Source: a virus. Taken from it: 40,339 nt of DNA. This document shows, one piece after another, positions 1 through 40,339 of this stretch. The notes under the pieces are model-generated. The model made no database searches. It worked only from the letters and a program-made list of their open reading frames with translations, and had not been told where the DNA came from. The DNA lies in UHGV virus genome UHGV-0008619, one strand, 5' to 3'. Positions within the stretch are counted from its first letter, which is position 1, and the number at the start of each line of letters is the position of its first letter. Made by a program: the position numbers and the translations under genes.

Positions 1-306
1 CTGGCGCTGGAAAACAAGGAATTAGCGCCAAAAGCGGCTGTCTGTGATGCGATTGTAAGAAACGAACAGCATCGCAACGCGACACAGGTTGCCAAGCCTT
101 TGGGTATGACTGCTACGCAACTCAACAAAAAACTTGAACAGGTCGACGTCTACGATACGCGGATTAAGCGAGGCGGTCGTATGTTCAAGCAGTGGTTCGT
201 AGACAAAGGCTACGGAGTGGTAAAATGTTCGGCTGAAGGTTACGTCCAATCACTATTTACTGCTAAGGGTCAGATTTGGGTGTCTGAACTTTTTGCGTGT
301 AAGTAG
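1..306 (+). CDS. 5'-truncated small protein with HTH-like segment (possible early regulator)
   Basis: Reading frame of ORF 100..306 stays open back to base 1 with no stop; segment ATQVAKPLGMTATQLNKKL looks helix-turn-helix-like; lies at head of + strand early block. Confidence 0.35.
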   Translation: MALENKELAPKAAVCDAIVRNEQHRNATQVAKPLGMTATQLNKKLEQVDVYDTRIKRGGRMFKQWFVDKGYGVVKCSAEGYVQSLFTAKGQIWVSELFACK

Positions 307-339
307 GTATACATTTTGTTAACTGGAGGGATTAACATT

Positions 340-1470
340 ATGTCGCAAAGAAAAATCAGCGATGAGCAATTGATCGCTGAATACAACAACGGTTTAACGT
401 ACAAACAGATTGCTGAGAAGTACGGCATGTCAAAACGCAATGTCGAGCGCCTGGGCGCAAAACTGGCAAAACGCGGTTTATTATCAACACGCCGCGCGCC
501 TGGTTTTGGCGTCAATGGCGAGTCGTTGCTAGTCGATAAAAACGGCAATGTGATCATGCGCTGGATTAAAACAGCCCGTGACCGCGACGAAATGGAACAG
601 TTAATGGAAGCGGCCCGCGACGCTTTCACGGATGAAATACCACGCGCGGAGGCTGTGCCAGTGCCTGAAATTGATTTTCAAAAAAGCCTGGCACTTTACC
701 CGGTATTTGACCTGCATATCGGGGCGCTTGCTCATAAAGCAGAATGCGGTGAGAGCTACGATACTGGGATCGCTGAGCGCGTGTTAAATGACTTCTTTGA
801 CTACGCTGTTGGCGCTGCTCCGATGTCTGAAAAAGCCGTACTGCTCCTCGGTGGCGATCTGCTTCATTCTGACGGTATGGTCCCGGTGACGCCAATAAGC
901 GGGCACATTCTTGATCAAGATAGTCGCTACGCAAAACTTGTTTATGTGGCGATCCGGTCGGTCCGGCGGGCGGTAGGGAAGATGTTGCTAAATCATAAGG
1001 ATGTGGAAATCCAGGTGTTATCAGGGAATCATGATCAGTCTGGTATGATTTGGCTACGTGCGGCGCTTGCGGCTTTTTACGAAGATGAACCGCGCGTGAC
1101 GGTTGATGTGTCACCTACTATCGTCCACCACACGCAGTACGGGAAAACATTTCTTGCTTACCACCACGGGCACACTATCAAAAAACCGGAAAATTTATTG
1201 GCTGCTTGCGTATCTGACTGGCGCGATGATTTCGGCAAGTCGAAATATGTTTACGTCCATGTCGGACATTTGCACCATAAATCAGTAACAGAATCATCTA
1301 TAGGCATAGTTGAACACCACGGCACGTTAGCGGGCAAAGACGCTTATTCAACTAATGGAGGATGGAGATCGCAACGTTGCGCTGCGGTTATCCTTTACAG
1401 TCCTGATTATGGCGAAATTGGTCGCTTTGTATATAGGCCTGAAATGGTGGGGTGTCATGATGTGGGATGA
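340..1470 (+). CDS. HTH domain fused to calcineurin-like metallophosphoesterase (possible replication initiation/nuclease protein)
   Basis: GGAGGG RBS 9 nt upstream of ATG 340; N-terminal HTH (LTYKQIAEKYGMSKRNVERL); phosphoesterase-type motifs DLHIG, GGDLLHSDG, GNHD, GHLHH; directly upstream of helicase. Confidence 0.6.
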   Translation: MSQRKISDEQLIAEYNNGLTYKQIAEKYGMSKRNVERLGAKLAKRGLLSTRRAPGFGVNGESLLVDKNGNVIMRWIKTARDRDEMEQLMEAARDAFTDEIPRAEAVPVPEIDFQKSLALYPVFDLHIGALAHKAECGESYDTGIAERVLNDFFDYAVGAAPMSEKAVLLLGGDLLHSDGMVPVTPISGHILDQDSRYAKLVYVAIRSVRRAVGKMLLNHKDVEIQVLSGNHDQSGMIWLRAALAAFYEDEPRVTVDVSPTIVHHTQYGKTFLAYHHGHTIKKPENLLAACVSDWRDDFGKSKYVYVHVGHLHHKSVTESSIGIVEHHGTLAGKDAYSTNGGWRSQRCAAVILYSPDYGEIGRFVYRPEMVGCHDVG

Positions 1471-1963
1471 TTTGTTTACATATAGCGACGGCGTTCTATA
1501 TTGGTCTTGTAACCGTGCAAATAACAAAATAAAAGCAGGTAGCGTGGCTGGATGTAAACATTATCGCGGATATTGGACTGTACGCGTTAATGGTATTTGT
1601 TGCACATGGCGTCACCGCATTATCTGGGAAATGTTTAACGGCCCTATTCCTGATGGAATGGAAATAGATCACATAAATCATGTACCTGGTGACGATAGAA
1701 TCGAAAACTTAAGGATGGTGACAAGGAAGGAGAATAACAGAAACAAAACAATGCCATCAAGTAATACTAGCGGATGCGTTGGCGTTACGTGGAACAAGAA
1801 AACCAATAAATGGCGTGCGCAAATAGGTATAAGGGGGTCTGATGGGAAAAAGAAAACAATATACGTTTATTACGGTGACTCATTTGATGATGCCGTAAAA
1901 GCAAGAAAAGAAGCTGAAAGAATGTATAACTTTCATAGCAATCACGGTATTTCTTTACCCTGA
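1457..1963 (+). CDS. HNH homing endonuclease (HNH plus AP2-like DNA-binding region)
   Basis: ATG 1457 overlaps stop of upstream gene; motifs IKAGSVAGCKH, HRIIWEMFNGPIPDGMEIDHINHVPGDDRIENLR; paralogous to 35629..36135. Confidence 0.85.
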   Translation: MMWDDLFTYSDGVLYWSCNRANNKIKAGSVAGCKHYRGYWTVRVNGICCTWRHRIIWEMFNGPIPDGMEIDHINHVPGDDRIENLRMVTRKENNRNKTMPSSNTSGCVGVTWNKKTNKWRAQIGIRGSDGKKKTIYVYYGDSFDDAVKARKEAERMYNFHSNHGISLP

Positions 1964-1997
1964 ATTTTCCATTTTGTAAACCGGAGGAAATAACATA

Positions 1998-4448
1998 ATG
2001 GTAACTGAGCAAATAAACTCACTACGGCAGGAACGTGAGGCGTCAGTTATCGGCGGGCTGCTGTTAGGCGGCCTAACTCCTAACGCGCAAGATGTTCTCG
2101 CCACGCTTGATCCTGAAGTGTTCACAATCCCGCTCTATAGACGTGCGTTTGAAGTTATCCGGGCGCAAGCCAGAAACAGGAATCTTATCGACGCGTTGCT
2201 TGTTGGCGATGAGATTGGCAATGAAAATTTCGTACCTCTAATGCAAACGGCGCGTTCGTGCCCTTCTGCTGCCAACCTGAAGGGGTACGCACAGCTACTA
2301 CGTGAAGAGCACCAGCGGCGGCAGATGTTGGAACTCATCGACGATATGCGTTACAAGCTGGAAACAGGTACGCTTGAGGTCGTCAAAGAGACGATGAAGG
2401 ATTTTGATTCCCGATATTCAAAATTAAAGGTAACGAAAGACAAGATCATTCCGGTGTTGTTGCGCGATGCGGTACAGGAATATACGGATGTTTTAAGCAA
2501 GCGCATGGAATGCGGTGTTAATTCTGACAACATCAAAACAGGTATTGACCCGCTCGATGAAATGTTAGGCGGCATTAACGCTACTGATTTGGTACTTCTC
2601 GCCGGACGCCCTGGGTCTGGTAAAGCGCTAAAAAACAGTGAAAAAATACTGCTTGAAAATGGAGAATGGACTACTCATGGCAAAGTTAAGGTTGGTGATG
2701 TCATCGCATCAATAGACGGCAAGCCCTCTGTTGTTACAGGTGTCTTTCCTCAAGGCGTTAGGGATATTTACGAAATTGAATTCGAAGACGGTAGAAAAAT
2801 TGATAGCGCTGATTGCCATTTGTGGGAAATAAGTAGTACGAAGTGGAACGCTCCACGTGTAGTCGATACTGTCGGACTTAATGATTTACTTAGCAAGGTA
2901 CGCTATCAAGGCCGTGTACATATCCCTGTTTTTGGTGGCGATTGCGGTATTGACAATAATATCGGCATTGATCCGTGGTTGCTTGGCGCTCTTATAGGTG
3001 ATGGTTGCTTATCACATAGTGGCGTAAGTATTAGCTGCGGTCAGGATTACATACTTAACCGCGTTAAACTTACTTGCTGCGATCTTGATGTTAAGCGAAT
3101 TGGTAGTAATCAATATGATTACCGCATTACTGCAAAAGGAAGAGGATGCAAAAACCATCTGATCGATGCGCTTGGTAAAATGGGGCTTTATGGTAAGCAT
3201 TCATGGGAAAAATTTATTCCGGATATTATTTATTCATCAAGTAAAAATATCAGGCTGGGCGTGCTCGTTGGGCTACTTGAAACTGATGGTTGGATTGAAA
3301 AAAAAGGGAGTTTGTATTATGCGTCATGTAGCAAATCGTTAACAAACGATGTGATTCGTCTTGCTAGATCACTTGGCGGGTGCGGGCACATGAGAGTAAA
3401 AAATAATGTTACTTTCTCATACAAGGGAGAAAAAAGAATTGGTAGGGATTCTTATATTGCGACGTTAAAACTTCCTGACTGGGTTTTAGCAAAAATAGAA
3501 CACCCTCGTCTAAAATCAAGATTACCAGAAAACAGGATGTATAAACACGGATTGCAAATTAAATCAGTTACGTTTAAAGGTAAGGAGGAATGCACATGTA
3601 TTATGGTTAGCCATGATAGTCACCTTTATATTACTTCTGACTATATCGTTACACATAATACATCTCTTGCATTAAAGATAGCTCAACAAGCTGCTATGCG
3701 CCCATATCCAGGCATGGAAGGTCAGCGGGTAGGCGTTTTGCTGTTTACGCTTGAAATGTCACTCGATCAGATGACTGAGCGTGCTATAGCTGGCGCTGGC
3801 AATTTATCAACTGACTGCCTGCGCAATCCGGTAAAACTTGATGATGAGGGGTGGGCGCATGTCGGCCAGGGTATGAGCGCACTTGCTAATCTTGATGTGT
3901 GGATCGTTGACGCGTCGCAGTTAACGGTTGAGGAAATACGCGCAACAACGGAACGCATGAAACAGGATCACCCAAATTTGGGTATGGTAATGATTGACTA
4001 TATCGGTTTAATGAAGCTGGCTAAAGCCGAACGTCACGATCTCGCCGTGGGGCAATTATCGTGGTCGTTAAAGATGATGGCGAAAGAATTGCGCGTACCA
4101 GTGTTGGCACTGGCGCAATTATCACGCCGAGTTGAGGAACGACCGAACAAGCGCCCTAACAATTCTGATCTTCGTGATTCTGGCAACCTTGAGCAAGATG
4201 CCGACAGGATCATCATGGTTTACCGCGATGGGTATTACGACGAACAGTCTGTTGCCCGCGAATATATGGAAATCATTGTGTCAAAAAACCGTCATGGTAA
4301 GTCTGGAACTGTTTACCAGCGGTTTGATGACAACGGTAATATCTTGCCATGCGACCAGGCTCGCGCAGCCGCCGCGTGTATTCAGTCAATGAATCATCGC
4401 ACAAGCCGTTTTAACCAACGAAACAATCAGAATAACACATCTTTTTAA
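1998..4448 (+). CDS. DnaB-like replicative helicase, intein-containing
   Basis: GGAGG RBS; Walker A GRPGSGK interrupted and resumed as TSLALKIA; downstream helicase motifs FTLEMS, DYIGLM, NRHGKSG; 816 aa because of a 345 aa insertion. Confidence 0.9.
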   Translation: MVTEQINSLRQEREASVIGGLLLGGLTPNAQDVLATLDPEVFTIPLYRRAFEVIRAQARNRNLIDALLVGDEIGNENFVPLMQTARSCPSAANLKGYAQLLREEHQRRQMLELIDDMRYKLETGTLEVVKETMKDFDSRYSKLKVTKDKIIPVLLRDAVQEYTDVLSKRMECGVNSDNIKTGIDPLDEMLGGINATDLVLLAGRPGSGKALKNSEKILLENGEWTTHGKVKVGDVIASIDGKPSVVTGVFPQGVRDIYEIEFEDGRKIDSADCHLWEISSTKWNAPRVVDTVGLNDLLSKVRYQGRVHIPVFGGDCGIDNNIGIDPWLLGALIGDGCLSHSGVSISCGQDYILNRVKLTCCDLDVKRIGSNQYDYRITAKGRGCKNHLIDALGKMGLYGKHSWEKFIPDIIYSSSKNIRLGVLVGLLETDGWIEKKGSLYYASCSKSLTNDVIRLARSLGGCGHMRVKNNVTFSYKGEKRIGRDSYIATLKLPDWVLAKIEHPRLKSRLPENRMYKHGLQIKSVTFKGKEECTCIMVSHDSHLYITSDYIVTHNTSLALKIAQQAAMRPYPGMEGQRVGVLLFTLEMSLDQMTERAIAGAGNLSTDCLRNPVKLDDEGWAHVGQGMSALANLDVWIVDASQLTVEEIRATTERMKQDHPNLGMVMIDYIGLMKLAKAERHDLAVGQLSWSLKMMAKELRVPVLALAQLSRRVEERPNKRPNNSDLRDSGNLEQDADRIIMVYRDGYYDEQSVAREYMEIIVSKNRHGKSGTVYQRFDDNGNILPCDQARAAAACIQSMNHRTSRFNQRNNQNNTSF
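2625..3659 (+). mobile_element. Intein with LAGLIDADG homing endonuclease domain inserted in helicase P-loop
   Basis: Insertion between GSGK and T of Walker A; two LAGLIDADG-type motifs (LLGALIGDGCL, LVGLLETDGWI); ends THN followed by Thr +1; starts with Ala not Cys/Ser. Confidence 0.8.
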
Positions 4449-4524
4449 TTAATCTGAGCAAACGGCTTACCGGAAAGTTTACCGCTTTCTGGTGGCTGTT
4501 ATCGCGTTTTAAACGAGGCTAAAA

Positions 4525-5082
4525 ATGAGCGCTGAAATTGAAACAAAAATTATCAATATCCTTGAACTTGATGGCATCGCAACAATGCACCAGTTACGCC
4601 AGAAAACAGGGTTATTGGCTTGGTATGATAAGGACGGAATCATGCCTGAGACAATTAAACACTTAATAAAAAACGGCATCGTCGAGCGCGTGTATACATG
4701 TTTTGGACGCCGCCGCCGCCTGCTGGGTTATCGCATTAAACAGTTATATGCTGAACGTCGTGAGCGTGTTGCGTCGTTATTTGGTGACTACAGCGTTAAA
4801 AAACGTATGCGCGACATTAGCGCTGAAACGGGAATACCGTGGAATTATCTTTCTCGTACTATGCGTTTAATGGTGATTGATGAAACGCTTTGCGTTGATC
4901 CAAATAGACACGGGGTTAATTTTTACTCACTGTTTAAACCTGGGCGATTCGGTCACGCCAATGATCTGGCGTTTGACTTTGATAGCCGCCTGAACGAATA
5001 CCGGAAAAATAATGGCTTGTTGCCGGATAAACCAGTATTTGAAATAGAAAAACTTAACGGTGAAACGGGGTTGGAATTATGA
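4525..5082 (+). CDS. hypothetical protein
   Basis: 185 aa ORF with GAGG RBS upstream of ATG 4525; no recognisable motif. Confidence 0.55.
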   Translation: MSAEIETKIINILELDGIATMHQLRQKTGLLAWYDKDGIMPETIKHLIKNGIVERVYTCFGRRRRLLGYRIKQLYAERRERVASLFGDYSVKKRMRDISAETGIPWNYLSRTMRLMVIDETLCVDPNRHGVNFYSLFKPGRFGHANDLAFDFDSRLNEYRKNNGLLPDKPVFEIEKLNGETGLEL

Positions 5083-5285
5083 GACGGGTAATATTCTATT
5101 CAGTTGAAACGTTTGTTGACAATACGCGTGTTTATTATCCGTGGGAAGTATACGACGCAATGGTTTATACACCGCCACTGATGCGGAAGTATAAACACGT
5201 AAAATTTAACCGGGTTTTTGTGCCAATGCGCGATGCACTGCGGGCGCTGCGTGGGGAATTACGAAACACAATGCGGATTGTGTAA
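5079..5285 (+). CDS. hypothetical protein
   Basis: 68 aa ORF, start overlaps stop of upstream gene (ATGA coupling). Confidence 0.45.
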   Translation: MRRVIFYSVETFVDNTRVYYPWEVYDAMVYTPPLMRKYKHVKFNRVFVPMRDALRALRGELRNTMRIV

Positions 5286-5295
5286 GGGGTAAGTC

Positions 5296-5523
5296 ATGAA
5301 CAAGGAATTAGATTTAACCGTGGAGGATTTGAGCACGATTGCGGAATACATGCGCGGCGGCGATCCTGATAAGCCTGTCACGGTTGATATAAAATATTTA
5401 AAAGGCGCTTTTATGACTTCTTCGAGATTGGTAAGTCTTGATGCAATTATAAAAGCGCGCTGGGAAAGTTGGCAGGAATATAAAGCGAAAAATAAGGCAA
5501 AAAGAAATAATGCGGCAAATTAG
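5296..5523 (+). CDS. hypothetical protein
   Basis: 75 aa ORF in compact + strand operon. Confidence 0.45.
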   Translation: MNKELDLTVEDLSTIAEYMRGGDPDKPVTVDIKYLKGAFMTSSRLVSLDAIIKARWESWQEYKAKNKAKRNNAAN

Positions 5524-5962
5524 ATTTGAAATAGTAAACGACGCCGTAAAAGAAAACGCTATCAGGCAGATAAGGGAAATCCATCCTGATGACAAAAGCC
5601 CGCTGATAATTACCATCCAGGAGAAAACACGATCACTGAGTCAAAACAGCCTTTTATGGGCGCTATTAACAGACGTTAGCGATCAGGTTAATTGGTACGG
5701 TAAAAAGCTGTCACCGGAAGACTGGAAGGCGGTATTCACTGCCGGGCTTAAGAAATATGGCGTTGTCCCTAATCTGGATAAATCAGGTTTTGTTGTGCTG
5801 GGTACGTCAACCAGCCGGATGAGTAAAGCAGAATTTAGCGAATTAATCGAACTGATCTACTCGTTCGGTGCGGAACATGGTGTTCAGTGGTCTGGCGATA
5901 CGAAGTTAAACGAGGAATTTATAAAACGCTGGGGCAATAATGGTTCGTTATTACATGGCTAA
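5510..5962 (+). CDS. ninB: NinB/Orf-family recombination protein
   Basis: Protein MRQIRFEIVNDAVKENAIRQIREIHPDD...ITIQEKTRSLSQNSLLWALLTDVS matches the lambda NinB N-terminus pattern recalled from memory. Confidence 0.8.
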   Translation: MRQIRFEIVNDAVKENAIRQIREIHPDDKSPLIITIQEKTRSLSQNSLLWALLTDVSDQVNWYGKKLSPEDWKAVFTAGLKKYGVVPNLDKSGFVVLGTSTSRMSKAEFSELIELIYSFGAEHGVQWSGDTKLNEEFIKRWGNNGSLLHG

Positions 5963-6116
5963 ACCTACAGGCATTTTATACAAGATTGATGGCGAATACG
6001 TTTACTATTTTCACAACCAGGCGCGTGATTGGCGGTTGTGTCACGCGCACTTTAAGCACGAAATAGAAAATCACCCTGAATATTTTATCAAAGTTGACAA
6101 TGTAACTGTGGCGTAA
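5940..6116 (+). CDS. small hypothetical protein (58 aa, below ORF-track cutoff)
   Basis: ATG 5940 (or 5955) to TAA 6114-6116, fills gap between ninB and next gene. Confidence 0.3.
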   Translation: MVRYYMAKPTGILYKIDGEYVYYFHNQARDWRLCHAHFKHEIENHPEYFIKVDNVTVA

Positions 6117-6130
6117 TTGAGGATAAGCAA

Positions 6131-6790
6131 ATGAATAAACTTAAAGCAATTGGCGTGATTAGCCATCGCACTAACCCTGAGTGTTACCCATCGTTTGAGG
6201 TAACAACATGCCGCACGGAATATAATTTTGGATCATGCTATTTAGTTGGTGTCCGCGCTGATACTCGCGGCACTTATTCAGTTATGGCGTCAAGCTGGAA
6301 ATTTGATAAATACGCTAATTTATCGAATAAGGATGATGACGGCATGAATAAAGAAAGTGAGATCATTGATGAATTAATCGAAGATGAGCGGCATGATTGC
6401 GATAAACCGGAAGTTACAGAATGGAAGGCAGGAGAAAAGCCGCCGTGCGGAGTGTGGCTTGATTGCATTGGATCAAGAAGCGATATAGTGATTGATGTCG
6501 TTAAGTTTTTCTACCTGGGCGATAACTGGTCTATTGCTCACAGTAAGTTAGAAACTGTTATTGAAACACCAATTGCATGGAAACAATACTCGTACCGCAT
6601 TCACATTGACCCGAAAGAAAAAGCACTGGCGGAAATTGCGTTTGCGCTGGCTACTAAGGTGATTGGTGAAGATGCGGCAAAAGAAATTAATTTTAACCGC
6701 GACAACGAATTTTCATGCGATTATCGCAACATGGCGCAAGCTATTATCGACGGATGTATCGGACACGTTGAATACACGGGGGATAAATAA
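6131..6790 (+). CDS. hypothetical protein
   Basis: 219 aa ORF, GAGGAT RBS upstream of ATG 6131. Confidence 0.55.
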   Translation: MNKLKAIGVISHRTNPECYPSFEVTTCRTEYNFGSCYLVGVRADTRGTYSVMASSWKFDKYANLSNKDDDGMNKESEIIDELIEDERHDCDKPEVTEWKAGEKPPCGVWLDCIGSRSDIVIDVVKFFYLGDNWSIAHSKLETVIETPIAWKQYSYRIHIDPKEKALAEIAFALATKVIGEDAAKEINFNRDNEFSCDYRNMAQAIIDGCIGHVEYTGDK

Positions 6791-7020
6791 TGGATAAGAT
6801 CGGGACAATTCTTCTTAGTCGCCCTGCCATCTGCCGGATGCTGGGCGGAATTAGCAGGGGGACGTTTTATTTATGGCGTAAAAAGTGGGAGGAAAACGGA
6901 ACCCCATTCCCGGCCCCGGTTGATGTATTGGGGACCGGGCGGGGCGTCATGTACCGCTATCAAGAGGTGATGCGGTTCTTTGATAAGATCGGATTAACGC
7001 CAGCCAGAGATAAGACGTAA
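6790..7020 (+). CDS. excisionase-like / AlpA-type HTH DNA-binding protein
   Basis: 76 aa, small basic HTH protein (GGISRGTFYLWRKKWEENGTPFPAPV); convergent with and overlapping 3' end of integrase. Confidence 0.6.
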   Translation: MDKIGTILLSRPAICRMLGGISRGTFYLWRKKWEENGTPFPAPVDVLGTGRGVMYRYQEVMRFFDKIGLTPARDKT

Positions 7021-8174
7021 TCCGCAAATTTATTTAACGCCTCCTTTTGTTCATCAAGATAATCATATTTGTCGTACACCGCCAGTATTCCCCTGAGTGA
7101 ATGGCCTAAGATCTTTTCCGCGATATGTACCGGAACACCTATAGCTGAAAGGTGTGTCCGGCACGTCCTGCGGAGGTCGTGACAGGACCATGATTTACCG
7201 CCCATCCTTTTACGCACGAAGATTGCGGCTACTTTTATCACTGATGCGTTTACTGGCCTGTTACCGCCGTTAATCACTGGCGGGAACACATAATCATACT
7301 CATGGGAGGCTAATACCTCCCTGAGCATTTTTATCGACAAATCTGATAATCCCCGCCTGATTTCACTTCTTGTCTTCGCCACTGCCGCCGGGACGGTCCA
7401 TACCCCGTTATCCAGGTCGAGGTGTTCCCTTCTCATTTTCTGCAACTCCCCCACCCTGCACCCAGTTAGCAATAATAGCCTTAATGCTATCTTGTTTTGA
7501 CGGTAGATCTGCGAATCATCCACCGTTCGCCAGAAATGGCCTATTTCATCGCATGATAAATAACGCTCGCCAACCGCATAATTTTCGCCAACGTCAATAA
7601 CCCTGATATTGTTTATCGCTGTACTGGTCATCAACCCGCGCCGGATAGCGCTGTTCACAACAATCTTCATTCGCTTAAGTATCAGGCCAGCCGTAACCGC
7701 GTGCCCAGCCGCAGTGATCTCGCCGAATATGTCCATCCATTGTTTCGTACTGACATCATCGGCAATATACTCACCGAATTTATCGACAACATGGCGCTTA
7801 AGCGCGCTCCTGACGTCATTATATGCAACCAGCTTAATAACGTTAGGCAGGGATAAATAGTCACTCACAATGGCGCTTATTGTTAATTTGCCACGCTCAA
7901 TATCTATCGCTTGCTTTACTGAAACAGTCGGGTTCTTCCCCTTCGCTAACAGCTCTTTGTATTCTGCCACCGCGTAGCGTGCATCTTTCAATGTCATTCT
8001 GCCGTAATCGCCGATCTTCATCCTCACGGGCTTACCGTTGAACCTGTACCGGAACTGGAAAACAATTTTCCCCTTCGGGCTTATCCTGGCAGACAAGCCA
8101 TCGCGATCTGCTATCTCGTTCGGGCCGTCATACGGCTTGTTTGCTATTGCGCGTAATTTAGTATCCGTCAGCAT
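6960..8174 (-). CDS. int: tyrosine integrase (P4-like)
   Basis: 404 aa; N-terminal arm-binding type region, C-terminal catalytic region with HDLRRT...GH..Y-type residues; strong RBS AAAGAGGTG before ATG 8174. Confidence 0.9.
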   Translation of the reverse strand: MLTDTKLRAIANKPYDGPNEIADRDGLSARISPKGKIVFQFRYRFNGKPVRMKIGDYGRMTLKDARYAVAEYKELLAKGKNPTVSVKQAIDIERGKLTISAIVSDYLSLPNVIKLVAYNDVRSALKRHVVDKFGEYIADDVSTKQWMDIFGEITAAGHAVTAGLILKRMKIVVNSAIRRGLMTSTAINNIRVIDVGENYAVGERYLSCDEIGHFWRTVDDSQIYRQNKIALRLLLLTGCRVGELQKMRREHLDLDNGVWTVPAAVAKTRSEIRRGLSDLSIKMLREVLASHEYDYVFPPVINGGNRPVNASVIKVAAIFVRKRMGGKSWSCHDLRRTCRTHLSAIGVPVHIAEKILGHSLRGILAVYDKYDYLDEQKEALNKFADYVLSLAGVNPILSKNRITS

Positions 8175-8189
8175 TATGACACCTCTTTT

Positions 8190-8211
8190 TTGGTCACGAT
8201 TTGGTACACAA
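8190..8211. repeat. 22-bp direct repeat copy 1 (TTGGTCACGATTTGGTACACAA), candidate integrase arm/att site
   Basis: 21/22 identical to copy at 8431..8452; internally a tandem of TTGGT(C/A)AC half-sites; immediately upstream of int. Confidence 0.5.
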
Positions 8212-8430
8212 TTTTATCTGAACGGATATTAACATCATCGAACGGATTAAAACACATCTGCGGAAGATTGATGTGTAACTTAGTGAATTTAAATGATATT
8301 TTTTATCATCCATCAACCAGTCTGAACGCAACTAAACACTATGAATCGTTACTGTCTGGAATGATTATCACTGTGAATAATCATTTATAAAACAGTGTGT
8401 TGCATTGATTTTGTTTTTGGTTTTGGATAT

Positions 8431-8452
8431 TTGGTCACAATTTGGTACACAA
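8431..8452. repeat. 22-bp direct repeat copy 2 (TTGGTCACAATTTGGTACACAA)
   Basis: Direct repeat of 8190..8211, 241 bp away in same intergenic region. Confidence 0.5.
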
Positions 8453-8479
8453 AAAGAAACGAGGCGTTAGCCTCGTTTC
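8449..8479 (-). terminator. rho-independent terminator after tail fibre gene
   Basis: Hairpin AAACGAGGC-GTTA-GCCTCGTTT followed on - strand by T-run (CTTTTTGTG). Confidence 0.6.
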
Positions 8480-8508
8480 GCGCGGCGATGTTCTTCGCAC
8501 ATCACCTA

Positions 8509-9861
8509 TTATTTTTCGCTTCCGGTCAACTGACTGACAAGCGCTTCAAGTTTTGCGATCCTCTCATCCATTGCGGCAATGTTGTCGCGCAGGCTTGCGT
8601 TCTCCTCTTCCAGTTCGGTGACGCGGTTATCTGTTTCGCGTGCCACCTGGACAAGTAAACCAGTCACCGCCGCATAGTCAACATTGAGGTAACGAGTTTC
8701 CTCGCGTAGCTCGTTGCCGTCAATGGTCGGGCCTTGCAATGCTTTACCGTAATGAGTAAACGATCCTACAGCCTCCGGCAGCGCCTCCATGACCTCCTGA
8801 GCGATAACGCCAGCGTAAGGCAGGCCGTTTTCCTTAAGGGTATAAGTGTACCCGTTCATTTTACGGACGGCTTCAGTTGCATCACCTATAACCTGAATGT
8901 TGTCTTTCAGGTCGCGGTCAGATGATTGGTTGATTGTAGTACAATTTACCACTCCGTTAACAGCTAATAGCACCGTTTCATCACTATTAACCTGACACTG
9001 ATATAGTAGTTTGTGAGTTGTTTCCGTGCCAACTACTAATGTTTTAAATTCGAGAGCTGAAGGTGAGGACTCTGAACCCCACAGCGTTATCGCGCAATCG
9101 TTAGCAGGACTATTTGCTGCCATCACCCTTATTTTTCTTGACCGATCATCAGAGTGGAAATGAGTATTAGTGGTATGCGTTTCTTTTGCATTTAAAACGC
9201 CATCAATAGCAACGTCACCGAATGTGGTAGAATCACCGGATTTTAATTGTTTTACCCATCTCGTTCCTGTTTCTGTGACATAGTTGTAACAATACAGTGA
9301 TTTGGTGGTGTGCCCAACAAAAACGCCTAAGTATGCTTTAATTCCACTACCATTATCACTTGCCTGTGCGATCCAGCCAGTTAAACACCATTCCCCTGAT
9401 GCTATTGAGGGGAAACCTGTCGCTGTATCAAGAATGCGAGTAAAGCCGACATAATTTGACGGATCGCCGGAAATGTTAGGACAATCTCTGTAAGTTTTGC
9501 CAAGACCTATCTTGTCTCCGATATGGTTCTGGCTCCATTCAAGCGCCTCCGATACTGCCGTTTCCTTACTCTGATAGTAGCGCAATGTTTCGGCTACATC
9601 CTGAGCAAGCCCATCAACTGAGATGGAATCAGATAACAGAATACTAAATTTTGTCCCGGCAGGGATGTCAGGATTAGACGATGGCGTTACTGATAATTCA
9701 GTACCGCTCTTGATTTCTGTGATGGTAAAAATCTGAATAGGATCGCTAACGGCAATGAGCGTGCACCCTTCCCGGATGAGCGAAAGCGGCGCGGTGAAGT
9801 TTGTCCCTGTGCCTGTAACAGTGTTACCGCTAATGGCTATTGTTCCTGCTGTATAAATCAT
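8509..9861 (-). CDS. tail fibre/tailspike with C-terminal intramolecular chaperone (peptidase S74-like) domain
   Basis: 450 aa; C-terminal region DRDLKDNIQVIGDATEAVRKMNGYTYTLKENG...YLNVDYAAVTGLLVQVARE plus terminal coiled coil typical of self-cleaving fibre chaperone. Confidence 0.8.
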   Translation of the reverse strand: MIYTAGTIAISGNTVTGTGTNFTAPLSLIREGCTLIAVSDPIQIFTITEIKSGTELSVTPSSNPDIPAGTKFSILLSDSISVDGLAQDVAETLRYYQSKETAVSEALEWSQNHIGDKIGLGKTYRDCPNISGDPSNYVGFTRILDTATGFPSIASGEWCLTGWIAQASDNGSGIKAYLGVFVGHTTKSLYCYNYVTETGTRWVKQLKSGDSTTFGDVAIDGVLNAKETHTTNTHFHSDDRSRKIRVMAANSPANDCAITLWGSESSPSALEFKTLVVGTETTHKLLYQCQVNSDETVLLAVNGVVNCTTINQSSDRDLKDNIQVIGDATEAVRKMNGYTYTLKENGLPYAGVIAQEVMEALPEAVGSFTHYGKALQGPTIDGNELREETRYLNVDYAAVTGLLVQVARETDNRVTELEEENASLRDNIAAMDERIAKLEALVSQLTGSEK

Positions 9862-9942
9862 CTCAATGACTCCATAACGTAAACCTACGTGTTAATTCTA
9901 CCATTTTTGTGACAGTGCGCACACTTTTAGTTTACCTATTGT

Positions 9943-9948
9943 ATAATA
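9943..9948 (+). promoter_or_regulatory. candidate -10 element (TATAAT) for lipoprotein operon
   Basis: Perfect TATAAT about 50 nt upstream of ATG 9999, preceded by TG; no good -35. Confidence 0.25.
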
Positions 9949-9998
9949 ATTTAATCAACAGAAAGGCTCATTACAAAACGTAGTTACCGAGGTGTGAT

Positions 9999-10220
9999 AT
10001 GAGAATGTTTTGTGTTATTGCGGTTGCTATATTGATGCTTTCCGGGTGCGCTGAAGTTGTAAGACATGATGGATACTGCGCAACTAGTGCTTATGGTGTC
10101 TGCTATGAAAGATGGGTTAACGGGGTTAAGATTCCATCTGGTGAGATCTGCCGCGTTTATGATGGCACTGATGGCCATAGTGGGAAAACAAAAGATTGCG
10201 GTAGTAAGGAGTGGTTTTGA
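9999..10220 (+). CDS. small lipoprotein, candidate Cor/Llp-like superinfection-exclusion protein
   Basis: 73 aa; signal peptide with lipobox LSGC (MRMFCVIAVAILMLSGC); opposite strand to flanking tail genes. Confidence 0.6.
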   Translation: MRMFCVIAVAILMLSGCAEVVRHDGYCATSAYGVCYERWVNGVKIPSGEICRVYDGTDGHSGKTKDCGSKEWF

Positions 10221-11155
10221 TGGGTGCTGGTATTTATATTGCGCTACCAGATGGCAGGCCAGCTATGGAGATAACGAGCGGATTAAGAGCTTTCTCCCAT
10301 TCGGGCGATTTTAATGTTAGCTCAGCTGGATTTTCAAAAAGTTTTGGTATAACTGATTTAACTGGAGGGGATAAGTTTTTAATCCCAAAAGCTGGCGCTT
10401 ACGCTTTTGAGCTTGATAGGGGCGTAGAGACTTATTATATTTCTGGTTTTAGCGCTTCTGGTGGCACAGCCACAATATCAATAGGTGGCGAGAACGCTTA
10501 TTCCGACAGGATCACTTCGTTTAGTGGTAGTGTTTTTGAGATAGCAAGAGCTTCAAGTGGTCAGGGCATTTTTGTTGCTGATAGCACTGATTTCACGTCT
10601 TTGACCACTAACAGTACACTAATGTCGTGCTTGTTTGTCGCTAATATTAGCTTTCATGGGACTTATACCCTGCCTGTTTTGGGAGTTCCCTTTGGTTGTT
10701 GGAGCAATGACGGCGTATCTGTTGAATTTGACGGTTATAACACATTAATATGCACAAACACCAATACTTCTGATGTTGGCGACACTTACGGTAGTGTTAA
10801 TATGGATCTTGCCATATTTAGTAATTCACCGCCAACCCCCGGCGATGGTGTAACCATTATAAATCCTTACGGGCAATGCGTATTTTCTACATCACAAAGG
10901 CCGCTTGTTGTTAAGGGTTTTGTGAGTTTGACAGATACCTATCAATACATCGGTGATGCGTTTTTTCCTATACTTCGCTGCGGTTTCAACACAAGAGCTA
11001 TTTCTGCATACAAAGAATTGAGATACAAGGGGATTTCAATGTTTAATGGGCATGTTAGAGGTAACACAGGATCAAGAATTGTTAGGTATGAAATAGGTAA
11101 TAAACCGAATTTCTGTATAGGGATGCCACTGCCTTATTTACCACGAATTTACTAG
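10220..11155 (+). CDS. hypothetical Gly/Ser/Thr-rich protein, translationally coupled to lipoprotein
   Basis: ATG 10220 overlaps lipoprotein stop (TGATG); AAGGAG RBS; 311 aa, low charge, beta-rich composition, no signal peptide. Confidence 0.55.
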   Translation: MGAGIYIALPDGRPAMEITSGLRAFSHSGDFNVSSAGFSKSFGITDLTGGDKFLIPKAGAYAFELDRGVETYYISGFSASGGTATISIGGENAYSDRITSFSGSVFEIARASSGQGIFVADSTDFTSLTTNSTLMSCLFVANISFHGTYTLPVLGVPFGCWSNDGVSVEFDGYNTLICTNTNTSDVGDTYGSVNMDLAIFSNSPPTPGDGVTIINPYGQCVFSTSQRPLVVKGFVSLTDTYQYIGDAFFPILRCGFNTRAISAYKELRYKGISMFNGHVRGNTGSRIVRYEIGNKPNFCIGMPLPYLPRIY

Positions 11156-11161
11156 CCAGAA

Positions 11162-11194
11162 TTGGCACCCCAACCATTTGGGATGGGGTGCCAA
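11162..11194. terminator. hairpin at convergent gene junction (candidate bidirectional terminator)
   Basis: Perfect 11-bp inverted repeat TTGGCACCCCA/TGGGGTGCCAA between stops at 11155 and 11198; no clear U-tract. Confidence 0.4.
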
Positions 11195-11197
11195 TAA

Positions 11198-14100
11198 TTA
11201 CCAAACACCAACAATAACTTTACCACCATTAGGAAGATTAACAGTGACACCGTTATTATTCATAACTACCCGTCCGTCGGCACTGCTCATATTGAATGTT
11301 TTTCCGCCCTGAACAACAACACTGCCTCTTACGGTAACGTCATTGAACACAGCCCAGCCATCTTTATTTATCATCCAACCCTGATCGCTGCCGTTCCAGT
11401 TGTGTGACGCTATGTAGTTGCCTATTTTTGCGTTGTCTATTGAACCGTCTTTAATAAACGCTTCTTTCACATACATTGCACCATTGGTGACATAGAAAGG
11501 CGTTGTATATGTGCCGTTCGCGTCAGTCATTAGCACGAAGCGATCAACAAGGAAAATACACTGCGATTGAAAGTTAGTACCGTCTCCAGTCAATCCAAGC
11601 GACATACCTGTAGCGTATTTCATGCCGTTGTTATCGGTGGCTAGCTTGATTGAATATGACGCATTAATGTTACCTTTGAGATCGATTAACGCTTTTGACG
11701 TTGTCTCGACCGCTGTCGCGCTCCCGTTAAAGGTCACTTTCAGTTGTTCAATAGCCTCGGCGCGGGCATGGGTTTCGTCTGCTATTGCCGTATCGATCCT
11801 TGCTATTTCCGCTTTTGTTTCTGTCTGGCTTTTCCTGTACTTCGCTTCAATAACGTTGCTCATCTTACTTTGCGCTATTGAGTTGTTAATGAGTGCAAGT
11901 GAGGCGTTTTGTATGCTTGCTTTTGCCTGATCTATCTTGTCACTGGCTTTACCAGCCTTATCACCAACAATACCAAGCTCCGCACTGATGCCCGATATTG
12001 CCTGGGCGCGAGCGCTTGATTCATCGGCGATGGCTTGATCTAGGCGGTCAACACTGGCGTTAGTGTTATTTTCAAGCGTTGTTAAATCAGCTTTAACCTG
12101 TGTTATTGCGTCGCTTCTTGCTTGCGTTTCATCTGATATTGCTTTATCAAGACGAGAAACGCTCGCATCAGTCTTGCTTTCAAGGTTAGTTATTGAAGCA
12201 TTCACGTCACTAATGGCTTCAGCGCGTGCACTCTCCTCGTTAGCAACTGCGCGTTGCACATGGGAAATCTGGCCTTTAAGATTGTTATCCATCGCATTCA
12301 TTTCTGCCGTGATGGTTTCCAATGATTCCGCAGTCGCTTTTTTCTCTTCAGCGATAACGTTGTCGATGCGGTCAATTTCCGCCCTCGTCTCTGTTTTACC
12401 TTTCTTGTACTGAGCGGTAAGAGTTACGCGGGTGTTAGTCTGTGCAAGTGAGTTATTAATAAGAGCGAGTGAAGCATTTTGTAGTCTTGCTTTTGTCTGC
12501 GCCAGTTCGCTGTTAGTTTTTTCGCTAGACACCTCTAATGAGTCTATTCTTACCTTATGCTGTCCTATGTTATCGGCGTTTCCCTGAGCTTTTTTATAAA
12601 GCTCTTCTGTTTCTTTTTTAAGCGTGTTGGTGTCAGATCTTAAATCGCCAGTTATATTGGCGAGATTATTAGTCGCTGTTTTTAGGTCATTCGTAGCTCT
12701 TTCGATAAGATCGGTGCGGTCACCAAGATCTTTGATGCCGCCAATCATTTCTTTAAACTGTTCTGAATTCATCACGTCTTTGGTGACGTAATCGCTGATT
12801 TCATCAAAGTTTTCAGTCGGTTTGCCTGATGCTTCAACGAAGTCTGACACACCAAAGGCATTACGCGTGCGCACATAAACGTAATAAGTGTGGCCCGTGT
12901 TCATGCCGCCAAAAGTCCACTGATACCCGCGCCCGGTAAACTGAGCTAATGTGGTTACTTTTGATGGGTCTGTGATCTGGTTTTCACCTGAGTAATAAAA
13001 CTCGTATGCCGTATCAGTGGTCAGGGTTGTTTTGCTGATCGGATATACTGTTGCCTGGAAAACGCCGGGAACCCAATTAACGCCTATTGGGGCCGCTGGC
13101 GCACCAATAATCAGGTCCACAATACTTTCCGCACCCTTCATGCCAGTGTCATTACGCCCGCGAATACCAAGCGTGTAGCTGCCAGCATCAAGGCCATAAA
13201 AATCATAGCGGTAATTCGTTGTTTCATAAGCTGCCACCACGCGGCCTTCTGCGTTATATACGCGGATCTCAAAGGTCAGGCGATGCGTTGTTGTCTGCGT
13301 TTCCCATGTAGCTCTACATTGAACAGTTTCAGAACCAACATTTAACACCTTCAGGTTTTCAATGTTCGGCACGCGGAAGTGATTAAGCGTGTCGTTGTTT
13401 ATCTCAAAGATTGCGCCTTCATCAACTACAGCCTGTTTATGCGGATCGTGCTGTGCAGCCTCGATGGTGTACACGCTGTTATTTTCGGTTTCTGCTACGC
13501 TGGTGATTCGACACAGAACCGGTTTTGCAGATTCAGTCGACACGGCAAACACGGTTCCGTTACGAATCCATGCGGGCGCTGCCGCAAGGGTAATATTGTT
13601 TCCGTCAACTCCAGTGATCTGATGTTTTTTAAACTTGCCGTCGCTGTCCAGTAAGCTGATAGTGTCACCAGCCGCCACCAGGTCAGAATCAACCTTGTCT
13701 ACAGTTATCACTTTCCCATTATTCGCCACGATGCGACCGCCTAAACGAGCGCCAGCGCGGTTATTGTCGAGTATCTCGATAATATCACCTGGGGTGAAGT
13801 GAATTGCGTCACGGGCCATTTTAAACGTGAATTTTGAGGGTTCGCGTTTTGCTGTTTCTATCAGCCATTTGCCAGCGCGGTACGCCTGCCCGCGTGACGT
13901 GCAACCGAAAGCCTCCAACGTGGTTTCGTTGTAACCATCGCGGGCGATCAGTTCATCATCTGCTACGTATTCTTTTGATTGTTCCCAACCGTTTTCCGGG
14001 TCAGTCCATGACACGATCACGGCGTTGTAAGATTCTGCGCGGGCGATACTTGAACGAGTAAACGCGCCATCAACGACGTTTGCATTTGTGATGGTGGCAA

Positions 14101-15217
14101 TTGGATCCTGCGGTGCATCAATCATCACCGTAAGGCGCTGCCCGTCCCATAACGCGATTCCACGGAACATACCTGCAATGTTATCCAGCAAGTCGCGGGC
14201 GCTCATTTGCTCCGTGATGTAAGCATTAAGCGTCATGCGAGGTTCAAAACCGCCGTATCCGTCGCTAACCAACTGGTCGCAGTATTGAGAAAGCGTATAT
14301 AATGCGCCGTCATCAACGTCAATGTAACCAGCGTGGCGGGCAAGCCCGAAGCGTTCATTTTTAACCAGATACCGGAAAAGCCAGGCAGGGTTGTTGGTGT
14401 ACGCTTTTTTAAATCCACCCAGCCATAAACCTGAATACGTGCGCGTTTCAGGGTTGTAGTTGTCCGGCACATCAACAATCAGTCCGCGCAGATGATAAGT
14501 GCGGGCAGGAGTATCAGTATACTGGTCATGGTCAATTACCGCGCCAGCCACAGCGGTATGAGGGTAAGACAGGTTATCGTCGATTATTTCGCTGTAGCTA
14601 CTCCACCGCGTATCATTACGAAGAAGATCACTTTTGCTGTCTGGTGTTACGCGACGAACGCGAATATCAAACGGCTTTTCATCCGGCGCGTTGATAATGT
14701 GAGCTTCCAAGTATTCACCGCTCTGTTTACCAGGCCCGATGGTAATATCCTTAACCAGCGTCCACGTCGATGATGATGATGGCTTAACATCAACCATTAA
14801 CATAACTGACGTGTTGTATTGATTGCCCTTATCATCTGACTGAACAAGAGCGTCAACGCCAACATTTAATCTAACGCGGGTGACGTTTGGATCTGAAACG
14901 GTCCTGATTATTGGCGTATCGCGTTTTACCTGTGTGTTAACAATAACAGTTGATTCAATGGCGTTAAAACCGTTAATCGGTGATTGGTCAGCCGTGCCAT
15001 TGCGCCACGCTATACTTACCCCAGGGATTGATGTATTCCCGTTGGCGTCAGTAACAGGCGTGTCATTAAGCATCACATCATTTAATGGCGCTTTCTGGTT
15101 TACCGGACCGTATATCGGCCCCTCGCTGAGAATGTCTAAAACACGATAAAACTGTTTATGATACAGGTTATCGTTTAGCAATGTTGGTGTTTTGGCTTTG
15201 CCGCCGCCGCTACTCAT
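11198..15217 (-). CDS. J: central tail fibre / host specificity protein J homologue
   Basis: Lambda J-like blocks (LWSSYSEIID, NYNPETRTYSGLW, AFGCTSRGQAYRAG, YYVYVRTRN); ATG 15217 with AGGAG RBS; contains expanded coiled-coil segment. Confidence 0.9.
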   Translation of the reverse strand: MSSGGGKAKTPTLLNDNLYHKQFYRVLDILSEGPIYGPVNQKAPLNDVMLNDTPVTDANGNTSIPGVSIAWRNGTADQSPINGFNAIESTVIVNTQVKRDTPIIRTVSDPNVTRVRLNVGVDALVQSDDKGNQYNTSVMLMVDVKPSSSSTWTLVKDITIGPGKQSGEYLEAHIINAPDEKPFDIRVRRVTPDSKSDLLRNDTRWSSYSEIIDDNLSYPHTAVAGAVIDHDQYTDTPARTYHLRGLIVDVPDNYNPETRTYSGLWLGGFKKAYTNNPAWLFRYLVKNERFGLARHAGYIDVDDGALYTLSQYCDQLVSDGYGGFEPRMTLNAYITEQMSARDLLDNIAGMFRGIALWDGQRLTVMIDAPQDPIATITNANVVDGAFTRSSIARAESYNAVIVSWTDPENGWEQSKEYVADDELIARDGYNETTLEAFGCTSRGQAYRAGKWLIETAKREPSKFTFKMARDAIHFTPGDIIEILDNNRAGARLGGRIVANNGKVITVDKVDSDLVAAGDTISLLDSDGKFKKHQITGVDGNNITLAAAPAWIRNGTVFAVSTESAKPVLCRITSVAETENNSVYTIEAAQHDPHKQAVVDEGAIFEINNDTLNHFRVPNIENLKVLNVGSETVQCRATWETQTTTHRLTFEIRVYNAEGRVVAAYETTNYRYDFYGLDAGSYTLGIRGRNDTGMKGAESIVDLIIGAPAAPIGVNWVPGVFQATVYPISKTTLTTDTAYEFYYSGENQITDPSKVTTLAQFTGRGYQWTFGGMNTGHTYYVYVRTRNAFGVSDFVEASGKPTENFDEISDYVTKDVMNSEQFKEMIGGIKDLGDRTDLIERATNDLKTATNNLANITGDLRSDTNTLKKETEELYKKAQGNADNIGQHKVRIDSLEVSSEKTNSELAQTKARLQNASLALINNSLAQTNTRVTLTAQYKKGKTETRAEIDRIDNVIAEEKKATAESLETITAEMNAMDNNLKGQISHVQRAVANEESARAEAISDVNASITNLESKTDASVSRLDKAISDETQARSDAITQVKADLTTLENNTNASVDRLDQAIADESSARAQAISGISAELGIVGDKAGKASDKIDQAKASIQNASLALINNSIAQSKMSNVIEAKYRKSQTETKAEIARIDTAIADETHARAEAIEQLKVTFNGSATAVETTSKALIDLKGNINASYSIKLATDNNGMKYATGMSLGLTGDGTNFQSQCIFLVDRFVLMTDANGTYTTPFYVTNGAMYVKEAFIKDGSIDNAKIGNYIASHNWNGSDQGWMINKDGWAVFNDVTVRGSVVVQGGKTFNMSSADGRVVMNNNGVTVNLPNGGKVIVGVW

Positions 15218-15231
15218 GGCTTTTTCTCCTG

Positions 15232-15762
15232 TCAACTTACAACGTCTAAGGCGTCTTTGTTATTACTTGTGTCTATGCCTAACGATCCGACGTTTGAACC
15301 TATTTTCATTTCGCCCAATAGGATTGGCACTGGTCTACCCTGGCCTACCTTGTTTTCAACGCTGGTGTAGGTGTTGTTCGTTATGGTGTTATCTTGTGCG
15401 CTTTCTGCTGATGTTTTTACCTTCATGTTGCGGGACATAAAGAGGGAGAACGCAACGCTAACCACTGAAACACCAATCAAGATCCAGCCTACAACACCAA
15501 TCCCAGCAATACCGCCTTCAACTACTGGTGCAACAATGACGGTAGTCCCATCCGGGTATTTACTATTAACCGCTGCGGGCGCGGTCTTTTCGTCATAATC
15601 TTTTCCGGCAATTCGTAAGCGCAATGGGGTGCTTAAAAACGCCTTCTTGAACTCATAATTCTGCGCAACCAATAAGCTAAGCCCCTGCGCTGGCGTTTCA
15701 ACGTTTAAACACACCTTGCCGTAATATCTTCGAAGATTGCCCGTAAATCTAAATTTGAGCAT
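15232..15762 (-). CDS. tail assembly protein I-like
   Basis: 176 aa; lambda I-like segments (IVAPVVEGG, PILLGEMKIGS); position between K and J. Confidence 0.7.
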   Translation of the reverse strand: MLKFRFTGNLRRYYGKVCLNVETPAQGLSLLVAQNYEFKKAFLSTPLRLRIAGKDYDEKTAPAAVNSKYPDGTTVIVAPVVEGGIAGIGVVGWILIGVSVVSVAFSLFMSRNMKVKTSAESAQDNTITNNTYTSVENKVGQGRPVPILLGEMKIGSNVGSLGIDTSNNKDALDVVS

Positions 15763-16436
15763 TTGTCAGATCTCCATATTGAATGCGTTTGTCGAACATA
15801 CGCGGGCCGCATTTGCTCGCGGCGGCTTAACAGTCCGGCATTGTCATGATGCAAAACAGTGTTATCGCCCAGGTAAATCATCGCGTGACATGGGTCAGTG
15901 CCTTTAAACGGCTGACGGATAATTACGTCACCTGGCTGAATACTTTGCGCGTCAACCATGAAAAACCCGTTCAATGGCAGGTTCTTTATGTACAGGTTTT
16001 CCCCACGCAGCCACCACCCGTCGTGGCGTTCAAAGTCAGGCAGATCCACGCCGCATAGGTGATAGGCGTCACGAAAAAGCGAGTAGCAGTCTGTTTTCCC
16101 GTGTTCAAATTTACGGCCTAACAGGTGCGCCACCGGGCGGAATTTTCTTACCCTGCCACCGGAACACAAATACCACGGCAGGCCGGAAATAACCTGCTGT
16201 TGTCGATCACGTGCTGACAATACCAGTGAATTGTCAGTATGGGAGTGAAAAACGGCGGTTATAACGCCTAATTCGTCAGCTTTGATATAATCGTCAGGCG
16301 AGATTTTAAAGCTGTTGTGCGGCGTTTCAGACACGTTTAAGCATGGGTAAAAATAATCGTTATCTATCACCAGCCCGCACACTTCCTCGCGCGGGTGGGC
16401 TGCCGCATAGCGAATCATTTTATCTTCAAGTGCCAT
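15705..16436 (-). CDS. tail assembly protein K-like (JAMM/MPN plus NlpC/P60 domains)
   Basis: HSHT JAMM-type motif and DCYSLFRD...H NlpC/P60 signature; ATG 16436 directly after L stop. Confidence 0.8.
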   Translation of the reverse strand: MALEDKMIRYAAAHPREEVCGLVIDNDYFYPCLNVSETPHNSFKISPDDYIKADELGVITAVFHSHTDNSLVLSARDRQQQVISGLPWYLCSGGRVRKFRPVAHLLGRKFEHGKTDCYSLFRDAYHLCGVDLPDFERHDGWWLRGENLYIKNLPLNGFFMVDAQSIQPGDVIIRQPFKGTDPCHAMIYLGDNTVLHHDNAGLLSRREQMRPAYVRQTHSIWRSDKCSNLDLRAIFEDITARCV

Positions 16437-16438
16437 AA

Positions 16439-17143
16439 TTAACCGACCTTGCTTGATCCGGGGAAACATGAAATTGGTAACGGATTGGGGCGCGGGAAAC
16501 GCAAACGGCAACCGCTCAGGCGGTGGCTGCATTTATCCAGTTTTGGATCGCTGGTCGATTCGTCTTTATCTGTAGCTACAGGGCCGCCACTGTATCCGCA
16601 ACCGTCGCCCCGGTATTGCCACTGGCAAACGTCAGCGAGGATTGTGCGCCCAGGGATAACTGCCTTGTCGGCATCAATTGGCGTTGACAGTTCATATTGC
16701 ACCTGGTCGGCTGTTTCTTCGCTCATCGCCTCAACGACGTAAAAAGATACCGCCTCGATAGACGGATCTGCATCCGGGTTGCCATTGGGGAAGTTGACAG
16801 CGTCCAGATATTTTACTTCCACCTGGCGGCGCGTAACCTTCATTCCTCGCAGGTCGTTAAAATCGTTGTTCATCCCGGTGATTAGCCCGCCAATGTTGGC
16901 TACTACCATTTGCGGGCGCGAGTAAACGCCTTCGTTTTTCATTTCGAAGCCAGTAGCCTCGATTGGGTAGCTGTTGTAAGTCACTCCCTTCCAGATAACC
17001 GGGCCGTAATAGCCATTCGCGCCGGAATGGAAGCGGATAACCTCGCCACCCAGGGGCGTCAGGTCCAGTTCAAATAAGTCAATGACCGCGCCGACTCCGG
17101 CATCCACGGAATCAATAATCATTTCTGTAGGTATGCTGCGCAT
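16439..17143 (-). CDS. minor tail protein L-like
   Basis: Lambda L-like sequence incl. GDGCGYSG...C..C cysteine cluster; AAGGTGA RBS before ATG 17143. Confidence 0.85.
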   Translation of the reverse strand: MRSIPTEMIIDSVDAGVGAVIDLFELDLTPLGGEVIRFHSGANGYYGPVIWKGVTYNSYPIEATGFEMKNEGVYSRPQMVVANIGGLITGMNNDFNDLRGMKVTRRQVEVKYLDAVNFPNGNPDADPSIEAVSFYVVEAMSEETADQVQYELSTPIDADKAVIPGRTILADVCQWQYRGDGCGYSGGPVATDKDESTSDPKLDKCSHRLSGCRLRFPRPNPLPISCFPGSSKVG

Positions 17144-17196
17144 TTTATCACCTTGTAATTTTGTGATCGCCATCACGCTAAATCATACCAAAACGG

Positions 17197-17225
17197 TTGA
17201 TTGCGTTTTTTACAATATGTATATT
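17197..17225 (+). promoter_or_regulatory. sigma70-type promoter (TTGATT-17-TATATT) for L-M intergenic cassette
   Basis: Near-consensus -35/-10 with 17-bp spacer, 17 nt upstream of RBS AAGGAAG and ATG 17242. Confidence 0.55.
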
Positions 17226-17241
17226 GTACTCAAAAGGAAGC

Positions 17242-17472
17242 ATGGTTAACAAAATGGCGCGGAGGTGTGAGGTGGATGATAAGGTGTGGAGGTTGACGGT
17301 GTTCCTTAGTGATGGCAGGGAAATGACTGTTGCCCTGTATAAAGATGAAGGCGAGGCACTTACTGACGCGCTATTACTCGCTGAAGACGAAAGGGTTTTG
17401 GGGTACAGGATTAAACCTGTCAAATGGGAGGTTAACAAAAAATGCAAAAATACAGTCTTGACGTGTGGTTAA
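17242..17472 (+). CDS. hypothetical protein (cassette gene 1)
   Basis: ATG 17242 with AAGGAAG RBS; 76 aa. Confidence 0.5.
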   Translation: MVNKMARRCEVDDKVWRLTVFLSDGREMTVALYKDEGEALTDALLLAEDERVLGYRIKPVKWEVNKKCKNTVLTCG

Positions 17473-17789
17473 GTGGTTACAAGGAGTGTTTTGGATTATT
17501 TGATAGCGAAGAAGTAGCCCTTGAAGAAGGAAGGATTCTTGAATGTAGTTTAGGCCATCCGGTGAAATATGCTGCTAATCCGGTGCAGGTAATTGATGAG
17601 GTGGAAAACATGAACCCGAAAGATATTAACTTTAACGTCAATGTTGAATTTGCTGACTCTATGGATCAGGCTTGCCCTGGTGAAATACACGCAAAAGGTT
17701 TCCCGGCAGACGATCCGCAAGCAAAACGCGAATACGAAAAAGCTGCGAAAGACTTCTGTATAGATAACTTAAGTTGCTTTGATAAATAG
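17442..17789 (+). CDS. hypothetical protein (cassette gene 2)
   Basis: GGGAGG RBS before ATG 17442; 115 aa, acidic. Confidence 0.55.
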   Translation: MQKYSLDVWLSGYKECFGLFDSEEVALEEGRILECSLGHPVKYAANPVQVIDEVENMNPKDINFNVNVEFADSMDQACPGEIHAKGFPADDPQAKREYEKAAKDFCIDNLSCFDK

Positions 17790-17797
17790 GCGGCAAT

Positions 17798-18046
17798 ATG
17801 GGGCGGCGCAATCACGGCGATTATGTGTACACGTTGAAACAGGCCGCCCGCCTCATCGGTTATCATGAGCACGAATTTATTGATTTGCTGATTGAGCGCG
17901 GGATACTGTACCAGGTCTGTTTAACGCTGTACCCAAAAGCGAAATACCTACAGGAAAAGTTATTTATCATCATGACGGACGAAAACCAGGTTAATCATTC
18001 ATTCGTCACTGATAAGGGCGTTAATTATCTGCGTGATAACTTATAG
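17798..18046 (+). CDS. hypothetical protein with HTH-like segment (cassette gene 3)
   Basis: 82 aa; segment YTLKQAARLIGYHEHEFIDLLIERGIL looks HTH-like. Confidence 0.5.
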   Translation: MGRRNHGDYVYTLKQAARLIGYHEHEFIDLLIERGILYQVCLTLYPKAKYLQEKLFIIMTDENQVNHSFVTDKGVNYLRDNL

Positions 18047-18056
18047 GTGACAGATT

Positions 18057-18173
18057 ATGAAAATAGAAGTTTTGGCGCTAATAATAATGGGATTGATAGT
18101 GTTTGGCGTTCATGCTGTAGATCTGGACTGGAAAACGATAGCGGAAAATATAGCGTTAATGGAAATGGGATAA
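18057..18173 (+). CDS. small hydrophobic membrane peptide, 38 aa (cassette gene 4)
   Basis: AGGTGA RBS 6 nt before ATG 18057; MKIEVLALIIMGLIVFGVHAVDLDWKTIAENIALMEMG; followed by terminator. Confidence 0.4.
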   Translation: MKIEVLALIIMGLIVFGVHAVDLDWKTIAENIALMEMG

Positions 18174-18179
18174 TAATAA

Positions 18180-18205
18180 CCCCGCCGTGGCGGGGTGTTT
18201 TTTTT
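18180..18205. terminator. rho-independent terminator (bidirectional)
   Basis: CCCCGCC-GTG-GGCGGGG hairpin followed by T8 on + strand, T-rich on - strand. Confidence 0.7.
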
Positions 18206-18386
18206 AATCGTAGGATAGAAATGCTACTTCTTTGCCATCCCAAGTCGTACAGCCGATATATCCATCACCCATGTCATGAAGATACCACGTCTCACCGTTA
18301 TCAGCCCGTACAGTGAGATCATTAATTTCATAGTCGGCAAACAATGTAAAAGCGCCAGTGCGCTCCACTACACAAAAATAAGGCAT
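18204..18386 (-). CDS. hypothetical protein (60 aa) downstream of M
   Basis: ATG 18386 preceded by GGGAGGGGGG RBS directly after M stop. Confidence 0.5.
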   Translation of the reverse strand: MPYFCVVERTGAFTLFADYEINDLTVRADNGETWYLHDMGDGYIGCTTWDGKEVAFLSYD

Positions 18387-18396
18387 ACCCCCTCCC

Positions 18397-18750
18397 TTAA
18401 TTAATAACTTGCTCAAACGTTGCGTTTAGTGTGTACACAGGCCCGTCTTTGGTCATACTCCAGTTACGACAAACGAAAAGCCTTTGCACCCCATCCATCG
18501 AAGGCGTCCAGTAGAAAGCATCGACAGCGCCTCGCGCCCTCAAGAATGCTTCTGCCTGGATCGCTACATTCCCACTATCACCGCATCCGGCGCTACTGCC
18601 TTTAAAAACCAGGGTATAACTATCAAGTAATGTGTTAATCCCTTTCGCCTGCCTTTGTTCATAGTTGTCACCAAGTTTAATGACAGATACGTTTGGTTCC
18701 CTGGTCACGCTGTAGCTTCTTTGCGGCGTCCATCTGAAAACTTCCGGCAT
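18397..18750 (-). CDS. minor tail protein M-like
   Basis: 117 aa; FRW near N-terminus and C-terminal FEQVIN match lambda M pattern; GGGGG RBS. Confidence 0.8.
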   Translation of the reverse strand: MPEVFRWTPQRSYSVTREPNVSVIKLGDNYEQRQAKGINTLLDSYTLVFKGSSAGCGDSGNVAIQAEAFLRARGAVDAFYWTPSMDGVQRLFVCRNWSMTKDGPVYTLNATFEQVIN

Positions 18751-18773
18751 GATTCCCCCTATAAGTTACATAT

Positions 18774-18814
18774 TGCATACATCTTTACGCGTTGCTACGC
18801 GAAAAATGAGAAAT
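18774..18814. repeat. conserved ~40-bp element, copy 1 (upstream of M)
   Basis: TGCATACATCTTTACGCGTTGCTACGCGAAAAATGAG; near-identical to 31521..31560; contains hairpin CGCGT-TGCT-ACGCG. Confidence 0.6.
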
Positions 18815-18849
18815 TCATCACAAGAATTATAACCAGTTTACAAAATGGC

Positions 18850-18878
18850 TTCACATAAGGCGTGACAAGATGTATATA
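18850..18878 (+). promoter_or_regulatory. candidate promoter (TTCACA-17-TATATA) for M-H intergenic cluster
   Basis: -35/-10-like hexamers with 17-bp spacer about 40 nt upstream of ATG 18920. Confidence 0.35.
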
Positions 18879-18919
18879 GTAAGCAAGAAGAAAAAGCAGT
18901 ACCGACAAGGGGGGGCAAT

Positions 18920-19075
18920 ATGGAACGCTATGTGGTTGTGATGCTGAACAAAGCATTCGAACAGGTGGAAGTTGCGATTGTGAAGGGCTTTGATGATGCA
19001 TTCAAATACGGTCAATTCATGATGAATGCAAAAGAAGATGAATACCGTGATTTCTTCCTGAAAGTGGTCAACTAA
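18920..19075 (+). CDS. small hypothetical protein (51 aa)
   Basis: GGGGGG RBS before ATG 18920; below ORF-track cutoff. Confidence 0.4.
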   Translation: MERYVVVMLNKAFEQVEVAIVKGFDDAFKYGQFMMNAKEDEYRDFFLKVVN

Positions 19076-19093
19076 TGGATTGCGGGGTGGGTT

Positions 19094-19348
19094 ATGAAAT
19101 TGGTAGCGATTGGTAAAAACCTGAAAGCACAGAAAAACGCACAGGACCGGATCATCAAAAAGGGCAAGGCTTTATTAAATGCTTTCCTGAAAAAAGAGGC
19201 CAACCCCAAAAAATTACGCGATGGCTACGGTTATAAATTTGACATCAACCCCGATTGGCGGTTATTCAGCGAAGATTTAAAGATGTGGTTAATTATTGAC
19301 CACCTGGAATATAACAGGCACTGTGGGGTGAAAGGGGCGCATAAGTAA
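19094..19348 (+). CDS. hypothetical basic protein
   Basis: 84 aa, Lys-rich; GGGGTGGG RBS before ATG 19094. Confidence 0.5.
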   Translation: MKLVAIGKNLKAQKNAQDRIIKKGKALLNAFLKKEANPKKLRDGYGYKFDINPDWRLFSEDLKMWLIIDHLEYNRHCGVKGAHK

Positions 19349-19462
19349 GGCGGGCATGAAGGGCGATAAATCCACCTGGCGGGAGAACTGGAATATTTGG
19401 TTGGTGATTTTTGTGAGGGTATATATCTCGCGGAATGGTCGGATATAAAAATGGGTGTGATT

Positions 19463-20395
19463 ATGGCGCGAAAAATGACACATGAAGAACATATTGCAGA
19501 TATAGCAAATGTCAATCCGCGTGTTGATATTTTAGGAGAAATTACAGGCTGCAATGATAAGGTGTTGTGTCGTTGCAGAGTTTGTAACCACGAATGGCGT
19601 ACTACGCCGCACAGCCTTAAGACTGGCAGGGGCTGCCCCGAATGTAAAAGAACAAAGATAGCACGAATAAAACAACTATCACATAACGATCATGTCGCTG
19701 CAATTGCTAATGTTAATCCATTTGTTGAAGTGCTAGAAAAAATTGTTAATGTAAAGAAAAAGATCACATGTCGTTGTAATAATTGCAAAAACATATGGAT
19801 GACTACGCCAAATGATCTCAAAAACGGTCACGGCTGTCCGAAATGCTCTGGCGTAGCGAAGCTGTCACATGAAGAGCAGATTGCAGCTATTGCGAAAGTT
19901 AACCAAAATGTTGAGGTAATAGGTAATATCGTTAATGACAAAACAAAAGTATCATGCTGCTGCAAGGTTTGTGGTCATGTGTGGTCGGCTACGCCTAACG
20001 ACCTTAAAAATGGGCGCGGCTGTCCGAAATGCGCGAAACGCGGGTTTTTATCCCACGATCACGGAAAACTTTACATCATGGTTGATGATCTGGAGGTGCC
20101 AACAATGATGAAAATCGGCGTGAGCGTTAAGGAGAACGAGCGAAGAAATAAAGTATTAAAAAGCGCACATAAAGCAGGTGTCAGAATCCCTGATTTGTAT
20201 GTCGCGAAAACGTGGGTGGGGCCAACTGAAAAAGTACAAGAATTAGAAAGCACGATGCATAAGGCTTTTAGCAATTATAAAATTAACTTTCCTGTAAAAT
20301 TTGATGGGAGTAATGAATTTTTCTACTACAGGCCGGAAGTATTCAGCATGGTAGAAAGTACATACAGTGATATTGTAAATAAAAATGCGGCATGA
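19463..20395 (+). CDS. protein with three tandem zinc-ribbon repeats and C-terminal T5orf172/GIY-YIG-like domain
   Basis: Three ~58 aa repeats each with C-x2-C ... GxGCPxC; C-terminal KLYIMVDD...KIGVS...ERRNKVL resembles T5orf172; start 19463 or 19451 (track start is TTG 19397). Confidence 0.6.
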   Translation: MARKMTHEEHIADIANVNPRVDILGEITGCNDKVLCRCRVCNHEWRTTPHSLKTGRGCPECKRTKIARIKQLSHNDHVAAIANVNPFVEVLEKIVNVKKKITCRCNNCKNIWMTTPNDLKNGHGCPKCSGVAKLSHEEQIAAIAKVNQNVEVIGNIVNDKTKVSCCCKVCGHVWSATPNDLKNGRGCPKCAKRGFLSHDHGKLYIMVDDLEVPTMMKIGVSVKENERRNKVLKSAHKAGVRIPDLYVAKTWVGPTEKVQELESTMHKAFSNYKINFPVKFDGSNEFFYYRPEVFSMVESTYSDIVNKNAA

Positions 20396-20435
20396 ATATT
20401 CAGCCCACCACCATTAGTGACGGGCTTATTCTTTG

Positions 20436-22643
20436 TTATCTTTTTCGTGGCTGTATAATCCCCCCGGGGCGCGTGCTCTGCTCCCTCACAACACCCATAG
20501 CAACCTTCTTCATCGTCTCTTGCAGTTTGGCGCTGTCCTGCTCGGTCCATCCGTTCTCGGCTGTTATGTTGATGGTAACAGGCATGTTGATGCCGCCACC
20601 GCCGCCAATATCACGGCCCGGAATGATACGACCGTTCTCGCCTGGGATCATGTACTGCCTACCGTTATTGGTCTGGAAAAGCTCGGGGACTTTGTTTTCA
20701 CCGACCCTATAAAGATTGCCACCATTAACCGCACCGCCGTTATAACGAGCACCAGCAAGCCCAAGCGCCTTAGCCCCAGCCACACCAGTGGCAAGACTCG
20801 TGCCCCCCACGGTCGCCGCTCCGCCCATCGTGGCAACGTTTGCCAGGTATGCAGGAGTGGCCCACGCAGAGCCTAATGCAGTAGCCTCGGCTAGTGCTTT
20901 AGCTGTTGCCGCAGCGCTGGCGGCCTCACCGATCAATTGCTGTTTAACCCATTCAGCCCCCATTTGAACAAGTGTACCGATAACGGAGGAAAGGATTGTA
21001 TTGCCAATGTTAGCCAGCGCCTGCTGCCAGCTTTGAGTACCGTTAACCAGGCCCACAAGCGCATTTGTTGCAGATCCGCCCATTGCATCAACGGTATCGC
21101 CCAACAGTTTGTAGCTCATTGACTGTGCTTTATATCGCTCCCATTCAAGGGTGAGCATTTCCTGTGCGTGTGCTCTTTCTTGTTCCCTCATATATTGCTC
21201 AGTAGCGCCAAGATCTTCCAGCATTTGCTTACGAACGGTCCATTCATTTTGCGCCTGCTGTATTGGGTCCAGCTCGCCGCGCTTCTGATCCAGTGAAGGA
21301 ATCATTTTGTCCCATTTTTCTTGCAGCCTATTGATCGGGTCGTTAATTTCTGCCAGAGTTTCGCGCAATTCATCACCGATTCCCTTCATTGCGCCTTTGT
21401 ATTCAAGCATGGTTATTTTCCCGGCTTTAAAGGCTGCATCTATGGCTTTTTGTGATTCAAGCGCTTTGCGCATTGCTGCTGAATCTTCGTTATATGCATC
21501 TGAAATGCGCACACCCTGTTCCGCAAGGCGCTCGGCTTCTGATTTGCCGGTTTTTTTACCTTTGCCATTCTTACCCTTACCACCAGGTTGAGGCTTAAAC
21601 GTTATGCGACTTACACCAGCTTGCCCCGTGGGGAGAGTGGAAACAAATGGCTGTTCTCCATCACCAAACCATCCAACCTGTTTCGCTTGAGCGCGGAACA
21701 AACTAAGCCCAGGTACTATCCCCTCAAACGCCCCAGCCAATAGCCACAATTTGTCAGTTAATGACGTGCTATCGCTCGCCAGGGACTTAAACCAACCGGA
21801 TAACATCTGAACTTCACTAGAAACAGCCTTTATACCAGTAACTACCAAATCAGACACCCCAAGCGCTTGGTTTAGCGTGTCAATTAACAGATCGAAGTTG
21901 TTTTTTAGCTCGTTAAATGCCTGATCTGTTGTTGTTGGCAGCTTTGCGAAGTCCTTCTCTATGTCTTCTGCTCCAGCAAGGATTGCGTTTGTAACATCCT
22001 CGGCGGTGAGCTTACCATCAAGCATTCTTGCGCGAAGTTCACCCATCGAGATCCCCATCTGTTTAGCGACGCGACGCCACACTTCCGGCATGTTTTCAAG
22101 CACAGAGTTGTATTCTTCCGCGCGAACAATGCCGCCAGTCAGTGACTGTCCTAACTGGCGAAGTGCGTTTGACATTTCATCTGAGGAGCTACCTCCGATA
22201 CGGCCTATTTTCTGAAGCGAGTCGGTAAGCTGCAATACCTGTTGACTTGTCGCACTGGTATCCTGTAGGCTGGCCTTTAGGCTTTCCCACAGCTTCCCGG
22301 TGCTTTGAACACTCATCCCTGTGCGATTCGATATCTGAATAATCCCGTCAAAATTCGATTTCGCGTCAGCAATGCCGCTTGATAGCCGCGTTACCCTGGC
22401 GCGTAGCAGATTTACGTTATCTGCGATCTCCAGGAATTTTTTTGCAGCCATGACCATCATTCCAATGTTCACAGCTTTGGATAACTTACTTATCGTGGTA
22501 TTAAGTGACTGCACTGATTTATCGGTACGTTTGGCACCTTGCTCGATTTTATCAAACGAGTCCTCAGCCTTGCGTTGAGCTACGAGTAACCGCTCGGTTT
22601 TTGCGTCAACGGTATACTCAATCGTGCCCACATTTGTTGTCAT
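20436..22643 (-). CDS. tail tape measure protein
   Basis: 735 aa, long helical/low-complexity Ala/Gly-rich protein, position between chaperone and M; GGAG RBS. Confidence 0.85.
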   Translation of the reverse strand: MTTNVGTIEYTVDAKTERLLVAQRKAEDSFDKIEQGAKRTDKSVQSLNTTISKLSKAVNIGMMVMAAKKFLEIADNVNLLRARVTRLSSGIADAKSNFDGIIQISNRTGMSVQSTGKLWESLKASLQDTSATSQQVLQLTDSLQKIGRIGGSSSDEMSNALRQLGQSLTGGIVRAEEYNSVLENMPEVWRRVAKQMGISMGELRARMLDGKLTAEDVTNAILAGAEDIEKDFAKLPTTTDQAFNELKNNFDLLIDTLNQALGVSDLVVTGIKAVSSEVQMLSGWFKSLASDSTSLTDKLWLLAGAFEGIVPGLSLFRAQAKQVGWFGDGEQPFVSTLPTGQAGVSRITFKPQPGGKGKNGKGKKTGKSEAERLAEQGVRISDAYNEDSAAMRKALESQKAIDAAFKAGKITMLEYKGAMKGIGDELRETLAEINDPINRLQEKWDKMIPSLDQKRGELDPIQQAQNEWTVRKQMLEDLGATEQYMREQERAHAQEMLTLEWERYKAQSMSYKLLGDTVDAMGGSATNALVGLVNGTQSWQQALANIGNTILSSVIGTLVQMGAEWVKQQLIGEAASAAATAKALAEATALGSAWATPAYLANVATMGGAATVGGTSLATGVAGAKALGLAGARYNGGAVNGGNLYRVGENKVPELFQTNNGRQYMIPGENGRIIPGRDIGGGGGINMPVTINITAENGWTEQDSAKLQETMKKVAMGVVREQSTRPGGIIQPRKR

Positions 22644-22678
22644 GATTGTTACTCCACTTTTGTGATCTGTGTATCTAT

Positions 22679-22722
22679 TTTATACAAAATGTCTTTACTA
22701 CAACGACTCCATTTTGTATAAA
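22679..22722. promoter_or_regulatory. 12-bp perfect inverted repeat (TTTATACAAAAT/ATTTTGTATAAA) overlapping candidate promoter TTTACT-17-TATAAA
   Basis: Arms at 22679-22690 and 22711-22722, 20-bp spacer; right arm contains -10-like TATAAA. Confidence 0.45.
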
Positions 22723-22799
22723 GAGACTAAAGGAAAGGGATAGAGTAAAGGGGTTTGAAAGGACCGGATAAACCGGAGGAAGCAAAAGAGGATAAGAAA

Positions 22800-22889
22800 A
22801 TGAAAAACGTAAACTATCGTCCCAACGAACATGAACGCTATGCGGACTTCATAGAAGAAATGTTAAAAGCACTTAAAAACAAAAATTAA
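22800..22889 (+). CDS. small hypothetical protein (29 aa)
   Basis: GAGGA RBS 7 nt before ATG 22800; MKNVNYRPNEHERYADFIEEMLKALKNKN. Confidence 0.3.
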   Translation: MKNVNYRPNEHERYADFIEEMLKALKNKN

Positions 22890-22901
22890 TCGAGGCGGGT
22901 T

Positions 22902-23399
22902 ATGAAACGGTTAGTAAAAGTCGCGGTAGCTGCGGTCATGGCAATATTCGCGGTCAATGCAAATGCAAGTAATAAAGTCAGCAAGATGTGCGACGCTATT
23001 TATCCAGCCTACGAAAAAGCATATACAATGGCAAATGTAAACTTTTTTTCAATTGGTAGGCACGGCGTTAACTGGGAGTATTTCATCTTAAATAAAGATA
23101 GCAGGACCAAAAAGAGTGACGCTAAAATGATAAAAGCGCACAGTGAAAGTTTCGCTCACATGATGGCTGTTATTGAAAACAAAGAAAATGACAATGAATT
23201 TAAAAACTTTGTCGCCGGACTTGCCATCATGGCTGCCGAACGGGCGATAAAGGATCACGACAATAACGCTTATGCCGCTGCCGACGAGATGGCATTAGAT
23301 AGGGTAAGAATTGACTTCAAAAACATGTGCATCAAAGAAGGCGCTAACATGTATAAAAAAGTAATAGATAAACACCACGAATATTATATAGGTTATTAA
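22902..23399 (+). CDS. secreted/periplasmic hypothetical protein (moron)
   Basis: 165 aa with N-terminal signal peptide MKRLVKVAVAAVMAIFAVNANA; on opposite strand within tail operon; followed by terminator. Confidence 0.65.
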   Translation: MKRLVKVAVAAVMAIFAVNANASNKVSKMCDAIYPAYEKAYTMANVNFFSIGRHGVNWEYFILNKDSRTKKSDAKMIKAHSESFAHMMAVIENKENDNEFKNFVAGLAIMAAERAIKDHDNNAYAAADEMALDRVRIDFKNMCIKEGANMYKKVIDKHHEYYIGY

Positions 23400-23428
23400 A
23401 AAAAGGCCCGGCTAATCCCGGGCTTTTT
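23397..23428. terminator. bidirectional rho-independent terminator
   Basis: A-run, GCCCGG-CTAATC-CCGGGC hairpin, T5. Confidence 0.7.
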
Positions 23429-24092
23429 CTTGCTCGCTATTTTCCATTCTTTTTAATATCTCCACAGCCTCCCTCATTCCATCGTCATAAGCCTTTTTAT
23501 CCAGCAATACATCTGGTCGTTTTTGTTTGCTTCTTGCTTCTGGCGGCGTTTTAGCACGCACAGCGGCCCTGTATCCGGTCATTGTCATGCCCCACGCTTC
23601 TGATTCAGATAACCCCAGGTGGGCAACGGCAGAATAAACGAAATCAAGTACATCAAATGTCGGCTTGTATTCACCTTCCTGGATCTCGCTTGTATTTTCT
23701 TCCGGCCCGTCACCGATTAAACCGTGGTACATGCAGTGTTGCGCCAGCGTGATAACATCATCAACTGGCATTATTCCGGGCTTTAACCTTAATTTACCCG
23801 AAGGAGTAAGCCAGCATTCGCCCAATAACGGGCCTATTTCGCATTCTGAGCAACATTTCAGTACGTGGATGGATGTTTGCACTATCTCACCATAACACCG
23901 CGCCATAATGCGATTGCGGAGGTCTGGATCTGTGGGTAATCGTGAAGGGTATTTGCTACCGTGGATGGTTGCGAAACATTCCACAAGCTCCCTGTCATTA
24001 CCGATTTTAGCCATCGCAGCAAAACACGGGTTAAATTCATAGCGCTTACCGTTCACCACAGCCGCAAATTGTCCTGTACGAACATGGATCAT
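23412..24092 (-). CDS. tail assembly chaperone (G/GT-position protein)
   Basis: Position between major tail and tape measure genes; ATG 24092 with AGGGTGA RBS; acidic C-terminus. Confidence 0.5.
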   Translation of the reverse strand: MIHVRTGQFAAVVNGKRYEFNPCFAAMAKIGNDRELVECFATIHGSKYPSRLPTDPDLRNRIMARCYGEIVQTSIHVLKCCSECEIGPLLGECWLTPSGKLRLKPGIMPVDDVITLAQHCMYHGLIGDGPEENTSEIQEGEYKPTFDVLDFVYSAVAHLGLSESEAWGMTMTGYRAAVRAKTPPEARSKQKRPDVLLDKKAYDDGMREAVEILKRMENSEQEKARD

Positions 24093-24135
24093 AGCATTCA
24101 CCCTAAAAGGAAGGGGCCAAATGGCCCCTTGTTGT

Positions 24136-24612
24136 TTATGCGGCAACTGGATCGGTTACAGTTACCTGGCCCGCGCTTTCGCACTCAATGGACCAGGTGG
24201 AAACATCATCGTTCGGGTCTTCTTCTTTAAAGGAAGTGCAAAGGAACGGACCTTCAGTCACATCAAGCGGAGAAACAAGTTTAAGCCACACATAAGGTTG
24301 CGCTCCGGTTGTTTCTCCTGGGTTAATAACGTGGCGTTTAAGTGCCTTCTGGTTGTGGATTTCTTCAGTACGGGATACGCCGTCGCCGGAGAAAGAAACA
24401 GATTTGTAAGTCACCATTGATTCTTTCGTGTAATCCGCCGATTTATCAGCGGTGGCGTCTGCGGTTTCCCATTCTACGGAAAGCGTTTTGCCGCGCATCA
24501 TGCCTAACGCTTTGTAATCGTCAGATGACGGCTTCGCATTAGGGCAAGCGATAGCGTAGAATGCGGCAACGTCGCGGCCTAAAAATGCGCCTTTTTGACA
24601 AGTCTGAGACAT
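24136..24612 (-). CDS. major tail (tube) protein
   Basis: 158 aa, position immediately upstream of chaperone/TMP; AAGAGG RBS. Confidence 0.65.
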   Translation of the reverse strand: MSQTCQKGAFLGRDVAAFYAIACPNAKPSSDDYKALGMMRGKTLSVEWETADATADKSADYTKESMVTYKSVSFSGDGVSRTEEIHNQKALKRHVINPGETTGAQPYVWLKLVSPLDVTEGPFLCTSFKEEDPNDDVSTWSIECESAGQVTVTDPVAA

Positions 24613-24625
24613 GTTTAGTTACCTC

Positions 24626-25012
24626 TTATCTGGATATTATGGTTTGAAAAGCTACGGTAAAAATAAAGCGCCCTTCTCTCGTCTGCATTGCAGGAATAGC
24701 GCCAACTGGCTTCATGTGTGTAATTTTATCAGTTTTATACTCTGTTATCATACTTTGGCGTATTGCGTCGGCGAGGTCTTCCACTTCACTAATATTTGCA
24801 TCGTTACGCGCTGAAATAACCAGGATGCGAAAATAGTCACGGGTTATCGCCTCTTCTCCCGCCGCTCCGCCGTTTTGCTGTATGACAATATATCTGCTGT
24901 TATTCGAATTGGATCGCTCATTCCAGAAACGGGCCTGCAAAATATAACCTTCGTCGTACCCGTGGGATTTAATCCAATCCCTTATTTCGTCGTAAACCTC
25001 GCTGCGTTTCAT
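24626..25012 (-). CDS. tail terminator/completion protein (by position)
   Basis: 128 aa ORF directly upstream of major tail gene. Confidence 0.45.
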   Translation of the reverse strand: MKRSEVYDEIRDWIKSHGYDEGYILQARFWNERSNSNNSRYIVIQQNGGAAGEEAITRDYFRILVISARNDANISEVEDLADAIRQSMITEYKTDKITHMKPVGAIPAMQTREGRFIFTVAFQTIISR

Positions 25013-25449
25013 GTTTTGTAACCTTCTATAATCGTTTTATAAATATCGTCGGCGTTATCTGGTTCTTCGAATGCTTTGCGCAAAAATTCCGGTTCCGCGT
25101 TTGGATCCCAGTAATCACCCTTACCAGTACCGCCGCCAAATTCGACGCCTTCTCTTGTTTTGCCGAAATGTTCGCGCGGCTGGCCTTTTAATGTGCCTGG
25201 CATATTGTGTACCCATTCAGCGTAACGGGCCGTATATCCCAGCCGTAACTGCATACCCTCAGCCGTGCTACCTATGTACTGGAATTGACTGTTAATTAAA
25301 AAACCAGTATCGATCGGTGTCATGTTCGCAGCGAATCCACCAGCAACAAGCCCCACTCGCCATAATACATCGTGCGTTTTTCTGTCTGTAATTTCCTTTA
25401 GTTCCTGCTTCAATCGCTCCCTGACGCGTTTAACACCCTTAATAGGCAT
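25009..25449 (-). CDS. head-tail joining protein (HK97 gp10-like by position)
   Basis: 146 aa ORF in head-tail connector block, start overlaps neighbour. Confidence 0.4.
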   Translation of the reverse strand: MPIKGVKRVRERLKQELKEITDRKTHDVLWRVGLVAGGFAANMTPIDTGFLINSQFQYIGSTAEGMQLRLGYTARYAEWVHNMPGTLKGQPREHFGKTREGVEFGGGTGKGDYWDPNAEPEFLRKAFEEPDNADDIYKTIIEGYKT

Positions 25450-25451
25450 GA

Positions 25452-25820
25452 TTAACCCCCTGTCACGATCTTATAATCCGGCGTGTCGTTAAACATACTC
25501 ATGTCCCATTCAACGATTCCGGTTATAAAGTTGGCCCCAGCCGCCAGCGGGTCAGCAATAGCGGCAGTGTCGCCAGTGGCAATCATCCACCCTTTTTCCG
25601 GGCGCTGCACTGGCTGCATCTTGTGAAGCAGTTCGGTATATACGGTTATCGTGTTGCTAACCTCATTCCCGTTTGCGTCTGTTGCGGTTCCGTCAGTACG
25701 CTCCCATGCACAATCTACCAGGTATGGCGCACCGTATACGTCGGAGTTTGTCCAGTCGTCACGCGTCACGGGGTAAATGGTGGCTAATGCCTTGTAACTG
25801 AATCTCGCGATCTTACTCAT
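25452..25820 (-). CDS. head-tail adaptor/head closure protein (by position)
   Basis: ORF with ATG 25820 preceded by GGAG; track start 25841 is TTG. Confidence 0.4.
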   Translation of the reverse strand: MSKIARFSYKALATIYPVTRDDWTNSDVYGAPYLVDCAWERTDGTATDANGNEVSNTITVYTELLHKMQPVQRPEKGWMIATGDTAAIADPLAAGANFITGIVEWDMSMFNDTPDYKIVTGG

Positions 25821-25998
25821 AGCCATAGCTCCATTTAACAATTTTCGGATGGGTTTTCGCCACGCGCGGGCAAAGAATTACCCATTCACCAGCATCATTG
25901 AGATAGGCTGCCACCTGTCGCCCGGTGTCAGTTTTCACCCACACGCGGGTAAACAGTTTCGGCAATAGCGGATCCGGTAATGTCAGGTCGTTCCACAT
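25813..25998 (-). CDS. hypothetical protein (61 aa)
   Basis: GGGAGG RBS before ATG 25998. Confidence 0.45.
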   Translation of the reverse strand: MWNDLTLPDPLLPKLFTRVWVKTDTGRQVAAYLNDAGEWVILCPRVAKTHPKIVKWSYGYE

Positions 25999-26000
25999 TG

Positions 26001-26387
26001 TTACATCCTCCCGCTTTTACCTATCCAAAGCCCAGCGTGTGCGGTGTTTTCTGGATCTGGTGGAATCAGTTCGGCTGTACAGTGATGTTTATCAAGGGAG
26101 TAAAGCAACGAGTAGGCTGCCTTCCATTTCTTATTAAAATCGACATAGCGGTATGACTGGCTTGCACCGTTCGGACCAGTTTGCGAGGAAACGTACTTGT
26201 TAGCCTGGGTGAGTCCTAACAGGCCGATCAGATAAAGTTGGATCAATGTTGCAGTGGAGGCCGGATAGTTGGCATCAAGGCATTCATTAACGCTATTCGC
26301 CTGCTCCACCAGCAAGGATAAGATAATGTCTGGCAGGTCAATACCCTGGCTTTCAAGATATTCCCGCGCCTGTTCTGTAGTGACCAT
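26001..26387 (-). CDS. head-tail connector protein (gp6-like)
   Basis: N-terminus MVTTEQAREYLESQGIDL typical of gp6-like connector proteins; GGAG RBS before ATG 26387. Confidence 0.5.
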   Translation of the reverse strand: MVTTEQAREYLESQGIDLPDIILSLLVEQANSVNECLDANYPASTATLIQLYLIGLLGLTQANKYVSSQTGPNGASQSYRYVDFNKKWKAAYSLLYSLDKHHCTAELIPPDPENTAHAGLWIGKSGRM

Positions 26388-26403
26388 TTTGTTTGCTCCA
26401 CAT

Positions 26404-26433
26404 ACAAAAAAAATCCCCGGCATCGCGCCGGGG
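26404..26433 (-). terminator. rho-independent terminator downstream of major capsid gene
   Basis: CCCCGGC-GCGAT-GCCGGGG hairpin followed by T8 on - strand. Confidence 0.65.
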
Positions 26434-26453
26434 AGTTACAGAGAATATATCAA

Positions 26454-27518
26454 TCAGGTGTTGCTGCCGTAAACAACACCAGAACGACCTTTCATGTCAC
26501 AGGTGATCTGTAGACCCTCGGCGGACATAATGCGGAAATTGTAGTTATCAGTCGGCATCATGCGCGGTAACGGAACTACACCAGTGGTCATACCAATCAG
26601 CGGGGTGATGACGCTGCGACTACGCTGATAAGCGATAAATTCGTTGCCGGACAGCGCATAGGTCTGGCGAATATCGCCAACCGGGATGAACGGTTTAACA
26701 ACATCCAGCACACTACCAACAATAGCGCCGTTAACGATGTGCGGACGTGCCAGGTTAGCCATAATTTCTGGCGATACCCACATTACATCGTATTTAGCTA
26801 CGAAGTTGGCGCGGGCCAGTTTCCCGAACTCACCAGTGGTAAAGAATTCAATAATCTTATCGAAAGCCGCAGTGGTAAGGTCGATTTTAGCGACAGTTTT
26901 CAGTTTAAGTTGCTGGGTGTTTTTGTGGTTTTTAATACCCATTGCTTTATGACCATCAACCACGATACGGTCGTTACCATTCAGATAGAACTGAACGCGG
27001 GCTTTATTGAATTTTTTCAGTTTCAGGCGTTGGCTATCCAGTGCAAGATCGATACCCACGGTATTTAAGCCCTGAGCTAAACGCCAGTTAACACCGTAAC
27101 CCGCTGCGAACATCGGGATTGGGTCGCCATCGCTGCCGTATTCAGTGTGATCAAAGCCGTGCGGCGCTTGACCATCCATAGACATCACGACCTCATCGTT
27201 GATGTCGCCGGATACGCTGTACATTTTCAGCGTTTTACCGATAGGCAGTACGGTTTGAACACCCATCAGGTCGTTTACGATCTCAATACCGATTTCTTCG
27301 GTGTTCAGTTCGATAATCTGGTTATCGATTTCTTTCCAGAATTCTTTTGCGAAGCCGCCGACGGCGTTACAGGTCAACATTTCAGCGGTCATATTTGCCT
27401 GATTTGCTGCAATCATGGCGTTGTGCTGCTCGTTGAAGATATTGCGTTGCGCCCACAGTTCTTTCCAATGGCCCTGCATACGGGCGTTGGTGGCAAGGTT
27501 TTCTTTTGTAAAGTACAT
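26454..27518 (-). CDS. major capsid protein
   Basis: 354 aa; position after scaffold/decoration genes; AAGGGG RBS; followed by terminator. Confidence 0.75.
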   Translation of the reverse strand: MYFTKENLATNARMQGHWKELWAQRNIFNEQHNAMIAANQANMTAEMLTCNAVGGFAKEFWKEIDNQIIELNTEEIGIEIVNDLMGVQTVLPIGKTLKMYSVSGDINDEVVMSMDGQAPHGFDHTEYGSDGDPIPMFAAGYGVNWRLAQGLNTVGIDLALDSQRLKLKKFNKARVQFYLNGNDRIVVDGHKAMGIKNHKNTQQLKLKTVAKIDLTTAAFDKIIEFFTTGEFGKLARANFVAKYDVMWVSPEIMANLARPHIVNGAIVGSVLDVVKPFIPVGDIRQTYALSGNEFIAYQRSRSVITPLIGMTTGVVPLPRMMPTDNYNFRIMSAEGLQITCDMKGRSGVVYGSNT

Positions 27519-27535
27519 GTTTTTCCCCTTTTAAA

Positions 27536-27961
27536 TTAAGCGACGCGAACGCGGATGAAGTCAACGCCTTCCAGGGTTACGTCTTCCTGGCAGTACGCAA
27601 TGATTGGGTCTGCGGCACCACTTTCCGGTGCGGCAAACAGTTTCACGCCAGTAGCCGAAAGAGCGATAGCCGCCCCTTTTTTGTATTCTCCAGCAGGAAC
27701 ACGGAGAGCAAACTCACGACCCTGTTCCACATAATCAGCAACAACGGTTGCGTCTTTAGCAATTTCATCAGCAATGGTTTTGCCTTCATGGAATGCCGGG
27801 TTAACGATGAAAAGTTGGGCCTTGCCAACATCTGCAAGGGCTGCTTTAGCGAATTTACCTTCAGCCAGTTTAACCAGTTCACCAGGTTTCACCGCCTCAT
27901 TGGCTGCATAGGTTTCGGTAATTGACTTACCATCAATATTTACACGACGAAAACGAAACAT
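27536..27961 (-). CDS. head decoration/structural protein (by position)
   Basis: 141 aa Ala-rich protein directly upstream of major capsid gene; AAGGGG RBS in same context as capsid gene (TTAATTAAAAGGGGA). Confidence 0.4.
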   Translation of the reverse strand: MFRFRRVNIDGKSITETYAANEAVKPGELVKLAEGKFAKAALADVGKAQLFIVNPAFHEGKTIADEIAKDATVVADYVEQGREFALRVPAGEYKKGAAIALSATGVKLFAAPESGAADPIIAYCQEDVTLEGVDFIRVRVA

Positions 27962-27977
27962 TGTGATCCCCTTTTAA

Positions 27978-29246
27978 TTAGAAATAAGTGTTAAAGTCTG
28001 GTACTTCGCCTTTTTTACCTTCGCTTGCTGCATTGGTTGCCATTGGCGCGGCTTTGCCCAGGGATTTAAACATTGCTTCTAACGCTTCCCCACTTAATGC
28101 GTTAGCAACAATTTCGCCGTGCACTTTTGCTACTGCGGCGCGTTTTTCTGCTACTTCTTTATTTGCGTTTGCTGCGATCTCTTCTTTAATCGCTTTCTGG
28201 TTGGTCTGTAATTCTTCAACGCTTGCCTGTACTGGTTTAAGTGCTTCAGCGATTGCATTAGCCATATTTGCAGTGATGCTTTCGTTAATTTCTTTTACCA
28301 GTTCGGCGCGTTCTTCTTTGGTCAAAGGCATGGGATCGTCCTCCGATTTATTGGCCTTAATTTTTTCATTCAGGGAGAAAAGATTAGATAGGTGTTCAGC
28401 GAACTGAGCGAACCATGATTTACCTTCCTCATTGGTTGCAAGCTCGCCATTATTGAGAATTATTTTATCAGCCTGTTTTTCATACGTGCAAACTTGAGCA
28501 TTTTCAGCGTTAGTAGCAATCGTCACTTCTTTATCAGTGAAGTCCACGACATAGACATAATCTGCATCGGGGAACAGTTTACGCGCCGCTTCCTCAAGTT
28601 GTCTTTCAAGCGTGCGATAGCTGTTTTCTTTCATTGCCACCGCCATTAACGGCTTCGCCTGGTCAGTGTTAACCATCAGGCCAACGCCCTGTTCAGGCGA
28701 TGCGGCAGGCGGTTCGTGAAGCAGGATAGCGTCATGGTCGATTGACATGATTTTTACCACGCTGTCAGCACCCTGGGCTTTCATTTCTTCAGTAGCTGGC
28801 ATACGCTGACGATATACGGCAACAGATGACCAGATCGGATCTTTGCTTTCGCCTTTTTCCAGCGCTTCCAGTCGGCTTAATAATTCGCGTCCTTGTTCTG
28901 AATGGCTGGCGGTTTCCACATCCACCCATTTTTCCACATAAACACGGTTGCCGCGTAATTCAACATTTCTGTTCCACGCTCCACAAAAGCCAATATTCAG
29001 ACCTTCCGGGCTAAATGCGGAAACAAATTCGCCGTCAACCGTAGGATGGCCCAGCGGTGCGAGCGTGCCTTCCAGAGATTGATAATTAGCAATGATTTCG
29101 GCTTCCGGGTAATATTCACGATTCATAACAATATTGAAGGGCAACGTATACGACGGGACTACAATGTGTTCACGCCCGTTATATGTTTCCCGGCGGATGG
29201 TATTAGCGGTTAATTTGGTATTAACCTGAATCAGTTCTTTACTCAC
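27978..29246 (-). CDS. prohead protease/scaffolding protein
   Basis: C-terminal long coiled coil (scaffold-like) after N-terminal globular domain; likely GTG start 29246 after GGGAG RBS (track start 29261 is TTG). Confidence 0.55.
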   Translation of the reverse strand: MSKELIQVNTKLTANTIRRETYNGREHIVVPSYTLPFNIVMNREYYPEAEIIANYQSLEGTLAPLGHPTVDGEFVSAFSPEGLNIGFCGAWNRNVELRGNRVYVEKWVDVETASHSEQGRELLSRLEALEKGESKDPIWSSVAVYRQRMPATEEMKAQGADSVVKIMSIDHDAILLHEPPAASPEQGVGLMVNTDQAKPLMAVAMKENSYRTLERQLEEAARKLFPDADYVYVVDFTDKEVTIATNAENAQVCTYEKQADKIILNNGELATNEEGKSWFAQFAEHLSNLFSLNEKIKANKSEDDPMPLTKEERAELVKEINESITANMANAIAEALKPVQASVEELQTNQKAIKEEIAANANKEVAEKRAAVAKVHGEIVANALSGEALEAMFKSLGKAAPMATNAASEGKKGEVPDFNTYF

Positions 29247-29251
29247 GATTT

Positions 29252-30196
29252 TTACTCCCAATCTTCGCCATATTTAGCGTGCGCAACCTTATAGTTTTCT
29301 TGCGCCCGATCTAATATTCGTTTGTTTAATATATTACCGTCTTCATCAACTAATACGGTAATCGTGCTACATTTGCAGTTAATTGAATTAGGGGATCTGC
29401 TCCACCATTCGCGCTGCTCTTTTATGGTGTATGTTTTCCCGTGCCGCTGTGCGTGTGATAACCTGGTAGTCGGTGATAATGCCGAAATATGCATTTGCAT
29501 GGTGCGCAAATTAAGCTCTTCTGACGCTGCTTCTGCCTCATCCATACGCGCTGTGCGCAACGCTGTGCATATTTCAGTACGGGCAATACGTTTGCACCTG
29601 TATAGCGGCAATTGCGTTTCCTGCTGCAATGTGCGCGCTATTTCGAGTGGGTTTAGGCCACGGGCCATGCCTTCGGTTAATCGGCGGGCCATATCCTTCT
29701 TGATCTGTGCGGTCAGCCCACGCATCTCTTCAAATACACGGGTACGGACCAGGGCAAGACGCGTGCGATAGGTCTGACTGGTTAATACCGCCGACACTTC
29801 AGGGTAAGCCCTGGAATATGTGACTGACTGGTTAGCGAGGTTGGCATATTCCTGTGAAGTGCCGCGTTGATATGCTACCTTCACGTATTCCTGCCAGAAC
29901 CAGAAGTTTTCCGGGTCGGTTAACTCGAATATCTCATCAATCATGTCGCTGGCGTCTTCCAGCAAGTCATGTAATTCGTCAATGTAGATCTGGAAAGTGT
30001 ATTTCTTATTAACAGCCAGGGTATATTGTATTCTGTCCAGTATGGCGATATACGGATCTGCAACTTTCTTCAGGCAGGCTTTAAAACGCTTAATAGCACC
30101 AGACCTTAACTTCCCTGTCATTGTCGGGTCTTCGGTGTTAGATGGCATTATCGCGGCTGGAGGTATTCGCCTGATTATCTTCTTCACCCTCATCAT
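29252..30196 (-). CDS. head morphogenesis protein (minor head, SPP1 gp7/Mu F-like)
   Basis: 314 aa ORF between portal and protease; GAGGAGG RBS before ATG 30196. Confidence 0.5.
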   Translation of the reverse strand: MMRVKKIIRRIPPAAIMPSNTEDPTMTGKLRSGAIKRFKACLKKVADPYIAILDRIQYTLAVNKKYTFQIYIDELHDLLEDASDMIDEIFELTDPENFWFWQEYVKVAYQRGTSQEYANLANQSVTYSRAYPEVSAVLTSQTYRTRLALVRTRVFEEMRGLTAQIKKDMARRLTEGMARGLNPLEIARTLQQETQLPLYRCKRIARTEICTALRTARMDEAEAASEELNLRTMQMHISALSPTTRLSHAQRHGKTYTIKEQREWWSRSPNSINCKCSTITVLVDEDGNILNKRILDRAQENYKVAHAKYGEDWE

Positions 30197-31508
30197 CGTC
30201 CTCCTCTTCCGTTTCTACTTCACTGGCTGGGCCATCGTATCCGGCGGCCTCACGGATCTCATCGCCGCTAAATATTTCTTCACCAGTAGCCAGACAAGCC
30301 TGATTGATTTGTGCCATTTTGTATGCCGCTTCCAGTAGCTCGGCTTTGGTCATGGCGTTCAGGTCGTCCCATATCACTGATATATCAACTGGCATACTGA
30401 TAAGGCGTAGCGCTGCCATCTTGCTAAACAGATCTTCAAGCTCACCGCCGATTTCCTCCCTGCGGGTCATGCAGCGACTGTTGAAGTAGCGGAGGTCTTC
30501 GGTTGATGCGCGTTCGCCCTGCTGGTTCCCAACCAGGATGCGGGTTGGAATATCAATACCAGCGGCGGCGGTTTGCAGGTTGACGTCATAGGTTGCTGAC
30601 GGGTCAGATACGGCAGTCACCAGCGGGCTAACTGTTGCCCCTTGTAATGCCATCATCACGTCGTTACCCTTATTCATTTCATCCGCTGCCTCATTGAATT
30701 TTTCTCGCAGCTCTGTGACGTCGCATCCGTATGTAGCTGCCAGTGACCTGAAGTCAATATCCTTGTCGAATGAGATAGCAAGCTGTCGTGCGGCGTTTTT
30801 CAGGAACGATTCACCACTACCGCCTTCCACTTTCTCCAGTGACACAAAGGCGTTATATGACGGTTCAAGGAAAGCGATGGCATCATCAGAATAGTCGCCA
30901 AAGATGAAAATGCGGTCAGGGTGGATCCTTCTTGCTATGGTCTTACTGTTAATGCGTTCCTTGTACTCCCACCACGTAGGCAGGCCATAGTTTTCATTAT
31001 CCGGGTCTTCTTCGAACTCCTTCGGCGTAAGCGCACCAGCCCATACCGGGGTAAATTTGGCAATGCCTACGCCTTTTGTGACTGGCTTATCCCACGGCTG
31101 GTTATCTCTGACATGAATCAACAGGCCAGCATAACGACCAATGAGGCGGCGGCGGTCGCATTCAGCAATGACACGCCAAAATCTGTTGTCGAATTGTTTC
31201 TTGATTTCTCTTTCCCAGGGTGTTTCCTTTTCGGCTTTCTCGTCTTCTGTCCCCTCGATTAGCGTTGGCATGGTGCGCCAGCAAGTGGTGACAATCTTCT
31301 CCACAGCACCATGAGCGATGCCACCGCGTCTGTACAGTTTGTATAGATCGTCATACGTGATCTCTTCTTTGAATCCGTATTCACTCCACGCAGCATCACG
31401 TTTGGCATCTATCCCCATAGTGAACGGGTTGGCAGCTGCATAGCGGGCGTATGCCGCCTGGCGTTGTGACAAGGCAGCATTAACCGCCAATTCTAAATTG
31501 GATGGCAT
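30138..31508 (-). CDS. portal protein
   Basis: About 456 aa with acidic C-terminal tail (EEEDDDEGEED), immediately downstream of terminase; AGGAG RBS before ATG 31508. Confidence 0.75.
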   Translation of the reverse strand: MPSNLELAVNAALSQRQAAYARYAAANPFTMGIDAKRDAAWSEYGFKEEITYDDLYKLYRRGGIAHGAVEKIVTTCWRTMPTLIEGTEDEKAEKETPWEREIKKQFDNRFWRVIAECDRRRLIGRYAGLLIHVRDNQPWDKPVTKGVGIAKFTPVWAGALTPKEFEEDPDNENYGLPTWWEYKERINSKTIARRIHPDRIFIFGDYSDDAIAFLEPSYNAFVSLEKVEGGSGESFLKNAARQLAISFDKDIDFRSLAATYGCDVTELREKFNEAADEMNKGNDVMMALQGATVSPLVTAVSDPSATYDVNLQTAAAGIDIPTRILVGNQQGERASTEDLRYFNSRCMTRREEIGGELEDLFSKMAALRLISMPVDISVIWDDLNAMTKAELLEAAYKMAQINQACLATGEEIFSGDEIREAAGYDGPASEVETEEEDDDEGEEDNQANTSSRDNAI

Positions 31509-31520
31509 AATGTTTACTCC

Positions 31521-31560
31521 TGAATACATGTTTACGCGTTGCTACGCGAAAAATAGAAAA
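31521..31560. repeat. conserved ~40-bp element, copy 2 (upstream of portal)
   Basis: TGAATACATGTTTACGCGTTGCTACGCGAAAAATAGA; 24-bp exact match to copy at 18786-18809. Confidence 0.6.
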
Positions 31561-31586
31561 ACTTGTGGGGGGTTGTGAGTCAGATT

Positions 31587-33065
31587 TTAAAATCCGCGCA
31601 GGCGCTTCGGTAACATGAGGCCCATTGCCTGTGGTTGGCTTAGTTCGGTAATACCCCATACCATCGCGTCCATACGGTCAGGGGATTTTTTAGCGGTAGC
31701 TGGCACGTATTCCATCATTTGATTTTCCAGCGTGTACAGACTGCCAGTGTGTGCCACCCTGCCCTGGGCATACAGTGCAGATATTGGTTCAGCACGGGCG
31801 AATTTACCCTTGCTTGCGTGCACCTTAACAATGCGGCCTTTGAACCCTGCATTGCGTAGTGTGGCCTCTGCCATGTCACCGCCCTGGTTGGTTTCGATAA
31901 CCATCGCGTCAGCTTCATGGATGTCATATGCTTTCATGGATGCTTGCGCCCAGTCGTTAGGCGACATGCGGCCTGAATAGTCACCATCAACAGAATACTG
32001 AGCATTCTTACCGCCACCATATGCGGAACACGCCACGATCCCCGTTTCGTCAGATTCATCAGATGACGTTGTCGCCGGGTCGATGGCTATTACCGTGCGG
32101 ATCTTGTCCTGCGTTATCTGCATCCGGTGCGCTGCGGTTATCATCGCTTCAGTCCACAATGCACCCTCTTCGTCGAATTTACGCGGGCGCTGCATGTACT
32201 GGGCCTCAAATGACCGCCTGTGTGCTTTCAGTCCAGCTTCATGGGCGTCATTGTGCTTTTTAGGCCATAGCCAACCATCAGGCAGGTTGTGAGGAATAGG
32301 GATAGCGAACTCGTTTTCAGGGTACAAATCCCGGTAGCCAACGCTGTTGTCGATCTTCACTGGCAAGTTCAGGTGATGCCATTTCTCACCACTTCCACCG
32401 CGTAGCAGGTAGCCGGACAAATCATCGTAGTGGATGCGTTGCATGATGACGATAACAGGCGTCGTTTGCACTGCCAGACGTGAAGCAAGCGTGTCGTTAT
32501 AGTTAGTGTTTACCTGCTTTCTCACCACGTCAGAGTAAGCGTCAGCGGGTTTTAATGGGTCGTCGATGATTAACGCACCGTTAAATCCCGGTTCCATATA
32601 CCCAGCACGGAACCCAGTAACCTGGCCCAGCGATGACGTTGCATACACGCCGCCACCGTATTCAGTCCACCACATCGATTTACTGTTTGCATCGTTGCGG
32701 ATCTTCATGGGCCACATTGCCTGATACTCAGGCGTACAGATCATGTTTCTTACAGTTGAGGAGTTGAGTAGCGCCAGGTTGTTGGAATAGGAAACGTGAA
32801 GGAAGCGTGTGCGGGGATTTATTGCGAGGGACCGTGCCATCATGTTGATGGTAGCGATCATGGTTTTACCGTACCCTGGGGGAATGTTGATGATGAGTCG
32901 GGTTATCTCACCATTGACAACGCGCTGCAACGCGTCGCGGATAGCTAAGTGATGGCCTGATAGTAACATCTTCGTTCCGTTCGCTTGCTTGTAAAAGTAG
33001 CGATTGAAAAACAGGCCATCGTTTTCACATTTGGACTGAATAACTCGTTCTTTGATTGTCAACAT
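31587..33065 (-). CDS. terminase large subunit
   Basis: Walker A PPGYGKT near N-terminus, C-terminal nuclease-type acidic residues; ATG 33065 after GAGGTG. Confidence 0.85.
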   Translation of the reverse strand: MLTIKERVIQSKCENDGLFFNRYFYKQANGTKMLLSGHHLAIRDALQRVVNGEITRLIINIPPGYGKTMIATINMMARSLAINPRTRFLHVSYSNNLALLNSSTVRNMICTPEYQAMWPMKIRNDANSKSMWWTEYGGGVYATSSLGQVTGFRAGYMEPGFNGALIIDDPLKPADAYSDVVRKQVNTNYNDTLASRLAVQTTPVIVIMQRIHYDDLSGYLLRGGSGEKWHHLNLPVKIDNSVGYRDLYPENEFAIPIPHNLPDGWLWPKKHNDAHEAGLKAHRRSFEAQYMQRPRKFDEEGALWTEAMITAAHRMQITQDKIRTVIAIDPATTSSDESDETGIVACSAYGGGKNAQYSVDGDYSGRMSPNDWAQASMKAYDIHEADAMVIETNQGGDMAEATLRNAGFKGRIVKVHASKGKFARAEPISALYAQGRVAHTGSLYTLENQMMEYVPATAKKSPDRMDAMVWGITELSQPQAMGLMLPKRLRGF

Positions 33066-33067
33066 AA

Positions 33068-33553
33068 TCACACCTCATCTTCTACTTCCTGAACGATGCG
33101 GGCGATCTCTTCTTTTGTGACTTCTACCTGTACGGGCGCTTCTTCCCTGTTGCCGACGATTTCCTGCGTAACGCGTTCGCCATACTTACGCGGTTGCAGT
33201 TTTGCCAATAGCCATTTACGCGTTTCAATCATCAGTTGATGGCGGCGGCATTCGTCTTTATCGATGTTCTCCGCTGCATCGGCTATATCGATGATCTCAT
33301 CAGCCAATACCTCAAAACCGATCTCCTTCGCGCGCATGTACATGTCCGAGAACTCTGGCACGTCTCTGAACCATTTGAGGATTGTTGAACGCGCAGGCAT
33401 ATCAGGCATCTTCGAAATCTTGTTAATACTATGACCGTCCGCCACCAGCTCGCAGATTTCTAATGCCTTTTCTTCGGTATAACCATGCGGACGGCCCGTC
33501 TTTTTGGCTGCTGGCTTTTTGTCTTCAGCATTTGCCTTTTTAGTGCGGGCCAT
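33068..33553 (-). CDS. terminase small subunit
   Basis: 161 aa, basic N-terminus with HTH (HGYTEEKALEICELVADGHSINKISK), immediately upstream of large subunit; AAGAGGTGA RBS. Confidence 0.7.
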   Translation of the reverse strand: MARTKKANAEDKKPAAKKTGRPHGYTEEKALEICELVADGHSINKISKMPDMPARSTILKWFRDVPEFSDMYMRAKEIGFEVLADEIIDIADAAENIDKDECRRHQLMIETRKWLLAKLQPRKYGERVTQEIVGNREEAPVQVEVTKEEIARIVQEVEDEV

Positions 33554-33563
33554 ATTTCACCTC

Positions 33564-33647
33564 TTAATATTTGTTGATGATATATACGCAAGCCACAAAA
33601 CTTGCGCAGTATGTTAATACTTCCAACCAGTCGAATAGCTCTTTCAT
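33564..33647 (-). CDS. mini-gene H: 27 aa hydrophobic peptide MKELFDWLEVLTYCASFVACVYIINKY
   Basis: ATG 33647 preceded by GAAGGG; stop TAA; single hydrophobic stretch. Confidence 0.45.
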   Translation of the reverse strand: MKELFDWLEVLTYCASFVACVYIINKY

Positions 33648-33657
33648 TGTTTACCCT

Positions 33658-33738
33658 TCACATAATAGAAAGCGCCCAGGTAATAAGGACGATAGCCAAA
33701 ACCATATAGATAAAATCTGACTCTCTCATGTTGTCCAT
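33658..33738 (-). CDS. mini-gene G: 23-26 aa hydrophobic peptide M(DNM)RESDFIYMVLAIVLITWALSIM
   Basis: ATG 33738 or 33729 (AGGATGG RBS favours 33729). Confidence 0.4.
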   Translation of the reverse strand: MDNMRESDFIYMVLAIVLITWALSIM

Positions 33739-33804
33739 CCTGCTTACGCGAAGAAAACGATAACAACTAACAGCGAACTTATAGCTATGATTAAGAAATC
33801 ACTG

Positions 33805-33879
33805 TCAGACATTGATAATAAACCCCACAATTACAACCGCTGCGATGCATACGAATAATACAGCTTCGATAGTTTCCAT
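33805..33879 (-). CDS. mini-gene F: 24 aa hydrophobic peptide METIEAVLFVCIAAVVIVGFIINV
   Basis: AGGTGA RBS 4 nt before ATG 33879. Confidence 0.45.
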   Translation of the reverse strand: METIEAVLFVCIAAVVIVGFIINV

Positions 33880-33887
33880 ATATTCAC

Positions 33888-33956
33888 CTATTGAGTCAGT
33901 GCGATCATAGTGAGAACAATTGCGACAATCAGGAAAAAGAAATCAAGCCATTTCAT
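33888..33956 (-). CDS. mini-gene E: 22 aa hydrophobic peptide MKWLDFFFLIVAIVLTMIALTQ
   Basis: ATG overlaps stop of gene D (ATGA); GGGAG RBS. Confidence 0.45.
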   Translation of the reverse strand: MKWLDFFFLIVAIVLTMIALTQ

Positions 33957-34033
33957 TTTTTAAACTCCCGATAAACATCAACAGCAATGACTACAACTAC
34001 AGCCACCAGCAATAGCATTTCGTATGCGTTCAT
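33953..34033 (-). CDS. mini-gene D: 26 aa hydrophobic peptide MNAYEMLLLVAVVVVIAVDVYREFKK
   Basis: ATG overlaps stop of gene C (ATGA coupling). Confidence 0.4.
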   Translation of the reverse strand: MNAYEMLLLVAVVVVIAVDVYREFKK

Positions 34034-34128
34034 TTGATGCTACCCATAACAAGGCCGATGATGATAATTATGGCGACAGTGCCTAACATCATTCCGCGCA
34101 TAATCGCCAGTAATTCGAATATATCCAT
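34030..34128 (-). CDS. mini-gene C: 32 aa hydrophobic peptide MDIFELLAIMRGMMLGTVAIIIIIGLVMGSIK
   Basis: AGGTGA RBS before ATG 34128. Confidence 0.45.
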   Translation of the reverse strand: MDIFELLAIMRGMMLGTVAIIIIIGLVMGSIK

Positions 34129-34136
34129 GCCGTCAC

Positions 34137-34211
34137 CTATACAACATTCTTCCACCAGAAATAGATAATGACGGCGACCAACGACCACCAGATGAGATCG
34201 TAAATATTCAT
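34137..34211 (-). CDS. mini-gene B: 24 aa hydrophobic peptide MNIYDLIWWSLVAVIIYFWWKNVV
   Basis: AAAGG RBS before ATG 34211. Confidence 0.4.
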   Translation of the reverse strand: MNIYDLIWWSLVAVIIYFWWKNVV

Positions 34212-34221
34212 GTGAATGCCT

Positions 34222-34296
34222 TTAGCTTTCAATGAATATCATGATCGCCAGCCATACAGCGACGCAGGCAGAAAGGATAATTAGCGGGTCAATCAT
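34222..34296 (-). CDS. mini-gene A: 24 aa hydrophobic peptide MIDPLIILSACVAVWLAIMIFIES
   Basis: GAGG RBS 6 nt before ATG 34296, 2 nt after stop of HExxH gene. Confidence 0.45.
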   Translation of the reverse strand: MIDPLIILSACVAVWLAIMIFIES

Positions 34297-34298
34297 AA

Positions 34299-34883
34299 TC
34301 AGCCTCGTTTAAAGCTCATCACACGCGGTACAAGCGCTTCTTTTGCTTTCGGCTTACGTTTGCCTTTCTTCGCGGTTTTTTCTTCTTCCTTCGGCTCCTC
34401 TGCCTGTTCAACTGCCTGTTCTGCTGCATCAGTCGCCTTTTCCGCCTGGTCTAATGCCTTCTCAACGACTTCAGCGGCCTGCATAGCTGCCAACTGTGCT
34501 TCATTAGACTCAGCCAGGATCGGGAAGAATGCGTCAAAGATGCGGCCCACCATGTAAGCATAAGTCTCGTTCGCCGGATGAGTTGGATCGGTGGTCGCCA
34601 CGACGCCTACATCACTTAAAACGTGGAATGTAGTGTGGGCGCATTCATGGACCAGCGTACCAAGCTCATTATCGAATACTGCGATCACGTAGAAGTTACC
34701 GCCTTTCTCGCCAGTGCAAGTAAGCGTCAATCCTCCTGCCAGTTCAAAATCAGGTTCGATTGGGATCCCTGCCTTTTCGCAAAATTCATAGAACATGTCG
34801 CGAGTCGGGCAGAAGAAAACTGTTGTATGCTCAAAGAGCGGGACTTTGAATTGAGGCAACTTAATGCCTTTACCCTTAGCCAT
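34299..34883 (-). CDS. HExxH-motif protein with Ala/Glu/Lys-rich low-complexity C-terminal tail (possible zinc metallopeptidase-like)
   Basis: 194 aa; motif LVHECAHTTFH; AGGAG RBS; C-terminal tail AAMQAAEVVEKALDQAEKATDAAEQAVEQAEEPKEEEKTAKKGKRKPKAK. Confidence 0.55.
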   Translation of the reverse strand: MAKGKGIKLPQFKVPLFEHTTVFFCPTRDMFYEFCEKAGIPIEPDFELAGGLTLTCTGEKGGNFYVIAVFDNELGTLVHECAHTTFHVLSDVGVVATTDPTHPANETYAYMVGRIFDAFFPILAESNEAQLAAMQAAEVVEKALDQAEKATDAAEQAVEQAEEPKEEEKTAKKGKRKPKAKEALVPRVMSFKRG

Positions 34884-35154
34884 CAGAATAATCTCCTGTC
34901 TGGTTTGCTTTTACTTCCTGTTTATACAGCGGCAGGAATGACATAAAACACTGAAAACGGCGCTTCATCAGTACCGTTTCCAGAATTTTATAAAATTGGT
35001 TAATGGCGCTTTCTTCTACCCAGGCAGCGCCTAACCTGTTAATGGGATGACGTGCATCCGGTATTGCGTGTTTTTGACTTTTCCGCCGTCGCTCGCGGGA
35101 AGGATTGGCCCGGTTATGGCTGGCTGGCAGAAACGGCGACACGCCAACGCGCTG

Positions 35155-35625
35155 TTATTCTTTGCGTAAGCACTGCGTTTTGATGTAGCCCTGAAGCGCG
35201 GTTATCTTCGCGTCCTTCTCTTTTAGTTGTTCTCTGAGGGATAGATAAGCCGATTCAGCGTCGGGAGTGAGTCTACAGGAGGCTCCATTAATGGTGCTGG
35301 CGGATCCGGTGGAGTCGGACACTCGCACGGGTATTGCGTTGACGCGCAGCCGGATAGTACCGTTATCAATGCCAGTGCGCAGATCGGCAATGTCAGATCT
35401 GATAGCTTTAATCTCATCGTGATACCTCTTATCAAGTTTTGACAGTTCGGCGTTTCGCTCCTTCATCTGCTGAATAGTGTTACTTGCCGTTTTCAGTGCG
35501 CCTTGCGTGGTCGTTAATTCTTCCTGTAACCTTGTCGCCTCACTCTGGTAATGGCATGTTACGGCTGTAAGGCTGGCAATGATGCAAACAACAGCGGCGA
35601 TGATTAACGTCTTCACCTTGTCCAT
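35155..35625 (-). CDS. i-spanin (Rz-like)
   Basis: N-terminal TM segment, coiled-coil periplasmic domain, embedded +1 frame lipoprotein gene. Confidence 0.75.
   Translation of the reverse strand: MDKVKTLIIAAVVCIIASLTAVTCHYQSEATRLQEELTTTQGALKTASNTIQQMKERNAELSKLDKRYHDEIKAIRSDIADLRTGIDNGTIRLRVNAIPVRVSDSTGSASTINGASCRLTPDAESAYLSLREQLKEKDAKITALQGYIKTQCLRKE
35223..35417 (-). CDS. o-spanin (Rz1-like lipoprotein), embedded in Rz
   Basis: MRLKLSDLTLPICALALITVLSGC lipobox followed by Pro-rich short mature region; AAGAGG RBS. Confidence 0.7.
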   Translation of the reverse strand: MRLKLSDLTLPICALALITVLSGCASTQYPCECPTPPDPPAPLMEPPVDSLPTLNRLIYPSENN

Positions 35626-35628
35626 GTT

Positions 35629-36135
35629 TCACCCCTCGCAACCCATCGAAGGTGCATATTCACCATAGAAAAAGTTTTCCGCCAAAATGCGAGCGGCGAT
35701 CGCTTCGTCTAGTGAGTCAAATAAACCAATAGATATACGCTTACCTTCATTGTCGGTAATTCTTACTCGCCATTTAGGCTTGCTTCGCTCTGTTTTGTGG
35801 TAGCTAACACCCCTGAATGCAGACAATGTGTGAGTGGCAATATGTTTCTTGTTTCTGCAGTTATGCGCATCATCTGTTTCTCGCAGGTTTACTATCCTGT
35901 TGTCGGTTTTTATTCCATTAATATGGTCAATGTCCTTTTCGGGCCACACTCCATAATGGAAAAACCACGCAAGGCGATGCGCTTTATATCTTCCTATGTG
36001 TATGTATCCGCTTTTATGCTTACACCCTGCTACGCTTCCGGCCTTGATTCTCCCGTGAGGACTAATCTTATAGGTGAAAATACCTGTCGCTGGATCGTAG
36101 TGTAGCTTTCGTTTTAGTTCATCATCACTTTCCAT
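35629..36135 (-). CDS. HNH homing endonuclease (HNH plus AP2-like), inserted between endolysin and spanin genes
   Basis: IKAGSVAGCKH, HRLAWFFHYGVWPEKDIDHINGIKTDNRIVNLR; paralogue of 1457..1963; overlaps both neighbours' ends. Confidence 0.85.
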   Translation of the reverse strand: MESDDELKRKLHYDPATGIFTYKISPHGRIKAGSVAGCKHKSGYIHIGRYKAHRLAWFFHYGVWPEKDIDHINGIKTDNRIVNLRETDDAHNCRNKKHIATHTLSAFRGVSYHKTERSKPKWRVRITDNEGKRISIGLFDSLDEAIAARILAENFFYGEYAPSMGCEG

Positions 36136-36616
36136 TGGTTACGCCCCATTCACATATAGCACGTTCAATATCGCGACGATTCTTTAAGCCTTGTATATAC
36201 CTCCCATTGTCATACACCCAGCGATCCATCTCCTTACACGCTCCCTTAAAGTCGCCTTTGTTTATTTTTTTTAACAAGGTTGATTTTTTGAAAGCGTCAA
36301 CCCCGATATTGTATGAAAAGCTAATTAGCGCGGCGCGTTGGTAGTCATTCATGTCAACTTTTACATAACGATCGACCGCCTTTTTGTAAACGGCTAAGTG
36401 TTTTTGTAAAAGTCTATCGCATTCATCAGGTGTGTATCTCTTACCAGGGACAACATCAGGGCCGGTTATGCCATTGCATACAGTTAGCACGCCTCCGGTA
36501 TCGTAATAAGGCTCGTAAGCCGTACCCTCAACCCATATAAGCAAAACAGATGCAATGGCTAACGTTCCACCAGCCGCCGCCTTAGTTAGTCGGTTTTTCA
36601 GCGATTGGCTAATCAT
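36125..36616 (-). CDS. SAR endolysin (T4-lysozyme-like, phage 21 R-type)
   Basis: N-terminal weakly hydrophobic Gly/Ala-rich SAR segment (AAAGGTLAIASVLLI), lysozyme-type motifs (VCNGITG, SFSYNIG...STLLKKIN, RRDIERAICEWG). Confidence 0.85.
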   Translation of the reverse strand: MISQSLKNRLTKAAAGGTLAIASVLLIWVEGTAYEPYYDTGGVLTVCNGITGPDVVPGKRYTPDECDRLLQKHLAVYKKAVDRYVKVDMNDYQRAALISFSYNIGVDAFKKSTLLKKINKGDFKGACKEMDRWVYDNGRYIQGLKNRRDIERAICEWGVTNGK

Positions 36617-36817
36617 TTACTTATTCCCCATTCGCGCGTCGTGTTCCTCTTGCGCTCGCTTATTCTCCTGTGATTTGAAGTAATAATTAACGGCAAATGT
36701 GCCTACGGTTGATAAGATACCCACAAAGACGGCAATGTCATTGATGGTTATCGCGCCGAAAAAAGCAGTTACGGCCCCAGTCACATACGCACACGCCTCC
36801 CGCATTCTGTCGAACAT
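36617..36817 (-). CDS. class II holin (pinholin-like)
   Basis: 66 aa, two TM segments, dual Met start (M1/M5), charged C-terminus; immediately upstream of SAR endolysin. Confidence 0.7.
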   Translation of the reverse strand: MFDRMREACAYVTGAVTAFFGAITINDIAVFVGILSTVGTFAVNYYFKSQENKRAQEEHDARMGNK

Positions 36818-36832
36818 AGATTTTCCTCCAAC

Positions 36833-36860
36833 AAAGCAAAAACCCGGCGCGGGGCCGGGT
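36833..36860 (-). terminator. rho-independent terminator immediately upstream of holin RBS (late-operon tR'-like)
   Basis: ACCCGGC-GCGGG-GCCGGGT hairpin followed by TTTTTGCTTTG then GGAGG and holin ATG. Confidence 0.6.
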
Positions 36861-36924
36861 AGTTACAGTTTCGCATTGTTAGGTAATATTTTAATCTGTT
36901 TGTTTTCGACCCACAAATACGGCT

Positions 36925-37101
36925 TTACGCAGTTCTGTATATCAGTTTGTTATCAAACAATGTTTGCATGTGTTCGCGATCCATGTCGCTTAATTCCCAA
37001 TAAGGAACATCTTCATTCCTTATCATCACCTCTTCGCCTCTTACCAAATAGGCGATGTCAAATACCTTATGCAAATAGATGCCATCTTCGATCTCGTTCA
37101 T
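36925..37101 (-). CDS. small hypothetical protein (58 aa), paralogue of 37098..37280
   Basis: ATG overlaps stop of upstream gene; shares IEDG(I/V)Y...V.GEE/DD(V/I).IR pattern with neighbour. Confidence 0.4.
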   Translation of the reverse strand: MNEIEDGIYLHKVFDIAYLVRGEEVMIRNEDVPYWELSDMDREHMQTLFDNKLIYRTA

Positions 37102-37280
37102 AGGTCGCTAACCTTTACCAGTTCACCAGCATCAAGAAATATTTTAATTGTTTCTCGCGTCGTCTTAATGATTGGCGCTACCCACTCGCCACCGCCAACA
37201 CGGATACGAATATCATCACCTTCCACGCGGTAAAACAGCCTGTCGACTACTGTTGCTGCGTACACGCCATCTTCAATCAT
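37098..37280 (-). CDS. small hypothetical protein (60 aa)
   Basis: ORF in compact - strand operon. Confidence 0.45.
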   Translation of the reverse strand: MIEDGVYAATVVDRLFYRVEGDDIRIRVGGGEWVAPIIKTTRETIKIFLDAGELVKVSDL

Positions 37281-37476
37281 TTTTACGCTCCTTAATGGCT
37301 CGCTTGATCTGCGCTACCGTAGCATCGAAGAAAGCGAGAAACATCACCACAGGCCATAAAGGAATCTCTAGGCCACCAGGTTCAGCGCCGCTGTACTTAA
37401 TAAAACATGACATCAGGATCGCGCCAGCTATATAAAGCAAAACAATCACAGCAATAAGGCATTCAATCATAATCAT
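37273..37476 (-). CDS. small membrane protein (two predicted TM segments)
   Basis: Hydrophobic segments IECLIAVIVLLYIAGAILM and LWPVVMFLAFF; start 37476 or 37470 after GAGGA. Confidence 0.45.
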   Translation of the reverse strand: MIMIECLIAVIVLLYIAGAILMSCFIKYSGAEPGGLEIPLWPVVMFLAFFDATVAQIKRAIKERKND

Positions 37477-37726
37477 CGTCCTCATCGTCTTCATGTTCAG
37501 CCAGGAACTCATCAACTACGCGGTAAGTCACTGGCGGTATGTATTCGAAATCATCAGAATCGAGATCAAGCGTCCGGCTGTCGCCGTCATCGTCCAGCGT
37601 GTTCATCCCTAATTCACCGAAAGGGCCGTACCCCATGCGGCCCAGGTATTCGCAACCAATCGTAAAGCCAGGATATTCGCCTTTACACCTGATCTTGTAT
37701 AGCTTACTTGATGCGCTCAATTTCAA
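37463..37726 (-). CDS. hypothetical acidic protein
   Basis: 87 aa, very acidic C-terminus (EHEDDEDDDYD). Confidence 0.45.
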   Translation of the reverse strand: MKLSASSKLYKIRCKGEYPGFTIGCEYLGRMGYGPFGELGMNTLDDDGDSRTLDLDSDDFEYIPPVTYRVVDEFLAEHEDDEDDDYD

Positions 37727-38027
37727 TTCCCCCTTCTACCCCTTCAGTCATTTTGTATTCCGCAAACAGTTCAGCACCAAGTAATTCGACATCAACATCA
37801 CCAATGCCAGGGAACGCCAGATAAGCAAAAATAAGGCTTTTAATTCTATTCAGGTCTTCAAGATGGTCTGCATTAAAAGGCGGTTCAGTTACATGGAAGC
37901 ATTTAACGTGCGCGTCGTCTTCAGTGGCTACACGGAAACATGCGCCAGGTTGTCCGGCGAATTGCCCTAATGTTTCCTTGCTCGGTAAAGTGCCACGAAA
38001 AACTTTAACGCTGATAAATTTAGACAT
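37704..38027 (-). CDS. hypothetical protein
   Basis: 107 aa ORF. Confidence 0.45.
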   Translation of the reverse strand: MSKFISVKVFRGTLPSKETLGQFAGQPGACFRVATEDDAHVKCFHVTEPPFNADHLEDLNRIKSLIFAYLAFPGIGDVDVELLGAELFAEYKMTEGVEGGIEIERIK

Positions 38028-38030
38028 TTA

Positions 38031-38288
38031 TTATTCTCCTTCGTAAAGAATTGCCACCAGTTCGGCATCTGTTAGCGTGTTGTGATCTTTATAAGTACCG
38101 TAGCGGGCAACGAAAGCTATTTCGCCAGCTATTTTCCGCCACATAGGGATTGACTCATTAAAATAGGTATTCTCCATTGCCTCCCTGTATGCCAGTTCAT
38201 AAAAACGCCCGCGATTAACATCTTCAATAACGCGGCTGTACTCACCATCAAGCTGACTATTGCCGCGCCACAGCCTGAACACAACCAT
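38031..38288 (-). CDS. hypothetical protein
   Basis: 85 aa ORF. Confidence 0.45.
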   Translation of the reverse strand: MVVFRLWRGNSQLDGEYSRVIEDVNRGRFYELAYREAMENTYFNESIPMWRKIAGEIAFVARYGTYKDHNTLTDAELVAILYEGE

Positions 38289-38290
38289 AA

Positions 38291-38590
38291 TTAAAACTCC
38301 GCACCAGGTAAGCTACGCGCTTTATGCACAGTGTCCTTTTCAAGCCACATATTAGATTTAAGATCCATCATGGATATAGCGGCAACTGGCGCATAATTAT
38401 TTAATGAGTTGATGTGAAATAGTTGATTTCTGGTAAAAATCATGTCGTCGTCTGTTATATATAACCAATCGCCACGCTTACCAACAACAACATGAGATCG
38501 GCCTAAACTGTCTTTAAATTCATAATTGAAGAAAACATCACCTTTAGGCACTTCAACAAAACAGCACGCTATGAACTTATCGCTTTTCAT
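38291..38590 (-). CDS. hypothetical protein
   Basis: 99 aa ORF. Confidence 0.45.
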   Translation of the reverse strand: MKSDKFIACCFVEVPKGDVFFNYEFKDSLGRSHVVVGKRGDWLYITDDDMIFTRNQLFHINSLNNYAPVAAISMMDLKSNMWLEKDTVHKARSLPGAEF

Positions 38591-38633
38591 GATTCAACCC
38601 TTCTGGTTTGATGGGGCCATCCGACCCCGCGCT

Positions 38634-38774
38634 TTATCCTTCTTTGCCTCCTTTGAACCCCAAACACTCCGCGTATTCGTCAATGCTTAATGCTTCCTCA
38701 CCTGGTGCCAGCAATTCAAAGTAACGGGCATATAACTCAAAAACCCATGCCGGATATTTAGCGTTAGCGCTCAT
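38634..38774 (-). CDS. small hypothetical protein (46 aa)
   Basis: GGAGG RBS before ATG 38774; below ORF-track cutoff. Confidence 0.35.
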   Translation of the reverse strand: MSANAKYPAWVFELYARYFELLAPGEEALSIDEYAECLGFKGGKEG

Positions 38775-38888
38775 CTTCTTGCCTCCCCTCCGCCTTTCCG
38801 TGGCTTATATATAACAAAATGGCACTGTCGAAACAATGCCATTTCGTAAACCTTGTGATACAGATCACATTTATGGTTGTCCAACGCC

Positions 38889-39104
38889 TCACCACTTAAC
38901 AAAACGCGCCATTACACGATTATCAAAACTACCCTTAACGACCCCTTTCGCATGATCGCCGTAAAATTGCCACGCATCACCATCATTATCTTTTACATAA
39001 TGAATACCGCCAGCGCCGCGCTTGCACCCGTTGAGAAGGTCAACGCTATATGATTCTCCAACAGTAAAGCACACAGTGTCAGAGTAAACGCATCTTGCAA
39101 ACAT
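38889..39104 (-). CDS. hypothetical protein
   Basis: 71 aa ORF. Confidence 0.4.
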   Translation of the reverse strand: MFARCVYSDTVCFTVGESYSVDLLNGCKRGAGGIHYVKDNDGDAWQFYGDHAKGVVKGSFDNRVMARFVKW

Positions 39105-39106
39105 AA

Positions 39107-39358
39107 TCAGAAAACCCCTTTATAATCGACCGTGTATTTTGCCACTAATTTCCATTCACAATAGCTTTCCATATCGCGCGGCTGCCAGCCTTTCATGCCT
39201 ACCGCACTCCGCGCAGCGTGACGGCGATAATCGTCATTAAGATCCGCAATACACCACGGCTGAAGAAAAAACATGTAATTCGCTTCGTTAACCAGGATAG
39301 ACATTAGTCTTCCAGTGGCCTTATCTTTCGCCATGAAATAACTTACCTTGATTTTCAT
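39107..39358 (-). CDS. hypothetical protein
   Basis: 83 aa ORF. Confidence 0.4.
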   Translation of the reverse strand: MKIKVSYFMAKDKATGRLMSILVNEANYMFFLQPWCIADLNDDYRRHAARSAVGMKGWQPRDMESYCEWKLVAKYTVDYKGVF

Positions 39359-39569
39359 TTTTAATTACCTCGATCAGCATTTCTTCTTCCAGGTTAGCCG
39401 GACGTTTACGGAATATCCCGGCAAAAACCAGATCATCGAGTAGGTCTTTACGCTTAAATAACCACTCTTTCATTATCACCCCGTCGTCACTGCGATATAC
39501 GACGCCGTTTTTCAGAAAATAAAAAGTGTGGGTATTTGTCTGAAGGTACAGATCTTCGTAAACATCCAT
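39321..39569 (-). CDS. hypothetical protein
   Basis: 82 aa ORF. Confidence 0.4.
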   Translation of the reverse strand: MDVYEDLYLQTNTHTFYFLKNGVVYRSDDGVIMKEWLFKRKDLLDDLVFAGIFRKRPANLEEEMLIEVIKNENQGKLFHGER

Positions 39570-39573
39570 GATA

Positions 39574-39801
39574 TTAACCCTCGACTACTTGCAGCCCGCG
39601 CCCCTTGTCGCCCACGAAGTCACCAAGACTGAACGTATACGACCACGCAGGATTGATATAATGGTCATCAGCACCAGCGGCAATGAGATCAGAACCATTA
39701 ATCATGCAAGTAATCTCATCGCTATGGACGACATTAACGACCTTACCAACAACATGTTTCAATGAAGGGTATCCGTGATCGTGCAAGAATTTAACTTTCA
39801 T
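39574..39801 (-). CDS. hypothetical protein
   Basis: 75 aa ORF. Confidence 0.4.
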   Translation of the reverse strand: MKVKFLHDHGYPSLKHVVGKVVNVVHSDEITCMINGSDLIAAGADDHYINPAWSYTFSLGDFVGDKGRGLQVVEG

Positions 39802-40031
39802 TCCTCTGCCTCCCAGCGGTCAATGCTGATTAAAAAGTCCCGGATAGCGTGGCGCTCGTCGCGCGTTGGTTTACGTTTCCGGTAGATCCTGAAATCGAAC
39901 CATTCTTTTTCCTGCTCAAAATCCAGGTCGTAAGCAAGCGCCTCAATGTATCCGCATTCGTGATACCAGTACGCCACGCCAGCACGGACAAAAAAGCGGG
40001 TTTTATCCCGCTTGTGTTCATAGATACGCAT
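39798..40031 (-). CDS. hypothetical protein
   Basis: 77 aa ORF, basic. Confidence 0.4.
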   Translation of the reverse strand: MRIYEHKRDKTRFFVRAGVAYWYHECGYIEALAYDLDFEQEKEWFDFRIYRKRKPTRDERHAIRDFLISIDRWEAEE

Positions 40032-40041
40032 ATCAACCCCG

Positions 40042-40272
40042 TTATGCTGTTGTGTAACTGTCAGTCAGTATTTCATCTTTCATTCTGGCAAGCTGTGCTA
40101 TGTTCATCGTGTAGCCGCCATCAGCGAAAAGCAATTCCGCCGCAGCGCGACGGAAAGCAATATCATCATAGTTACGTGTCCATGTAGCGATCACAACGCG
40201 TTTCCCGTTAGTGGCGAACATAGACAATTCGTTATCAACAACGTCGATAGCACACCAGATTTTTAGCTCCAT
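40042..40272 (-). CDS. hypothetical protein
   Basis: 76 aa ORF. Confidence 0.4.
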   Translation of the reverse strand: MELKIWCAIDVVDNELSMFATNGKRVVIATWTRNYDDIAFRRAAAELLFADGGYTMNIAQLARMKDEILTDSYTTA

Positions 40273-40339
40273 GATTTATCTCCGTAGATCTTGAATAGTT
40301 CACACGCTTCCTGATTTTCCAATATATTCATATGCAGGT

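Follow-up and report, generated by a model that had tools for sequence, protein, structure and literature searches.

What does the gene at 316-1470 encode, and does its product start replication of the phage? The window, which is the whole stretch of 40,339 nucleotides analysed from the virus genome UHGV-0008619, contains an uninterrupted open reading frame at this position on the plus strand (program-made ORF list). The sequence-only reading described the product as an HTH domain fused to a calcineurin-like phosphoesterase, encoded directly upstream of the helicase at the replication-initiator position. It suggested either a nuclease-type initiator or a phosphatase with regulatory function.

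Judged from the sequence, the gene almost certainly starts at ATG 340, and TTG 316 is an unlikely start, because GGAGGG is present at 325-330 and homologues begin at the same Met. This Met, plus or minus one residue, is the N-terminus in 21 of 23 aligned homologues. The closest named relatives of the protein are mEp515_12 (98% identity) and mEp021_11 (96.5%).

325-330, plus strand: RBS (GGAGGG), 9 nt before ATG 340, read from the sequence
340-1470, plus strand: HTH-metallophosphoesterase (HTH-MPE) coding sequence, 376 aa, from the ORF list and a full-length phrog_704 match
340-495, plus strand: N-terminal HTH DNA-binding domain, aa 1-52, from sub-threshold Pfam matches, AF2 helices and relatives
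496-675, plus strand: family-specific beta-hairpin (aa 58-78), helix (aa 79-95) and linker, from AF2 secondary structure
676-1449, plus strand: MPE (calcineurin-like) catalytic domain, aa 113-370

The protein is an HTH DNA-binding domain joined via a conserved hairpin and helix to an MPE domain with an intact metal-binding site. The architecture in the sequence-only reading is thus borne out by the motifs, the AF2 helices, Foldseek and the Pfam matches of relatives. Residue conservation in the MPE domain was counted over 147 representatives of 50%-identity clusters.

709-723, plus strand: MPE motif I, D124-L-H126-I-G128 (D124 and H126 each kept in 146/147)
850-876, plus strand: MPE motif II, G-G-D173-L-L-H176-S-D178-G (GGDLLHSDG), aa 171-179 (D173 kept in 147/147, H176 in 143/147)
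877-930, plus strand: family-specific loop after motif II, MVPVTPISGHILDQDSRY, aa 180-197, conserved among the 147 representatives
1024-1035, plus strand: MPE motif III, G229-N230-H231-D232 (N230 and H231 each kept in 146/147)
1162-1173, plus strand: MPE motif IV, H275-H276-G277-H278 (H276 kept in 146/147)
1264-1278, plus strand: MPE motif V, G309-H310-L-H312-H313 (H312 kept in 147/147, H310 in 140/147)

The five motifs are in the canonical order DxH, GDxx[DH], GNH[DE], H and GHxH. GDLLHSDG, GNHD and GHLHH had been noticed before; DLHIG and HHGH are also present and were absent from that list. Conservation of every metal-ligand position lies between 140 and 147 of the 147 representatives, and position 278 of motif IV is H in 126 of them and D in 21. 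Because the ligands are near-invariant across this set, the motifs are not chance matches. The active site, as predicted from these residues, is fully intact. In the loop at aa 180-197, T184 is kept in 146/147 representatives, D192 in 143/147, D194 in 137/147 and R196 in 142/147, and this is probably a substrate- or partner-binding loop. A second family-specific conserved loop spans aa 331-344.

The AF2 model of the whole protein is of moderate quality (pLDDT 74.7), and the most conserved family-specific loops are low-confidence (pLDDT <50 at aa 179-194). The C-terminal domain has the beta-sandwich MPE fold. All of the 50 Foldseek matches listed have this fold, and the best is M. jannaschii Mre11 (Mre11-DNA complex 4tug, E=1.4e-7). 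The protein itself has no match to Pfam Metallophos (PF00149) or Metallophos_2 (PF12850). Among 69 diverse relatives, 17 match Metallophos and 13 match Metallophos_2 at E<=0.01, and one relative (P0151) exceeds the curated Metallophos cut-off (25.1 vs 21.5 bits). PDB searches with the single protein (phmmer) or a close-homologue profile (hmmsearch) return HTH noise only. The diverse family profile (hmmsearch) finds T. maritima Mre11/SbcD at E=0.12-0.26, which is below significance. The hhalign comparisons of the family profile are uninformative because the templates are single sequences, so that relationships are neither supported nor excluded; against E. coli SbcD, motif III alone is aligned at a probability below 3%, and against lambda NinI, lambda O and lambda P nothing is found (probabilities <3%). 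No NCBIfam or PADLOC family matches the protein, and homologues in the viral fold library are unnamed or generically named only. None of the profile or fold searches assigned the C-terminal domain to a family outside the phosphoesterases, the outcome that would have refuted the sequence-only reading.

Homologues in some GenBank records are named "serine/threonine protein phosphatase". Together with the MPE fold, this name agrees with a regulatory protein Ser/Thr (or Tyr) phosphatase similar to lambda NinI. Such a role is highly improbable: the PPP signature is absent, and hhalign against the single-sequence NinI template found nothing. Of the two activities first suggested, the nuclease type is favoured over the regulatory protein phosphatase, because the motif style is that of SbcD/Mre11 and not that of PPP.

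The HTH of this protein is real, though weak by sequence. In the AF2 model its helices are at aa 8-16, 21-28 and 32-44 (pLDDT 83-87). Several Pfam HTH families match aa 10-64 at E ~1e-3, all under their own cut-offs (Rrf2 1.6e-3, Sigma70_r4_2 2.4e-3, HTH_IclR 4.5e-3). The HTH is clear in relatives (Sigma70_r4_2 1.5e-9, GerE 2.4e-8). Nearly all relatives have a segment N-terminal to the conserved core (median 71 aa), and HTH matches occur there in many. Longer family members (430-480 aa) have additional or extended HTH regions and no other fused domain. In the hairpin region, conservation of G69 and W75 in the diverse family alignment is 90% or higher, and the alignment starts at about aa 50-58 in many distant homologues. 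Mean identity among representatives is 17% in the HTH region, the fastest-diverging part, and 39% in the MPE domain. Such fast divergence would be expected of a module that sets DNA specificity. Across the 147 representatives, the catalytic centre is more strongly constrained than the HTH.

The gene belongs to PHROG 704, a catalogued, uncharacterised phage family of Drexlerviridae, Jersey-like and other siphophages, and is ordinary within it. The phrog_704 match (E=6.9e-143, 477 bits) aligns aa 4-370 with profile positions 2-389 of 390. Matches are found in 2038 GenBank phage records, with at least 80% of the protein covered in 1955, and in 4583 representatives of 50%-identity clusters at E<=1e-3. 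The phage T1 orthologue is gp16 (ST16; NC_005833 40822-41955). Homology is full-length to T1 ST16 (58% identity) and to LL5 gp69 (65%). The family is usually annotated as "DNA repair exonuclease" or "phosphoesterase", and labels from automated pipelines include "DNA polymerase II small subunit". The label "DNA repair exonuclease" goes back only to remote fold similarity. A literature search found no experimental work on any PHROG 704 family member, and the mEp021 paper does not discuss gp11.

The neighbouring genes bear on the claimed position of the gene.

1444-1954, plus strand: HNH_3+AP2 homing-endonuclease cassette (gene 1457-1963), Pfam HNH_3 1.4e-21
1998-4448, plus strand: DnaB-type replicative helicase with a 345-aa intein (nt 2625-3659), from Pfam

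The HTH-MPE gene does not lie immediately before the helicase, as the HNH_3+AP2 gene sits between them. Similarity to the HNH-less phage mEp013 ends at 1443 and restarts at 1955, and in mEp013 the HTH-MPE gene directly adjoins the helicase. The insertion point of the cassette is 15 nt before the original HTH-MPE stop codon. The HNH gene overlaps the 3' end of the HTH-MPE gene, and the last HTH-MPE codons are replaced by the cassette. The helicase matches DnaB_C (2.5e-69), DnaB (7.5e-12), LAGLIDADG_3 and Hom_end_hint in Pfam, and the extein parts correspond to the 471-aa helicases found in mEp021 and mEp515.

The metagenome scaffold L023 matches window 1-9200 with 100% identity and extends upstream of the window. 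At 6082-7074 it encodes a 330-aa O-like protein (Pfam HTH_36) with 89% identity to mEp021_13, which matches PHROG replication-initiation families at 3e-38 and 3e-31. The O-like gene ends about 0.9 kb before the HTH-MPE gene and contains four iterons of about 22 nt each, as in lambda. Comparable iterons occur in the O-like genes of mEp021 and mEp515. In window positions 1-5200, a repeat search found no iterons and no strong palindromes in or near the HTH-MPE gene. No AT-rich unwinding element was found in or beside it, and counts in a promoter and terminator scan of 1-5200 equal the chance expectation. The replication initiator of this phage is the lambda-O-like protein with iterons, not the HTH-MPE protein. 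The proposed nuclease-type initiator is not supported, given the lack of iterons at 1-5200 and the separate O-like gene. The replication-initiator position fails, as the O-like initiator lies upstream and the position of the family varies among phage lineages. It is true that the arrangement is not that of lambda O/P.

The gene order O-like initiator, HTH-MPE, DnaB is found in all mEp-like phages examined. The slot between O-like initiator and DnaB is that of lambda P, and in Salmonella phage ST44 the HTH-MPE gene comes after a DUF3987 helicase. Both positions would fit a replication-initiation factor, either an origin-nicking initiator or a loader or replisome organiser that bridges the O-like protein and DnaB, the latter comparable to the B-subunits of archaeal and eukaryotic polymerases, which have the MPE fold. 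This role is very doubtful in a phage that has a separate O-like initiator with iterons and none at the HTH-MPE gene. Apart from a generic HTH, no similarity of the protein to lambda O, lambda P or DnaC/DnaD-type loaders was found. Its only match to an initiator family is a generic HTH match to phrog_270 (E=0.0084); no helicase-loader family matches in Pfam or PHROG, and hhalign against single-sequence lambda P found nothing. The gene is equally conserved in T1-like phages, where tblastn finds no DnaB homologue, and in Jersey-like phages, where it lies within the tail cluster. The DnaB helicases of P22-type phages are not known to need a dedicated loader.

The O/DnaB slot in mEp-like phages, the position in ST44 and the likeness to DP1 and B-subunits leave some room for a helicase-associated replisome factor, which is quite improbable. 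This factor would be either an HTH-guided nuclease for a switch from theta to rolling-circle or recombination replication, or a DP1/B-subunit counterpart that couples an exonuclease to the helicase. In the switch version, it would nick or trim phage DNA at defined sites and end the O/ori-dependent theta mode.

In T1-like phages the HTH-MPE gene precedes the lysis cassette (holin-endolysin-spanin in the Drexlerviridae). The family is classed as persistent across the Drexlerviridae, where the module that it shares with the lysis genes is detected in 508 of 522 phages (PMC13164509). In the Rhodobacter phage RcJoli and a Vibrio phage, the gene lies after or among lysis genes. These positions are consistent with a transcription factor, in which the HTH would bind phage promoters or RNA polymerase and control middle or late (lysis) genes, with the MPE domain as a modulator. 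The N-terminal domain resembles the HTHs of sigma-70 region 4, GerE (LuxR), LysR and Fis, and there is a weak match to the phrog_836 late transcriptional activator. A transcription factor is nevertheless rather unlikely: the mEp-like group, ST44 and the Jersey-like phages have no lysis genes nearby, the strongest constraint is on the catalytic centre and not on the HTH, and around the gene there are no operator-like repeats and no promoter or terminator signals above chance.

In some Drexlerviridae, a polynucleotide kinase or dNMP kinase gene follows the HTH-MPE gene, and these are the commonest immediate next genes in Drexlerviridae without the SH3 gene (PMC13164509). A nucleotidase and a dNMP kinase follow it in Thermus phage Lalka27a. 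Such neighbours would fit a small-molecule phosphodiesterase with cyclic (oligo)nucleotides, 2',3'-cyclic phosphates or dinucleoside polyphosphates as substrates. It would act in nucleotide salvage, in end-healing with polynucleotide kinase or in counter-defence, with the HTH added on for regulation or localisation. This enzyme is unlikely. An obligatory HTH is hard to explain for a soluble enzyme. Motif II has the His (GDxxH) that is typical of Mre11 nucleases. Identity is 57-66% between temperate mEp-like and virulent T1-like members, and no PADLOC model matched. Anti-defence genes are usually accessory and variable. The persistence in the Drexlerviridae noted above (508/522; PMC13164509) also argues against a small-molecule or counter-defence role.

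Further neighbours of the gene in ST44 are a primase, an SNF2 helicase, a DUF3799-family protein, Erf and SSB. T1-like phages with the HTH-MPE gene also carry RecE-like, DUF3799-family or PD-(D/E)XK-type proteins. The HTH-MPE protein as the resection partner of Erf was considered and rejected, as RecE-like and DUF3799-family proteins, taken as resection exonucleases, co-occur with it. Homing endonucleases repeatedly flank HTH-MPE genes, and this is read as typical of conserved, important genes. A scan of representative genomes for related loci found a single one, which resembles a T1-like phage contig.

For the protein itself, the likeliest role, which we put at about an even chance, is that of a stand-alone, HTH-tethered DNA nuclease in the style of SbcD/Mre11 that serves phage replication and recombination. 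The intact, conserved active site, the Mre11-like fold and motifs and the N-terminal HTH support a DNA nuclease. The persistence in the Drexlerviridae, the replication and recombination genes nearby, the kinase and nucleotidase genes that follow it in some phages and the flanking homing endonucleases point to a core gene of DNA metabolism. Counting against a nuclease are the sub-significant sequence links to Mre11/SbcD, the missing Metallophos match of the protein itself, the moderate AF2 model, and the lysis- or tail-gene neighbours, in place of replication genes, in several lineages. A role in resection would be redundant in T1-like phages, because RecE-like or PD-(D/E)XK-type exonucleases are already there. 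The nuclease would be a divalent-metal-dependent phosphodiesterase acting on DNA. Contact with DNA would come from the fast-evolving HTH, in place of a capping domain or a Rad50/SbcC partner. The enzyme would be expressed from the early rightward operon along with the initiator and the DnaB helicase, and it may process ends, nicks or secondary structures left in the DNA by phage replication and recombination. In T1-like relatives, which are virulent, the enzyme might also contribute to host-DNA breakdown and nucleotide salvage.

For this window the result means little, as the idea of a phosphoesterase serving as initiator fails. The HTH-MPE family is broad (the 2038 phage records) and has a strictly conserved active site. 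A function would carry to thousands of entries, and it could show how replication intermediates are processed in phages that lack an Mre11-Rad50 pair.

The protein is similar to Mre11/SbcD in motif style (D-x-H-L/I-G, GDLLH, GNHD, GHxH) and in occurring alongside phage genes for DNA replication and recombination. The motifs SDWHLG, GNHD and GHIH of E. coli SbcD and GDLLHS of T. maritima Mre11/SbcD parallel D-x-H-I-G, GDLLH, GNHD and GHLH in the phage protein. Unlike Mre11/SbcD, the phage protein has an N-terminal HTH and no C-terminal capping domain, as the AF2 model shows no further domain after the final core strand, which stops at aa 363 in this 376-aa protein, and the sequence similarity is not significant (E=0.12). 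It also has no Rad50/SbcC-type partner gene in the window or the neighbourhoods examined. Among the window ORFs scanned there is no Rad50/SbcC-type ABC ATPase; the window and L023 together cover all but about 6 kb of the phage genome. Of the nine window ORFs of at least 400 aa, eight encode the helicase or structural proteins and the ninth an integrase by homology. No such partner is annotated in the neighbourhoods of relatives that were examined.

Polymerase B-subunits have an N-terminal helical domain ahead of the MPE domain. The phage protein resembles the PolD small subunit DP1 and the eukaryotic B-subunits in structure and in this order of domains, but it has only a two-strand hairpin before the MPE domain and no complete OB domain (AF2 model). 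Its active site is intact, unlike that of the eukaryotic B-subunits, and as far as examined these phages encode no polymerase catalytic subunit. Phosphodiesterases of the MJ0936/YfcE type are single-domain proteins of 165-185 aa without a DNA-binding module, whereas the phage protein has the HTH and the conserved loops at aa 180-197 and 331-344.

Lambda NinI is likewise a phage MPE-fold enzyme, and its gene, in a temperate coliphage, also lies in the early-right region. Its PPP motifs are GDLHG, GDLVDRG, GNHE and GHTP, compared with FDLHIG, GDLLHSDG, GNHD and GHLH in the phage protein. The PPP signature GDxHG / GDxVDRG / GNHE is absent from the latter, there is no detectable profile similarity to NinI, and structural similarity to the PPP family is much weaker. 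Lambda O-type initiators share an N-terminal HTH and a place in the replication module. The HTH-MPE gene, unlike that of lambda O, contains no iterons, and its product has no hhalign similarity to lambda O (single-sequence template).

Within the PHROG 704 / T1 gp16 family, this copy differs in three respects. It lies between the O-like initiator and DnaB and not before a lysis cassette as in T1-like phages, its C-terminal tail is rewritten by the HNH insertion, and its phage is a temperate, integrase-carrying mEp-like coliphage, whereas the T1-like relatives are virulent. It has the same HTH, hairpin and MPE layout as the rest of the family and the same invariant residues.

The HTH-MPE gene (MPE, metallophosphoesterase) lies in a + strand ORF that is open throughout in the ORF listing of the window. 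The true start is almost certainly the ATG at 340, judging from its ribosome-binding site and from homologue starts. Among 23 aligned homologues, 21 begin at, or no more than one residue from, the methionine of this ATG, and the resulting product is 376 aa. The sequence-only reading had placed the gene directly upstream of the helicase; in the window, a homing endonuclease gene intervenes.

316-1470, +, ORF of the HTH-MPE gene
325-330, +, ribosome-binding site GGAGGG, 9 nt upstream of ATG 340
1457-1963, HNH_3 + AP2 homing endonuclease gene, overlapping the HTH-MPE 3' end (Pfam, 1.4e-21)
1998-4448, DnaB-type helicase gene, after the HNH gene (Pfam DnaB_C, 2.5e-69)

Similarity between the window and the HNH-less phage mEp013 ends at 1443 and restarts at 1955. 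This break indicates that the HNH cassette (about 1444-1954) was inserted 15 nt ahead of the original HTH-MPE stop codon. The displaced gene end, YPEFSIL and its stop, persists as a remnant at 1955-1978 that overlaps the end of the HNH gene. The HNH endonuclease is free-standing, and the insertion supplies the HTH-MPE protein with a new tail, EMVGCHDVG. In mEp013, the HTH-MPE gene abuts the helicase gene with a gap of 18 nt. The helicase gene of the window is itself split by a 345-aa intein (nt 2625-3659, aa 210-554) in the Walker-A P-loop (GRPGSGK/ALKN...VTHN/TSLAL). This intein begins with Ala, not Cys or Ser, contains CHLW, ECTC and THN, carries a LAGLIDADG homing endonuclease and presumably resembles class-3 (Trp-Cys-Thr) inteins. 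The helicases of mEp021, mEp515 and mEp013 are 471 aa and have no intein.

The AlphaFold2 model of the HTH-MPE protein, built with 24 homologues as input, has a mean pLDDT of 74.7 and a pTM of 0.66. It contains three N-terminal helices (8-16, 21-28 and 32-44; pLDDT 83-87), a beta-hairpin (58-65 and 71-78) followed by a helix (79-95), and an alpha/beta core (114-363). A Pfam scan of the query protein finds no Metallophos match and only sub-threshold HTH matches at aa 10-64 (Rrf2 1.6e-3, Sigma70_r4_2 2.4e-3 and others). Significant HTH matches are present in other family members (Sigma70_r4_2 1.5e-9, GerE 2.4e-8, also HTH_1 and HTH_8). Metallophos is matched by 17 of 69 diverse relatives, one of which exceeds the curated cut-off. 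All five canonical MPE motifs are found, in canonical order.

Motif I, D124-L-H126-I-G
Motif II, G-G-D173-L-L-H176-S-D-G
Motif III, G-N230-H231-D
Motif IV, H275-H276-G-H278
Motif V, G-H310-L-H312-H

The HTH plus metallophosphoesterase architecture that had been read from raw sequence is thus correct, with motifs, model and relatives' Pfam matches in agreement. The motifs it cited (GDLLHSDG, GNHD and GHLHH) are motifs II, III and V, and no profile or fold search put the C-terminal domain in a non-phosphoesterase family, the outcome that this reading had itself set as refuting it.

Conservation was assessed in 147 representatives of 50%-identity clusters that are 30-57% identical to the query. 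D173 and H312 are conserved in all 147, and D124, H126, N230, H231 and H276 in 146 each; H176 is conserved in 143 and H310 in 140. This pattern shows strict purifying selection on the active site and marks the protein as an enzyme rather than a degenerate scaffold. The family has two specific conserved loops, aa 180-197 (T184, D192, D194, R196) and aa 331-344. Model confidence is low in both, and they probably contact substrate or a partner. Mean identity among representatives is 39% in the MPE domain, 28% in the hairpin/helix and 17% in the N-terminal segment, the fastest-diverging part. Nearly all members have such a segment ahead of the conserved core (median 71 aa), and in many it gives HTH matches.

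Over its whole length, the protein hits phrog_704, annotated "DNA repair exonuclease" (E=6.9e-143). By tblastn, the family is present in 2038 of 50,697 GenBank phage records, with at least 80% of the protein covered in 1955; hosts in these records include Escherichia, Klebsiella, Salmonella, Vibrio and Rhodobacter. An exhaustive search of representatives yields 4583 clusters at E<=1e-3. Members, among them the phage T1 orthologue ST16, are labelled in GenBank as DNA repair exonuclease, phosphoesterase, calcineurin-like phosphoesterase, Ser/Thr phosphatase, winged HTH protein or hypothetical. NCBIfam and PADLOC contain no model for the family, and no experimental work on any member was found in the literature. 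The gene joins a known, widely annotated family. The result matters mainly for showing that the label of this gene, core to a major phage family, is still purely fold-based.

Closest to the window's phage is the mEp group, temperate and Nus-dependent (DNA identity 94.7% for mEp515 and 92% for mEp021). A metagenome scaffold of 53.7 kb (L023) matches window 1-9200 at 100% identity over the compared 9.2 kb and continues upstream, where it carries a cI-like repressor gene and then a gene for a 330-aa protein with Pfam HTH_36. This O-like protein is 89% identical to mEp021_13, which matches PHROG replication-initiation families (phrog_428 3.4e-38; O-like phrog_8540 2.9e-31).

L023 6082-7074, O-like initiator gene (330 aa, HTH_36), with its end about 0.9 kb upstream of the HTH-MPE gene
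L023 6358-6447, four tandem iterons of about 22 nt, GGTAGTG[T/A]CAC..., inside the O-like gene and encoding a repeated peptide
L001 (mEp021) 4404-4514, iterons in the O-like gene
L004 (mEp515) 4216-4256, iterons in the O-like gene

As in lambda O, the iterons lie inside the initiator gene, and this region is the probable replication origin of the window's phage. The iteron sequences of mEp021 and mEp515 differ from those of the scaffold at the equivalent place, so initiator and origin specificity are swapped within the group. The HTH-MPE gene and its surroundings contain neither iterons nor an AT-rich dip. With a separate initiator gene upstream, the HTH-MPE gene is not at the replication-initiator position proposed for it from sequence alone. 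The slot between the two genes is variable across mEp-group phages.

Window's phage, Bro-N/ANT antirepressor-like gene, C-terminus at window 1-306
mEp021, GIY-YIG/zinc-ribbon endonuclease
mEp013, 178-aa ORF

The antirepressor-like gene cut by the window start is 247 aa in the matching scaffold. Gene order indicates the ancestral arrangement O-like initiator, variable slot, HTH-MPE, DnaB, which puts the HTH-MPE gene in the slot of lambda P, not O. A role as initiation factor or helicase loader would suit this slot; it is quite improbable, and no similarity of the protein to lambda P or any loader family was found.

The gene neighbourhood differs among other phages.

T1, LL5 and the Drexlerviridae in general, directly ahead of the lysis cassette and downstream of Dam methylase and small ORFs
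Salmonella phage ST44, after a DUF3987 helicase; adjoins primase, SNF2 helicase, a DUF3799-family protein, Erf and SSB
Jersey-like phages, small opposite-strand island within the tail cluster: Sie, HTH-MPE, HNH, hypothetical, Ant-like
Rhodobacter phage RcJoli, downstream of holin and endolysin
A Vibrio phage, amid lysis genes, ahead of head genes
Thermus phage Lalka27a, followed by nucleotidase and dNMP kinase

No partner gene is universally conserved across the compared phages. Genes that recur nearby encode homing endonucleases or act in DNA or nucleotide metabolism. The lysis-gene settings would fit an HTH transcription factor that controls late or lysis genes and carries an enzymatic module, a rather unlikely reading; in ST44 and in the window's phage group the gene is not near lysis genes. 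In the window's phage, it is co-oriented with the O-like initiator and DnaB genes in a rightward block. The Lalka27a setting would fit a small-molecule phosphodiesterase acting in salvage or anti-defence, which is unlikely; the motif style of the protein is that of DNA nucleases (SbcD/Mre11). What the window shares with T1 or Jersey-like phages is limited to the genes for HTH-MPE and HNH and the C-terminus of Ant. Between the Ant C-terminus of the window's phage and the Ant-like gene of the island in the virulent Jersey-like phages, identity is 52-53% (loci compared: window 1-306; L024 1-744; L003 8315-8593; L013 6885-7163). From this likeness, the HTH-MPE gene may move together with a shared set of mobile DNA-binding genes, or attract them, in phages that are unrelated.

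Other features of the window are as follows.

6960-8174, -, integrase gene
8509-9861, -, tail-fibre gene, directly after the integrase gene
10211-11155, +, gene for a moron/host-takeover class membrane protein of 314 aa (phrog_1265, 1.2e-87), flanked by the genes for the tail fibre and the central tail fibre J and opposite to them in strand
19397-20395, +, gene for a 332-aa endonuclease (phrog_681, 1.1e-58), inside the tail cluster and opposite to it in strand, adjoining the tape-measure gene

Because the tail-fibre gene directly follows the integrase gene, the window reads through the attP region of a phage genome that is circular or excised rather than integrated as a prophage. The 332-aa endonuclease and mEp021_12, a GIY-YIG/T5orf172 and treble-clef zinc-finger protein, are of one family; the gene at 19397-20395 is another mobile-endonuclease insertion.

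HTH-MPE is a core phage gene whose product combines an HTH with an intact MPE. Structure comparison of the model scores 13.4 with MJ0936, 13.0 with each of the Pol delta B-subunit, PolD DP1 and S. aureus SbcD, 12.4 and 12.2 with Mre11, 11.7 with E. coli SbcD and 7.7-8.2 with PPP Ser/Thr phosphatases. The motifs FDLHIG, GDLLH, GNHD and GHLH are in the style of E. coli SbcD (SDWHLG, AGDVFD, GNHD, GHIH), in contrast to those of the PPP phosphatase lambda NinI (GDLHG, GDLVDRG, GNHE, GHTP). A PPP-like protein phosphatase, as some GenBank labels imply, is thus extremely improbable. The family profile aligns DxHxG and GDflH with DWHLG and GDLLHS of T. maritima Mre11, non-significantly (E=0.12). The motif II histidine is a nuclease-relevant residue in Mre11 and provides a lead.

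No Rad50/SbcC-like ATPase was found in eight of the nine window ORFs of at least 400 aa (these eight encode the helicase and structural proteins, namely tail fibre, J, tape measure, portal and TerL; the ninth is the integrase) or in the examined neighbourhoods of relatives' HTH-MPE genes. We give about an even chance to a stand-alone, metal-dependent phosphodiesterase on DNA, an SbcD/Mre11-style nuclease. Its substrates would be ends or structures arising in phage replication and recombination. Unlike Mre11/SbcD, the modelled protein stops about 10 residues past the core and lacks the capping domain; the HTH would serve as DNA tether in place of this domain and the Rad50 clamp. In virulent relatives, the enzyme may add to host-DNA breakdown and nucleotide salvage, on the model of T4 gene 46/47, which is needed for both.

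Follow-up and report, generated by a model that had tools for sequence, protein, structure and literature searches.

Two HNH-AP2 genes in a temperate coliphage genome

The window, by which we mean the whole 40,339-nucleotide stretch of UHGV virus genome UHGV-0008619 analysed here, comes from a temperate phage of E. coli, newly found to be related to the mEp021 ('mEpimmI') coliphages. It carries two genes of the HNH-AP2 type, HNH-A and HNH-B (Table 1), and a tblastn search of the window recovered these two copies only. Both are separate open reading frames with their own start codons and with intact genes on either side, and neither is borne by an intron or an intein. For HNH-A, an alternative ATG lies at position 1460, and a longer, less likely reading frame begins at 1355.

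Table 1. Features at the two HNH loci, in window coordinates.
Feature	Position	Strand	Remarks
HTH and metallophosphoesterase gene	316..1470 (probable start ATG 340)	+	upstream neighbour of HNH-A
Type-2 phosphoesterase 3' segment (the type-2 allele ends in ...GRFVYRPEMVGCHDVG and stop)	1226..1443	+	HNH-A-linked; ~210 bp, diverged
Segment missing from empty sites	1444..1964	+	521 bp; from alignment with mEp554, mEp044, mEp013 and MagusPhagus
HNH-A	1457-1963	+	free-standing HNH_3 + AP2 endonuclease gene; 168 aa
Rz i-spanin gene	35155..35625	-	resident flank, outside cassette B; Pfam Phage_lysis
Rz1	35223-35435	-	embedded in Rz; Pfam Rz1
Type-1 endolysin 3' remnant, forming the 3' end of HNH-B	35626..35640	-	includes window-specific T at 35631
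HNH-B	35629-36135	-	free-standing HNH_3 + AP2 endonuclease gene; 168 aa
Type-2 endolysin (SAR lysozyme, PF00959)	36125..36616	-	always linked to HNH-B
Class II holin gene	36617..36817	-	resident flank; Pfam Phage_holin_2_3

An initial annotation, made from the sequence alone, had taken the two proteins to be related because they share the blocks IKAGSVAGCKH and DHIN...R(I/V)xNLR. Both blocks are found in both proteins, which are homologous, aligning with 38% identity over 141 amino acids (BLASTP, E 4e-21). In the codons of the 11-residue IKAGSVAGCKH block, 8 of 11 third positions differ, so the block reflects conservation at the protein level, and recent gene conversion between the two genes is ruled out.

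Both proteins match the Pfam profile HNH_3 (PF13392) above its cut-off of 24.8 bits (HNH-A 76.3 bits, E 1.4e-21; HNH-B 52.1 bits, E 5e-14). The AP2 profile PF00847 scores 23.0 and 23.3 bits (E ~1e-4), below its gathering threshold of 33.3, and many homologues of the two proteins have a precomputed match to it. Variant AP2 halves occur in the genomes L016 and L042. In a 75-sequence family alignment, all of the invariant columns are kept in HNH-A (D71, H72, N84, N93, N96) and in HNH-B (D70, H71, N83, N92, N95); we take these D-H...N...N columns to be the catalytic and metal-binding residues of HNH enzymes. A search of PDB sequences with either protein gave chance matches only, and a comparison of folds was therefore needed. 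A structure model of HNH-B resembles I-HmuI, with a beta-beta-alpha-metal fold, and its C-terminal part forms a three-stranded sheet on a helix that can be superposed on AP2/ERF structures. Each protein probably combines an I-HmuI-like N-terminal DNA-contact region and a His-Me finger with an AP2 domain for DNA binding at the C-terminal end, and is predicted to have nuclease activity.

Judging from substitution patterns, HNH-A and HNH-B are under purifying selection: dN/dS for the HNH genes is 0.08-0.23, similar to that for the neighbouring endolysin (0.10-0.13), and for HNH-A against mEp010 and the related genome L018 it is 0.08-0.10. In consensus scans, promoter-like sites near the HNH genes were no commoner than in shuffled sequence, and terminator-like sites around HNH-B numbered 7, against 2.3 +/- 1.8 in shuffles. 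We assume that the HNH genes are co-transcribed with the genes upstream of them.

Each HNH gene is joined to a diverged allele of its upstream neighbour

At locus A, the phosphoesterase has homologues annotated as 'DNA repair exonuclease' in related phages, and along its whole length it shares 55% identity with the Drexlerviridae 'DNA repair exonuclease' encoded upstream of relatives of HNH-A. Its gene is the putative target of HNH-A. As the initial annotation described, HNH-A overlaps the stop of this gene, the overlap being 14 nt. The 3' segment of the gene listed in Table 1 is 65-80% identical to the corresponding DNA of four HNH-A-less phages and 93-98% identical to that of three HNH-A-carrying phages; outside the segment, the gene shows a mosaic pattern that is independent of HNH status. 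This type-2 tail is present in all six HNH-A-carrying genomes, and the type-1 tail in all four phages lacking HNH-A. HNH-A-less alleles end in ...GRFVYYPEFSIL and stop, and the empty-site allele ends in ...YYPEFSIL with a TAA stop that lies beyond the position of the HNH-A stop.

The 521-bp segment missing from empty sites is flanked by CCTGAA at 1438-1443 and 1959-1964. The last four codons of HNH-A (ISLP) and its stop come from leftover recipient sequence (TTTCTTTACCCTGA, compared with TTTATTACCCTGA at the empty site), such that HNH-A stops in a type-1 phosphoesterase 3' remnant read in another frame and its 3' end extends past the native ...FHxNHG end of the Drexlerviridae relatives. Cassette A is ~740 bp long and joins the final ~210 bp of the phosphoesterase gene to HNH-A. 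Drexlerviridae were considered as donor of the type-2 tail and rejected, since the tail resembles their homologues (44 of 74 residues identical) not measurably more than the HNH-less allele does (41 of 73); a likeness of ...RPEMVG to ...RPEMF or RPKMFG was discounted as too short.

At locus B, a whole gene has been replaced. The type-2 endolysin has 55% amino acid identity to the endolysins of seven relatives, which are 96-99% identical to one another, and 92-100% identity to the endolysins adjoining HNH-B in three other genomes (L014-L016). In 11 of 11 further contexts listed, type-2 endolysins (96-98% identical) have an HNH_3 gene directly downstream, and in L015 HNH-B lies behind a type-2 endolysin although the holin is a different allele (55%). 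A search of 50,697 phage records for type-2 endolysins returned nothing at >60% identity. The search for a donor lineage yielded no candidate; in a large protein collection, type-2 alleles turned up only beside HNH-B in the contexts listed.

The 3' end of HNH-B, like that of HNH-A, runs into recipient sequence. In L015, HNH-B ends in ...GCEWGETWTR and the type-1 endolysin in ...AVCEWGETWTR, with the same stop codon, overlapping the Rz start. Most copies of HNH-B end in ...GCEGETWTR, and that of the window ends in ...GCEG, stopping five codons early because of a 1-nt insertion private to the window (the T in Table 1) relative to its closest relatives. HNH-B had been described as overlapping the ends of both neighbours. 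This is correct for the endolysin (11 nt) but not for Rz, whose ATG (35625-35623) follows the HNH-B stop (35629-35631) after a 3-nt spacer; a 13-nt overlap of HNH-B with Rz is found in 10 of the 10 closest relatives. The flanks are resident: Rz is 97.9% identical to that of HNH-less mEp013 and only 84-97% identical to the Rz of HNH-B-carrying genomes, and the holin is 87.6-98% identical across genomes with and without HNH-B alike. Cassette B is ~990 bp long and comprises a complete foreign endolysin allele and HNH-B.

Distribution, spread and separate origins

HNH-A is present in three of seven related phages (mEp515, mEp021, and mEp010) and also in L018 and L019. Its site is empty in mEp554, mEp044, mEp013, and MagusPhagus, as it is in the 14 E. 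coli prophages that could be aligned on either side. None of the seven related phages has HNH-B; 35 prophages of complete genomes lack it, whereas 15 contigs from draft genomes or metagenomes carry it at this one site, two different data sets whose frequencies are not comparable. Assemblies GCA_049208025.1 and GCA_015730745.1 are examples that contain a prophage with HNH-B. Megablast searches of 5,426 complete E. coli genomes, which cover copies of at least ~85% nucleotide identity, gave no match to HNH-A or to HNH-B. The initial annotation had proposed a comparison with relatives lacking the insertions; both genes prove to be present or absent at fixed sites, for which empty versions exist, and neither is conserved at an identical position in all relatives.

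The cassettes and their surroundings have different affinities. In ten genomes (L032-L041), the block of type-2 endolysin and HNH-B is 98.6-100% identical to that of the window, while the flanks are 87.6-97% (holin), 83.8-96.6% (Rz), and 79-99% (upstream DNA) identical. The window's own flanks of cassette B are closest to those of mEp013 and mEp010 (97.9-99.2%), which lack HNH-B. This incongruence is strong for cassette B and only modest for cassette A (six genomes). On these comparisons, both HNH genes have spread between phage genomes. The two genes had been interpreted as mobile, independent insertions, and both mobility and independent acquisition are borne out; they are not bare insertions, as in each case part or all of the gene upstream was replaced too.

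HNH-A is 62-66% identical to HNH genes of other phages, HNH-B is 59-63% identical to HNH genes of other phages, and the two are 38% identical to each other. Since each is closer to HNH genes elsewhere than to its partner, they were acquired separately and did not arise by duplication within the genome. The term 'paralogous', which the initial annotation used, therefore fits at the level of the family and not in the sense of an in-genome duplication.

In each clade the gene upstream stays the same from one phage family or host genus to another: a lysozyme gene for HNH-B and an Mre11-like exonuclease gene for HNH-A. Every member of the HNH-B clade that was checked, in E. coli (74-93% identity), Salmonella (61%), Yersinia (59%), a Morganella phage (59%), and a metagenome phage (63%), has a PF00959 lysozyme gene on one side and a spanin gene, or a gene in the spanin position, on the other, and the accompanying terminases differ. 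The nearest outside relatives of HNH-A (in ACG-M12 and C119; 62-65%) lie directly downstream of a homologous exonuclease gene and have different downstream neighbours. Among HNH homologues at 55% identity or less, gene contexts vary.

Discussion

The upstream alleles linked to HNH-A and HNH-B are strongly diverged from the HNH-less alleles. We think it probable that HNH-A and HNH-B are free-standing homing endonuclease genes and that 'intronless homing', accompanied by co-conversion, is how they spread. The setting would be a single cell holding HNH-carrying and HNH-less relatives, through co-infection or when a phage meets a prophage. The enzyme would nick or cut the HNH-less allele of the upstream gene, and the break would be resected and then repaired from the HNH-carrying genome, a repair that would copy both the endonuclease gene and its own diverged, presumably uncleavable, target allele. 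The outcome, intronless homing with co-conversion, would appear as marker exclusion, which the initial annotation had raised as a possible role and which would be a natural consequence of homing. First capture into the mEp021-type backbone was probably, for each cassette, a one-off junction in the last codons of the recipient gene, leaving the remnant that supplies the present end of each HNH reading frame. What we infer is that the proteins are nucleases, that their target lies within the gene upstream, that the allele linked to them resists cleavage, and that cleavage, not recombination alone, drives their spread.

The same blocks could instead be moved by general homologous recombination at conserved flanks, with the HNH genes as passengers and the endonuclease uninvolved. 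This phage group is mosaic everywhere, with patches of 65-85% identity along the phosphoesterase gene that are unrelated to HNH status and with variation in the early region and downstream of Rz as well, and ordinary recombination among mosaic temperate phages could in principle shift a ~1-kb block unaided. We nevertheless regard this explanation as unlikely, for it does not account for two HNH clades with a constant upstream gene across unrelated phage families, for type-2 alleles never being seen without an HNH gene in the contexts listed, or for a ~1-kb block that is 98.6-100% identical while the adjoining DNA differs by up to 20%.

It is less probable still that the genes have been domesticated for a phage function, as a terminase co-factor (like HK97 gp74), an AP2-type DNA-binding regulator, or a weapon against other phages or satellites. 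Cases of domestication are on record for HNH and AP2 proteins (PMC10448857), the purifying selection on both genes would fit, and HNH-B belongs to the late operon, with the terminase genes of relatives following ~2 kb downstream of it. However, neither gene is adjacent to the terminase, and one or both are missing from the majority of close relatives that share the Sf6-type small terminase and the Terminase_6C large terminase, which leaves the packaging role suggested by the initial annotation unsupported. A pure DNA-binding role is at odds with the intact catalytic residues of both proteins, and a competitive benefit would be compatible with homing rather than an alternative to it. Very improbable, finally, is that the genes are decaying relics of past invasions whose enzymes are no longer active. 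Homing endonuclease genes are expected to degenerate once fixed, and the HNH-B of the window has its private frameshifting insertion near the 3' end, but the frameshift costs only the last five residues, which derive from the endolysin remnant and are not native. The dN/dS values and the full set of invariant residues also speak against decay, and a cassette that is nearly identical across many backgrounds must have spread recently.

Homing with co-conversion might extend to a more general pattern. HNH-AP2 clades could be 'gene trackers' of long standing, with each clade tied to a single conserved phage gene (GH24 lysozyme for HNH-B, Mre11-like exonuclease for HNH-A) and travelling as an endonuclease together with a cleavage-immune target allele, a proposal that we offer tentatively and rate at somewhat short of an even chance. 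If it is right, HNH-AP2 units would drive the replacement of lysis and replication alleles in gut temperate phages and prophages, and their natural targets could be read from comparisons of empty and occupied sites. The recognition site itself may lie hundreds of bp away, and the empty/occupied junctions alone cannot place it.

The two cassettes exemplify, clearly but in an ordinary way, a type of mobile element that is already known; they are of modest interest and do not overturn current understanding. If they do spread by homing, they show, in natural sequence, selfish endonucleases shaping the mosaics of temperate gut coliphages, with whole lysis-gene alleles and part of a replication/repair gene carried between genomes, prophages included. 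Occupied and empty sites can now be specified to the base, as can the linked, presumed 'immune' alleles. The HNH-A system is testable, as isolates with the gene (mEp021, mEp515, and mEp010) and without it (mEp554, mEp044, and mEp013) exist in one laboratory collection, the mEp phages. HNH-A and HNH-B could also supply site-specific nickases with an AP2 recognition module.

Relation to known systems

The papers that we found, the one on the mEpimmI genomes included, make no mention of the lysozyme-spanin and exonuclease-linked HNH clades or of their linked alleles, and the mEpimmI paper is silent on HNH, homing, and inteins altogether. HNH combined with AP2 is a recognised class of homing endonuclease, with members among phage, cyanobacterial, and ciliate proteins, including the 'IPA-HNH' genes of ICP1, and its genes are concentrated at genetic exchange boundaries and beside phage genes that are essential (PMC10448857). 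HNH-A and HNH-B share the architecture of this class, an N-terminal HNH and a C-terminal AP2 domain, and have homologues in thousands of phage records; they match the canonical Pfam HNH_3, whereas the IPA-HNH domains are divergent.

HK97 gp74 is likewise an HNH protein encoded in a siphovirus late region. Genes of the gp74 type directly adjoin the terminase and are conserved within the packaging module. HNH-A and HNH-B do not adjoin it and are missing from most close relatives, so that by terminase adjacency and conservation they are not packaging HNH proteins of this kind. I-HmuI of Bacillus phage SPO1 (PDB 1u3e) is an intron-encoded nicking HNH enzyme with a C-terminal helix-turn-helix, whereas the window's proteins are free-standing and have an AP2 fold; sequence identity is only 21%.

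The free-standing seg and mob endonucleases of T4 cut hundreds of bp from their own genes, co-convert the flanks, and cause marker exclusion, and those of HNH type nick (PMC2988022). Like MobA, MobE, SegF, and SegG, HNH-A and HNH-B are stand-alone genes between conserved genes and are variably present in relatives; in the T4 systems the target lies at a distance in a neighbouring gene and the flank is co-converted (PMC2988022, PMC2790892). There are also differences. The seg proteins are GIY-YIG enzymes rather than HNH enzymes, and T4 Mob proteins have a zinc finger or other C-terminal domain in place of AP2. The carriers here are temperate mEp021-type phages and prophages, whereas mob and seg genes are carried by virulent T-even phages. 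Finally, the allele transferred with HNH-B in cassette B is a whole divergent gene (55% amino acid identity), as opposed to the few polymorphisms co-transferred in the T4 systems.

Results

The two genes and their products

The window carries two HNH-AP2 genes, HNH-A and HNH-B, whose proteins are 38% identical across an alignment of 141 residues (E 4e-21); tblastn found no further copy in the window. They had initially been annotated as paralogous genes at separate loci, and their homology and separate locations hold, while the meaning of "paralogous" needs correction. HNH-A was placed correctly between the phosphoesterase and helicase genes, with a 14-nt overlap at the upstream stop. For HNH-B the overlap with the endolysin stop is 11 nt, and the claim that it overlaps both neighbors is wrong for the window copy, whose end is separated from the Rz ATG by 3 nt. 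The start overlaps suggest that both genes may be co-transcribed and translationally coupled with their upstream genes. Promoter-like sites showed no excess over chance, and terminator-like matches around HNH-B, commoner than in shuffles, are candidate sites only.

Coordinates of the features discussed (in the window unless a compared record, L number, is named)
Feature	Position	Strand	Remark
HTH-metallophosphoesterase gene	316/340-1470		upstream of HNH-A
HNH-linked phosphoesterase tail	1226-1443		~210 bp
Additional bases, locus A	1444-1964		521 bp
HNH-A	1457-1963	+	168 aa
DnaB-type helicase gene	1998-4448	+	downstream of HNH-A
Helicase intein	2625-3659	+	345 aa
Diverged codons 3' of intein	3660-3697		13 codons
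Point of additional ~0.8-kb gene	about 5417-5510		gene in mEp515, mEp021
Variable interval	34299-34994		between Rz and terminase genes
ORF in variable interval	34299-34883		194 aa
Rz/Rz1	35155-35625		downstream of HNH-B
HNH-B	35629-36135	-	168 aa
SAR-type lysozyme (endolysin) gene	36125-36616		upstream of HNH-B
Class II holin gene	36617-36817		upstream of endolysin and HNH-B
HNH-B variants	L016 4001-4519; L042 1982-2500		= window 35958-35710
HNH gene of mEp013	L008 616-1101		downstream of Rz
HNH_3 gene	L014 1631-2203		190 aa, downstream of Rz
Tandem HNH_3 genes	L017 4001-5061		two genes

Both proteins score far above threshold for Pfam HNH_3 and below threshold for AP2, the latter in the C-terminal third, and keep all twelve positions invariant among 75 aligned homologues, including the D-H pair, the Asn of NLR, and distal Asn residues. 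PDB sequence searches gave no match. Comparison of an AlphaFold2 model of HNH-B (pLDDT 89.5) with solved structures, together with the AP2/ERF domains that Foldseek returned independently, points to a predicted architecture of an I-HmuI-like nuclease half and an AP2 DNA-binding half, a combination recognized as a homing endonuclease class (PMC10448857). Homologues occur in >3,000 phage records. Among informative comparisons, pairwise dN/dS is 0.08-0.23 for HNH-B and 0.08-0.10 for HNH-A; it is 0.10-0.13 for the endolysin linked to HNH-B.

Locus A

Regions of the window are 86-93% identical to phage MagusPhagus and to the temperate "mEpimmI" coliphages mEp021, mEp515, mEp010, mEp554, mEp044, and mEp013, a group whose genome paper mentions no HNH genes, homing, or inteins. 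HNH-A is present at the same site, 92-98% identical, in mEp515, mEp021, mEp010, and two metagenome contigs, and absent there from mEp554, mEp044, mEp013, and MagusPhagus, as well as from all 30 related prophages that megablast, which detects copies of about 85% nucleotide identity or more, located in 5,426 complete E. coli genomes. In 14 prophages with both flanks aligned, the gap relative to the window is exactly 521 bp. Empty sites read ...CGCTTTGTTTATTACCCTGAATTTTCC... and their phosphoesterase terminates in ...GRFVYYPEFSIL; at occupied sites the additional bases are flanked by two CCTGAA hexamers and the protein terminates in ...GRFVYRPEMVGCHDVG.

The segment directly 5' of the insert is only 65-80% identical between phages with and without HNH-A, and 93-98% identical among those with it; all six HNH-A-bearing genomes share this phosphoesterase tail. 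The remainder of the gene is mosaic independently of HNH status, and the sequence directly 3' of the insert is 88-100% identical to phages lacking HNH-A. Drexlerviridae relatives of HNH-A terminate in ...FHENHG(RS/K). HNH-A continues for four codons, ISLP, which are leftover recipient sequence in a different frame (TTTCTTTACCCTGA versus TTTATTACCCTGA at the empty site).

Locus B

No gene separates endolysin from Rz in the seven phages or in 35 related E. coli prophages from complete genomes, where the two overlap by ~13 nt. Nucleotide similarity to these relatives is lost at 35641 and returns at 36552, and the window endolysin has 55% protein identity to theirs, which are mutually 96-99% identical; the unit that differs is thus a ~990-bp block comprising a foreign (type-2) endolysin allele and HNH-B. 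In a large protein collection, HNH-B homologues of 74-93% identity all occupy the same site, in mEp021-like prophages and metagenome contigs, beside type-2 endolysins (92-100% identical to the window's, 53-56% to the usual type 1). One prophage (L015) has this pair despite a different holin allele. Conversely, type-2 endolysins (96-98%) in eleven further contexts are followed directly by an HNH_3 gene in 11/11; none above 60% identity occurs in 50,697 phage records.

The type-1 endolysin terminates in ...AVCEWGE(K/T)WTR, its stop 10 nt within Rz. HNH-B of L015 terminates in ...APSNGCEWGETWTR, with nine codons and stop position identical to those of type-1 endolysin, and more distant relatives place the native protein end at about ...APSxGC. 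These termini indicate that cassette B (endolysin-2 plus HNH-B) was joined to a type-1 backbone at the shared Cys codon, the HNH-B frame inheriting terminal codons, stop, and Rz overlap from the type-1 endolysin. Most copies terminate in ...GCEGETWTR. The window copy ends in ...GCEG owing to one additional T at 35631, private to it against the 10 closest copies; the ORF is five codons shorter and the Rz overlap is lost, at the cost of remnant-derived residues only.

In ten genomes, cassette B is 98.6-100% identical to the window (about nine differences in 985 nt, mostly at shared positions), with identities of 87.6-97% for holin, 83.8-96.6% for Rz, and 79-99% for the 370 bp upstream of holin. 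In the window itself, Rz and the upstream region most resemble those of mEp013 and mEp010, which lack HNH-B (97.9-99.2%). Such a near-identical block in many differing backgrounds is what recent horizontal spread of the cassette predicts. Two variants (L016, L042) are nearly identical to the window in endolysin-2 and the HNH N-terminal half and share 50-51 of 65 residues in the linker and AP2 half, suggesting that the putative DNA-binding module has undergone mosaic exchange or changes rapidly.

Site fidelity and other variable sites

All HNH-B clade members examined, from E. coli, Salmonella (61%), Yersinia (59%), a Hendrixvirinae Morganella phage (59%), and a metagenome phage (63%), lie directly 3' of a PF00959 lysozyme gene and 5' of a spanin or spanin-position gene (a DUF2570 protein in Yersinia, unannotated in the Morganella phage); terminases and holins vary. 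The nearest outside relatives of HNH-A (62-65%), carried by two virulent Drexlerviridae phages, ACG-M12 and C119, directly follow a "DNA repair exonuclease" gene whose product is 55% identical to the window phosphoesterase over its full length, and their downstream genes differ from the window's. Homologues at ≤55% identity have unrelated contexts. The upstream gene is likely the HNH target because it is in every case the neighbor that is conserved and it carries the HNH-linked allele.

Only about 660 bp away from HNH-A lies a third element of the homing type, an intein in the Walker A loop of the helicase (junctions GRPGSGK/ALKNSE...YIVTHN/TSLAL). It has Ala as residue 1, terminates in His-Asn, is followed by Thr at +1, and contains LAGLIDADG blocks; its Ala1/Cys/Thr pattern may resemble that of class 3 inteins. 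It is absent from all seven phage relatives and both HNH-A-bearing metagenome contigs (L018, L019; helicases of 471 aa), and the codons 3' of it have diverged from intein-less alleles. Further free-standing HNH genes occur in mEp013, within the Rz-terminase interval, at the same position in L014, and in the early region of the L015 prophage (L017); several hot spots for endonuclease genes apparently exist in this group. That interval is highly variable, its small genes differing among relatives, and the window ORF there has only patchy similarity to them. The ~0.8-kb gene of mEp515 and mEp021, annotated in mEp021 as an N-4/N-6 DNA methyltransferase, is missing from the window and other relatives.

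Discussion

HNH-A and HNH-B are probably free-standing homing endonucleases spreading by intronless homing, a reading supported by protein architecture and conservation, presence/absence polymorphism, linkage to the upstream allele, remnant sequences, cassette/flank incongruence, and site fidelity. The core of the initial annotation, mobile homing endonucleases, stands with corrections; each "insertion" is a cassette replacement that includes an upstream segment. Passive mosaic exchange could also move HNH blocks, but is unlikely, accounting poorly for clade-level site fidelity and strict linkage of HNH gene and allele. Decay of the genes, contradicted by the selection signal, is highly improbable. 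The suggested packaging role, of the HK97 gp74 kind, finds no support, since the HNH genes are missing from most relatives that share the terminase.

Under intronless homing, the HNH enzyme would break an allele that lacks the endonuclease gene, some distance away from the HNH insertion site; free-standing HNH enzymes nick (PMC2988022). Repair from the endonuclease-carrying genome would co-convert the interval, which in cassette A is the 3' portion of the phosphoesterase gene and in cassette B the entire endolysin gene, and so exclude recipient markers. Intronless homing is established for the seg and mob genes of T4, and we propose the same process for HNH-A and HNH-B.

Follow-up and report, generated by a model that had tools for sequence, protein, structure and literature searches.

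Class 3 inteins have been described in two settings that are close to the locus reported here. The prototype is the full-length intein of the phage Bethlehem, for which splicing through the block F Cys has been shown (PMC2807308) and whose endonuclease cleaves DNA (PMC5050341). This 'MP-Be DnaB' intein has the large terminase of Bethlehem as its host protein (GenBank numbers it gp11, PMC5050341 gp10/TerL1-c), and the DnaB-like gp62 of the same phage is free of an intein. An earlier note on the present DNA had assigned known class 3 inteins of mycobacteriophages to the DnaB P-loop, which has to be corrected, since the characterized class 3 inteins of this position (site b) are those of the mycobacterial chromosomal DnaB proteins (PMC6195587, PMC7664689). 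For enterobacterial hosts, an intein in a replication protein of an Stx phage has been published in 2012 (PMC3430580).

Here, the window, which is the whole analyzed stretch of 40,339 nucleotides of the virus genome UHGV-0008619, belongs to an Escherichia coli-type temperate phage. The ATP-binding loop of its replicative helicase is interrupted by a class 3 intein that also contains a homing endonuclease. Taking all evidence together, it is highly probable that a mobile intein of class 3, equipped with a LAGLIDADG homing endonuclease, is inserted between the Walker A Lys and Thr of the DnaB-like replicative helicase.

Host gene and empty-site relatives

The DnaB-like helicase gene is a single unbroken open reading frame at 1998..4448 (2451 nt, 816 aa), and like all features described below it lies on the plus strand. 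The Walker A motif GRPGSGK is encoded by codons 2604-2624 and is directly followed by an Ala codon (2625-2627). The insert that starts there ends with V-T-H-N at 3648-3659, after which a Thr codon (3660-3662) and SLALKIA follow. The insert at 2625..3659 comprises 1035 nt or 345 aa in frame and separates GRPGSGK from this Thr. [quoted passage not shown] The C-extein (3660..4448) begins with Thr+1, which completes the Walker A GK(S/T), and supplies the remainder of the RecA-like ATPase domain together with the stop codon (Pfam DnaB_C, E = 2.5e-69).

The nearest relatives of this helicase, with 97% identical proteins, are found in six phages of the mEp021 group and in 34 E. coli prophages. Exactly the 1035 nt of the insert are missing from all 40 of these alleles, which measure 1416 nt (2451 - 1035) and align base for base on both sides of the insert. 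In the helicases of mEp554 and mEp021, the empty site reads GGACGCCCTGGGTCTGGTAAA followed without interruption by TCTGCGTTGGCGCTGACAATTGCC, the insertion point being between the two. This is the pattern by which inteins are recognized, an insert that keeps the frame of a conserved host protein and is exactly missing from homologous alleles. The boundaries proposed earlier (GRPGSGK, 345 aa, TSLALKIA) are correct to the base, as the flanks match those of the intein-free homologues. Besides its absence from the 40 closest alleles, the assignment of 2625..3659 as an intein reaching from Ala1 to Asn345 is based on class 3 homology, an AF2 model and a deviating GC content.

Splicing domain

The N-terminal HINT splicing subdomain with blocks A and B (2625..2954, the boundary near residue 110 being approximate) aligns to residues 13-71 of the Mycobacterium chimaera DnaB1 intein (MchDnaB1, 6rix) with the H and W matched. 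It contains Ala1 (2625-2627), His65 (B:10, 2817-2819) and Trp67 (B:12, 2823-2825), the latter two within the motif CHLW (C64 H65 L66 W67, 2814-2825). The C-terminal HINT splicing subdomain with blocks F and G (3540..3659) aligns to the 6rix segment bearing rC and, further on, THN. Here, Cys323 (F:2, 3591-3593) and Cys325 (F:4, 3597-3599) are held by the motif ECTC (3591-3599 for both cysteines), and Thr343-His344-Asn345 are encoded at 3651-3659. Blocks A, B, F and G, the terminal His344-Asn345 and a nucleophilic Thr+1 are all present, while the Pfam Hint models stay below their cut-off (Hom_end_hint, 16 bits vs. 32).

Conservation was counted in a family alignment of 45 intein homologues. Residue 1 is non-nucleophilic in 42 of the 45 members (Ala in 35, another non-nucleophile in seven). 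His B:10, Thr G:5 and the terminal His-Asn are conserved throughout (45/45), Cys F:4 in 44 and Trp B:12 in 42 sequences, and the +1 residue is Thr in 40 members, as in UHGV-0008619, and Ser in the other five. Furthermore, Trp67, Cys325 and Thr343 are aligned with the W, C and T of both MchDnaB1 and the Bethlehem intein. By the definition of Tori et al. (2010, PMC2807308), a class 3 intein lacks a Cys, Ser or Thr nucleophile at position 1 and possesses the WCT triplet at B:12, F:4 and G:5; all of this is found here together with His65 and Thr+1. In that class, splicing begins at the block F Cys and runs through a second branched intermediate located at block F. The sequence matches in the PDB are likewise class 3 inteins, namely MchDnaB1 (6rix/6riy; 6rix with E = 6.9e-7) and the Mycobacterium smegmatis DnaBi1 intein (6bs8), again with H, W, C and THN aligned.

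Therefore, the reading of the earlier note holds for the splicing domain. Ala1, the Trp of CHLW, the block F Cys, the Thr in front of His-Asn and the Thr at +1 are all at their places. The class 3 (WCT) pattern proposed from them is kept across the 45 aligned members, and the insert is homologous to experimentally tested class 3 inteins. [quoted passage not shown]

Endonuclease domain and predicted fold

Between the two splicing subdomains, a LAGLIDADG homing endonuclease domain is present at 2955..3539 with approximate boundaries (Pfam LAGLIDADG_3, 23.0 bits vs. a cut-off of 22.5). Its first motif is LLGALIGDG (2979-3005) with Asp126 and the second is VLVGLLETDG (3261-3290) with Asp221, and block D reads K-F-I-P with Lys196 at 3210-3212. 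An Asp or Glu at position 126 is found in 45 of 45 family members, and Lys196, Asp221 and Gly222 are invariant in the A3 alignment of 45 sequences.

The AF2 model of the insert (pLDDT 95, pTM 0.92) displays a PI-SceI-like intein with a LAGLIDADG endonuclease. Fold searches with the whole protein returned PI-SceI, PI-PfuI and TliVMA as best matches, whereas the HINT part matched class 3 mini-inteins (6bs8, TMt 0.88) and the endonuclease part PI-SceI, PI-PfuI and I-DmoI. The acidic residues of both motifs and the block D Lys lie in a pseudo-dimer of the alpha-beta-beta-alpha-beta-beta-alpha type, as known for LAGLIDADG enzymes. Two such motifs and Hint-like ends had been expected from the letters of the sequence; the positions of the motifs and the intein/LAGLIDADG fold of the model agree with this expectation.

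Distribution of the intein family

Homologues of the insert were detected by tblastn in 809 phage records with E-values down to 5e-96, among them about 150 Salmonella, 49 Stx2a-converting, 45 Klebsiella and 17 Escherichia phage records. The family occupies P-loops of DnaB, PhoH, AAA_30 and AAA_24 proteins and is also found in terminases. Stx2a phages carry a 48% identical intein at the very same helicase site, and so do 30 of the 5426 complete E. coli genomes searched. The supposed rarity of inteins in enterobacterial phages can consequently not be maintained for this family. InBase contains helicase inteins of the Salmonella phage SETP3 type as well as a primase intein of Enterobacteria phage Min27.

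The intein of UHGV-0008619 itself is scarce. Its DNA gave no match in the 5426 E. coli genomes (megablast), and the exact 32-nt pattern of the 3' junction is absent from IMG/VR, the GTDB representative genomes and the JGI metagenomes. An exact-protein look-up returned other copies only from ENA metagenome contigs, so that every contig bearing this intein is a metagenomic assembly. Two further metagenome contigs possess the intact open reading frame with identical DNA, one of them being a phage-sized scaffold of 53.7 kb, which speaks for maintenance of the intein.

Traces of recent transfer

An identical intein together with about 285 nt of 3' flank is present in a second helicase allele on the metagenome scaffold L004, which is otherwise 6-8% diverged. 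The tract without any mismatch spans 2610..3943, i.e., the intein and 284 nt of the 3' extein, with a scaffold gap in L004 opposite 2929-3033. In the N-extein, 40 mismatches are found in 627 nt (6.4%), of which the last is at 2609, and mismatches restart at 3944. Over about 1214 aligned nt no mismatch occurs, for which the chance at 6.6% divergence is about 1e-36. Furthermore, the N-extein of L004 shares 98.2% identity with the intein-less allele of E. coli 190 but only 93.6% with UHGV-0008619. The gene of L004 is called in two parts of 312 and 480 aa; a frameshift was considered for this break and rejected, since the break is an artefact of scaffolding, with a stretch of N and an inverted segment of 74 nt.

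Upstream of the intein, the identity breaks off no more than 16 nt from the junction. The co-conversion would be strongly asymmetric, reaching at most 15 nt into the 5' flank and about 285 nt into the 3' flank. In principle, ordinary mosaic recombination instead of endonuclease-driven homing could also have generated the identical tract.

A second, older trace lies directly behind the intein. Here, the 3' flank at 3660..3745 (end point approximate) is foreign, as 28-29 mismatches to three intein-less alleles occur in its first 60 nt, compared to 0-9 per 60 nt elsewhere. The identity to the empty alleles is 52-53% from +1 to +60. This flank is interpreted as the co-conversion tract of the original invasion. 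The GC content of the intein is 39.5% vs. 49% in the helicase exteins, and GC3 is 31.6% vs. 48-52%. The older foreign tract and the low GC would point to an unsampled donor. The Stx2a-type helicase was considered as donor of the 3' tract and discarded, being no closer than the mEp alleles (50% vs. 52% over 60 nt). Likewise, the HNH endonuclease gene upstream was rejected as the mover of the intein, as a different HNH gene (40% identical) stands beside the identical intein in L004.

Proposed splicing and homing

From the conserved catalytic residues and the intact frame kept in independent contigs we infer the following route on the protein level, the mechanism being carried over from homologues whose splicing domains share only 25-30% identity with the present one. 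The 91-kDa precursor would be unable to bind ATP properly until the intein is excised. Ala1 is not a nucleophile and therefore Cys325 (F:4), the predicted initiating nucleophile, would attack the peptide bond between Lys-1 and Ala1. With His65 activating this Cys and Trp67 and Thr343 holding it in place, a thioester branched intermediate would be formed. Next, the N-extein would be transferred to the hydroxyl of Thr+1, and Asn345 would cyclize with the aid of His344, setting the 38.5-kDa intein free. An O-to-N shift would finally rebuild the P-loop GRPGSGKT in a mature helicase of 52.8 kDa.

On the DNA level, the identical tract in two diverged alleles and the foreign 3' flank suggest homing, indirectly but strongly, and the low GC3 and the spread of the family over several ATPases and terminases also speak for mobility. 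The endonuclease of the free intein would cut the P-loop coding site of helicase alleles that lack the intein, and repair templated by an intein-bearing copy would convert the cut alleles, carrying the 3' flank along.

Alternative explanations

The insert might be a decayed intein, either a relic that has lost splicing and leaves a defective prophage with a non-functional helicase, or an intein whose endonuclease is dead and whose inheritance is only vertical. Such a case is on record, since an inactive class 3-like intein resides in a prophage remnant (Arsp-FB24, PMC3196547), and the metagenomic origin of all copies as well as the rarity of the allele in the searched collections would fit. 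Nevertheless, the Arsp-FB24 intein lacks the F:4 Cys, which UHGV-0008619 possesses. All catalytic residues of both activities are intact and the frame of 2451 nt is unbroken. An identical intein in two diverged helicase alleles requires recent transfer, and one of the carriers is a scaffold of 53.7 kb, the size of a complete mEp021-type genome. Decay is thus improbable.

Assignment to another class is very improbable. Class 2 inteins are defined by Ala1, a direct attack of Cys+1, the lack of WCT and an archaeal KlbA host (PMC2807308, PMC7664689). In such inteins, the +1 residue attacks the N-terminal junction directly, and Ala1 is indeed common to the insert and to KlbA inteins (PMC2807308). 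In contrast to these, UHGV-0008619 shows WCT, Thr+1 and a DnaB host, and its nearest solved relatives are class 3. A class 1 intein would have to start at a nearby Ser, which is at odds with the empty alleles: they fix the boundaries as K/A and N/T, which leaves neither Ser nor Cys as a candidate for residue 1.

That the helicase permanently retains the insert as an accessory domain, or that a free-standing endonuclease gene has been fused to it in frame, has nothing but the continuous frame in its favor and is scarcely credible, given a P-loop split between Lys and Thr, the precise lack of the insert in 40/40 nearest alleles, the occurrence of the same module in unrelated ATPases always between GK and Ser/Thr, and a HINT fold that brings the termini together as in splicing inteins.

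Possible regulation and significance

A class 3 intein in this position could, besides being a selfish element, also serve as a conditional switch on phage replication, which we regard as rather unlikely. In the mycobacterial DnaB P-loop inteins of class 3, a reversible block is imposed by zinc and by oxidation, the latter through a disulfide that involves the block F Cys (PMC6195587, PMC7360933). In the present family, a block F C-x-C is formed by Cys323 (32/45) and Cys325 (44/45). A Cys near block B is found in 37 of 45 members, the consensus position being 61; UHGV-0008619 has Ser61 instead, a departure that counts against the class 3 reading, and its equivalent is Cys64, adjoining His65. 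If the idea is true, redox- or metal-gated splicing of the sole replicative helicase would couple lytic replication to the state of the host.

Intein-free relatives such as mEp021 and mEp554 can be grown on E. coli K-12, which would make this class 3 intein the first whose homing and splicing can be followed in vivo in E. coli. Together with the transfer traces described above, this makes it well suited as a natural system in which splicing and homing of class 3 inteins can be measured in vivo. For annotation, recognition of the intein yields the correct mature helicase of 471 aa.

Comparison with known inteins

Structurally, PI-SceI (the VMA1 intein) is the best match to the whole model (TMq 0.72-0.74, E = 1e-17), followed by PI-PfuI (TMq 0.64, E = 2.8e-11). 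Both share the two-domain layout of HINT and LAGLIDADG; in contrast to the UHGV-0008619 intein, they are class 1 inteins with a Cys1 or Ser1 nucleophile, have no WCT and are only 14-16% identical.

The Bethlehem intein is a homologous full-length LAGLIDADG intein (tblastn E = 2e-12, 25.7% identity), in which WCT, HN and Thr+1 align. It differs in Pro1, in a large terminase as host protein, which is neither a P-loop site nor DnaB, and in its actinobacterial host.

With the site b class 3 inteins of M. smegmatis DnaBi1 (6bs8), M. chimaera DnaB1 (6rix/6riy) and M. leprae DnaB, which sit in Walker A before Ser/Thr, the intein shares the DnaB host family, the insertion point, Ala1, WCT, the final His-Asn and a hydroxyl residue at +1. 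They are its best PDB sequence matches and resemble its HINT fold with TMt 0.82-0.88, although outside blocks F and G the identity is confined to some 60 residues in the N-terminal subdomain. In contrast, these structurally characterized inteins are endonuclease-less mini-inteins in chromosomal dnaB with Ser+1, whereas UHGV-0008619 harbors a full-length class 3 intein with its LAGLIDADG endonuclease and Thr+1 at the DnaB P-loop of a temperate enterobacterial phage.

The intein in the DnaB-like helicase of Stx2a phages (e.g., BBL33594 of LC487996, and O157:H7 prophages of E. coli) is inserted at the same site, ARPGMGK being followed by the Ala of the intein and its VTHN by Thr. With 339 vs. 345 aa it shows the same architecture, Ala1, HLW, ECxCIMV and VTHN at a full-length identity of 48-49%, yet its helicase belongs to another lineage, with exteins of 53-59% identity, and its 3' flank DNA differs. 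In the records, these genes bear just the label 'DNA helicase' or are broken up into two protein entries, and a literature search found no publication describing this intein.

The current picture of inteins is unchanged by the UHGV-0008619 helicase intein. It is a known sort of element, in which the traces of recent spread are unusually clear.

Boundaries of the insertion and alleles lacking it

The helicase gene is a single open frame of 816 aa on the plus strand (1998..4448). [quoted passage not shown] Read on the DNA of this strand, the codons of GRPGSGK (2604-2624) are followed by Ala1, the first codon of the insert (2625-2627). The insert closes with V-T-H-N (3648-3659), and the helicase resumes with T-S-L-A-L-K-I-A from 3660. 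The position of this 1035-nt (345-aa) insert had been given exactly in the earlier note, and all motifs named there were found, namely CHLW (insert residues 64-67), the LAGLIDADG-type motifs LLGALIGDG and LVGLLETDG, ECTC (322-325) and THN (343-345).

Among GenBank phages, megablast matched the helicase gene to mEp554, mEp044, mEp010, mEp515, mEp021 and mEp013. These make up the mEp021 group, temperate phages of E. coli. Each aligns in two pieces amounting to 56% of the query, and the helicase gene in these records measures 1416 nt, precisely the 2451 nt of the present gene less the 1035 nt of the insert. Overall, the window is an mEp021-like phage genome (85-89% DNA identity, mosaic coverage). 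On the protein level, the helicase is 97% identical to that of mEp554 outside the insert, GRPGSGK/SALALTIA in mEp554 aligning with GRPGSGK/[345 aa]/TSLALKIA. Because the mEp554 protein aligns with the insert absent, the case that the earlier note gave as a refutation, an integral domain carried by the homologues, is ruled out. Within 5426 complete E. coli genomes, all 34 matching prophage helicase alleles are without the intein, and no megablast match to the intein DNA was present.

Class 3 residues and predicted fold

Using tblastn with the 345 aa, homologues of the insert were detected in 809 phage records, 732 of which cover at least 80% of the query. They are hosted by helicases, terminases, PhoH, DarB-like proteins and others. 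The PHROG and NCBIfam matches lie within models of intein-bearing primase, terminase, RecA and GyrA, the pattern expected for a mobile intein common to unrelated hosts. The best sequence matches in the PDB are the class 3 inteins MchDnaB1 (6rix, 6riy) and MsmDnaBi1 (6bs8), followed by PI-PfuI in the middle domain. On 6rix, His65 and Trp67 align with H-Q-W, and Cys325...Thr-His-Asn with C...T-H-N. The prototype Bethlehem intein is a full-length homologue (E = 2e-12) with the motifs SHGW, VKCIGI and ILTHN/T.

A family alignment of 45 sequences was built from the window intein, 42 full-length homologues out of a collection of 5.8 billion proteins, and the Stx2a-phage and Bethlehem inteins. His65 (B:10), Thr343 (G:5) and His344-Asn345 (G:6-7) are kept in all 45, Cys325 (F:4) in 44 and Trp67 (B:12) in 42. 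Position 1 is Ala, as in the window, in 35/45 and another non-nucleophile in 7/45; Lys precedes the insert in 39/45, and the +1 residue is Thr in 40, including the window, and Ser in five. Class 3 inteins are defined by exactly these conserved features (PMC2807308; PMC3196547; PMC7664689).

Within the endonuclease, motif 1 likewise keeps Asp/Glu126 and Gly127 in 45/45, and in a second alignment (A3) neither Lys196 in block D (K-x-I-P) nor Asp221-Gly222 in motif 2 varies; the LAGLIDADG_3 score barely exceeds the Pfam cut-off. An AlphaFold2 model based on the 45 sequences has a mean pLDDT of 95.0 and a pTM of 0.92. Its top Foldseek match in the PDB is PI-SceI (E = 1e-17, TMq 0.72-0.74), with the TliVMA and PhoVMA inteins and PI-PfuI ranking next. 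The HINT part matches the class 3 mini-inteins 6bs8 (TMt 0.88) and 6riy (TMt 0.82), and the endonuclease part I-DmoI and I-OnuI. The assignment to class 3 is supported by the presence and conservation of the class-defining residues, by homology to class 3 structures and by the predicted fold.

Cysteines close to the active site were also observed. A Cys four residues before the block B His occurs in 37/45 family members, where the window has Ser61, plus Cys64, and 32/45 have a Cys at F:2 that makes up a C-x-C motif together with the catalytic Cys at F:4 (Cys323-Cys325 in the window). By analogy to the mycobacterial class 3 DnaB inteins, such extra cysteines may be relevant to redox or zinc control of splicing.

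Insertion lies directly after the Walker A Lys in 39 of the 45 family members, and this distribution suggests that these inteins hop among P-loops of unrelated ATPases. The closest metagenome homologues are mostly found outside DnaB, in PhoH-like (PF02562), AAA_30/AAA_19 and AAA_24 ATPases; a few (P0018, P0020) have the unusual N-terminus ALKNSE of the window.

Traces of present or very recent mobility

The intein has a GC content of 39.5% (GC3 31.6%), compared to 48.5-49.3% (GC3 48-52%) for the exteins. Compared with three alleles that lack the intein, the spliced exteins show 5.6-8.1% overall DNA divergence, but the first 60 nt 3' of the insertion point contain 28-29 mismatches (52-53% identity). 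The other 60-nt extein bins contain 0-9 mismatches, and the 60 nt just before the insertion no more than 1-2. In the protein, this cluster reads TSLALKIAQQAAMRPYPGMEG versus SALALTIARAAAERPYPGSKD in mEp554. The simplest reading of the foreign 3' flank is a co-conversion tract from a diverged donor helicase. A Stx2a-type helicase as this donor was rejected by comparison of the flanks.

A second carrier is the ENA metagenome scaffold RAMP15-1 scaffold_389 (L004), whose helicase gene is 95% identical overall. The 627-nt N-extein shows 40 mismatches, the last at window position 2609. Its identity to the window is thus no higher than 93.6%, compared to 98.2% for the allele of E. coli strain 190, which has no intein. 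The intein shows none over 2625-2928 and 3034-3659, the gap between being a scaffold join with N's, and the following 284 nt show none either; mismatches restart at 3944 (~8%). At 6.6% divergence, the probability of zero differences in ~1214 nt is ~1e-36. Since an identical intein is present in two diverged helicase backgrounds, recent movement between helicase alleles is strongly indicated. The 5' exchange point maps within 16 nt of where the intein begins, and on the 3' side the tract runs for ~285 nt. These population traces, like the sequence anatomy, homology and predicted fold, are demonstrated.

Beyond the helicase stop (window 4467..4650, L004 7365..7548), identity is again ~99% after the ~8%-diverged distal helicase segment, which shows ordinary mosaic recombination of these phages superimposed on the intein-centred tract. 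Inside the L004 intein, at L004 5828..5925, 10 consecutive N's and an inverted stretch of 74 nt lead the gene caller to split the helicase into 312 and 480 aa. A truly disrupted gene was rejected, the split being an assembly or scaffolding artefact.

A free-standing homing endonuclease gene with HNH_3 and AP2 domains (1355..1963, plus strand; 168 aa in the L008 gene call, which starts later) sits between the helicase and a 376-aa gene upstream of it. Both mEp554 and the prophage of E. coli 190 lack it and have the two flanking genes only 18 nt apart, and in mEp010 it is present with 92% identity. L004 has a different HNH gene (40% identity) in its place, and because the gene differs between the two carriers, it was rejected as the mover of the intein. 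This gene is optional, and the helicase locus therefore hosts two independent selfish endonuclease elements.

Maintenance and proposed splicing

Three more ENA contigs code for exactly this 816-aa protein, with the frame uninterrupted in each. Two of these were compared and are identical to the window in DNA over 7.4 kb; one of the two, a scaffold of 53.7 kb, is as large as an mEp021-type genome. The intact frame fits a functional precursor, which is no proof of splicing. An inactive class 3-like intein on record is without the F:4 Cys (PMC3196547), which the window intein in contrast has.

We infer that the intein splices, that it does so by the class 3 route and that its endonuclease cuts DNA. 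With the order of steps taken from homologues (PMC2807308; PMC6195587; PMC7664689), Cys325, activated by His65, would attack the Lys-1/Ala1 bond to form a thioester branch, and the N-extein would then move onto the side chain of Thr+1. Cyclisation of Asn345 with help of His344 would follow, and an O-N shift would re-form the peptide bond. The predicted products are a helicase of 52.8 kDa and an intein-endonuclease of 38.5 kDa. Here, Thr+1 would double as splicing nucleophile and Mg2+-binding Thr of Walker A, the 'classic' P-loop arrangement of other inteins (PMC5050341; PMC6195587).

Relation to known inteins

Taken together, the insertion is real and exactly bounded, and its class 3 interpretation is supported. 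It matters for correct annotation and as an unusually clean, E. coli-tractable full-length class 3 intein with fresh homing traces. Among phages of the mEp021 group it is new, and nothing else in the searched collections reaches 50% identity to it.

Two statements of the earlier note call for correction. Class 3 inteins were said to be known at the DnaB P-loop in mycobacteriophages, but the MP-Be 'DnaB' prototype is really a terminase intein. That inteins are uncommon in enterobacterial phages is not supported, given the Stx2a-type helicase intein, the 2012 report of inteins in replication proteins of Stx phages, made for the phi24B/Min27 primase-helicase (PMC3430580), and the 'intein-containing helicase' annotated in Salmonella Jersey-like phages.

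The Stx2a-type intein is carried by 49 phage records and, among the 5426 complete E. coli genomes, by 30; it is not annotated as an intein but labelled 'DNA helicase' or two separate proteins. In the RefSeq E. coli genomes H146-H153, the match spans a 'DnaB-like helicase N-terminal domain-containing protein' and its '...C-terminal domain-containing protein'. This suggests that the records systematically split or mis-annotate the gene. In the Stx2a-converting phage LC487996, the gene at 1898..4291 has an allelic class 3-type intein of 339 aa (Ala1...VTHN/T).

By site and class, the closest characterised relatives are the class 3 inteins at site b of mycobacterial DnaB, which are mini-inteins with Ser+1 on bacterial chromosomes. 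By sequence, the closest is the helicase intein of the Stx2a-converting phages, with 48-49% identity, the same site and the same Ala1/HLW/CxC/THN/T pattern.

Follow-up and report, generated by a model that had tools for sequence, protein, structure and literature searches.

A probable site-specific recombination module with an unintegrated attP in an mEp021-like temperate coliphage

The region from 6790 to 8508 of the virus genome UHGV-0008619, analysed here as a single stretch of 40,339 nucleotides (the window), combines an integrase gene with a small HTH gene and a repeat-rich gap, which raises the question of whether the gap is an attachment site, where recombination would take place within it and which protein would use which repeat. 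The analyses indicated that this region is very probably the module with which a temperate mEp021-like (mEpimmI) coliphage carries out site-specific recombination, present here in its circular/virion (unintegrated) form.

The integrase gene, its neighbours and the gap

The genes and signals that delimit the region are the following:

6790-7020, plus strand: HTH ORF of 76 amino acids, the candidate recombination directionality factor (RDF; ORF list)
6897-6918, minus strand: terminator-like hairpin (pattern scan only)
6960-8174, minus strand: integrase gene int, 404 amino acids (ORF list)
8180-8187, minus strand: Shine-Dalgarno of int, AAGAGGTG on the minus strand, 5 nt upstream of the ATG (direct reading)
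8456-8479, minus strand: intrinsic terminator of the late (tail-fibre) operon, a 10-bp perfect stem plus T-run
8509-9861, minus strand: tail-fibre gene with a Peptidase_S74 C-terminal chaperone domain (Pfam), the right-hand limit of attP

A sequence-only reading had described a P4-type tyrosine integrase with a convergent, overlapping HTH gene, followed by a 334-bp non-coding gap. The ORF list and the Pfam domains agreed with this description: int and the HTH ORF are convergent and share 61 nt, and the gap between int and the tail-fibre gene spans 8175-8508, as given by direct reading and the ORF list. The hairpin at 6897-6918 lies 42 nt past the int stop codon, within the RDF gene on the opposite strand, and the terminator at 8456-8479 is annotated as such in mEp010, mEp013 and mEp044. 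The GC content of the att region is 36% as compared to 46% for the window, and a scan for known RNA families returned a sub-threshold snoRNA (E 0.9) as its sole match.

Domain searches of Int revealed an N-terminal Arm-DNA-bind_3/DUF4102 domain (PF13356, E 1.8e-20, residues 2-88), which also matched PDB 3jtz, a 'CP4-like integrase' (E 1.9e-7), and a Phage_integrase catalytic domain (PF00589, E 4.9e-21) carrying, by motif, the signature R240, H332-x-x-R335, H358 and Y367. By sequence, Int is thus a tyrosine integrase of the P4/CP4-57 type. Integration at a tRNA/tmRNA 3' end, typical of this type and not obligatory, is absent here.

The attachment site and its crossover in dgcM

The 334-bp region was matched in 33 of 5,426 E. 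coli genomes, and none of the matches covered at least 80% of it. Each covered either positions 3-186 or positions 178 to about 333 of the region, which places the break at 8352-8360. No E. coli chromosome among the 5,426 contained the gap intact; lysogens hold its two halves separately, and 8175-8508 is a real, unintegrated attP, as had been proposed in preference to a prophage end. The features around the break are as follows:

8252-8276, no strand assigned: ACACATC-N11-GATGTGT inverted repeat, halves at 8252-8258 and 8270-8276 (repeat finder)
8344-8368, no strand assigned: core, formed by AATCGTTA (candidate C), the crossover identity CTGTCTGGA at 8352-8360 and AATGATTAT (candidate C')
8377-8385, no strand assigned: ATAATCATT, a perfect inverted partner of 8360-8368, kept in all ydaM-type attP sites
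8405-8429, plus strand: T-rich tract before the P' sites, kept in all types (alignment)

The core was placed from the lysogen junctions, the K-12 attB and the starts of the mEp021, mEp515 and mEp554 GenBank records, which are linearised exactly at window position 8360. Junctions were read directly in N921, where the int side is joined to the body of dgcM, and in MLI107; both prophage ends, about 54 kb apart, were read in Ecol_244, and the empty attB was read in K-12. The host match that had been sought between the repeats was therefore found, as CTGTCTGGA is the same 9 nt as codons 15-17 of dgcM/ydaM, while the identity with attB is 12 nt in the sister subtype. The target is thus not a tRNA: the tRNA 3' end suggested earlier gave way to junctions in the 5' coding region of dgcM, the host matches being to dgcM and ARAGORN finding no tRNA in the window.

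The core flanks AATCGTT and AATGATT are inverted at 6 of 7 positions around the 9-nt spacer, and they would correspond to the C and C' sites; in the sister subtype the left core half-site differs. The T-rich tract is possibly intrinsically bent DNA. A core does exist in the gap, as the sequence-only reading had supposed, but the actual one, CTGTCTGGA, was not on its list. The 7-bp inverted repeat that it offered instead is present and was rejected as core: its place is in the P arm, some 80-100 bp away from the crossover, and close relatives do not share it, as it is missing in a phage with a 99% identical Int (L010), in the N921 lysogen and in the other subtype.

Sequence comparison identified the phage as a member of the published mEpimmI group: its int, HTH gene and P arm are 93.5% identical in nucleotide sequence to those of mEp021, mEp515 and mEp554. 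For mEp021, PCR confirmed insertion at the 5' end of ydaM/dgcM (PMC11893012), and its locus has the same CTGTCTGGA crossover and gene order as the window, of which the tail-fibre side is closer to other mEpimmI members. In this group, integrase types track insertion sites and the N-terminal domain is kept between types (PMC11893012, Front Microbiol 2025). Int and the integrase of mEp010, which has abgT specificity, are 72% identical over residues 1-80 and 22-42% identical over residues 81-200. The stretch from 6821 to 8400, with RDF, int and attP, forms a cassette that is exchanged as a whole, its flanks being 88% and 93% identical. The text of PMC11893012 does not use attP, arm-type, direct repeat, excisionase or Xis as terms, and thus gives no description of the arm dyads, of the R repeats or of the RDF candidate presented below.

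Candidate arm-type sites on both arms

Two tandem pairs flank the crossover:

8189-8211, plus strand: P-arm tandem, P1 TTTGGTCACGA at 8189-8199 and P2 TTTGGTACACAA at 8200-8211 (repeat finder, exact string positions)
8430-8452, plus strand: P'-arm tandem, P'1 TTTGGTCACAA at 8430-8440 and P'2 TTTGGTACACAA at 8441-8452 (repeats, alignment)

These pairs contain the two 22-bp direct repeats reported earlier (8190-8211 and 8431-8452), which were recovered with 21 of 22 positions identical, or 22 of 23 when started at 8189 and 8430. The P' pair is in direct orientation to P1/P2, 241 bp from start to start. Within each pair, the half-sites TTTGGTCAC and TTTGGTACAC are 11 bp apart from start to start and differ by a one-base insertion; the earlier account of tandem half-sites was right as to the tandem but not as to a C/A substitution between them, as TTTGGTMAC matches the first half-sites only. 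The TTTGGT-N5-TTTGGT dyad occurs at only these two places in 40 kb, and a repeat of 22/23 within 334 bp cannot be due to chance, since it is conserved across relatives. Phages of three att specificities have both pairs in unchanged form, while the P arm around them cannot be aligned.

In IMG/VR, scans for TTTGGTCAC-NN-TTTGGTACAC returned nothing but mEpimmI-type contigs and, in metagenomes, mEpimmI-type matches with a single stray (L088). Where a match was not a lone copy at the end of a prophage, it formed a pair with a spacing of 241 or 231-232 nt, and two assemblies lacked exactly the segment between the dyads, an apparent deletion of 231 bp of attP. A protein search with the Int N-terminal domain retrieved mostly short gene fragments, three of which gave usable upstream regions. 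For independent Arm-DNA-bind_3 integrases, tandem TTGGTACAC or TATGTACAC pairs stood immediately before the int gene; one relative (L021) had a further pair about 260 nt away and so carried pairs on both arms. As the dyads are unchanged across specificities and recur upstream of independent Arm-DNA-bind_3 integrase genes, they are best read, from these comparisons with related phages, as arm-type integrase sites, the role first proposed for the 22-bp repeats. The conservation of the P' pair could be partly due to its overlap with the conserved tail-fibre terminator block. A literature search combining the motif with 'arm-type' found no paper.

It is very unlikely that the dyads are mainly int operators or parts of the terminator region and dispensable for assembly of the recombination complex. 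The P pair lies 15 nt before the int ATG, a place at which protein binding would obstruct transcription or translation, the T-run of the 8456-8479 terminator overlaps the P' pair at P'2, and the arm sites of KplE1 do serve as operators. Regulation leaves unexplained, however, why every att type has a second identical pair beyond the crossover, at a fixed distance of 231-241 bp, and why pairs stand on both arms in the L021 relative. One role does not preclude the other, and the dyads are expected to serve in both. In the prophage, int is preceded by no more phage DNA than the 177-bp P arm, so that the int promoter would have to overlap the arm sites; negative autoregulation would follow from this overlap, as shown for KplE1 intS. 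In the P arm, a consensus scan gave no convincing sigma-70 promoter from which int could be read. The sole match on the int strand (-35 at 8391-8386, -10 at 8369-8364) was rejected as it is on the P' side of the crossover, the wrong side; mEp021 does not share its -10, and the total number of matches equalled the shuffled expectation.

Replication iterons or the scar of a small inserted element with target duplication might also leave an AT-rich gap with direct repeats of about 22 bp, and the two assemblies without exactly the inter-repeat segment would be in line with this. Both readings are extremely improbable: the dyads number only two, the segment between them is wholly different between att types while the repeats are the same, and the replication genes are far off at 316-4448. 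That segment also holds the sequence that recombines with dgcM in 33 genomes, and both readings are contradicted by the lysogen junctions, the iteron or origin one being rejected.

The 21-nt dyad was also found as four exact matches in 185,579 species genomes. About four are expected by chance, but at random positions, while all four stood no more than about 150 nt from the 5' end of an integrase gene of the DUF6538 type or of a remnant of one. Three of them, in marine Alphaproteobacteria, are placed and oriented with respect to int as the dyad in the window is, and two of these three have a tRNA 3' fragment about 100 nt past the motif. One DUF6538 integrase with an upstream dyad is encoded on the Robiginitomaculum contig JAJFFP010000073.1. 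The N-terminal domain of the window's Int did not match DUF6538 integrases (BLASTP E > 3; hhalign probability 0.1%, with shallow profiles), and no relatives of the alphaproteobacterial integrase were found in IMG/VR. A one-to-one link between the motif and Arm-DNA-bind_3 does not fully account for these data, since the motif precedes DUF6538 integrases too. We tentatively consider, as a possibility short of an even chance, that TTTGGTCAC-NN-TTTGGTACAC is part of a wide arm-site code read by integrases without detectable mutual similarity; if so, integrase families would share their arm-site specificity, through conservation or convergence, and the location of arm sites would become predictable from sequence.

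The candidate excisionase and the place of the module among known systems

The 76-aa HTH protein is basic (pI 10), with a predicted winged-helix fold. Its gene is the last of the plus-strand early operon, its ATG overlapping the upstream stop codon (TAATG), and in every att type it abuts and overlaps int. On the P arm, a family of repeats was found:

8219-8234, plus strand: R1 TGAACGGATATTAACA, candidate RDF-binding repeat
8239-8254, plus strand: R2 CGAACGGATTAAAACA, candidate RDF-binding repeat 20 bp from R1
8323-8338, plus strand: R3 TGAACGCAACTAAACA, third R copy, 14 nt from the crossover identity

The direct repeat pair GAACGGAT noticed in the sequence-only reading is present at 8220-8227 and 8240-8247, but it is part of this three-member family of 15-16 nt, and the repeats are more likely excisionase sites than the integrase sites then supposed. 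The family consensus GAACG-N5-WAACA has three matches in the 40-kb window, all of them on the P arm, and the position of R1/R2 is kept in the other ydaM subtype as TTGTACGGA. In the type II attP, a different repeat family occupies the R positions and the HTH protein is only 45% identical. Since the repeats change together with an HTH protein of excisionase-like fold, they are probably excisionase sites.

The 'excisionase-like' label given earlier to this protein was supported by the predicted fold but not by Pfam. Both fold searches were topped by an AlpA-family excisionase, with RdfS, Xis, TorI and Cox also listed; against the curated excisionase and AlpA models, Pfam gave only the generic HTH_23, together with HTH_28 and HTH_29, NCBIfam gave nothing, PHROG 4745 is a 'DNA binding protein', and there was no sequence match in the PDB. 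These generic assignments would suit a protein that regulates transcription, either of the early operon or of int; the repeats would then have another binder, for instance a host protein that bends DNA or a second DNA-binding surface of Int. MerR and MarR regulators and small terminase domains match the fold at similar scores, and the RDF, the Int core-binding domain and the R repeats lie in one swapped cassette, so that co-variation cannot assign the binder. A regulator is nonetheless unlikely, given the leading fold matches and the constant position of the gene next to int. A motif that differs from type to type cannot be accounted for by the Int N-terminal domain, which is conserved, and the repeats occur on the P arm only, between arm sites and core. 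Lambda Xis sites are likewise on the P arm, between arm sites and core. From its modelled fold and gene position, the 76-aa protein is the probable excisionase.

In the proposed mechanism, Int would be heterobivalent, its N-terminal Arm-DNA-bind_3 domain binding the tandem TTTGGTCAC-NN-TTTGGTACAC pairs at 8189-8211 and 8430-8452 and its core-binding and catalytic domains binding the imperfect inverted sites around CTGTCTGGA. The folded attP would capture attB through the identical 9 nt, and strands would be exchanged inside this identity. After integration, the first 52 nt of dgcM and its promoter would adjoin the tail-fibre end of the prophage, while int and the P arm would adjoin the rest of dgcM, now without a start codon. 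The 76-aa protein would be made on induction, because its gene ends the early operon, and would bind the three GAACG-N5-WAACA repeats and bend the P arm, turning Int towards excision. Here we infer the exact overlap region, which protein binds which repeat, the autoregulation of int, and the loss of dgcM function. No match to the IHF consensus WATCAANNNNTTR with at most one mismatch was found in 8175-8508 and the window-wide count equalled chance, which leaves the means of arm bending unexplained.

This arrangement resembles lambda in its presumably heterobivalent integrase, in candidate arm-type sites that stand in tandem on each arm at a spacing of about one helical turn, in accessory repeats only on the P arm between arm sites and core, and in a short attB identity. 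Lambda P'1 is GGTCACTAT, which resembles TTGGTCACTAT of type II and the P' copies here. Several features set it apart from lambda: the arm-binding domain falls into another Pfam family, int reads away from attP towards a convergent RDF gene where lambda has a xis-int operon, the search for IHF sites gave no consensus match, and the target is inside coding sequence. As in the IntS/TorI system of KplE1 (CPS-53), int adjoins the att site, its promoter would have to be inside the arm region, RDF and int are not co-transcribed, and Int and the RDF are predicted to repress int; KplE1 is the precedent for int autoregulation from an att-embedded promoter (PMC2951348, PLoS Genet 2010). KplE1 differs in that it targets the tRNA argW, its arm sites share a TAAA motif and torI is at the other prophage end, whereas the RDF gene here overlaps the int 3' end. 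With P4/CP4-57 integrases, Int shares the architecture of Arm-DNA-bind_3 plus catalytic domain and the match to 3jtz, and the RDF candidate has the small winged-helix fold of AlpA-family excisionases such as the GIsul2 excisionase (8c3t) and RdfS (8dgl). Unlike those systems, it has no tRNA/tmRNA target and its RDF candidate fails the AlpA and excisionase sequence models.

The module is ordinary and essentially already described, in lambda/P4 textbook style, and the insertion site of the phage group is already published; the basic finding adds little, and what is new is a finer map of likely protein-binding sites. This map supplies targets for EMSA and mutagenesis, namely the two arm dyads, the three putative excisionase sites, the 9-nt crossover and the 1.6-kb cassette. 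The cassette would account for the switching of mEpimmI phages among ydaM, abgT and other sites with the same arm sites and Int N-terminal domain. Integration strips dgcM of its promoter, ribosome-binding site and first 17 codons. This gene encodes a diguanylate cyclase linked to the expression of curli fimbriae (PMC11893012), and lysogeny by mEpimmI phages, which are common in the gut, probably alters biofilm behaviour.

Gene layout and the crossover site in dgcM

Early genes occupy plus-strand positions 316-7020 and include a NinB homologue; late genes run on the minus strand from ~37,000 down to 8509 and code, among others, for the tail fibre and a J-like tail protein. The gap between int and the tail-fibre gene is therefore flanked by phage genes on either side, at the meeting point of the convergent early and late transcription units. 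All the genes and repeats listed in the sequence-only reading were recovered at their coordinates, including a GAACGGAT pair and an ACACATC/GATGTGT inverted repeat.

Features of the integration region
6790-7020, plus strand: HTH ORF, 76 aa; convergent with int, 61-nt overlap
6960-8174, minus strand: int, tyrosine integrase of 404 aa
8175-8508: 334-bp gap between int and the tail-fibre gene
8189-8211 and 8430-8452: direct repeats (dyads) of the P (int side) and P' (tail-fibre side) arms
8219-8234, 8239-8254 and 8323-8338: repeats R1, R2 and R3
8509-9861, minus strand: tail-fibre gene, Peptidase_S74 domain

Over 6790-8360 the window shares 93.5% identity with the left ends of phages mEp021, mEp515 and mEp554, and the first base of their GenBank records corresponds exactly to window position 8360. 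The three phages belong to the mEpimmI group, most members of which are inserted in the 5' end of ydaM (now dgcM), an insertion confirmed by PCR for mEp021 (PMC11893012). Between the tail-fibre and J genes, both on the minus strand, a plus-strand insert of two genes was also observed at 9999-11155; the first product (73 aa) has a lipoprotein signal (LSGC lipobox) and the second (314 aa) matches PHROG 1265 (moron, membrane protein), and these may be the superinfection-exclusion lipoproteins that have been noted in the mEpimmI group.

Of 5,426 complete E. coli genomes, 33 matched the 334-bp gap; every match covered less than 80% of the gap and spanned either its positions 3-186 or 178 to ~333. 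In strain N921 the int side continues into the body of dgcM. The tail-fibre side is joined in MLI107 and Ecol_244 to the initial 52 nt of dgcM, beyond which zntB follows; ~54 kb separate the two junctions of Ecol_244. This splitting of the gap in lysogens supports the proposal that the window carries a non-integrated, phage-form attP. The host match that had been suggested between the repeats was found in dgcM: attB of empty K-12 reads ...CTCACCAGTC CTGTCTGGA TCGTTTCG... and the window attP ...GAATCGTTA CTGTCTGGA ATGATTATC..., the common block being 8352-8360, or nt 44-52 (codons 15-17) of dgcM. In a sister subtype, a second ydaM-targeting attP type, the identity extends to 12 nt (GTCCTGTCTGGA). 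The identity thus falls inside dgcM, not in a tRNA, named in the sequence-only reading as a frequent target of P4-type integrases, and no tRNA was found anywhere in the 40-kb window. AATCGTT and AATGATT form an inverted pair (6/7) around the crossover identity and are candidate core-type sites. The 7-bp inverted repeat, previously listed among plausible arm-type and core sites, was rejected as a core or conserved element: it lies ~80-100 bp from the crossover, and neither the sister subtype, N921 nor L010 (a stretch with a 99% identical Int) has it.

In the MLI107 genome (NZ_CP116987.1) the tail-fibre-side junction is of ydaM type, the P' arm being fused to the initial 52 nt of dgcM. The prophage of this genome has been placed under type II (mEp010-like) integrases, with more than 7 kb deleted at the insertion region (PMC11893012), which points to a rearrangement between adjacent att sites.

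Arm dyads and the integrase N-terminal domain

The two 22-bp repeats are identical at 21 of 22 positions, or 22 of 23 once extended to 8189 and 8430. The half-sites had been described as differing by a C/A substitution; instead, an inserted base separates TTTGGTCAC from TTTGGTACAC (11 bp start to start). The attP sites of mEp021 and of mEp010 (type II integrase, abgT target) were rebuilt and aligned with phage-form attP sites from IMG/VR. Both dyads were unchanged in every aligned attP, and that of the mEp010 P arm stands isolated in otherwise unalignable sequence. The integrases of the window and mEp010 are 72% identical over residues 1-80 and only 22-42% over residues 81-200. Since dyads and N-terminal domain are both kept while core and other domains both change, the conserved arm sites pair with the conserved arm-binding domain, and the changed core accompanies changed core-binding and catalytic domains. 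According to the mEpimmI study, integrase sequence types follow insertion sites, with the N-terminal domain conserved throughout (PMC11893012).

An exact-pattern scan for TTTGGTCAC-NN-TTTGGTACAC returned 37 stretches in IMG/VR, all mEpimmI-like, and 29 in metagenomes, all mEpimmI-like except one (L088). The dyads occurred as pairs 241 nt (ydaM types) or 231-232 nt (type II) apart, and otherwise as single copies at prophage ends; contig OWZY01000097 has the same dyads with a further integrase type and different host flanks. Among independent Arm-DNA-bind_3 integrases, TTTGGTACACGATTTGGTACACAA and TTGGTACACGAGTTGGTACACAA lie directly upstream of int in L099 and L096 (N-terminal domains 62% and 58% identical, respectively), and tandem TATGTACAC units occur in L098, L021 and L022, with a second pair ~260 nt away in L021. 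On the basis of this conservation across att types, the scans and the independent integrases, the dyads are read as candidate arm-type sites for the Int N-terminal domain.

In one genome per species, the same motif gave four exact matches (L063 4101-4121, L064 5520-5540, L065 6215-6235, L066 6898-6918), against a chance expectation of ~4 (19 fixed bases in 596 Gb). In all four cases an integrase ORF of DUF6538 type, or what remains of one, has its 5' end no more than ~150 nt away. Three, from marine alphaproteobacterial MAGs (Robiginitomaculum, Parvularculaceae, Marinicaulis), lie directly upstream of the integrase gene, match the window in where they stand and how they are oriented with respect to int, and include a third GGTACAC unit; that of L066 ('Proteobacteria bacterium' MAG) adjoins an integrase remnant. 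A tRNA 3' fragment was found ~100 nt past the motif in L064 and L065. These matches strengthen the motif-integrase link in general. Similarity between DUF6538-type integrases and the window Int was not detectable by sequence, and the matches cannot be explained by simply assigning the motif to one domain family.

The sister ydaM subtype (L013, L015-L018, L008) has a fifth arm-like unit, TTTGGTTACAA, in mid P arm, equivalent to window 8266-8280, where the window has a degenerate ATTGATGTGTAAC at the place of the right arm of the 7-bp inverted repeat. Two type II mEpimmI assemblies lack the 231 bp between the dyads, attP core included: in L039 (IMGVR_UViG_3300045988_076816, ~10830-10900) the int start codon is followed by one 22-bp dyad copy and directly by the tail-fibre terminator, and the 51,636-bp human-gut contig OPFM01000024 (L052 and L079) has the same single-dyad arrangement. 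The loss looks like recombination between direct repeats, and an assembly artefact is possible; recombination, if true, would leave these phages unable to integrate.

Specificity cassette and the candidate excisionase

DNA identity between the window and mEp010 was 88% up to 6821, 30 nt into the HTH gene, where it falls to little or none, and 93% from 8401 onward, just before the P' dyad. Between these positions, alignment was possible only for the N-terminal part of int together with the P dyad (68%) and for a short C-terminal segment. The loss and return of identity thus delimit the candidate excisionase gene, int and attP as a 1.6-kb exchangeable specificity cassette; one of its recombination boundaries could be provided by the arm dyads, which are retained.

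The HTH protein is basic (pI 10), and curated sequence models of it returned HTH_23 only. The ATG of its gene overlaps the stop codon of the early gene upstream, and the gene overlaps the int 3' end in every att type. It lies inside the swapped cassette, its product being only 45% identical to the mEp010 counterpart. GAACGGAT proved to be the centre of a three-copy family, GAACG-N5-WAACA, with only three matches in the 40-kb window (8220, 8240 and 8324), on one strand and on the P arm only: a pair 20 bp apart beside the arm dyad and a third copy at 14 nt from the core. In the sister subtype these R repeats are retained as TTGTACGGA-type, and in type II attP another family (GACACGATAGAA-like) occupies their places. 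Because the conserved Int N-terminal domain cannot account for a motif that varies between types, the most likely binder of the R repeats is the excisionase-like HTH protein, an assignment that we consider fairly probable.

Expression of int and the fate of dgcM in lysogens

A strong terminator at 8456-8479 separates int from the late operon, and in the prophage the phage DNA upstream of int is the 177-bp P arm only. Since Int is needed for excision, the int promoter would lie among the candidate arm and R sites. The same layout is known from KplE1 intS, whose promoter lies among att sites with negative autoregulation by Int and the recombination directionality factor (RDF; PMC2951348); here it is proposed from sequence. 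The promoter was not located by consensus search and no IHF consensus was found in the att region, and both are gaps in the model. Pattern matching also returned terminator-like hairpins at 6897-6918 (minus strand), antisense within the candidate RDF gene a short way past the int stop codon, and at 8121-8139 (plus strand), antisense within the int 5' end, which might restrict read-through of the converging early operon and int into one another.

In lysogens, the hybrid dgcM lacks an ATG, a ribosome-binding site and a promoter, and an in-frame stop stands immediately 5' of the junction. In N921 (L001 3170-4366) and Ecol_244 (L008 8464-9645) RefSeq gives the truncated gene an ATC 'start' at the prophage junction, apparently an artefact of annotation by homology. 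With these signals and the first 17 codons lost and a stop before the junction, dgcM is probably inactivated; ydaM has been linked to curli fimbriae (PMC11893012).

The sequence-only reading was right in outline, with core, target and inverted repeat now corrected. The mEpimmI paper mentions no attP, arm-type sites, direct repeats or excisionase (PMC11893012). The locus is an ordinary heterobivalent-integrase attP of an already described phage group, to which the arm dyads, the probable RDF with its sites and the specificity-cassette boundaries are new.

Follow-up and report, generated by a model that had tools for sequence, protein, structure and literature searches.

A two-gene cassette predicted to encode a receptor-binding protein and a superinfection-exclusion lipoprotein downstream of J in a temperate mEpimmI-group siphovirus

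The window analyzed here is a whole stretch of viral DNA 40,339 nucleotides in length (UHGV virus genome UHGV-0008619). Between its J and tail fibre genes lies a two-gene unit that runs against its neighbours, with both cassette genes on the plus strand and J and the tail fibre on the minus strand. A preliminary description had proposed this opposite-strand arrangement, and the strands and order of the open reading frames (ORFs) bear it out. The features of the locus are as follows:

8509-9861, minus strand: lateral tail fibre of 450 aa with a C-terminal S74 chaperone domain (PF13884 and tail-fibre PHROGs)
9942-9947, plus strand: TATAAT, a perfect hexamer 51 nt upstream of the lipoprotein start; candidate -10 element
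9989-9994, plus strand: GAGGTG, a Shine-Dalgarno-like sequence for the lipoprotein gene; a ribosome-binding site (RBS) is annotated at the equivalent mEp021 site
9999-10220, plus strand: gene for the 73-aa lipoprotein precursor
9999-10046, within that gene: signal peptide
10047-10049, within that gene: lipid-modified Cys17, from which the mature form of about 57 aa starts
10206-10211, plus strand: AAGGAG, Shine-Dalgarno sequence of the receptor-binding protein (RBP) gene, 8 nt upstream of the ATG at 10220
10220-11155, plus strand: gene for the 311-aa protein
11161-11196, strandless: GC-rich hairpin with a 12-bp perfect stem, ATTGGCACCCCA / TGGGGTGCCAAT
11198-15235, minus strand: J, the central tail fibre or tip attachment protein, with Pfam J domains; its start is the TTG at 15235 in the ORF list, and an ATG-started gene call (contig L003) is six codons shorter

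The two cassette genes are joined very tightly. The TGA stop codon of the lipoprotein gene (10218-10220) and the ATG start codon of the next gene (10220-10222) have one base in common in the sequence TGATG, an overlap that the preliminary description had also noted. A GTG at 10211 would give a protein of 314 aa, but the ATG at 10220 is the real start, because every homologue begins with MGxGIY. When the junctions of six phages were compared, the AAGGAG sequence was found to fall within the codons for the lipoprotein's C-terminal S-K-E-W, and the mEp021 record annotates an RBS at this RBP Shine-Dalgarno. At its other end, the RBP gene is convergent with J, and 42 nt separate the two stop codons.

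The space between the 311-aa stop codon (11153-11155) and that of J (11198-11200) is occupied by the hairpin, which has a folding energy of -25.4 kcal/mol (z = -4.4), with none of 200 shuffles folding as well. An 11-bp hairpin closing the unit against the J stop had been noted before; the hairpin is indeed present, but its stem is 12 bp and it sits just beyond 11155, where the unit had been taken to end. In mEp021, Oekolampad, TheodorHerzl, BEK1-1 and Shfl1 this position has a hairpin too, and the one in mEp021 is annotated as a terminator. The window hairpin carries no clear U-tract and a consensus terminator scan found no terminator; its position is that expected of a bidirectional terminator.

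Upstream of the cassette, which is transcribed divergently from the lateral tail fibre, the TATAAT hexamer is kept in mEp021 and in the E. coli GF66.2 prophage. It has no acceptable -35 partner and was not called by a consensus promoter scan, which found no σ70 site in the 9862-9998 intergenic region; the three matches the scan did return were all inside coding sequence and were no more than expected by chance. Tentatively, TATAAT might serve as the -10 element of the operon's own promoter. No tRNA genes occur within the window.

Both ORFs are genuine genes rather than chance reading frames, because they have strong Pfam matches (PF24052 at 1.4e-28 for the lipoprotein and DUF6453, PF20051, at 9e-103 for the 311-aa protein) and because the pair recurs in a like arrangement in many phages. 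The lipoprotein and RBP genes are found in unchanged order and tightly coupled in mEp021, BEK1-1, Oekolampad, TheodorHerzl and Shfl1.

The 311-aa protein had been described as a Gly/Ser/Thr-rich, cysteine-containing protein with no signal peptide, and this was verified: Gly, Ser and Thr make up 31.5% of its residues, there are six cysteines, and neither a signal peptide nor a transmembrane stretch is present (maximum 19-residue Kyte-Doolittle hydropathy, 1.23). It had also been called a protein of unknown nature, which no longer holds. An AF2 model (pLDDT 81, pTM 0.83) is nearly all β-strand, and a Foldseek search with it returned a sole significant PDB match, chain C of 9RPT (E 9e-16, probability 1.00), with a TM-score of 0.86 by target length and an rmsd of 2.8 Å. 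The same chain is matched by sequence over residues 1-306 (E 2.8e-45). PDB 9RPT is the structure of the Oekolampad RBP on the extracellular face of LptDE (PMC12685063), and the DUF6453, Rtp44 and Oekolampad-RBP proteins are one family, to which the 311-aa protein belongs. NCBIfam returned nothing for it.

Identity to the RBPs of lytic phages is 62% for TheodorHerzl, 63% for AugustePiccard (bas01_0028) and 33% for Oekolampad, with 100% coverage in each case, and the alignment with the first two, which are also 311 aa long, is gap-free. The closest characterised copy of the cassette is that of mEp021 and mEp515, where identity reaches 81% for the RBP (mEp021 gp80) and 75% for the lipoprotein. 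Earlier work with the BASEL collection showed that Bas01, Bas14 and Bas18 depend on LptD (PMC8594841), and identity above 30% over more than 99% coverage has since been used to delimit the LptD-associated RBP family (bioRxiv 10.64898/2026.04.02.716166). Against the RBPs of TheodorHerzl, AugustePiccard and Oekolampad, all of them LptD-dependent, the window protein lies above both values. E. coli mutated in loops of lptD, for example Δ(Y658-Y678)::Y, D352Y and Y671N, resists Bas01, Bas14 and Bas18. Two database labels for this family are misleading and can now be corrected. The PHROG label for phrog_1265, "membrane protein / moron", was rejected given the lack of any hydrophobic stretch and the nearly all-β model, and the "FlgL-like" (flagellar hook-associated FlgL) note on mEp021 gp80 was rejected for want of Pfam or PDB support.

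The neighbouring J gene provides further evidence. The last ~20 residues of J (encoded at about 11201-11260) end in ...NNNGVTVNLPNGGKVIVGVW, a motif present in nine of the ten J proteins examined that have a DUF6453 gene next to them, PY54 being the exception. In mEp013 and MagusPhagus, which have no RBP gene, the motif is replaced by a longer, unrelated C-terminus. The J C-terminus is thus a probable docking site for the RBP. Moreover, the DUF6453 gene directly follows J on the same strand, with no lipoprotein gene in between, in three other phages: NJR15 of Klebsiella, PY54 of Yersinia and phiES15 of Cronobacter. In GenBank, mEp021 gp80 is labelled a "virion structural protein", and by our count the structurally named coding sequences of that record sum to 16, the number of proteins reported by mass spectrometry. 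A search of the supplements of the mEp paper for gp80, AXN54199 and "virion structural protein" found none of these, so the presence of gp80 in the virion rests on the GenBank label and the coding-sequence count. Taken together, homology to a solved RBP, the position in the J operon elsewhere and the label of mEp021 gp80 make the 311-aa protein very probably a virion component. From its sequence and predicted fold, it is most likely the RBP of the central tail tip, with LptD(E) as its predicted receptor.

The 73-aa product had been reported to possess a signal peptide and an LSGC lipobox, and both were read again in the sequence, where the motif was matched by eye. The N-terminus, MRMFCVIAVAILMLSG ahead of the cysteine, comprises one basic residue, a hydrophobic core and the lipobox L-S-G-C, and the Ala after Cys17 (position +2) is an outer-membrane sorting signal. 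The protein falls in the Rtp45 / Lpp021 family (PF24052). Its PDB match is chain D of 9RPS (E 5.2e-20), with 30 of 56 mature residues identical; this chain is Rtp45, solved while bound to the periplasmic face of LptDE (PMC12685063). The same work found that AF3 mispredicts both Rtp45 and the Rtp45-LptDE complex (PMC12685063). The Cys30-Cys38 disulfide pair of Rtp45 is kept as C27/C35, and its LptD-pairing strand (residues 30-35, CATQAS) reads CATSAY in the window. A second cysteine pair, C51/C67, occurs in the lipoproteins of the window's prophage subclade; at these positions the Rtp45 group has Asp/Tyr, and the Oekolampad group has Asp/Val or Asp/Ile. NCBIfam gave just one sub-threshold match, to TraV, over residues 1-37, which are mostly signal peptide. 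By homology, then, the lipoprotein is a superinfection-exclusion (SE) factor that is predicted to block the phage's own receptor. The suggestion of receptor blocking, made at the outset, gains support from Rtp45 and from the 75% identity to mEp021 Gp81, whose expression from a plasmid shut out both mEp021 and mEp515 (PMC11893012).

Which receptor would be bound and blocked is less straightforward. Both mEp021 and mEp515 were reported to depend on OmpA, with plating on an ompA knockout down to about 10^2 PFU/mL, and recognition was assigned to J (PMC11893012), an assignment that overlooked gp80. LptD is essential and so lay beyond the reach of the Keio knockouts on which that study relied, and the receptor of the subclade of the window and mEp021 may accordingly be LptD, OmpA or both. 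It is conceivable, if rather unlikely, that the whole subclade (the window, mEp021, mEp515 and a few E. coli prophages, GF66.2 among them) has been retargeted, with OmpA in place of LptD as the protein that the RBP binds and the lipoprotein blocks. The type-A lipoprotein excludes exactly the two phages that need OmpA (PMC11893012), the extra C51/C67 pair belongs to the subclade, and its RBPs are just 62-64% identical to proven LptD binders. However, the gap-free alignment with the Bas01 and Bas14 RBPs means that loop lengths are equal. The eight-stranded barrel of OmpA also has no wide lumen. Such a lumen is required by the solved mechanism, in which the barrel takes in the RBP on its outer side and the lipoprotein hairpin on its periplasmic side, and RBPs far more distant than these, at 33% identity, still bind LptD (PMC12685063). 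Furthermore, phages with dual receptors are documented, the additional one being needed by J or a fibre. Bas01, for instance, uses NupG via J and LptD via the RBP (bioRxiv 10.64898/2026.04.02.716166). The lateral tail fibre of the window and mEp021 gp82 have only their N-terminal ~110 aa in common; as the distal part of gp82 is unrelated, OmpA could be recognised in mEp021 by gp82 or by J. In a weaker version of the idea, there may be a strict dual requirement for OmpA and LptD in a temperate siphovirus. If retargeting were true, the DUF6453 RBP family would gain its first OmpA-specific member, and the lipoprotein would be the first periplasmic one to exclude phages via OmpA, perhaps using the extra disulfide found only in the subclade.

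The preliminary description had instead cast the 311-aa protein as an exclusion partner that acts together with the lipoprotein, i.e., as a non-virion component of a two-protein receptor block. Translational coupling and co-transcription opposite the tail genes would suit such a scheme, as would the "moron / membrane protein" class of phrog_1265 in PHROGs, but it finds no support in a protein that is a full-length homologue of the RBP in 9RPT chain C, and we regard it as very improbable. Lacking a signal peptide or transmembrane segment, the protein cannot reach the envelope from inside; its solved homologue sits on the extracellular face of the receptor, and no lipoprotein accompanies its gene in the J operons of NJR15, PY54 and phiES15. 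In addition, the mEp021 lipoprotein alone is enough for exclusion (PMC11893012), and PADLOC returned zero matches for the lipoprotein and the 311-aa protein alike. There is even less to be said for a factor that assembles the tail or acts as a chaperone to J or the side fibre without binding receptor, as the placement of the gene between J and the fibre gene might suggest, given that a direct structural homologue binds its receptor over an interface of about 1,700 Å2 (PMC12685063) and that variants of the locus track receptor specificity in small coliphages (PMC8594841; bioRxiv 10.64898/2026.04.02.716166).

We consider it likely, then, that the unit is a host-recognition and exclusion cassette of a temperate, mEpimmI-group siphovirus, with an RBP whose receptor is most likely LptD(E). 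The homology, fold, gene anatomy and conserved arrangement of the cassette are established, while for this phage the identity of the receptor, the attachment of the RBP to J and the stage at which the genes are expressed are inferred. The 311-aa RBP would be synthesised in the cytoplasm and join the tail tip by non-covalent docking on the conserved J C-terminus. The predicted contact with the ...NGVTVNLPxGGKVxxGVW tail of J is the conserved N-terminus of the RBP (residues 1-25), which has low pLDDT in the model of the lone protein. The terminal receptor would be a host outer-membrane protein, and homology makes LptD(E), the LPS translocon, the most likely one; the relative of known structure inserts into the lumen of LptD(E). 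The lipoprotein, once exported and given its lipid at Cys17, would end up in the inner leaflet of the outer membrane, and from the periplasm it would bind the RBP's receptor and force a loop conformation unfit for RBP binding. Both the RBP-LptDE and the Rtp45-LptDE structures have been solved for relatives (PMC12685063). Exclusion of this kind could protect infected or lysogenic cells and prevent the loss of progeny phages to cell debris. The two genes would travel and be expressed as one unit, as suggested by their common candidate promoter, the start/stop overlap, the RBP Shine-Dalgarno inside the lipoprotein gene and the hairpin shared with J. What links the two proteins is not cooperation: the lipoprotein prevents the very receptor binding that the RBP performs.

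With the window, an LptD-type RBP and SE module is shown in the mEpimmI group, which is temperate and prevalent in the gut. Lysogens of this group might be immune to a whole class of lytic phages that target LptD, a point of relevance for phage therapy and phage steering.

The same logic is found in several known systems. The preliminary description likened the lipoprotein to the Cor/Llp type, and the likeness holds for function but not for descent. Cor of T1, phi80, N15 and HK022 is likewise a small lipoprotein whose gene lies close to those for host specificity, and it shuts out phages of the same receptor, in this case FhuA-dependent phages. It is not homologous to the window protein, whose sole Cor match (phrog_1119, E 0.004) covers residues 1-33, mostly signal peptide. 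In T5, the central fibre carries at its tip a distinct RBP, pb5 (oad), which is encoded adjacent to Llp. Llp, a small outer-membrane lipoprotein on the periplasmic side, binds the RBP's receptor from inside and prevents RBP binding. The T5 proteins have no sequence or fold relationship to those of the window, their receptor is FhuA, and Llp works by long-range allostery; membership of the Llp family was rejected, no Llp chain having appeared in the PDB search with the lipoprotein. The pb5 and Llp genes are not known to be translationally coupled.

Much closer are the relatives within the family itself, where an RBP and SE locus downstream of gpJ was described for small coliphages of the BASEL phage collection (PMC8594841). 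The Rtp44/Rtp45 locus of RTP and the near-identical one of AugustePiccard (Bas01) have the layout of the window, behind gpJ and on the other strand, with the lipoprotein gene leading, and their RBP is likewise 311 aa. These phages are virulent Drexlerviridae, whereas the window phage is of the temperate mEpimmI type; its lipoprotein has two cysteines more than Rtp45, and its receptor, unlike that of the RTP/Bas01 locus, is predicted from homology. Oekolampad (Bas18), with its RBP (PDB 9RPT/9RPW/9RQI) and SE lipoprotein bas18_0026, has the family, fold and locus architecture of the window, down to a GC-rich hairpin between convergent stop codons. It differs in identity (33% for the RBP and 38% for the lipoprotein, with several indels) and in a 2-nt gap between the genes where the window has a 1-nt overlap. 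The nearest system, gp80/gp81 of mEp021 (Lpp021, the "type-A lipoprotein"), belongs to the same phage group, with tail genes of 85-89% nucleotide identity, and has the same 1-nt overlap, Shine-Dalgarno inside the K-E-W codons, hairpin after the RBP gene and extra cysteine pair. Its J is 1727 aa, against 1345 aa in the window, mostly through repeat number, and its published account takes OmpA as the receptor of J and leaves gp80 undiscussed. A cassette of this type has thus already been described genetically, in BASEL, and structurally, through the Oekolampad RBP and Rtp45 on LptDE, and the window's copy is an ordinary member of it.

The 311-aa product encoded between J (gpJ, the central tail fibre or tip attachment protein) and the lateral tail fibre is probably the receptor-binding protein (RBP) of this phage. 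As the preliminary description held, it forms a two-gene unit with a lipoprotein gene on the strand opposite to both neighbours, and the stop codon of the lipoprotein overlaps the RBP start, one base being common to TGA and ATG in TGATG. The ORF listing and the flanking elements give the following layout.

8509-9861, minus strand: lateral tail fibre, 450 aa
9999-10220, plus strand: lipoprotein, 73 aa
10220-11155, plus strand: RBP, 311 aa
11161-11196, between the convergent RBP and J stops: hairpin with a 12-bp perfect stem (dG -25.4 kcal/mol, z -4.4)
11198-15235, minus strand: J
11201-11260, minus strand: J C-terminal motif, ending ...NGVTVNLPxGGKVxxGVW, common to J proteins with a DUF6453 gene after them

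An AAGGAG lies 8 nt upstream of the RBP ATG, and the ATG at 10220 rather than the GTG at 10211 is the true start, since MGxGIY opens all homologues. The hairpin had been correctly placed against the J stop, but its stem is one pair longer than the 11 bp first counted, and it sits just past the end originally assigned to the unit.

Earlier, the 311-aa protein had been read as an unknown partner acting with the lipoprotein; in fact, it matches a solved RBP along its full length. It belongs to PF20051 ("DUF6453"; Pfam, 9e-103), and a PDB sequence search matched it end to end with chain C of 9RPT, 9RPW and 9RQI (E 2.8e-45), the Oekolampad RBP. Its AlphaFold2 model (pLDDT 81, pTM 0.83) is nearly all beta-strand, and its sole significant hit in the PDB is 9rpt_C (E 9e-16; TM 0.86 by target length). 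Full-length identity is 62% to the RBP of TheodorHerzl (Bas14), 63% to bas01_0028 of AugustePiccard (Bas01) and 33% to the RBP of Oekolampad (Bas18), and all three of these coliphages are LptD-dependent (PMC8594841); bas01_0028 is itself 96% identical to Rtp44, the RBP of phage RTP (PMC12685063). The alignment to the 311-aa lytic-phage RBPs is gap-free, and loop lengths have therefore been kept. The Gly/Ser/Thr-rich, cysteine-containing composition was as described (Gly+Ser+Thr 31.5%, six Cys), and the protein has neither a signal peptide nor a hydrophobic segment. The family also carries other labels, namely [quoted passage not shown] for phrog_1265 in PHROGs and "putative flagellar hook-associated protein FlgL" in the mEp021_80 record; neither label finds support in the solved structure or in the sequence.

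The lipoprotein opens with MRMFCVIAVAILMLSG/CA, in which a short basic start, a hydrophobic core and the lipobox LSGC bear out the proposed signal peptide, and the Ala next to the lipidated Cys is an outer-membrane sorting signal. It falls in PF24052 ("Phage lipoprotein"; Pfam, 1.4e-28) and matches PDB 9RPS chain D (PDB sequence search, E 5.2e-20). This chain is the RTP phage protein Rtp45, whose structure places it on the periplasmic face of LptDE. Identity to Rtp45 extends to 30 of 56 mature residues, and the Rtp45 disulfide Cys30-Cys38 is kept as C27/C35. The exclusion function implied by the original Cor/Llp-type assignment is probably right, but the family is that of Rtp45, and homology to Cor or Llp is rejected. 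The lipoproteins of the window, mEp021 and an E. coli GF66.2 prophage share an extra Cys pair, C51/C67 (codons 10149-10151 and 10197-10199), where Rtp45, BEK1-1 and TheodorHerzl have Asp and Tyr; in Oekolampad and Shfl1 the residues are Asp and Val/Ile. Because both positions change together, they suggest a second disulfide that only the prophage subclade has. The GF66.2 gene (NZ_CP172145.1; L004 7437-7658) also encodes 73 aa, with a few substitutions relative to the window; PGAP leaves it unannotated, as an empty gap upstream of a "DUF6453 family protein".

The lipoprotein-then-RBP order, on the strand opposite J, also occurs in mEp021, BEK1-1, Oekolampad, TheodorHerzl and Shfl1. Among six phages compared at the junction, including the window (10206-10222), four have a 1-nt overlap (TGATG or TAATG) and two a 2-nt gap, while in all six the RBP Shine-Dalgarno is supplied by the conserved C-terminal [KR]-E-W codons of the lipoprotein (AAG GAG TGG). 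Translation initiation, and not protein function alone, may therefore constrain this motif. In the window and the other five phages named, the few bases separating the convergent RBP and J stops hold a GC-rich hairpin, with classical A- and U-tracts in the lytic phages and weak ones in the window; it is absent from the GF66.2 prophage, where both stop codons abut. J is followed directly, on its own strand, by the DUF6453 gene in NJR15 (a Klebsiella Webervirus), PY54 and phiES15; no lipoprotein gene intervenes, and this is where a tail gene would be expected. The NJR15 record leaves this gene unannotated.

Nine of ten J proteins examined with a DUF6453 gene next to them end in ...NG[IV]TVNLPxGG[KR]hhhG[VT][WF], the exception being PY54. 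In mEp013, which uses LamB, and MagusPhagus, together termed LamB-type relatives, the slot holds only an 82-aa lipoprotein, and in place of the J motif stands an unrelated, longer C-terminal domain (about 125-140 aa). The J-fibre slot is an exchangeable recognition and exclusion cassette. The N-terminal 25 residues of the RBP are its most conserved part and have low pLDDT when modelled alone, and the solved RBP is likewise disordered in its tail-proximal part (PMC12685063); we infer that these residues dock on the J tail. Residues roughly 865-1170 of J form a long Ala/Glu/Ser-rich, repeated, coiled-coil-like region of greatly varying length (J has 1144 aa in GF66.2, 1345 in the window and 1727 in mEp021), to which mEp021 J aligns at several offsets.

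The window has 85-89% nucleotide identity to the tail regions of mEp013, mEp021, mEp515 and MagusPhagus, all temperate mEpimmI phages, but the cassette alone only about 75% to mEp021, a drop that fits modular exchange. Three contigs on record carry the exact 311-aa protein; the one examined, assembled by Logan from a public sequencing run, has the same gene arrangement. Copies 87-88% identical in nucleotides lie within two E. coli chromosomes. The mEp021 orthologues are deposited as "virion structural protein" (gp80) and "putative lipoprotein" (gp81), and plasmid-expressed Gp81 (Lpp021) excludes mEp021 and mEp515 (PMC11893012). Mass spectrometry found 16 mEp021 virion proteins (PMC11893012); the morphogenesis cluster of the mEp021 record holds 14 CDS with structural names, gp80 among them, which with two outliers mentioned in that paper make 16. 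By this count, the data are consistent with detection of gp80 in virions, although the supplements of PMC11893012 do not mention it. The 311-aa protein is probably a virion component.

The neighbouring lateral tail fibre is mosaic: its N-terminal ~110 aa are common to all mEp-type fibres (about 82%), and its C-terminal ~210 aa, which include an S74 intramolecular chaperone domain, share 78% identity with the terminal part of the mEp013 fibre (849 aa) but have no relation to mEp021 gp82. Integrase (6960-8174) and fibre genes are contiguous in the window across a gap at 8175-8508, whereas the GF66.2 fibre gene lies against mppA, a chromosomal gene, and the end of the mEp021 record falls at about window 8361; together, these boundaries put the window in an excised or circular configuration, with attP in 8175-8508. 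Near-perfect copies of a 22-bp direct repeat, TTGGTCAC[G/A]ATTTGGTACACAA, lie at about 8190 and about 8431 and may represent integrase binding sites.

OmpA is an 8-stranded barrel without a wide lumen. LptD is favoured as the receptor of the window RBP because the solved mechanism needs such a lumen, because the protein aligns gap-free to proven LptD binders, and because LptD binding persists in family members with identity as low as 33%. However, mEp021 and mEp515 are reported to need OmpA, with plating on an ompA knockout falling to about 10^2 PFU/mL; that study assigned recognition to J, left gp80 out of consideration, and used Keio knockouts (PMC11893012). LptD, being essential, lies beyond the reach of such knockouts. 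One reading is a dual requirement, with J or another fibre recognising OmpA and gp80 recognising LptD, much as Bas01 depends on NupG through J and on LptD through its RBP (bioRxiv 10.64898/2026.04.02.716166). Since the distal part of mEp021 gp82 is unrelated to the window fibre, the OmpA requirement need not extend to the window phage. The other, less likely reading is retargeting of the subclade to OmpA, for which the C51/C67 pair, Asp/Tyr in the Rtp45 group, speaks. This conflict over the mEp021-type receptor is the testable point of interest, the rest of the cassette being of low interest.

With LptD as the favoured receptor, the known mechanism offers a model. The Oekolampad RBP goes deep into the LptD lumen, and Rtp45 from inside forces extracellular loop 4 outward, preventing RBP binding and so causing superinfection exclusion (PMC12685063). 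Here too, the lipoprotein would block receptor binding by the phage's own RBP, and the gene coupling would reflect a matched binder and blocker pair, inherited and expressed as one module. "Bona fide RBP loci", which lie just downstream of gpJ and also encode cognate exclusion proteins, are known in Drexlerviridae, Dhillonvirus, Nonagvirus and Seuratvirus, where variants match the terminal receptor (PMC8594841), and a 2026 preprint places four unrelated RBP families at the locus, for FhuA, BtuB, LptD and YncD (bioRxiv 10.64898/2026.04.02.716166). The cassette type has thus already been described genetically and structurally, and the window copy adds a member in a temperate phage lineage.

Follow-up and report, generated by a model that had tools for sequence, protein, structure and literature searches.

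What does a complete transcription unit do between the tail genes L and M of a phage, running against the tail operon, and how long has it been there? In the window (the whole stretch of viral DNA analysed here, 40,339 nucleotides in length) the unit occupies positions 17197–18205 on the strand opposite to the tail operon, and the promoter, four genes (A to D) and terminator described in the initial annotation are all found. That annotation took the cassette for a horizontally acquired module, reminiscent of toxin/antitoxin or abortive-infection systems. The main outcome of our analysis is a correction: judged by its sequence relatives, the cassette has long been a conserved part of one phage family and is not a fresh insertion, and we found no evidence of a defence system. 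Tentatively, and at a little under an even chance, we propose an accessory operon of moron type that reached fixation early in the history of the mEpimmI family, with a KilAC-domain protein as its effector and no part in the tail machinery.

Conservation of the L–M locus

The phages mEp021, mEp013, mEp010, mEp515, mEp554, mEp044 and MagusPhagus share 86–89% nucleotide identity with the window, which on sequence grounds is an mEpimmI (mEp021-like) coliphage. The order L-A-B-C-E-M, in which E is a fifth gene on the tail strand that the initial four-gene account had overlooked, is kept in all 53 loci anchored on gene C (the window and 52 relatives), and an independent search via M recovered the cassette in 43 of 45 close relatives; one exception is a truncated contig and the other a deletion that retains the promoter. 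For the mEpimmI group of 48 genomes, the KilAC-like gene is, moreover, listed as a manual core gene (PMC11893012). Taken together, these sequence comparisons indicate that the cassette is old and fixed in the family, and the idea of a recent acquisition has to be given up.

The deletion variant (L085) has lost genes A to E and kept the promoter, with M and L intact and about 98 bp apart; because it has both tail genes without the module, its sequence suggests that the cassette is dispensable. M and L also adjoin in distant relatives (L103–L108), as do the M and L genes of lambda, and GC content within the cassette is 0.41–0.44 against 0.47–0.57 in L, K and the tape-measure gene. Comparison of the L–M junction in related phages, which had been put forward as the way to confirm an insertion, gives a divided answer: the adjacency of M and L in L085 and in the distant relatives speaks for one, and the presence of the cassette in almost all close relatives speaks against its being new. 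What stands of the initial claim is a self-contained, moron-like unit, foreign to the lambda-type order of L and M by its promoter and terminator, its strand and its low GC content.

Conserved core genes with known tail-assembly roles had been named as a finding that would tell against an acquired module. A conserved core was found; homology to tail families, or a structural label, was not. In the mEp021 record gp70–74 carry no structural label, with gp69 and gp75 labelled structural, and that annotation drew on mass spectrometry of virions (PMC11893012).

All the genes, E included, have dN/dS values of 0.13–0.26, and A to D are under purifying selection; with values of 0.20, 0.23, 0.13 and 0.20, respectively, all four are real genes. 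A search of Rfam found no RNA family in the cassette.

Promoter, candidate CRP site and terminator

The predicted sigma-70 promoter (TTGATT-17-TATATT, 17197–17225, + strand) matches nine of the twelve consensus positions and lies in the L–A gap, the sole intergenic space upstream of the cassette genes. Promoter-like matches of such quality occur in the region as often as chance predicts (6 seen, 6.5 expected), so that the consensus match by itself proves nothing. It is conservation that bears out the initial assignment: TTGAT of the −35 element and TATATT of the −10 element are invariant in all 53 aligned L–A intergenic regions, with neighbouring genes at a dS of 0.6–1.2. An opposing, leftward promoter-like site (TTGTTA-18-TACAAT) overlaps the same invariant DNA, and for this reason conservation alone cannot tell which promoter is used. 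The cassette promoter also resembles the early rightward promoter of mEp021, both in the upstream/−35 region and at the −10 element.

The −10 element sits within an 18-bp palindrome, TACAATATGTATATTGTA (17211–17228), which is itself invariant. We considered and rejected two identities for it: it has no CTG...CAG as a LexA box would (and inspection of the promoter sequence found no LexA box there), and, against its being a CI operator, the first 37.8 kb of mEp021, immunity region included, contain no copy of the 18-mer.

Further upstream lies a CRP-type palindrome, TGTGATCGCCATCACG (17162–17177, centre 17169.5), with a TGTGA-N6-TCAC core; nine of its ten core bases fit TGTGA-N6-TCACA, and the window holds three matches to TGTGA-N6-TCAC where 0.25 would be expected. 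Both arms are invariant in 53 relatives, with variation at the central 4–5 nucleotides, and the site lies 1 bp nearer to or farther from the promoter depending on the clade. Its centre falls about 50.5 bp upstream of the −10 element (17220–17225), or at roughly −61.5 to −63.5 relative to the start predicted for the cassette transcript. From this sequence arrangement, cAMP-CRP probably stimulates the cassette promoter. The same palindrome also stands just upstream of the ribosome-binding site of L on the tail transcript; it could bind some other protein, or serve the tail transcript instead.

Downstream of the promoter, a 5' leader, GTTAACAAAATGGCG (17245–17259, + strand), carries a recurrent motif, ACAAAATGG, and is conserved even where gene A has been replaced. 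The motif occurs seven times in the window (0.66 expected). The tail operon of the window contains three antisense islands that have the upstream ACAAAATGG motif and a general layout in common; the CRP-type site is found in the L–M island and, at least partly, in the island between M and the tape-measure gene, and is weak in the third.

At the other end of the cassette, the strong terminator of the initial annotation holds up: the hairpin ACCCCGCCGTGGCGGGGT (18179–18204) has a 7-bp stem with six G-C pairs (18179–18196) followed by T8, and is kept in nearly all relatives, with a conserved stem and variable loops. It is bidirectional, strong toward the + strand and with a weak U-tract toward the − strand. 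Gene E (18204–18386, − strand; 60 aa, PHROG 3249, dN/dS 0.16) lies just downstream of M and converges on the cassette, is missing along with it in L085, and has homologues only inside the mEpimmI family among those found.

Products of the cassette genes

Gene C (17798–18046, + strand) encodes an 82-aa protein that consists of a stand-alone KilAC/ANT domain. The four proteins had been described as having no assignable motif; this does not hold for C, which scores 29.9 bits against Pfam PF03374 (KilAC), with a cut-off of 25.3 and an E-value of 7e-7, its residues 10–82 covering profile positions 23–105 of 108. PF03374 is likewise found in all the listed relatives except one (P0064), which has no Pfam hit on record. 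Fold matches to C are mostly to the winged helices of MerR, excisionase and RacA, and the fold is that of a MerR/excisionase-like winged helix. AKxLxL and TxKG are conserved motifs reported for the KilAC proteins CreP and P1 KilA (bioRxiv 10.1101/2024.01.05.574328). Residues 71–74 of C read TDKG, with T71, D72 and G74 invariant and K73 replaced by N in two of eight sequences; for the first motif, the corresponding region, AARLIGY, is an approximate fit to AKxLxL, judged by motif only.

What such a domain might do is suggested by published work. In E. coli, the KilA-C domain of Phi11 Gp07 is enough by itself to inhibit growth and make cells filament (PMC5944126); CreP, a stand-alone KilAC protein of 103 aa, is bacteriostatic, causes filamentation and co-precipitates FtsZ (bioRxiv 10.1101/2024.01.05.574328); and AriS inhibits the SOS response through its KilAC domain (PMC9043618). 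The ‘DNA-binding’ protein of the earlier toxin/antitoxin interpretation is thus a KilAC domain, with growth or division arrest and SOS inhibition as its published activities. As these activities vary from system to system, the target of C is a guess.

Gene A (17272–17472, + strand) encodes a protein of 66 aa (pI 4.7, PHROG 29559) and not of 76 aa, the one size in the initial annotation (76, 115, 82 and 38 aa) that needs changing: the start backed by a ribosome-binding site is GTG 17272, which most relatives have as ATG and which follows GGAGG by 6 nt, and the ATG at 17242 that would give the longer version is not conserved. Most relatives have only the conserved core of 51 aa (17272–17424), the window having TGG in place of the usual TGA stop. 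Gene B (17442–17789, + strand) encodes a 115-aa orphan protein (pI 4.4) with a variable N-terminal domain of strand-strand-helix-strand type (residues 1–50) and a highly conserved C-terminal module (residues 58–115); in the predicted structure pLDDT is about 90 over residues 1–50 and low over residues 62–89. In a profile comparison A matches the N-terminal domain of B (E 3e-5), and so, from their sequences, protein A and the N-terminal half of B are small domains of paralogous origin, a relationship newly found here.

Among relatives, identity to the window's own proteins ranges over 43–98% for A and 53–96% for B, with a dN of 0.23–0.31; conservation is far higher in C and the tail genes than in A and the N-terminal domain of B, and variants of A and B have been reassorted independently of one another among loci. 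By sequence, then, A and B are family-specific small acidic proteins whose shared domain diverges fast. An exhaustive search with the B profile against 1.84 billion representatives gave 16 matches, about a dozen of them from the same family or fragments; two (P0067 and P0076) are diverged, stand-alone B C-terminal modules, and this module stands alone, with no KilAC neighbour, among small early-type genes of an unrelated phage. The same search matched four long repeat-type proteins. A Foldseek comparison of B with viral models returned weak matches to many uncharacterised phage proteins of 50–60 aa, some labelled DUF7336.

Gene D (18057–18173, + strand) encodes a 38-aa peptide with one hydrophobic segment (residues 1–23, Kyte–Doolittle above 2) or a possible signal peptide (VHA|VD). 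It is found in 36 of the 53 loci and absent from the other 17 with nothing in its place; D is optional cargo, one of several small genes that are interchangeable at the 3' end of the operon.

For A, B and D, searches of Pfam, NCBIfam, PADLOC and PHROGs gave only function-unknown PHROGs, and the PDB, searched by sequence and by profile, yielded no meaningful match, those to designed armadillo repeats being spurious. The name ‘transporter’, given to A by PGAP in some E. coli genomes, is unsupported by any profile search. We also rejected an A–B fusion or frameshift at the poly-A junction: in every locus A stops before B starts or shortly after, and none has the two genes fused in frame.

Possible roles and known counterparts

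Synthesis of these observations leads us to a working scheme. Its own sigma-70 promoter would drive the cassette in the direction antisense to the late tail operon, and cAMP-CRP, bound to the near-consensus site at a class I position, would stimulate that promoter; the transcript would end at the conserved hairpin. Protein C is the likely effector, and by analogy with KilAC domains tested elsewhere it would most likely bind a host protein and so hold back cell division or dampen SOS. The most likely part for A and B would be as modulators or companions of C, or else as small inhibitors in their own right.

There are other ways of reading the operon. C may instead be an antirepressor that binds the CI-like repressor Rep021 to set off the lytic switch, the CRP-type promoter tying induction to nutrients and not to SOS. 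KilAC domains are typical of phage antirepressors, and both mEp021 gp71 (‘putative antirepressor’) and the nearest outside relatives of C are annotated in this way; all mEpimmI phages share one repressor and most are reportedly not UV-inducible (PMC11893012), which leaves room for a non-SOS trigger, and the promoter has no LexA box. However, we regard this as unlikely, since C has none of the N-terminal domains of characterised antirepressors (Bro-N, AntA/B, Rha or KilA-N), since AriS controls its phage's own genes through the N-terminal domain and not through KilAC (PMC9043618), and since the L085 deletion suggests that the module can be spared.

Equally unlikely, in our estimation, is an anti-defence or host-takeover set in which A and B are early acidic inhibitors, their variable domain shaped by an arms race, and C is one independent cargo gene among others. 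The fast divergence of that domain, the separate shuffling of A and B variants, their acidity (pI 4.4–4.7), the likeness of B to many small uncharacterised phage proteins, the early-type promoter and the company kept elsewhere by the lone B module would all fit; against this, known anti-defence families were unmatched, dN/dS stays below 0.3 with positive selection not seen at this resolution, and neither A nor B is linked to any target.

A toxin/antitoxin, abortive-infection or superinfection-exclusion system expressed from the prophage, with D as membrane toxin or exclusion factor and C (or B) as regulator or antidote, seems to us rather improbable. Tail-region morons can encode exclusion proteins, HK97 gp15 being an example, D is a genuine small membrane peptide, and a neighbouring island holds a ParE-like toxin gene. 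B, directly upstream of C, has the look of an antitoxin (a folded N-terminal domain and a conserved, low-confidence C-terminal half), the palindrome over the −10 element is what autoregulation would predict, and stand-alone KilAC can act as a bacteriostatic toxin, as CreP does (bioRxiv 10.1101/2024.01.05.574328). Yet the many loci lacking D mean that C and D are no obligate pair; B and C co-occur everywhere, but an extra gene (X17) lies between them in seven of the 53 loci, and the B C-terminal module is found elsewhere with no KilAC neighbour. The candidate DNA-binding domain of B is variable although the promoter palindrome is invariant, PADLOC, Pfam and NCBIfam gave no toxin/antitoxin or defence match for A to D, and PADLOC gave no defence-model match for E either. 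The earlier suggestion of such a system from a DNA-binding protein plus a membrane peptide is not upheld.

A more elaborate idea is that the antisense islands are co-regulated, with cAMP-CRP driving KilAC and the disordered, co-conserved C-terminal half of B keeping it in check, as a new toxin-neutraliser or regulator pair tying nutrition to division arrest or induction; this we offer as a long shot. Finally, a part in tail production, as assembly factors or through antisense transcription that tunes L-K-I-J, is very improbable: the cassette does sit inside the tail operon in virtually every family member, converges with the late transcript and ends in a bidirectional hairpin, but M and L are intact in L085, the mEp021 record does not label gp70–74 as virion proteins, the cassette proteins fall into KilAC or orphan families with no tail-family match found, and lambda-type tails assemble without such genes.

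Returning to the accessory operon with a KilAC effector, its retention by almost every member of the family implies that its product probably matters for the interaction between prophage and host, and mEpimmI phages reportedly match lambdoid phages in frequency among E. coli isolates from the human gut (PMC11893012). With its KilAC domain standing alone and its phage a tractable one of E. coli, protein C would offer a convenient route to the binding partner of the widespread KilAC domain; and, were CRP control to prove true, a prophage accessory function would be linked to carbon status.

The closest known counterparts of the cassette as a whole are the phage morons (a concept of Hendrix and Juhala), for example lom and bor of lambda or the exclusion gene gp15 in the tail region of HK97. 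Like these, it adds a separate transcription unit, promoter and terminator included (by sequence, and conserved in relatives), between two genes that adjoin one another in related phages, departs from its surroundings in base composition and is apparently dispensable. Unlike them, it runs on the opposite strand to the late operon, has several genes with internal variable slots and is family-wide rather than sporadic; expression from the repressed prophage, as in morons, would be a further likeness.

At the promoter, the TGTGA-N6-TCAC core of TGTGATCGCCATCACG matches as well as the lac site does, and its centre, some 50 bp upstream of the −10 element and near −61.5, is placed as at class I promoters (lac P1). 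Unlike typical CRP-dependent promoters, the core promoter here (TTGATT / TATATT) is already near consensus, and the spacing varies by 1 bp.

Protein C, for its part, shares PF03374 with P1 KilA/Ant, Phi11 Gp07 and Listeria AriS. It differs from these two-domain proteins in that its gene belongs to the late region and not to the early or immunity region, and is 30–38% identical to the nearest two-domain antirepressors. In size, and tentatively in motif, it resembles CreP of Acinetobacter baylyi, likewise a single KilAC domain with no N-terminal partner (103 aa, against 82 aa for C) and with TxKG; the gene for CreP belongs to a cas locus and is kept repressed by a CRISPR-like RNA, whereas that for C follows two orphan genes and a CRP-type promoter within a phage tail operon. 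In the two-domain proteins, growth arrest, filamentation or SOS inhibition has been traced to the KilAC part alone (PMC5944126, PMC9043618), and it is to this kind of activity that we would tentatively look for the function of C.

Organisation and conservation of the L-M cassette

Between tail genes L and M lies a genuine accessory operon with clear boundaries, which fits best among moron-type modules (accessory units with their own promoter and terminator) and carries a stand-alone KilAC protein; published genomes already contain its genes, annotated as hypothetical. By nucleotide identity (86-89% to seven sequenced phages; PMC11893012) we assign the window to the mEpimmI (mEp021-like) coliphages. 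Its tail operon occupies the - strand (J, 11198-15235; I, 15232-15762; K, 15705-16532; L, 16439-17143, Pfam Phage_tail_L; M, 18397-18750, Phage_min_tail; tape-measure gene, 20436-22643), and the promoter, ORFs and terminator that the initial annotation had described between L and M were all found on the + strand: a promoter match TTGATT-17-TATATT (17197-17225), genes A (17272-17472, 66 aa), B (17442-17789, 115 aa), C (17798-18046, 82 aa) and D (18057-18173, 38 aa), and a terminator hairpin (18179-18196; 7-bp stem with six G-C pairs, then T8). Its list of four genes held for B, C and D; the start of the first ORF had been misplaced, and a fifth gene in the interval had been missed, namely E (18204-18386, - strand; 60 aa, PHROG 3249), which directly follows M and converges with the cassette, the hairpin being common to both. 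In the mEp021 record, an HNH endonuclease gene (mEp021_78, 754-1320) sits between tail genes I and J; the window lacks it, as its I and J overlap directly.

Gene A starts at GTG 17272, 6 nt 3' of GGAGG, a codon that is ATG in most relatives; an upstream ATG (17242) was rejected as the start, not being conserved among relatives. The conserved core of A spans 51 aa and, in most relatives, ends with '...PVK' at a TGA stop; in the window that codon reads TGG, which extends A by 15 aa into the start of B.

By itself the promoter match is no better than chance (six matches of this quality in the region against 6.5 expected); it is the comparative data that show the cassette to be more than chance. 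Across 52 related loci gathered via gene C (3 phage records, 5 E. coli prophages and 44 IMG/VR contigs), the order L, B, C, E, M is identical throughout, with A swapped for another small gene in two. The -35 TTGAT and -10 TATATT are invariant in the L-A intergenic alignment, at a dS of 0.6-1.2 in the neighbouring genes, and the terminator stem is kept in nearly all loci while its loops vary. A, B, C, D and E are genuine protein-coding genes, with dN/dS values of 0.20 (A), 0.26 and 0.15 (the halves of B), 0.13 (C), 0.20 (D) and 0.16 (E), compared with 0.08 for L and M. The synonymous divergence of C lies far below that of its neighbours (dS 0.30 versus 0.53-1.2), which suggests extra constraint on DNA or RNA, or recent recombinational spread.

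Insertion or core component

The cassette is both insertion and core, according to the scale of comparison. M and L are adjacent in distant relatives of the two genes (~30% identity), the GC content of the cassette is 0.41-0.44 versus 0.47-0.57 for the tail genes, and relative to lambda-type tails the cassette is extra. To this extent the earlier proposal of an insertion stands, but not as a recent event: an independent search via gene M returned 45 close relatives, 43 of which carry the cassette, one further contig being truncated and one lacking it. The latter (L085, a 53.9-kb contig, IMGVR_UViG_3300045988_076424; locus at 3840-3980), in which M and L lie only ~98 bp apart, still has the CRP-type site, the -35, the -10 palindrome and the leader as far as GTTAACAAAAT, and has lost all DNA from there to just beyond the M stop codon, A, B, C, D and E included; the remaining cassette promoter now faces into the M 3' end. 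The two flanks meet at ATTTTGT, a microhomology shared by the start of E and the cassette leader. This locus arose by deletion and is no ancestral empty site. The module, fixed in mEpimmI and deleted here, is thus an old one that almost every member has and that can apparently be dispensed with. A 'phage antirepressor KilAC-like' gene figures in the manually defined core set of the family paper, which otherwise leaves the operon unmentioned (PMC11893012).

A role in tail assembly is unlikely, because this deletion variant exists, because the mEp021 record does not label the cassette proteins as virion proteins, and because the cassette holds no tail-family protein. Variable slots lie between B and C (a 77-93-aa gene in 7 loci) and between C and D (a 67-aa gene in 10 loci), with small hydrophobic peptides as variable cargo at the 3' end; the variable cargo genes gave no known-family match.

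Cassette proteins and their possible function

The initial annotation had seen no assignable motif in the four proteins; C, however, is a KilAC protein by Pfam PF03374 (ANT/KilAC; 29.9 bits, gathering score 25.3), and this is the sole handle on cassette function. C is the best-conserved cassette gene (89-100% identity), and its nearest relatives outside mEpimmI are the C-terminal domains of two-domain antirepressors (30-38% identity) from Vibrio, Cronobacter, Hafnia and Stx phages. Three published experiments concern an isolated KilAC domain. That of Phi11 Gp07 inhibits growth of E. coli and makes the cells filament (PMC5944126). CreP, which is 103 aa long and consists of KilAC alone, acts bacteriostatically, induces filaments in Acinetobacter as well as in E. 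coli, and brings down FtsZ in co-precipitation (bioRxiv 10.1101/2024.01.05.574328). For the KilAC domain of Listeria AriS the effect is suppression of the SOS response, probably via RecA (PMC9043618). Given these published activities, we take C to be a putative host-directed effector of the same type, with A and B as possible modulators, or as independent small inhibitors.

C is neutral (pI 6.9), whilst A and B are acidic (pI 4.7 and 4.4) and fast-diverging, their variants having reassorted independently of each other among loci. In the structure model, residues 1-50 of B form a strand-strand-helix-strand N-terminal domain (pLDDT ~90), with which A aligns profile-to-profile over 47 columns (probability 72%, E 3e-5), so the two are probably duplicates. 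The C-terminal half of B is strongly conserved (ADSMDQxCPGEIHAKGFPADDP..REYEKAAKDFCIDN) and modelled with low confidence; its co-conservation with C and disordered-looking model would be compatible with, though no proof of, a neutraliser role. A profile search with B gave 16 hits among 1.84 billion representatives, and the family is an orphan. Its C-terminal module alone occurs as a separate, very acidic 56-aa protein in an unrelated 58-kb phage contig (L054, 5001-5171), among small genes and away from any KilAC neighbour. There it lies two genes 3' of a DUF723/DUF4379/T5orf172 protein similar to the 332-aa product of the second antisense island in the window. One segment of D is strongly hydrophobic, and VHA|VD may be a signal-peptidase site.

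The suggestion of a toxin-antitoxin or abortive-infection module, built on C and D as DNA-binding protein and membrane peptide, fails because D is optional (found in 36 of the 53 loci, window included), because no cassette protein has a PADLOC or TA-family match, and because the variable N-terminal domain of B is ill-suited to bind an invariant operator. The cassette is neither a fresh insertion nor evidence for a defence system.

Shared promoter elements and a CRP-type site

The most interesting new points, in our reading of the sequence, are the CRP-type site and the promoter elements common to the antisense islands of the tail operon. The cassette -10 sits within an 18-bp palindrome, TACAATATGTATATTGTA, a 15/18 copy of which lies over the promoter of the second such island, which separates M from the tape-measure gene. 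Also conserved is a leftward promoter-like site facing L (TTGTTA-18-TACAAT, 17252-17223, - strand; TTGTTA-18-TAAAAT in the deletion variant), whose -10 overlaps that of the cassette inside the palindrome, and which could serve L and may restart L-K-I-J transcription after the island. As both occupy the same invariant DNA, conservation alone cannot tell which promoter is used; even so, the cassette genes have no other room for one.

The second island (18840-20395, + strand; promoter-like TTCACA-17-TATATA) varies in gene content among relatives and encodes, on the + strand, a 51-aa protein (PHROG 29810), an 84-aa ParE-like toxin-domain protein (PF24732, E 7e-12) and a 332-aa protein with three DUF4379/CapR zinc-ribbon repeats and a T5orf172 domain; it may comprise a toxin-antitoxin pair and a nuclease-like cargo gene. 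The third, beyond the tape-measure gene (22650-23399, + strand; GC 0.38-0.41), holds a 165-aa orphan ORF, the counterpart of mEp021_63, and its promoter region has an inverted pair, ACAAAATG...CATTTTGT, with a TTTTGTGATC half-site adjoining the tape-measure gene start. The 9-mer ACAAAATGG occurs seven times in the window against 0.66 expected (1969, 17249, 18840, 22709, 26384, 30314 and 38814), and at positions 11930 and 37681 of L053. It is found 5' of the -35 at the second island promoter, as an inverted copy or pair at that of the third, within the cassette 5' leader (a degenerate copy lying 5' of the cassette -35), and immediately 5' of the -35 in the early rightward promoter of mEp021; it may be an UP-element-like sequence or a regulator site. 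In promoter architecture, then, the islands have elements in common.

The CRP-type site, TGTGATCGCCATCACG (17162-17177), lies 5' of the cassette -35 and follows the pattern TGTGA-N6-TCAC, of which the window has three occurrences where 0.25 would be expected. Another palindrome of this type, TGTGATACAGATCACA, is perfect and intergenic (38854-38869), lying ~48.5 bp 5' of a - strand promoter-like -10 (TTGTTT-17-TATATA), with a small - strand gene (38634-38774) downstream. Three further TGTGA-N6-TCAC sites occur in mEp021, against 0.21 expected. In the 53 loci the arms of the cassette site are invariant and its central 4-5 nt variable, the pattern that would be expected of a site for a dimeric protein. 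Its centre (17169.5) falls 50.5 bp 5' of the cassette -10, at about -61.5 to -63.5, a class I position, with one base more between site and promoter in one clade. We infer CRP control of the cassette from sequence, its site being as good a match to the CRP core as that of lac.
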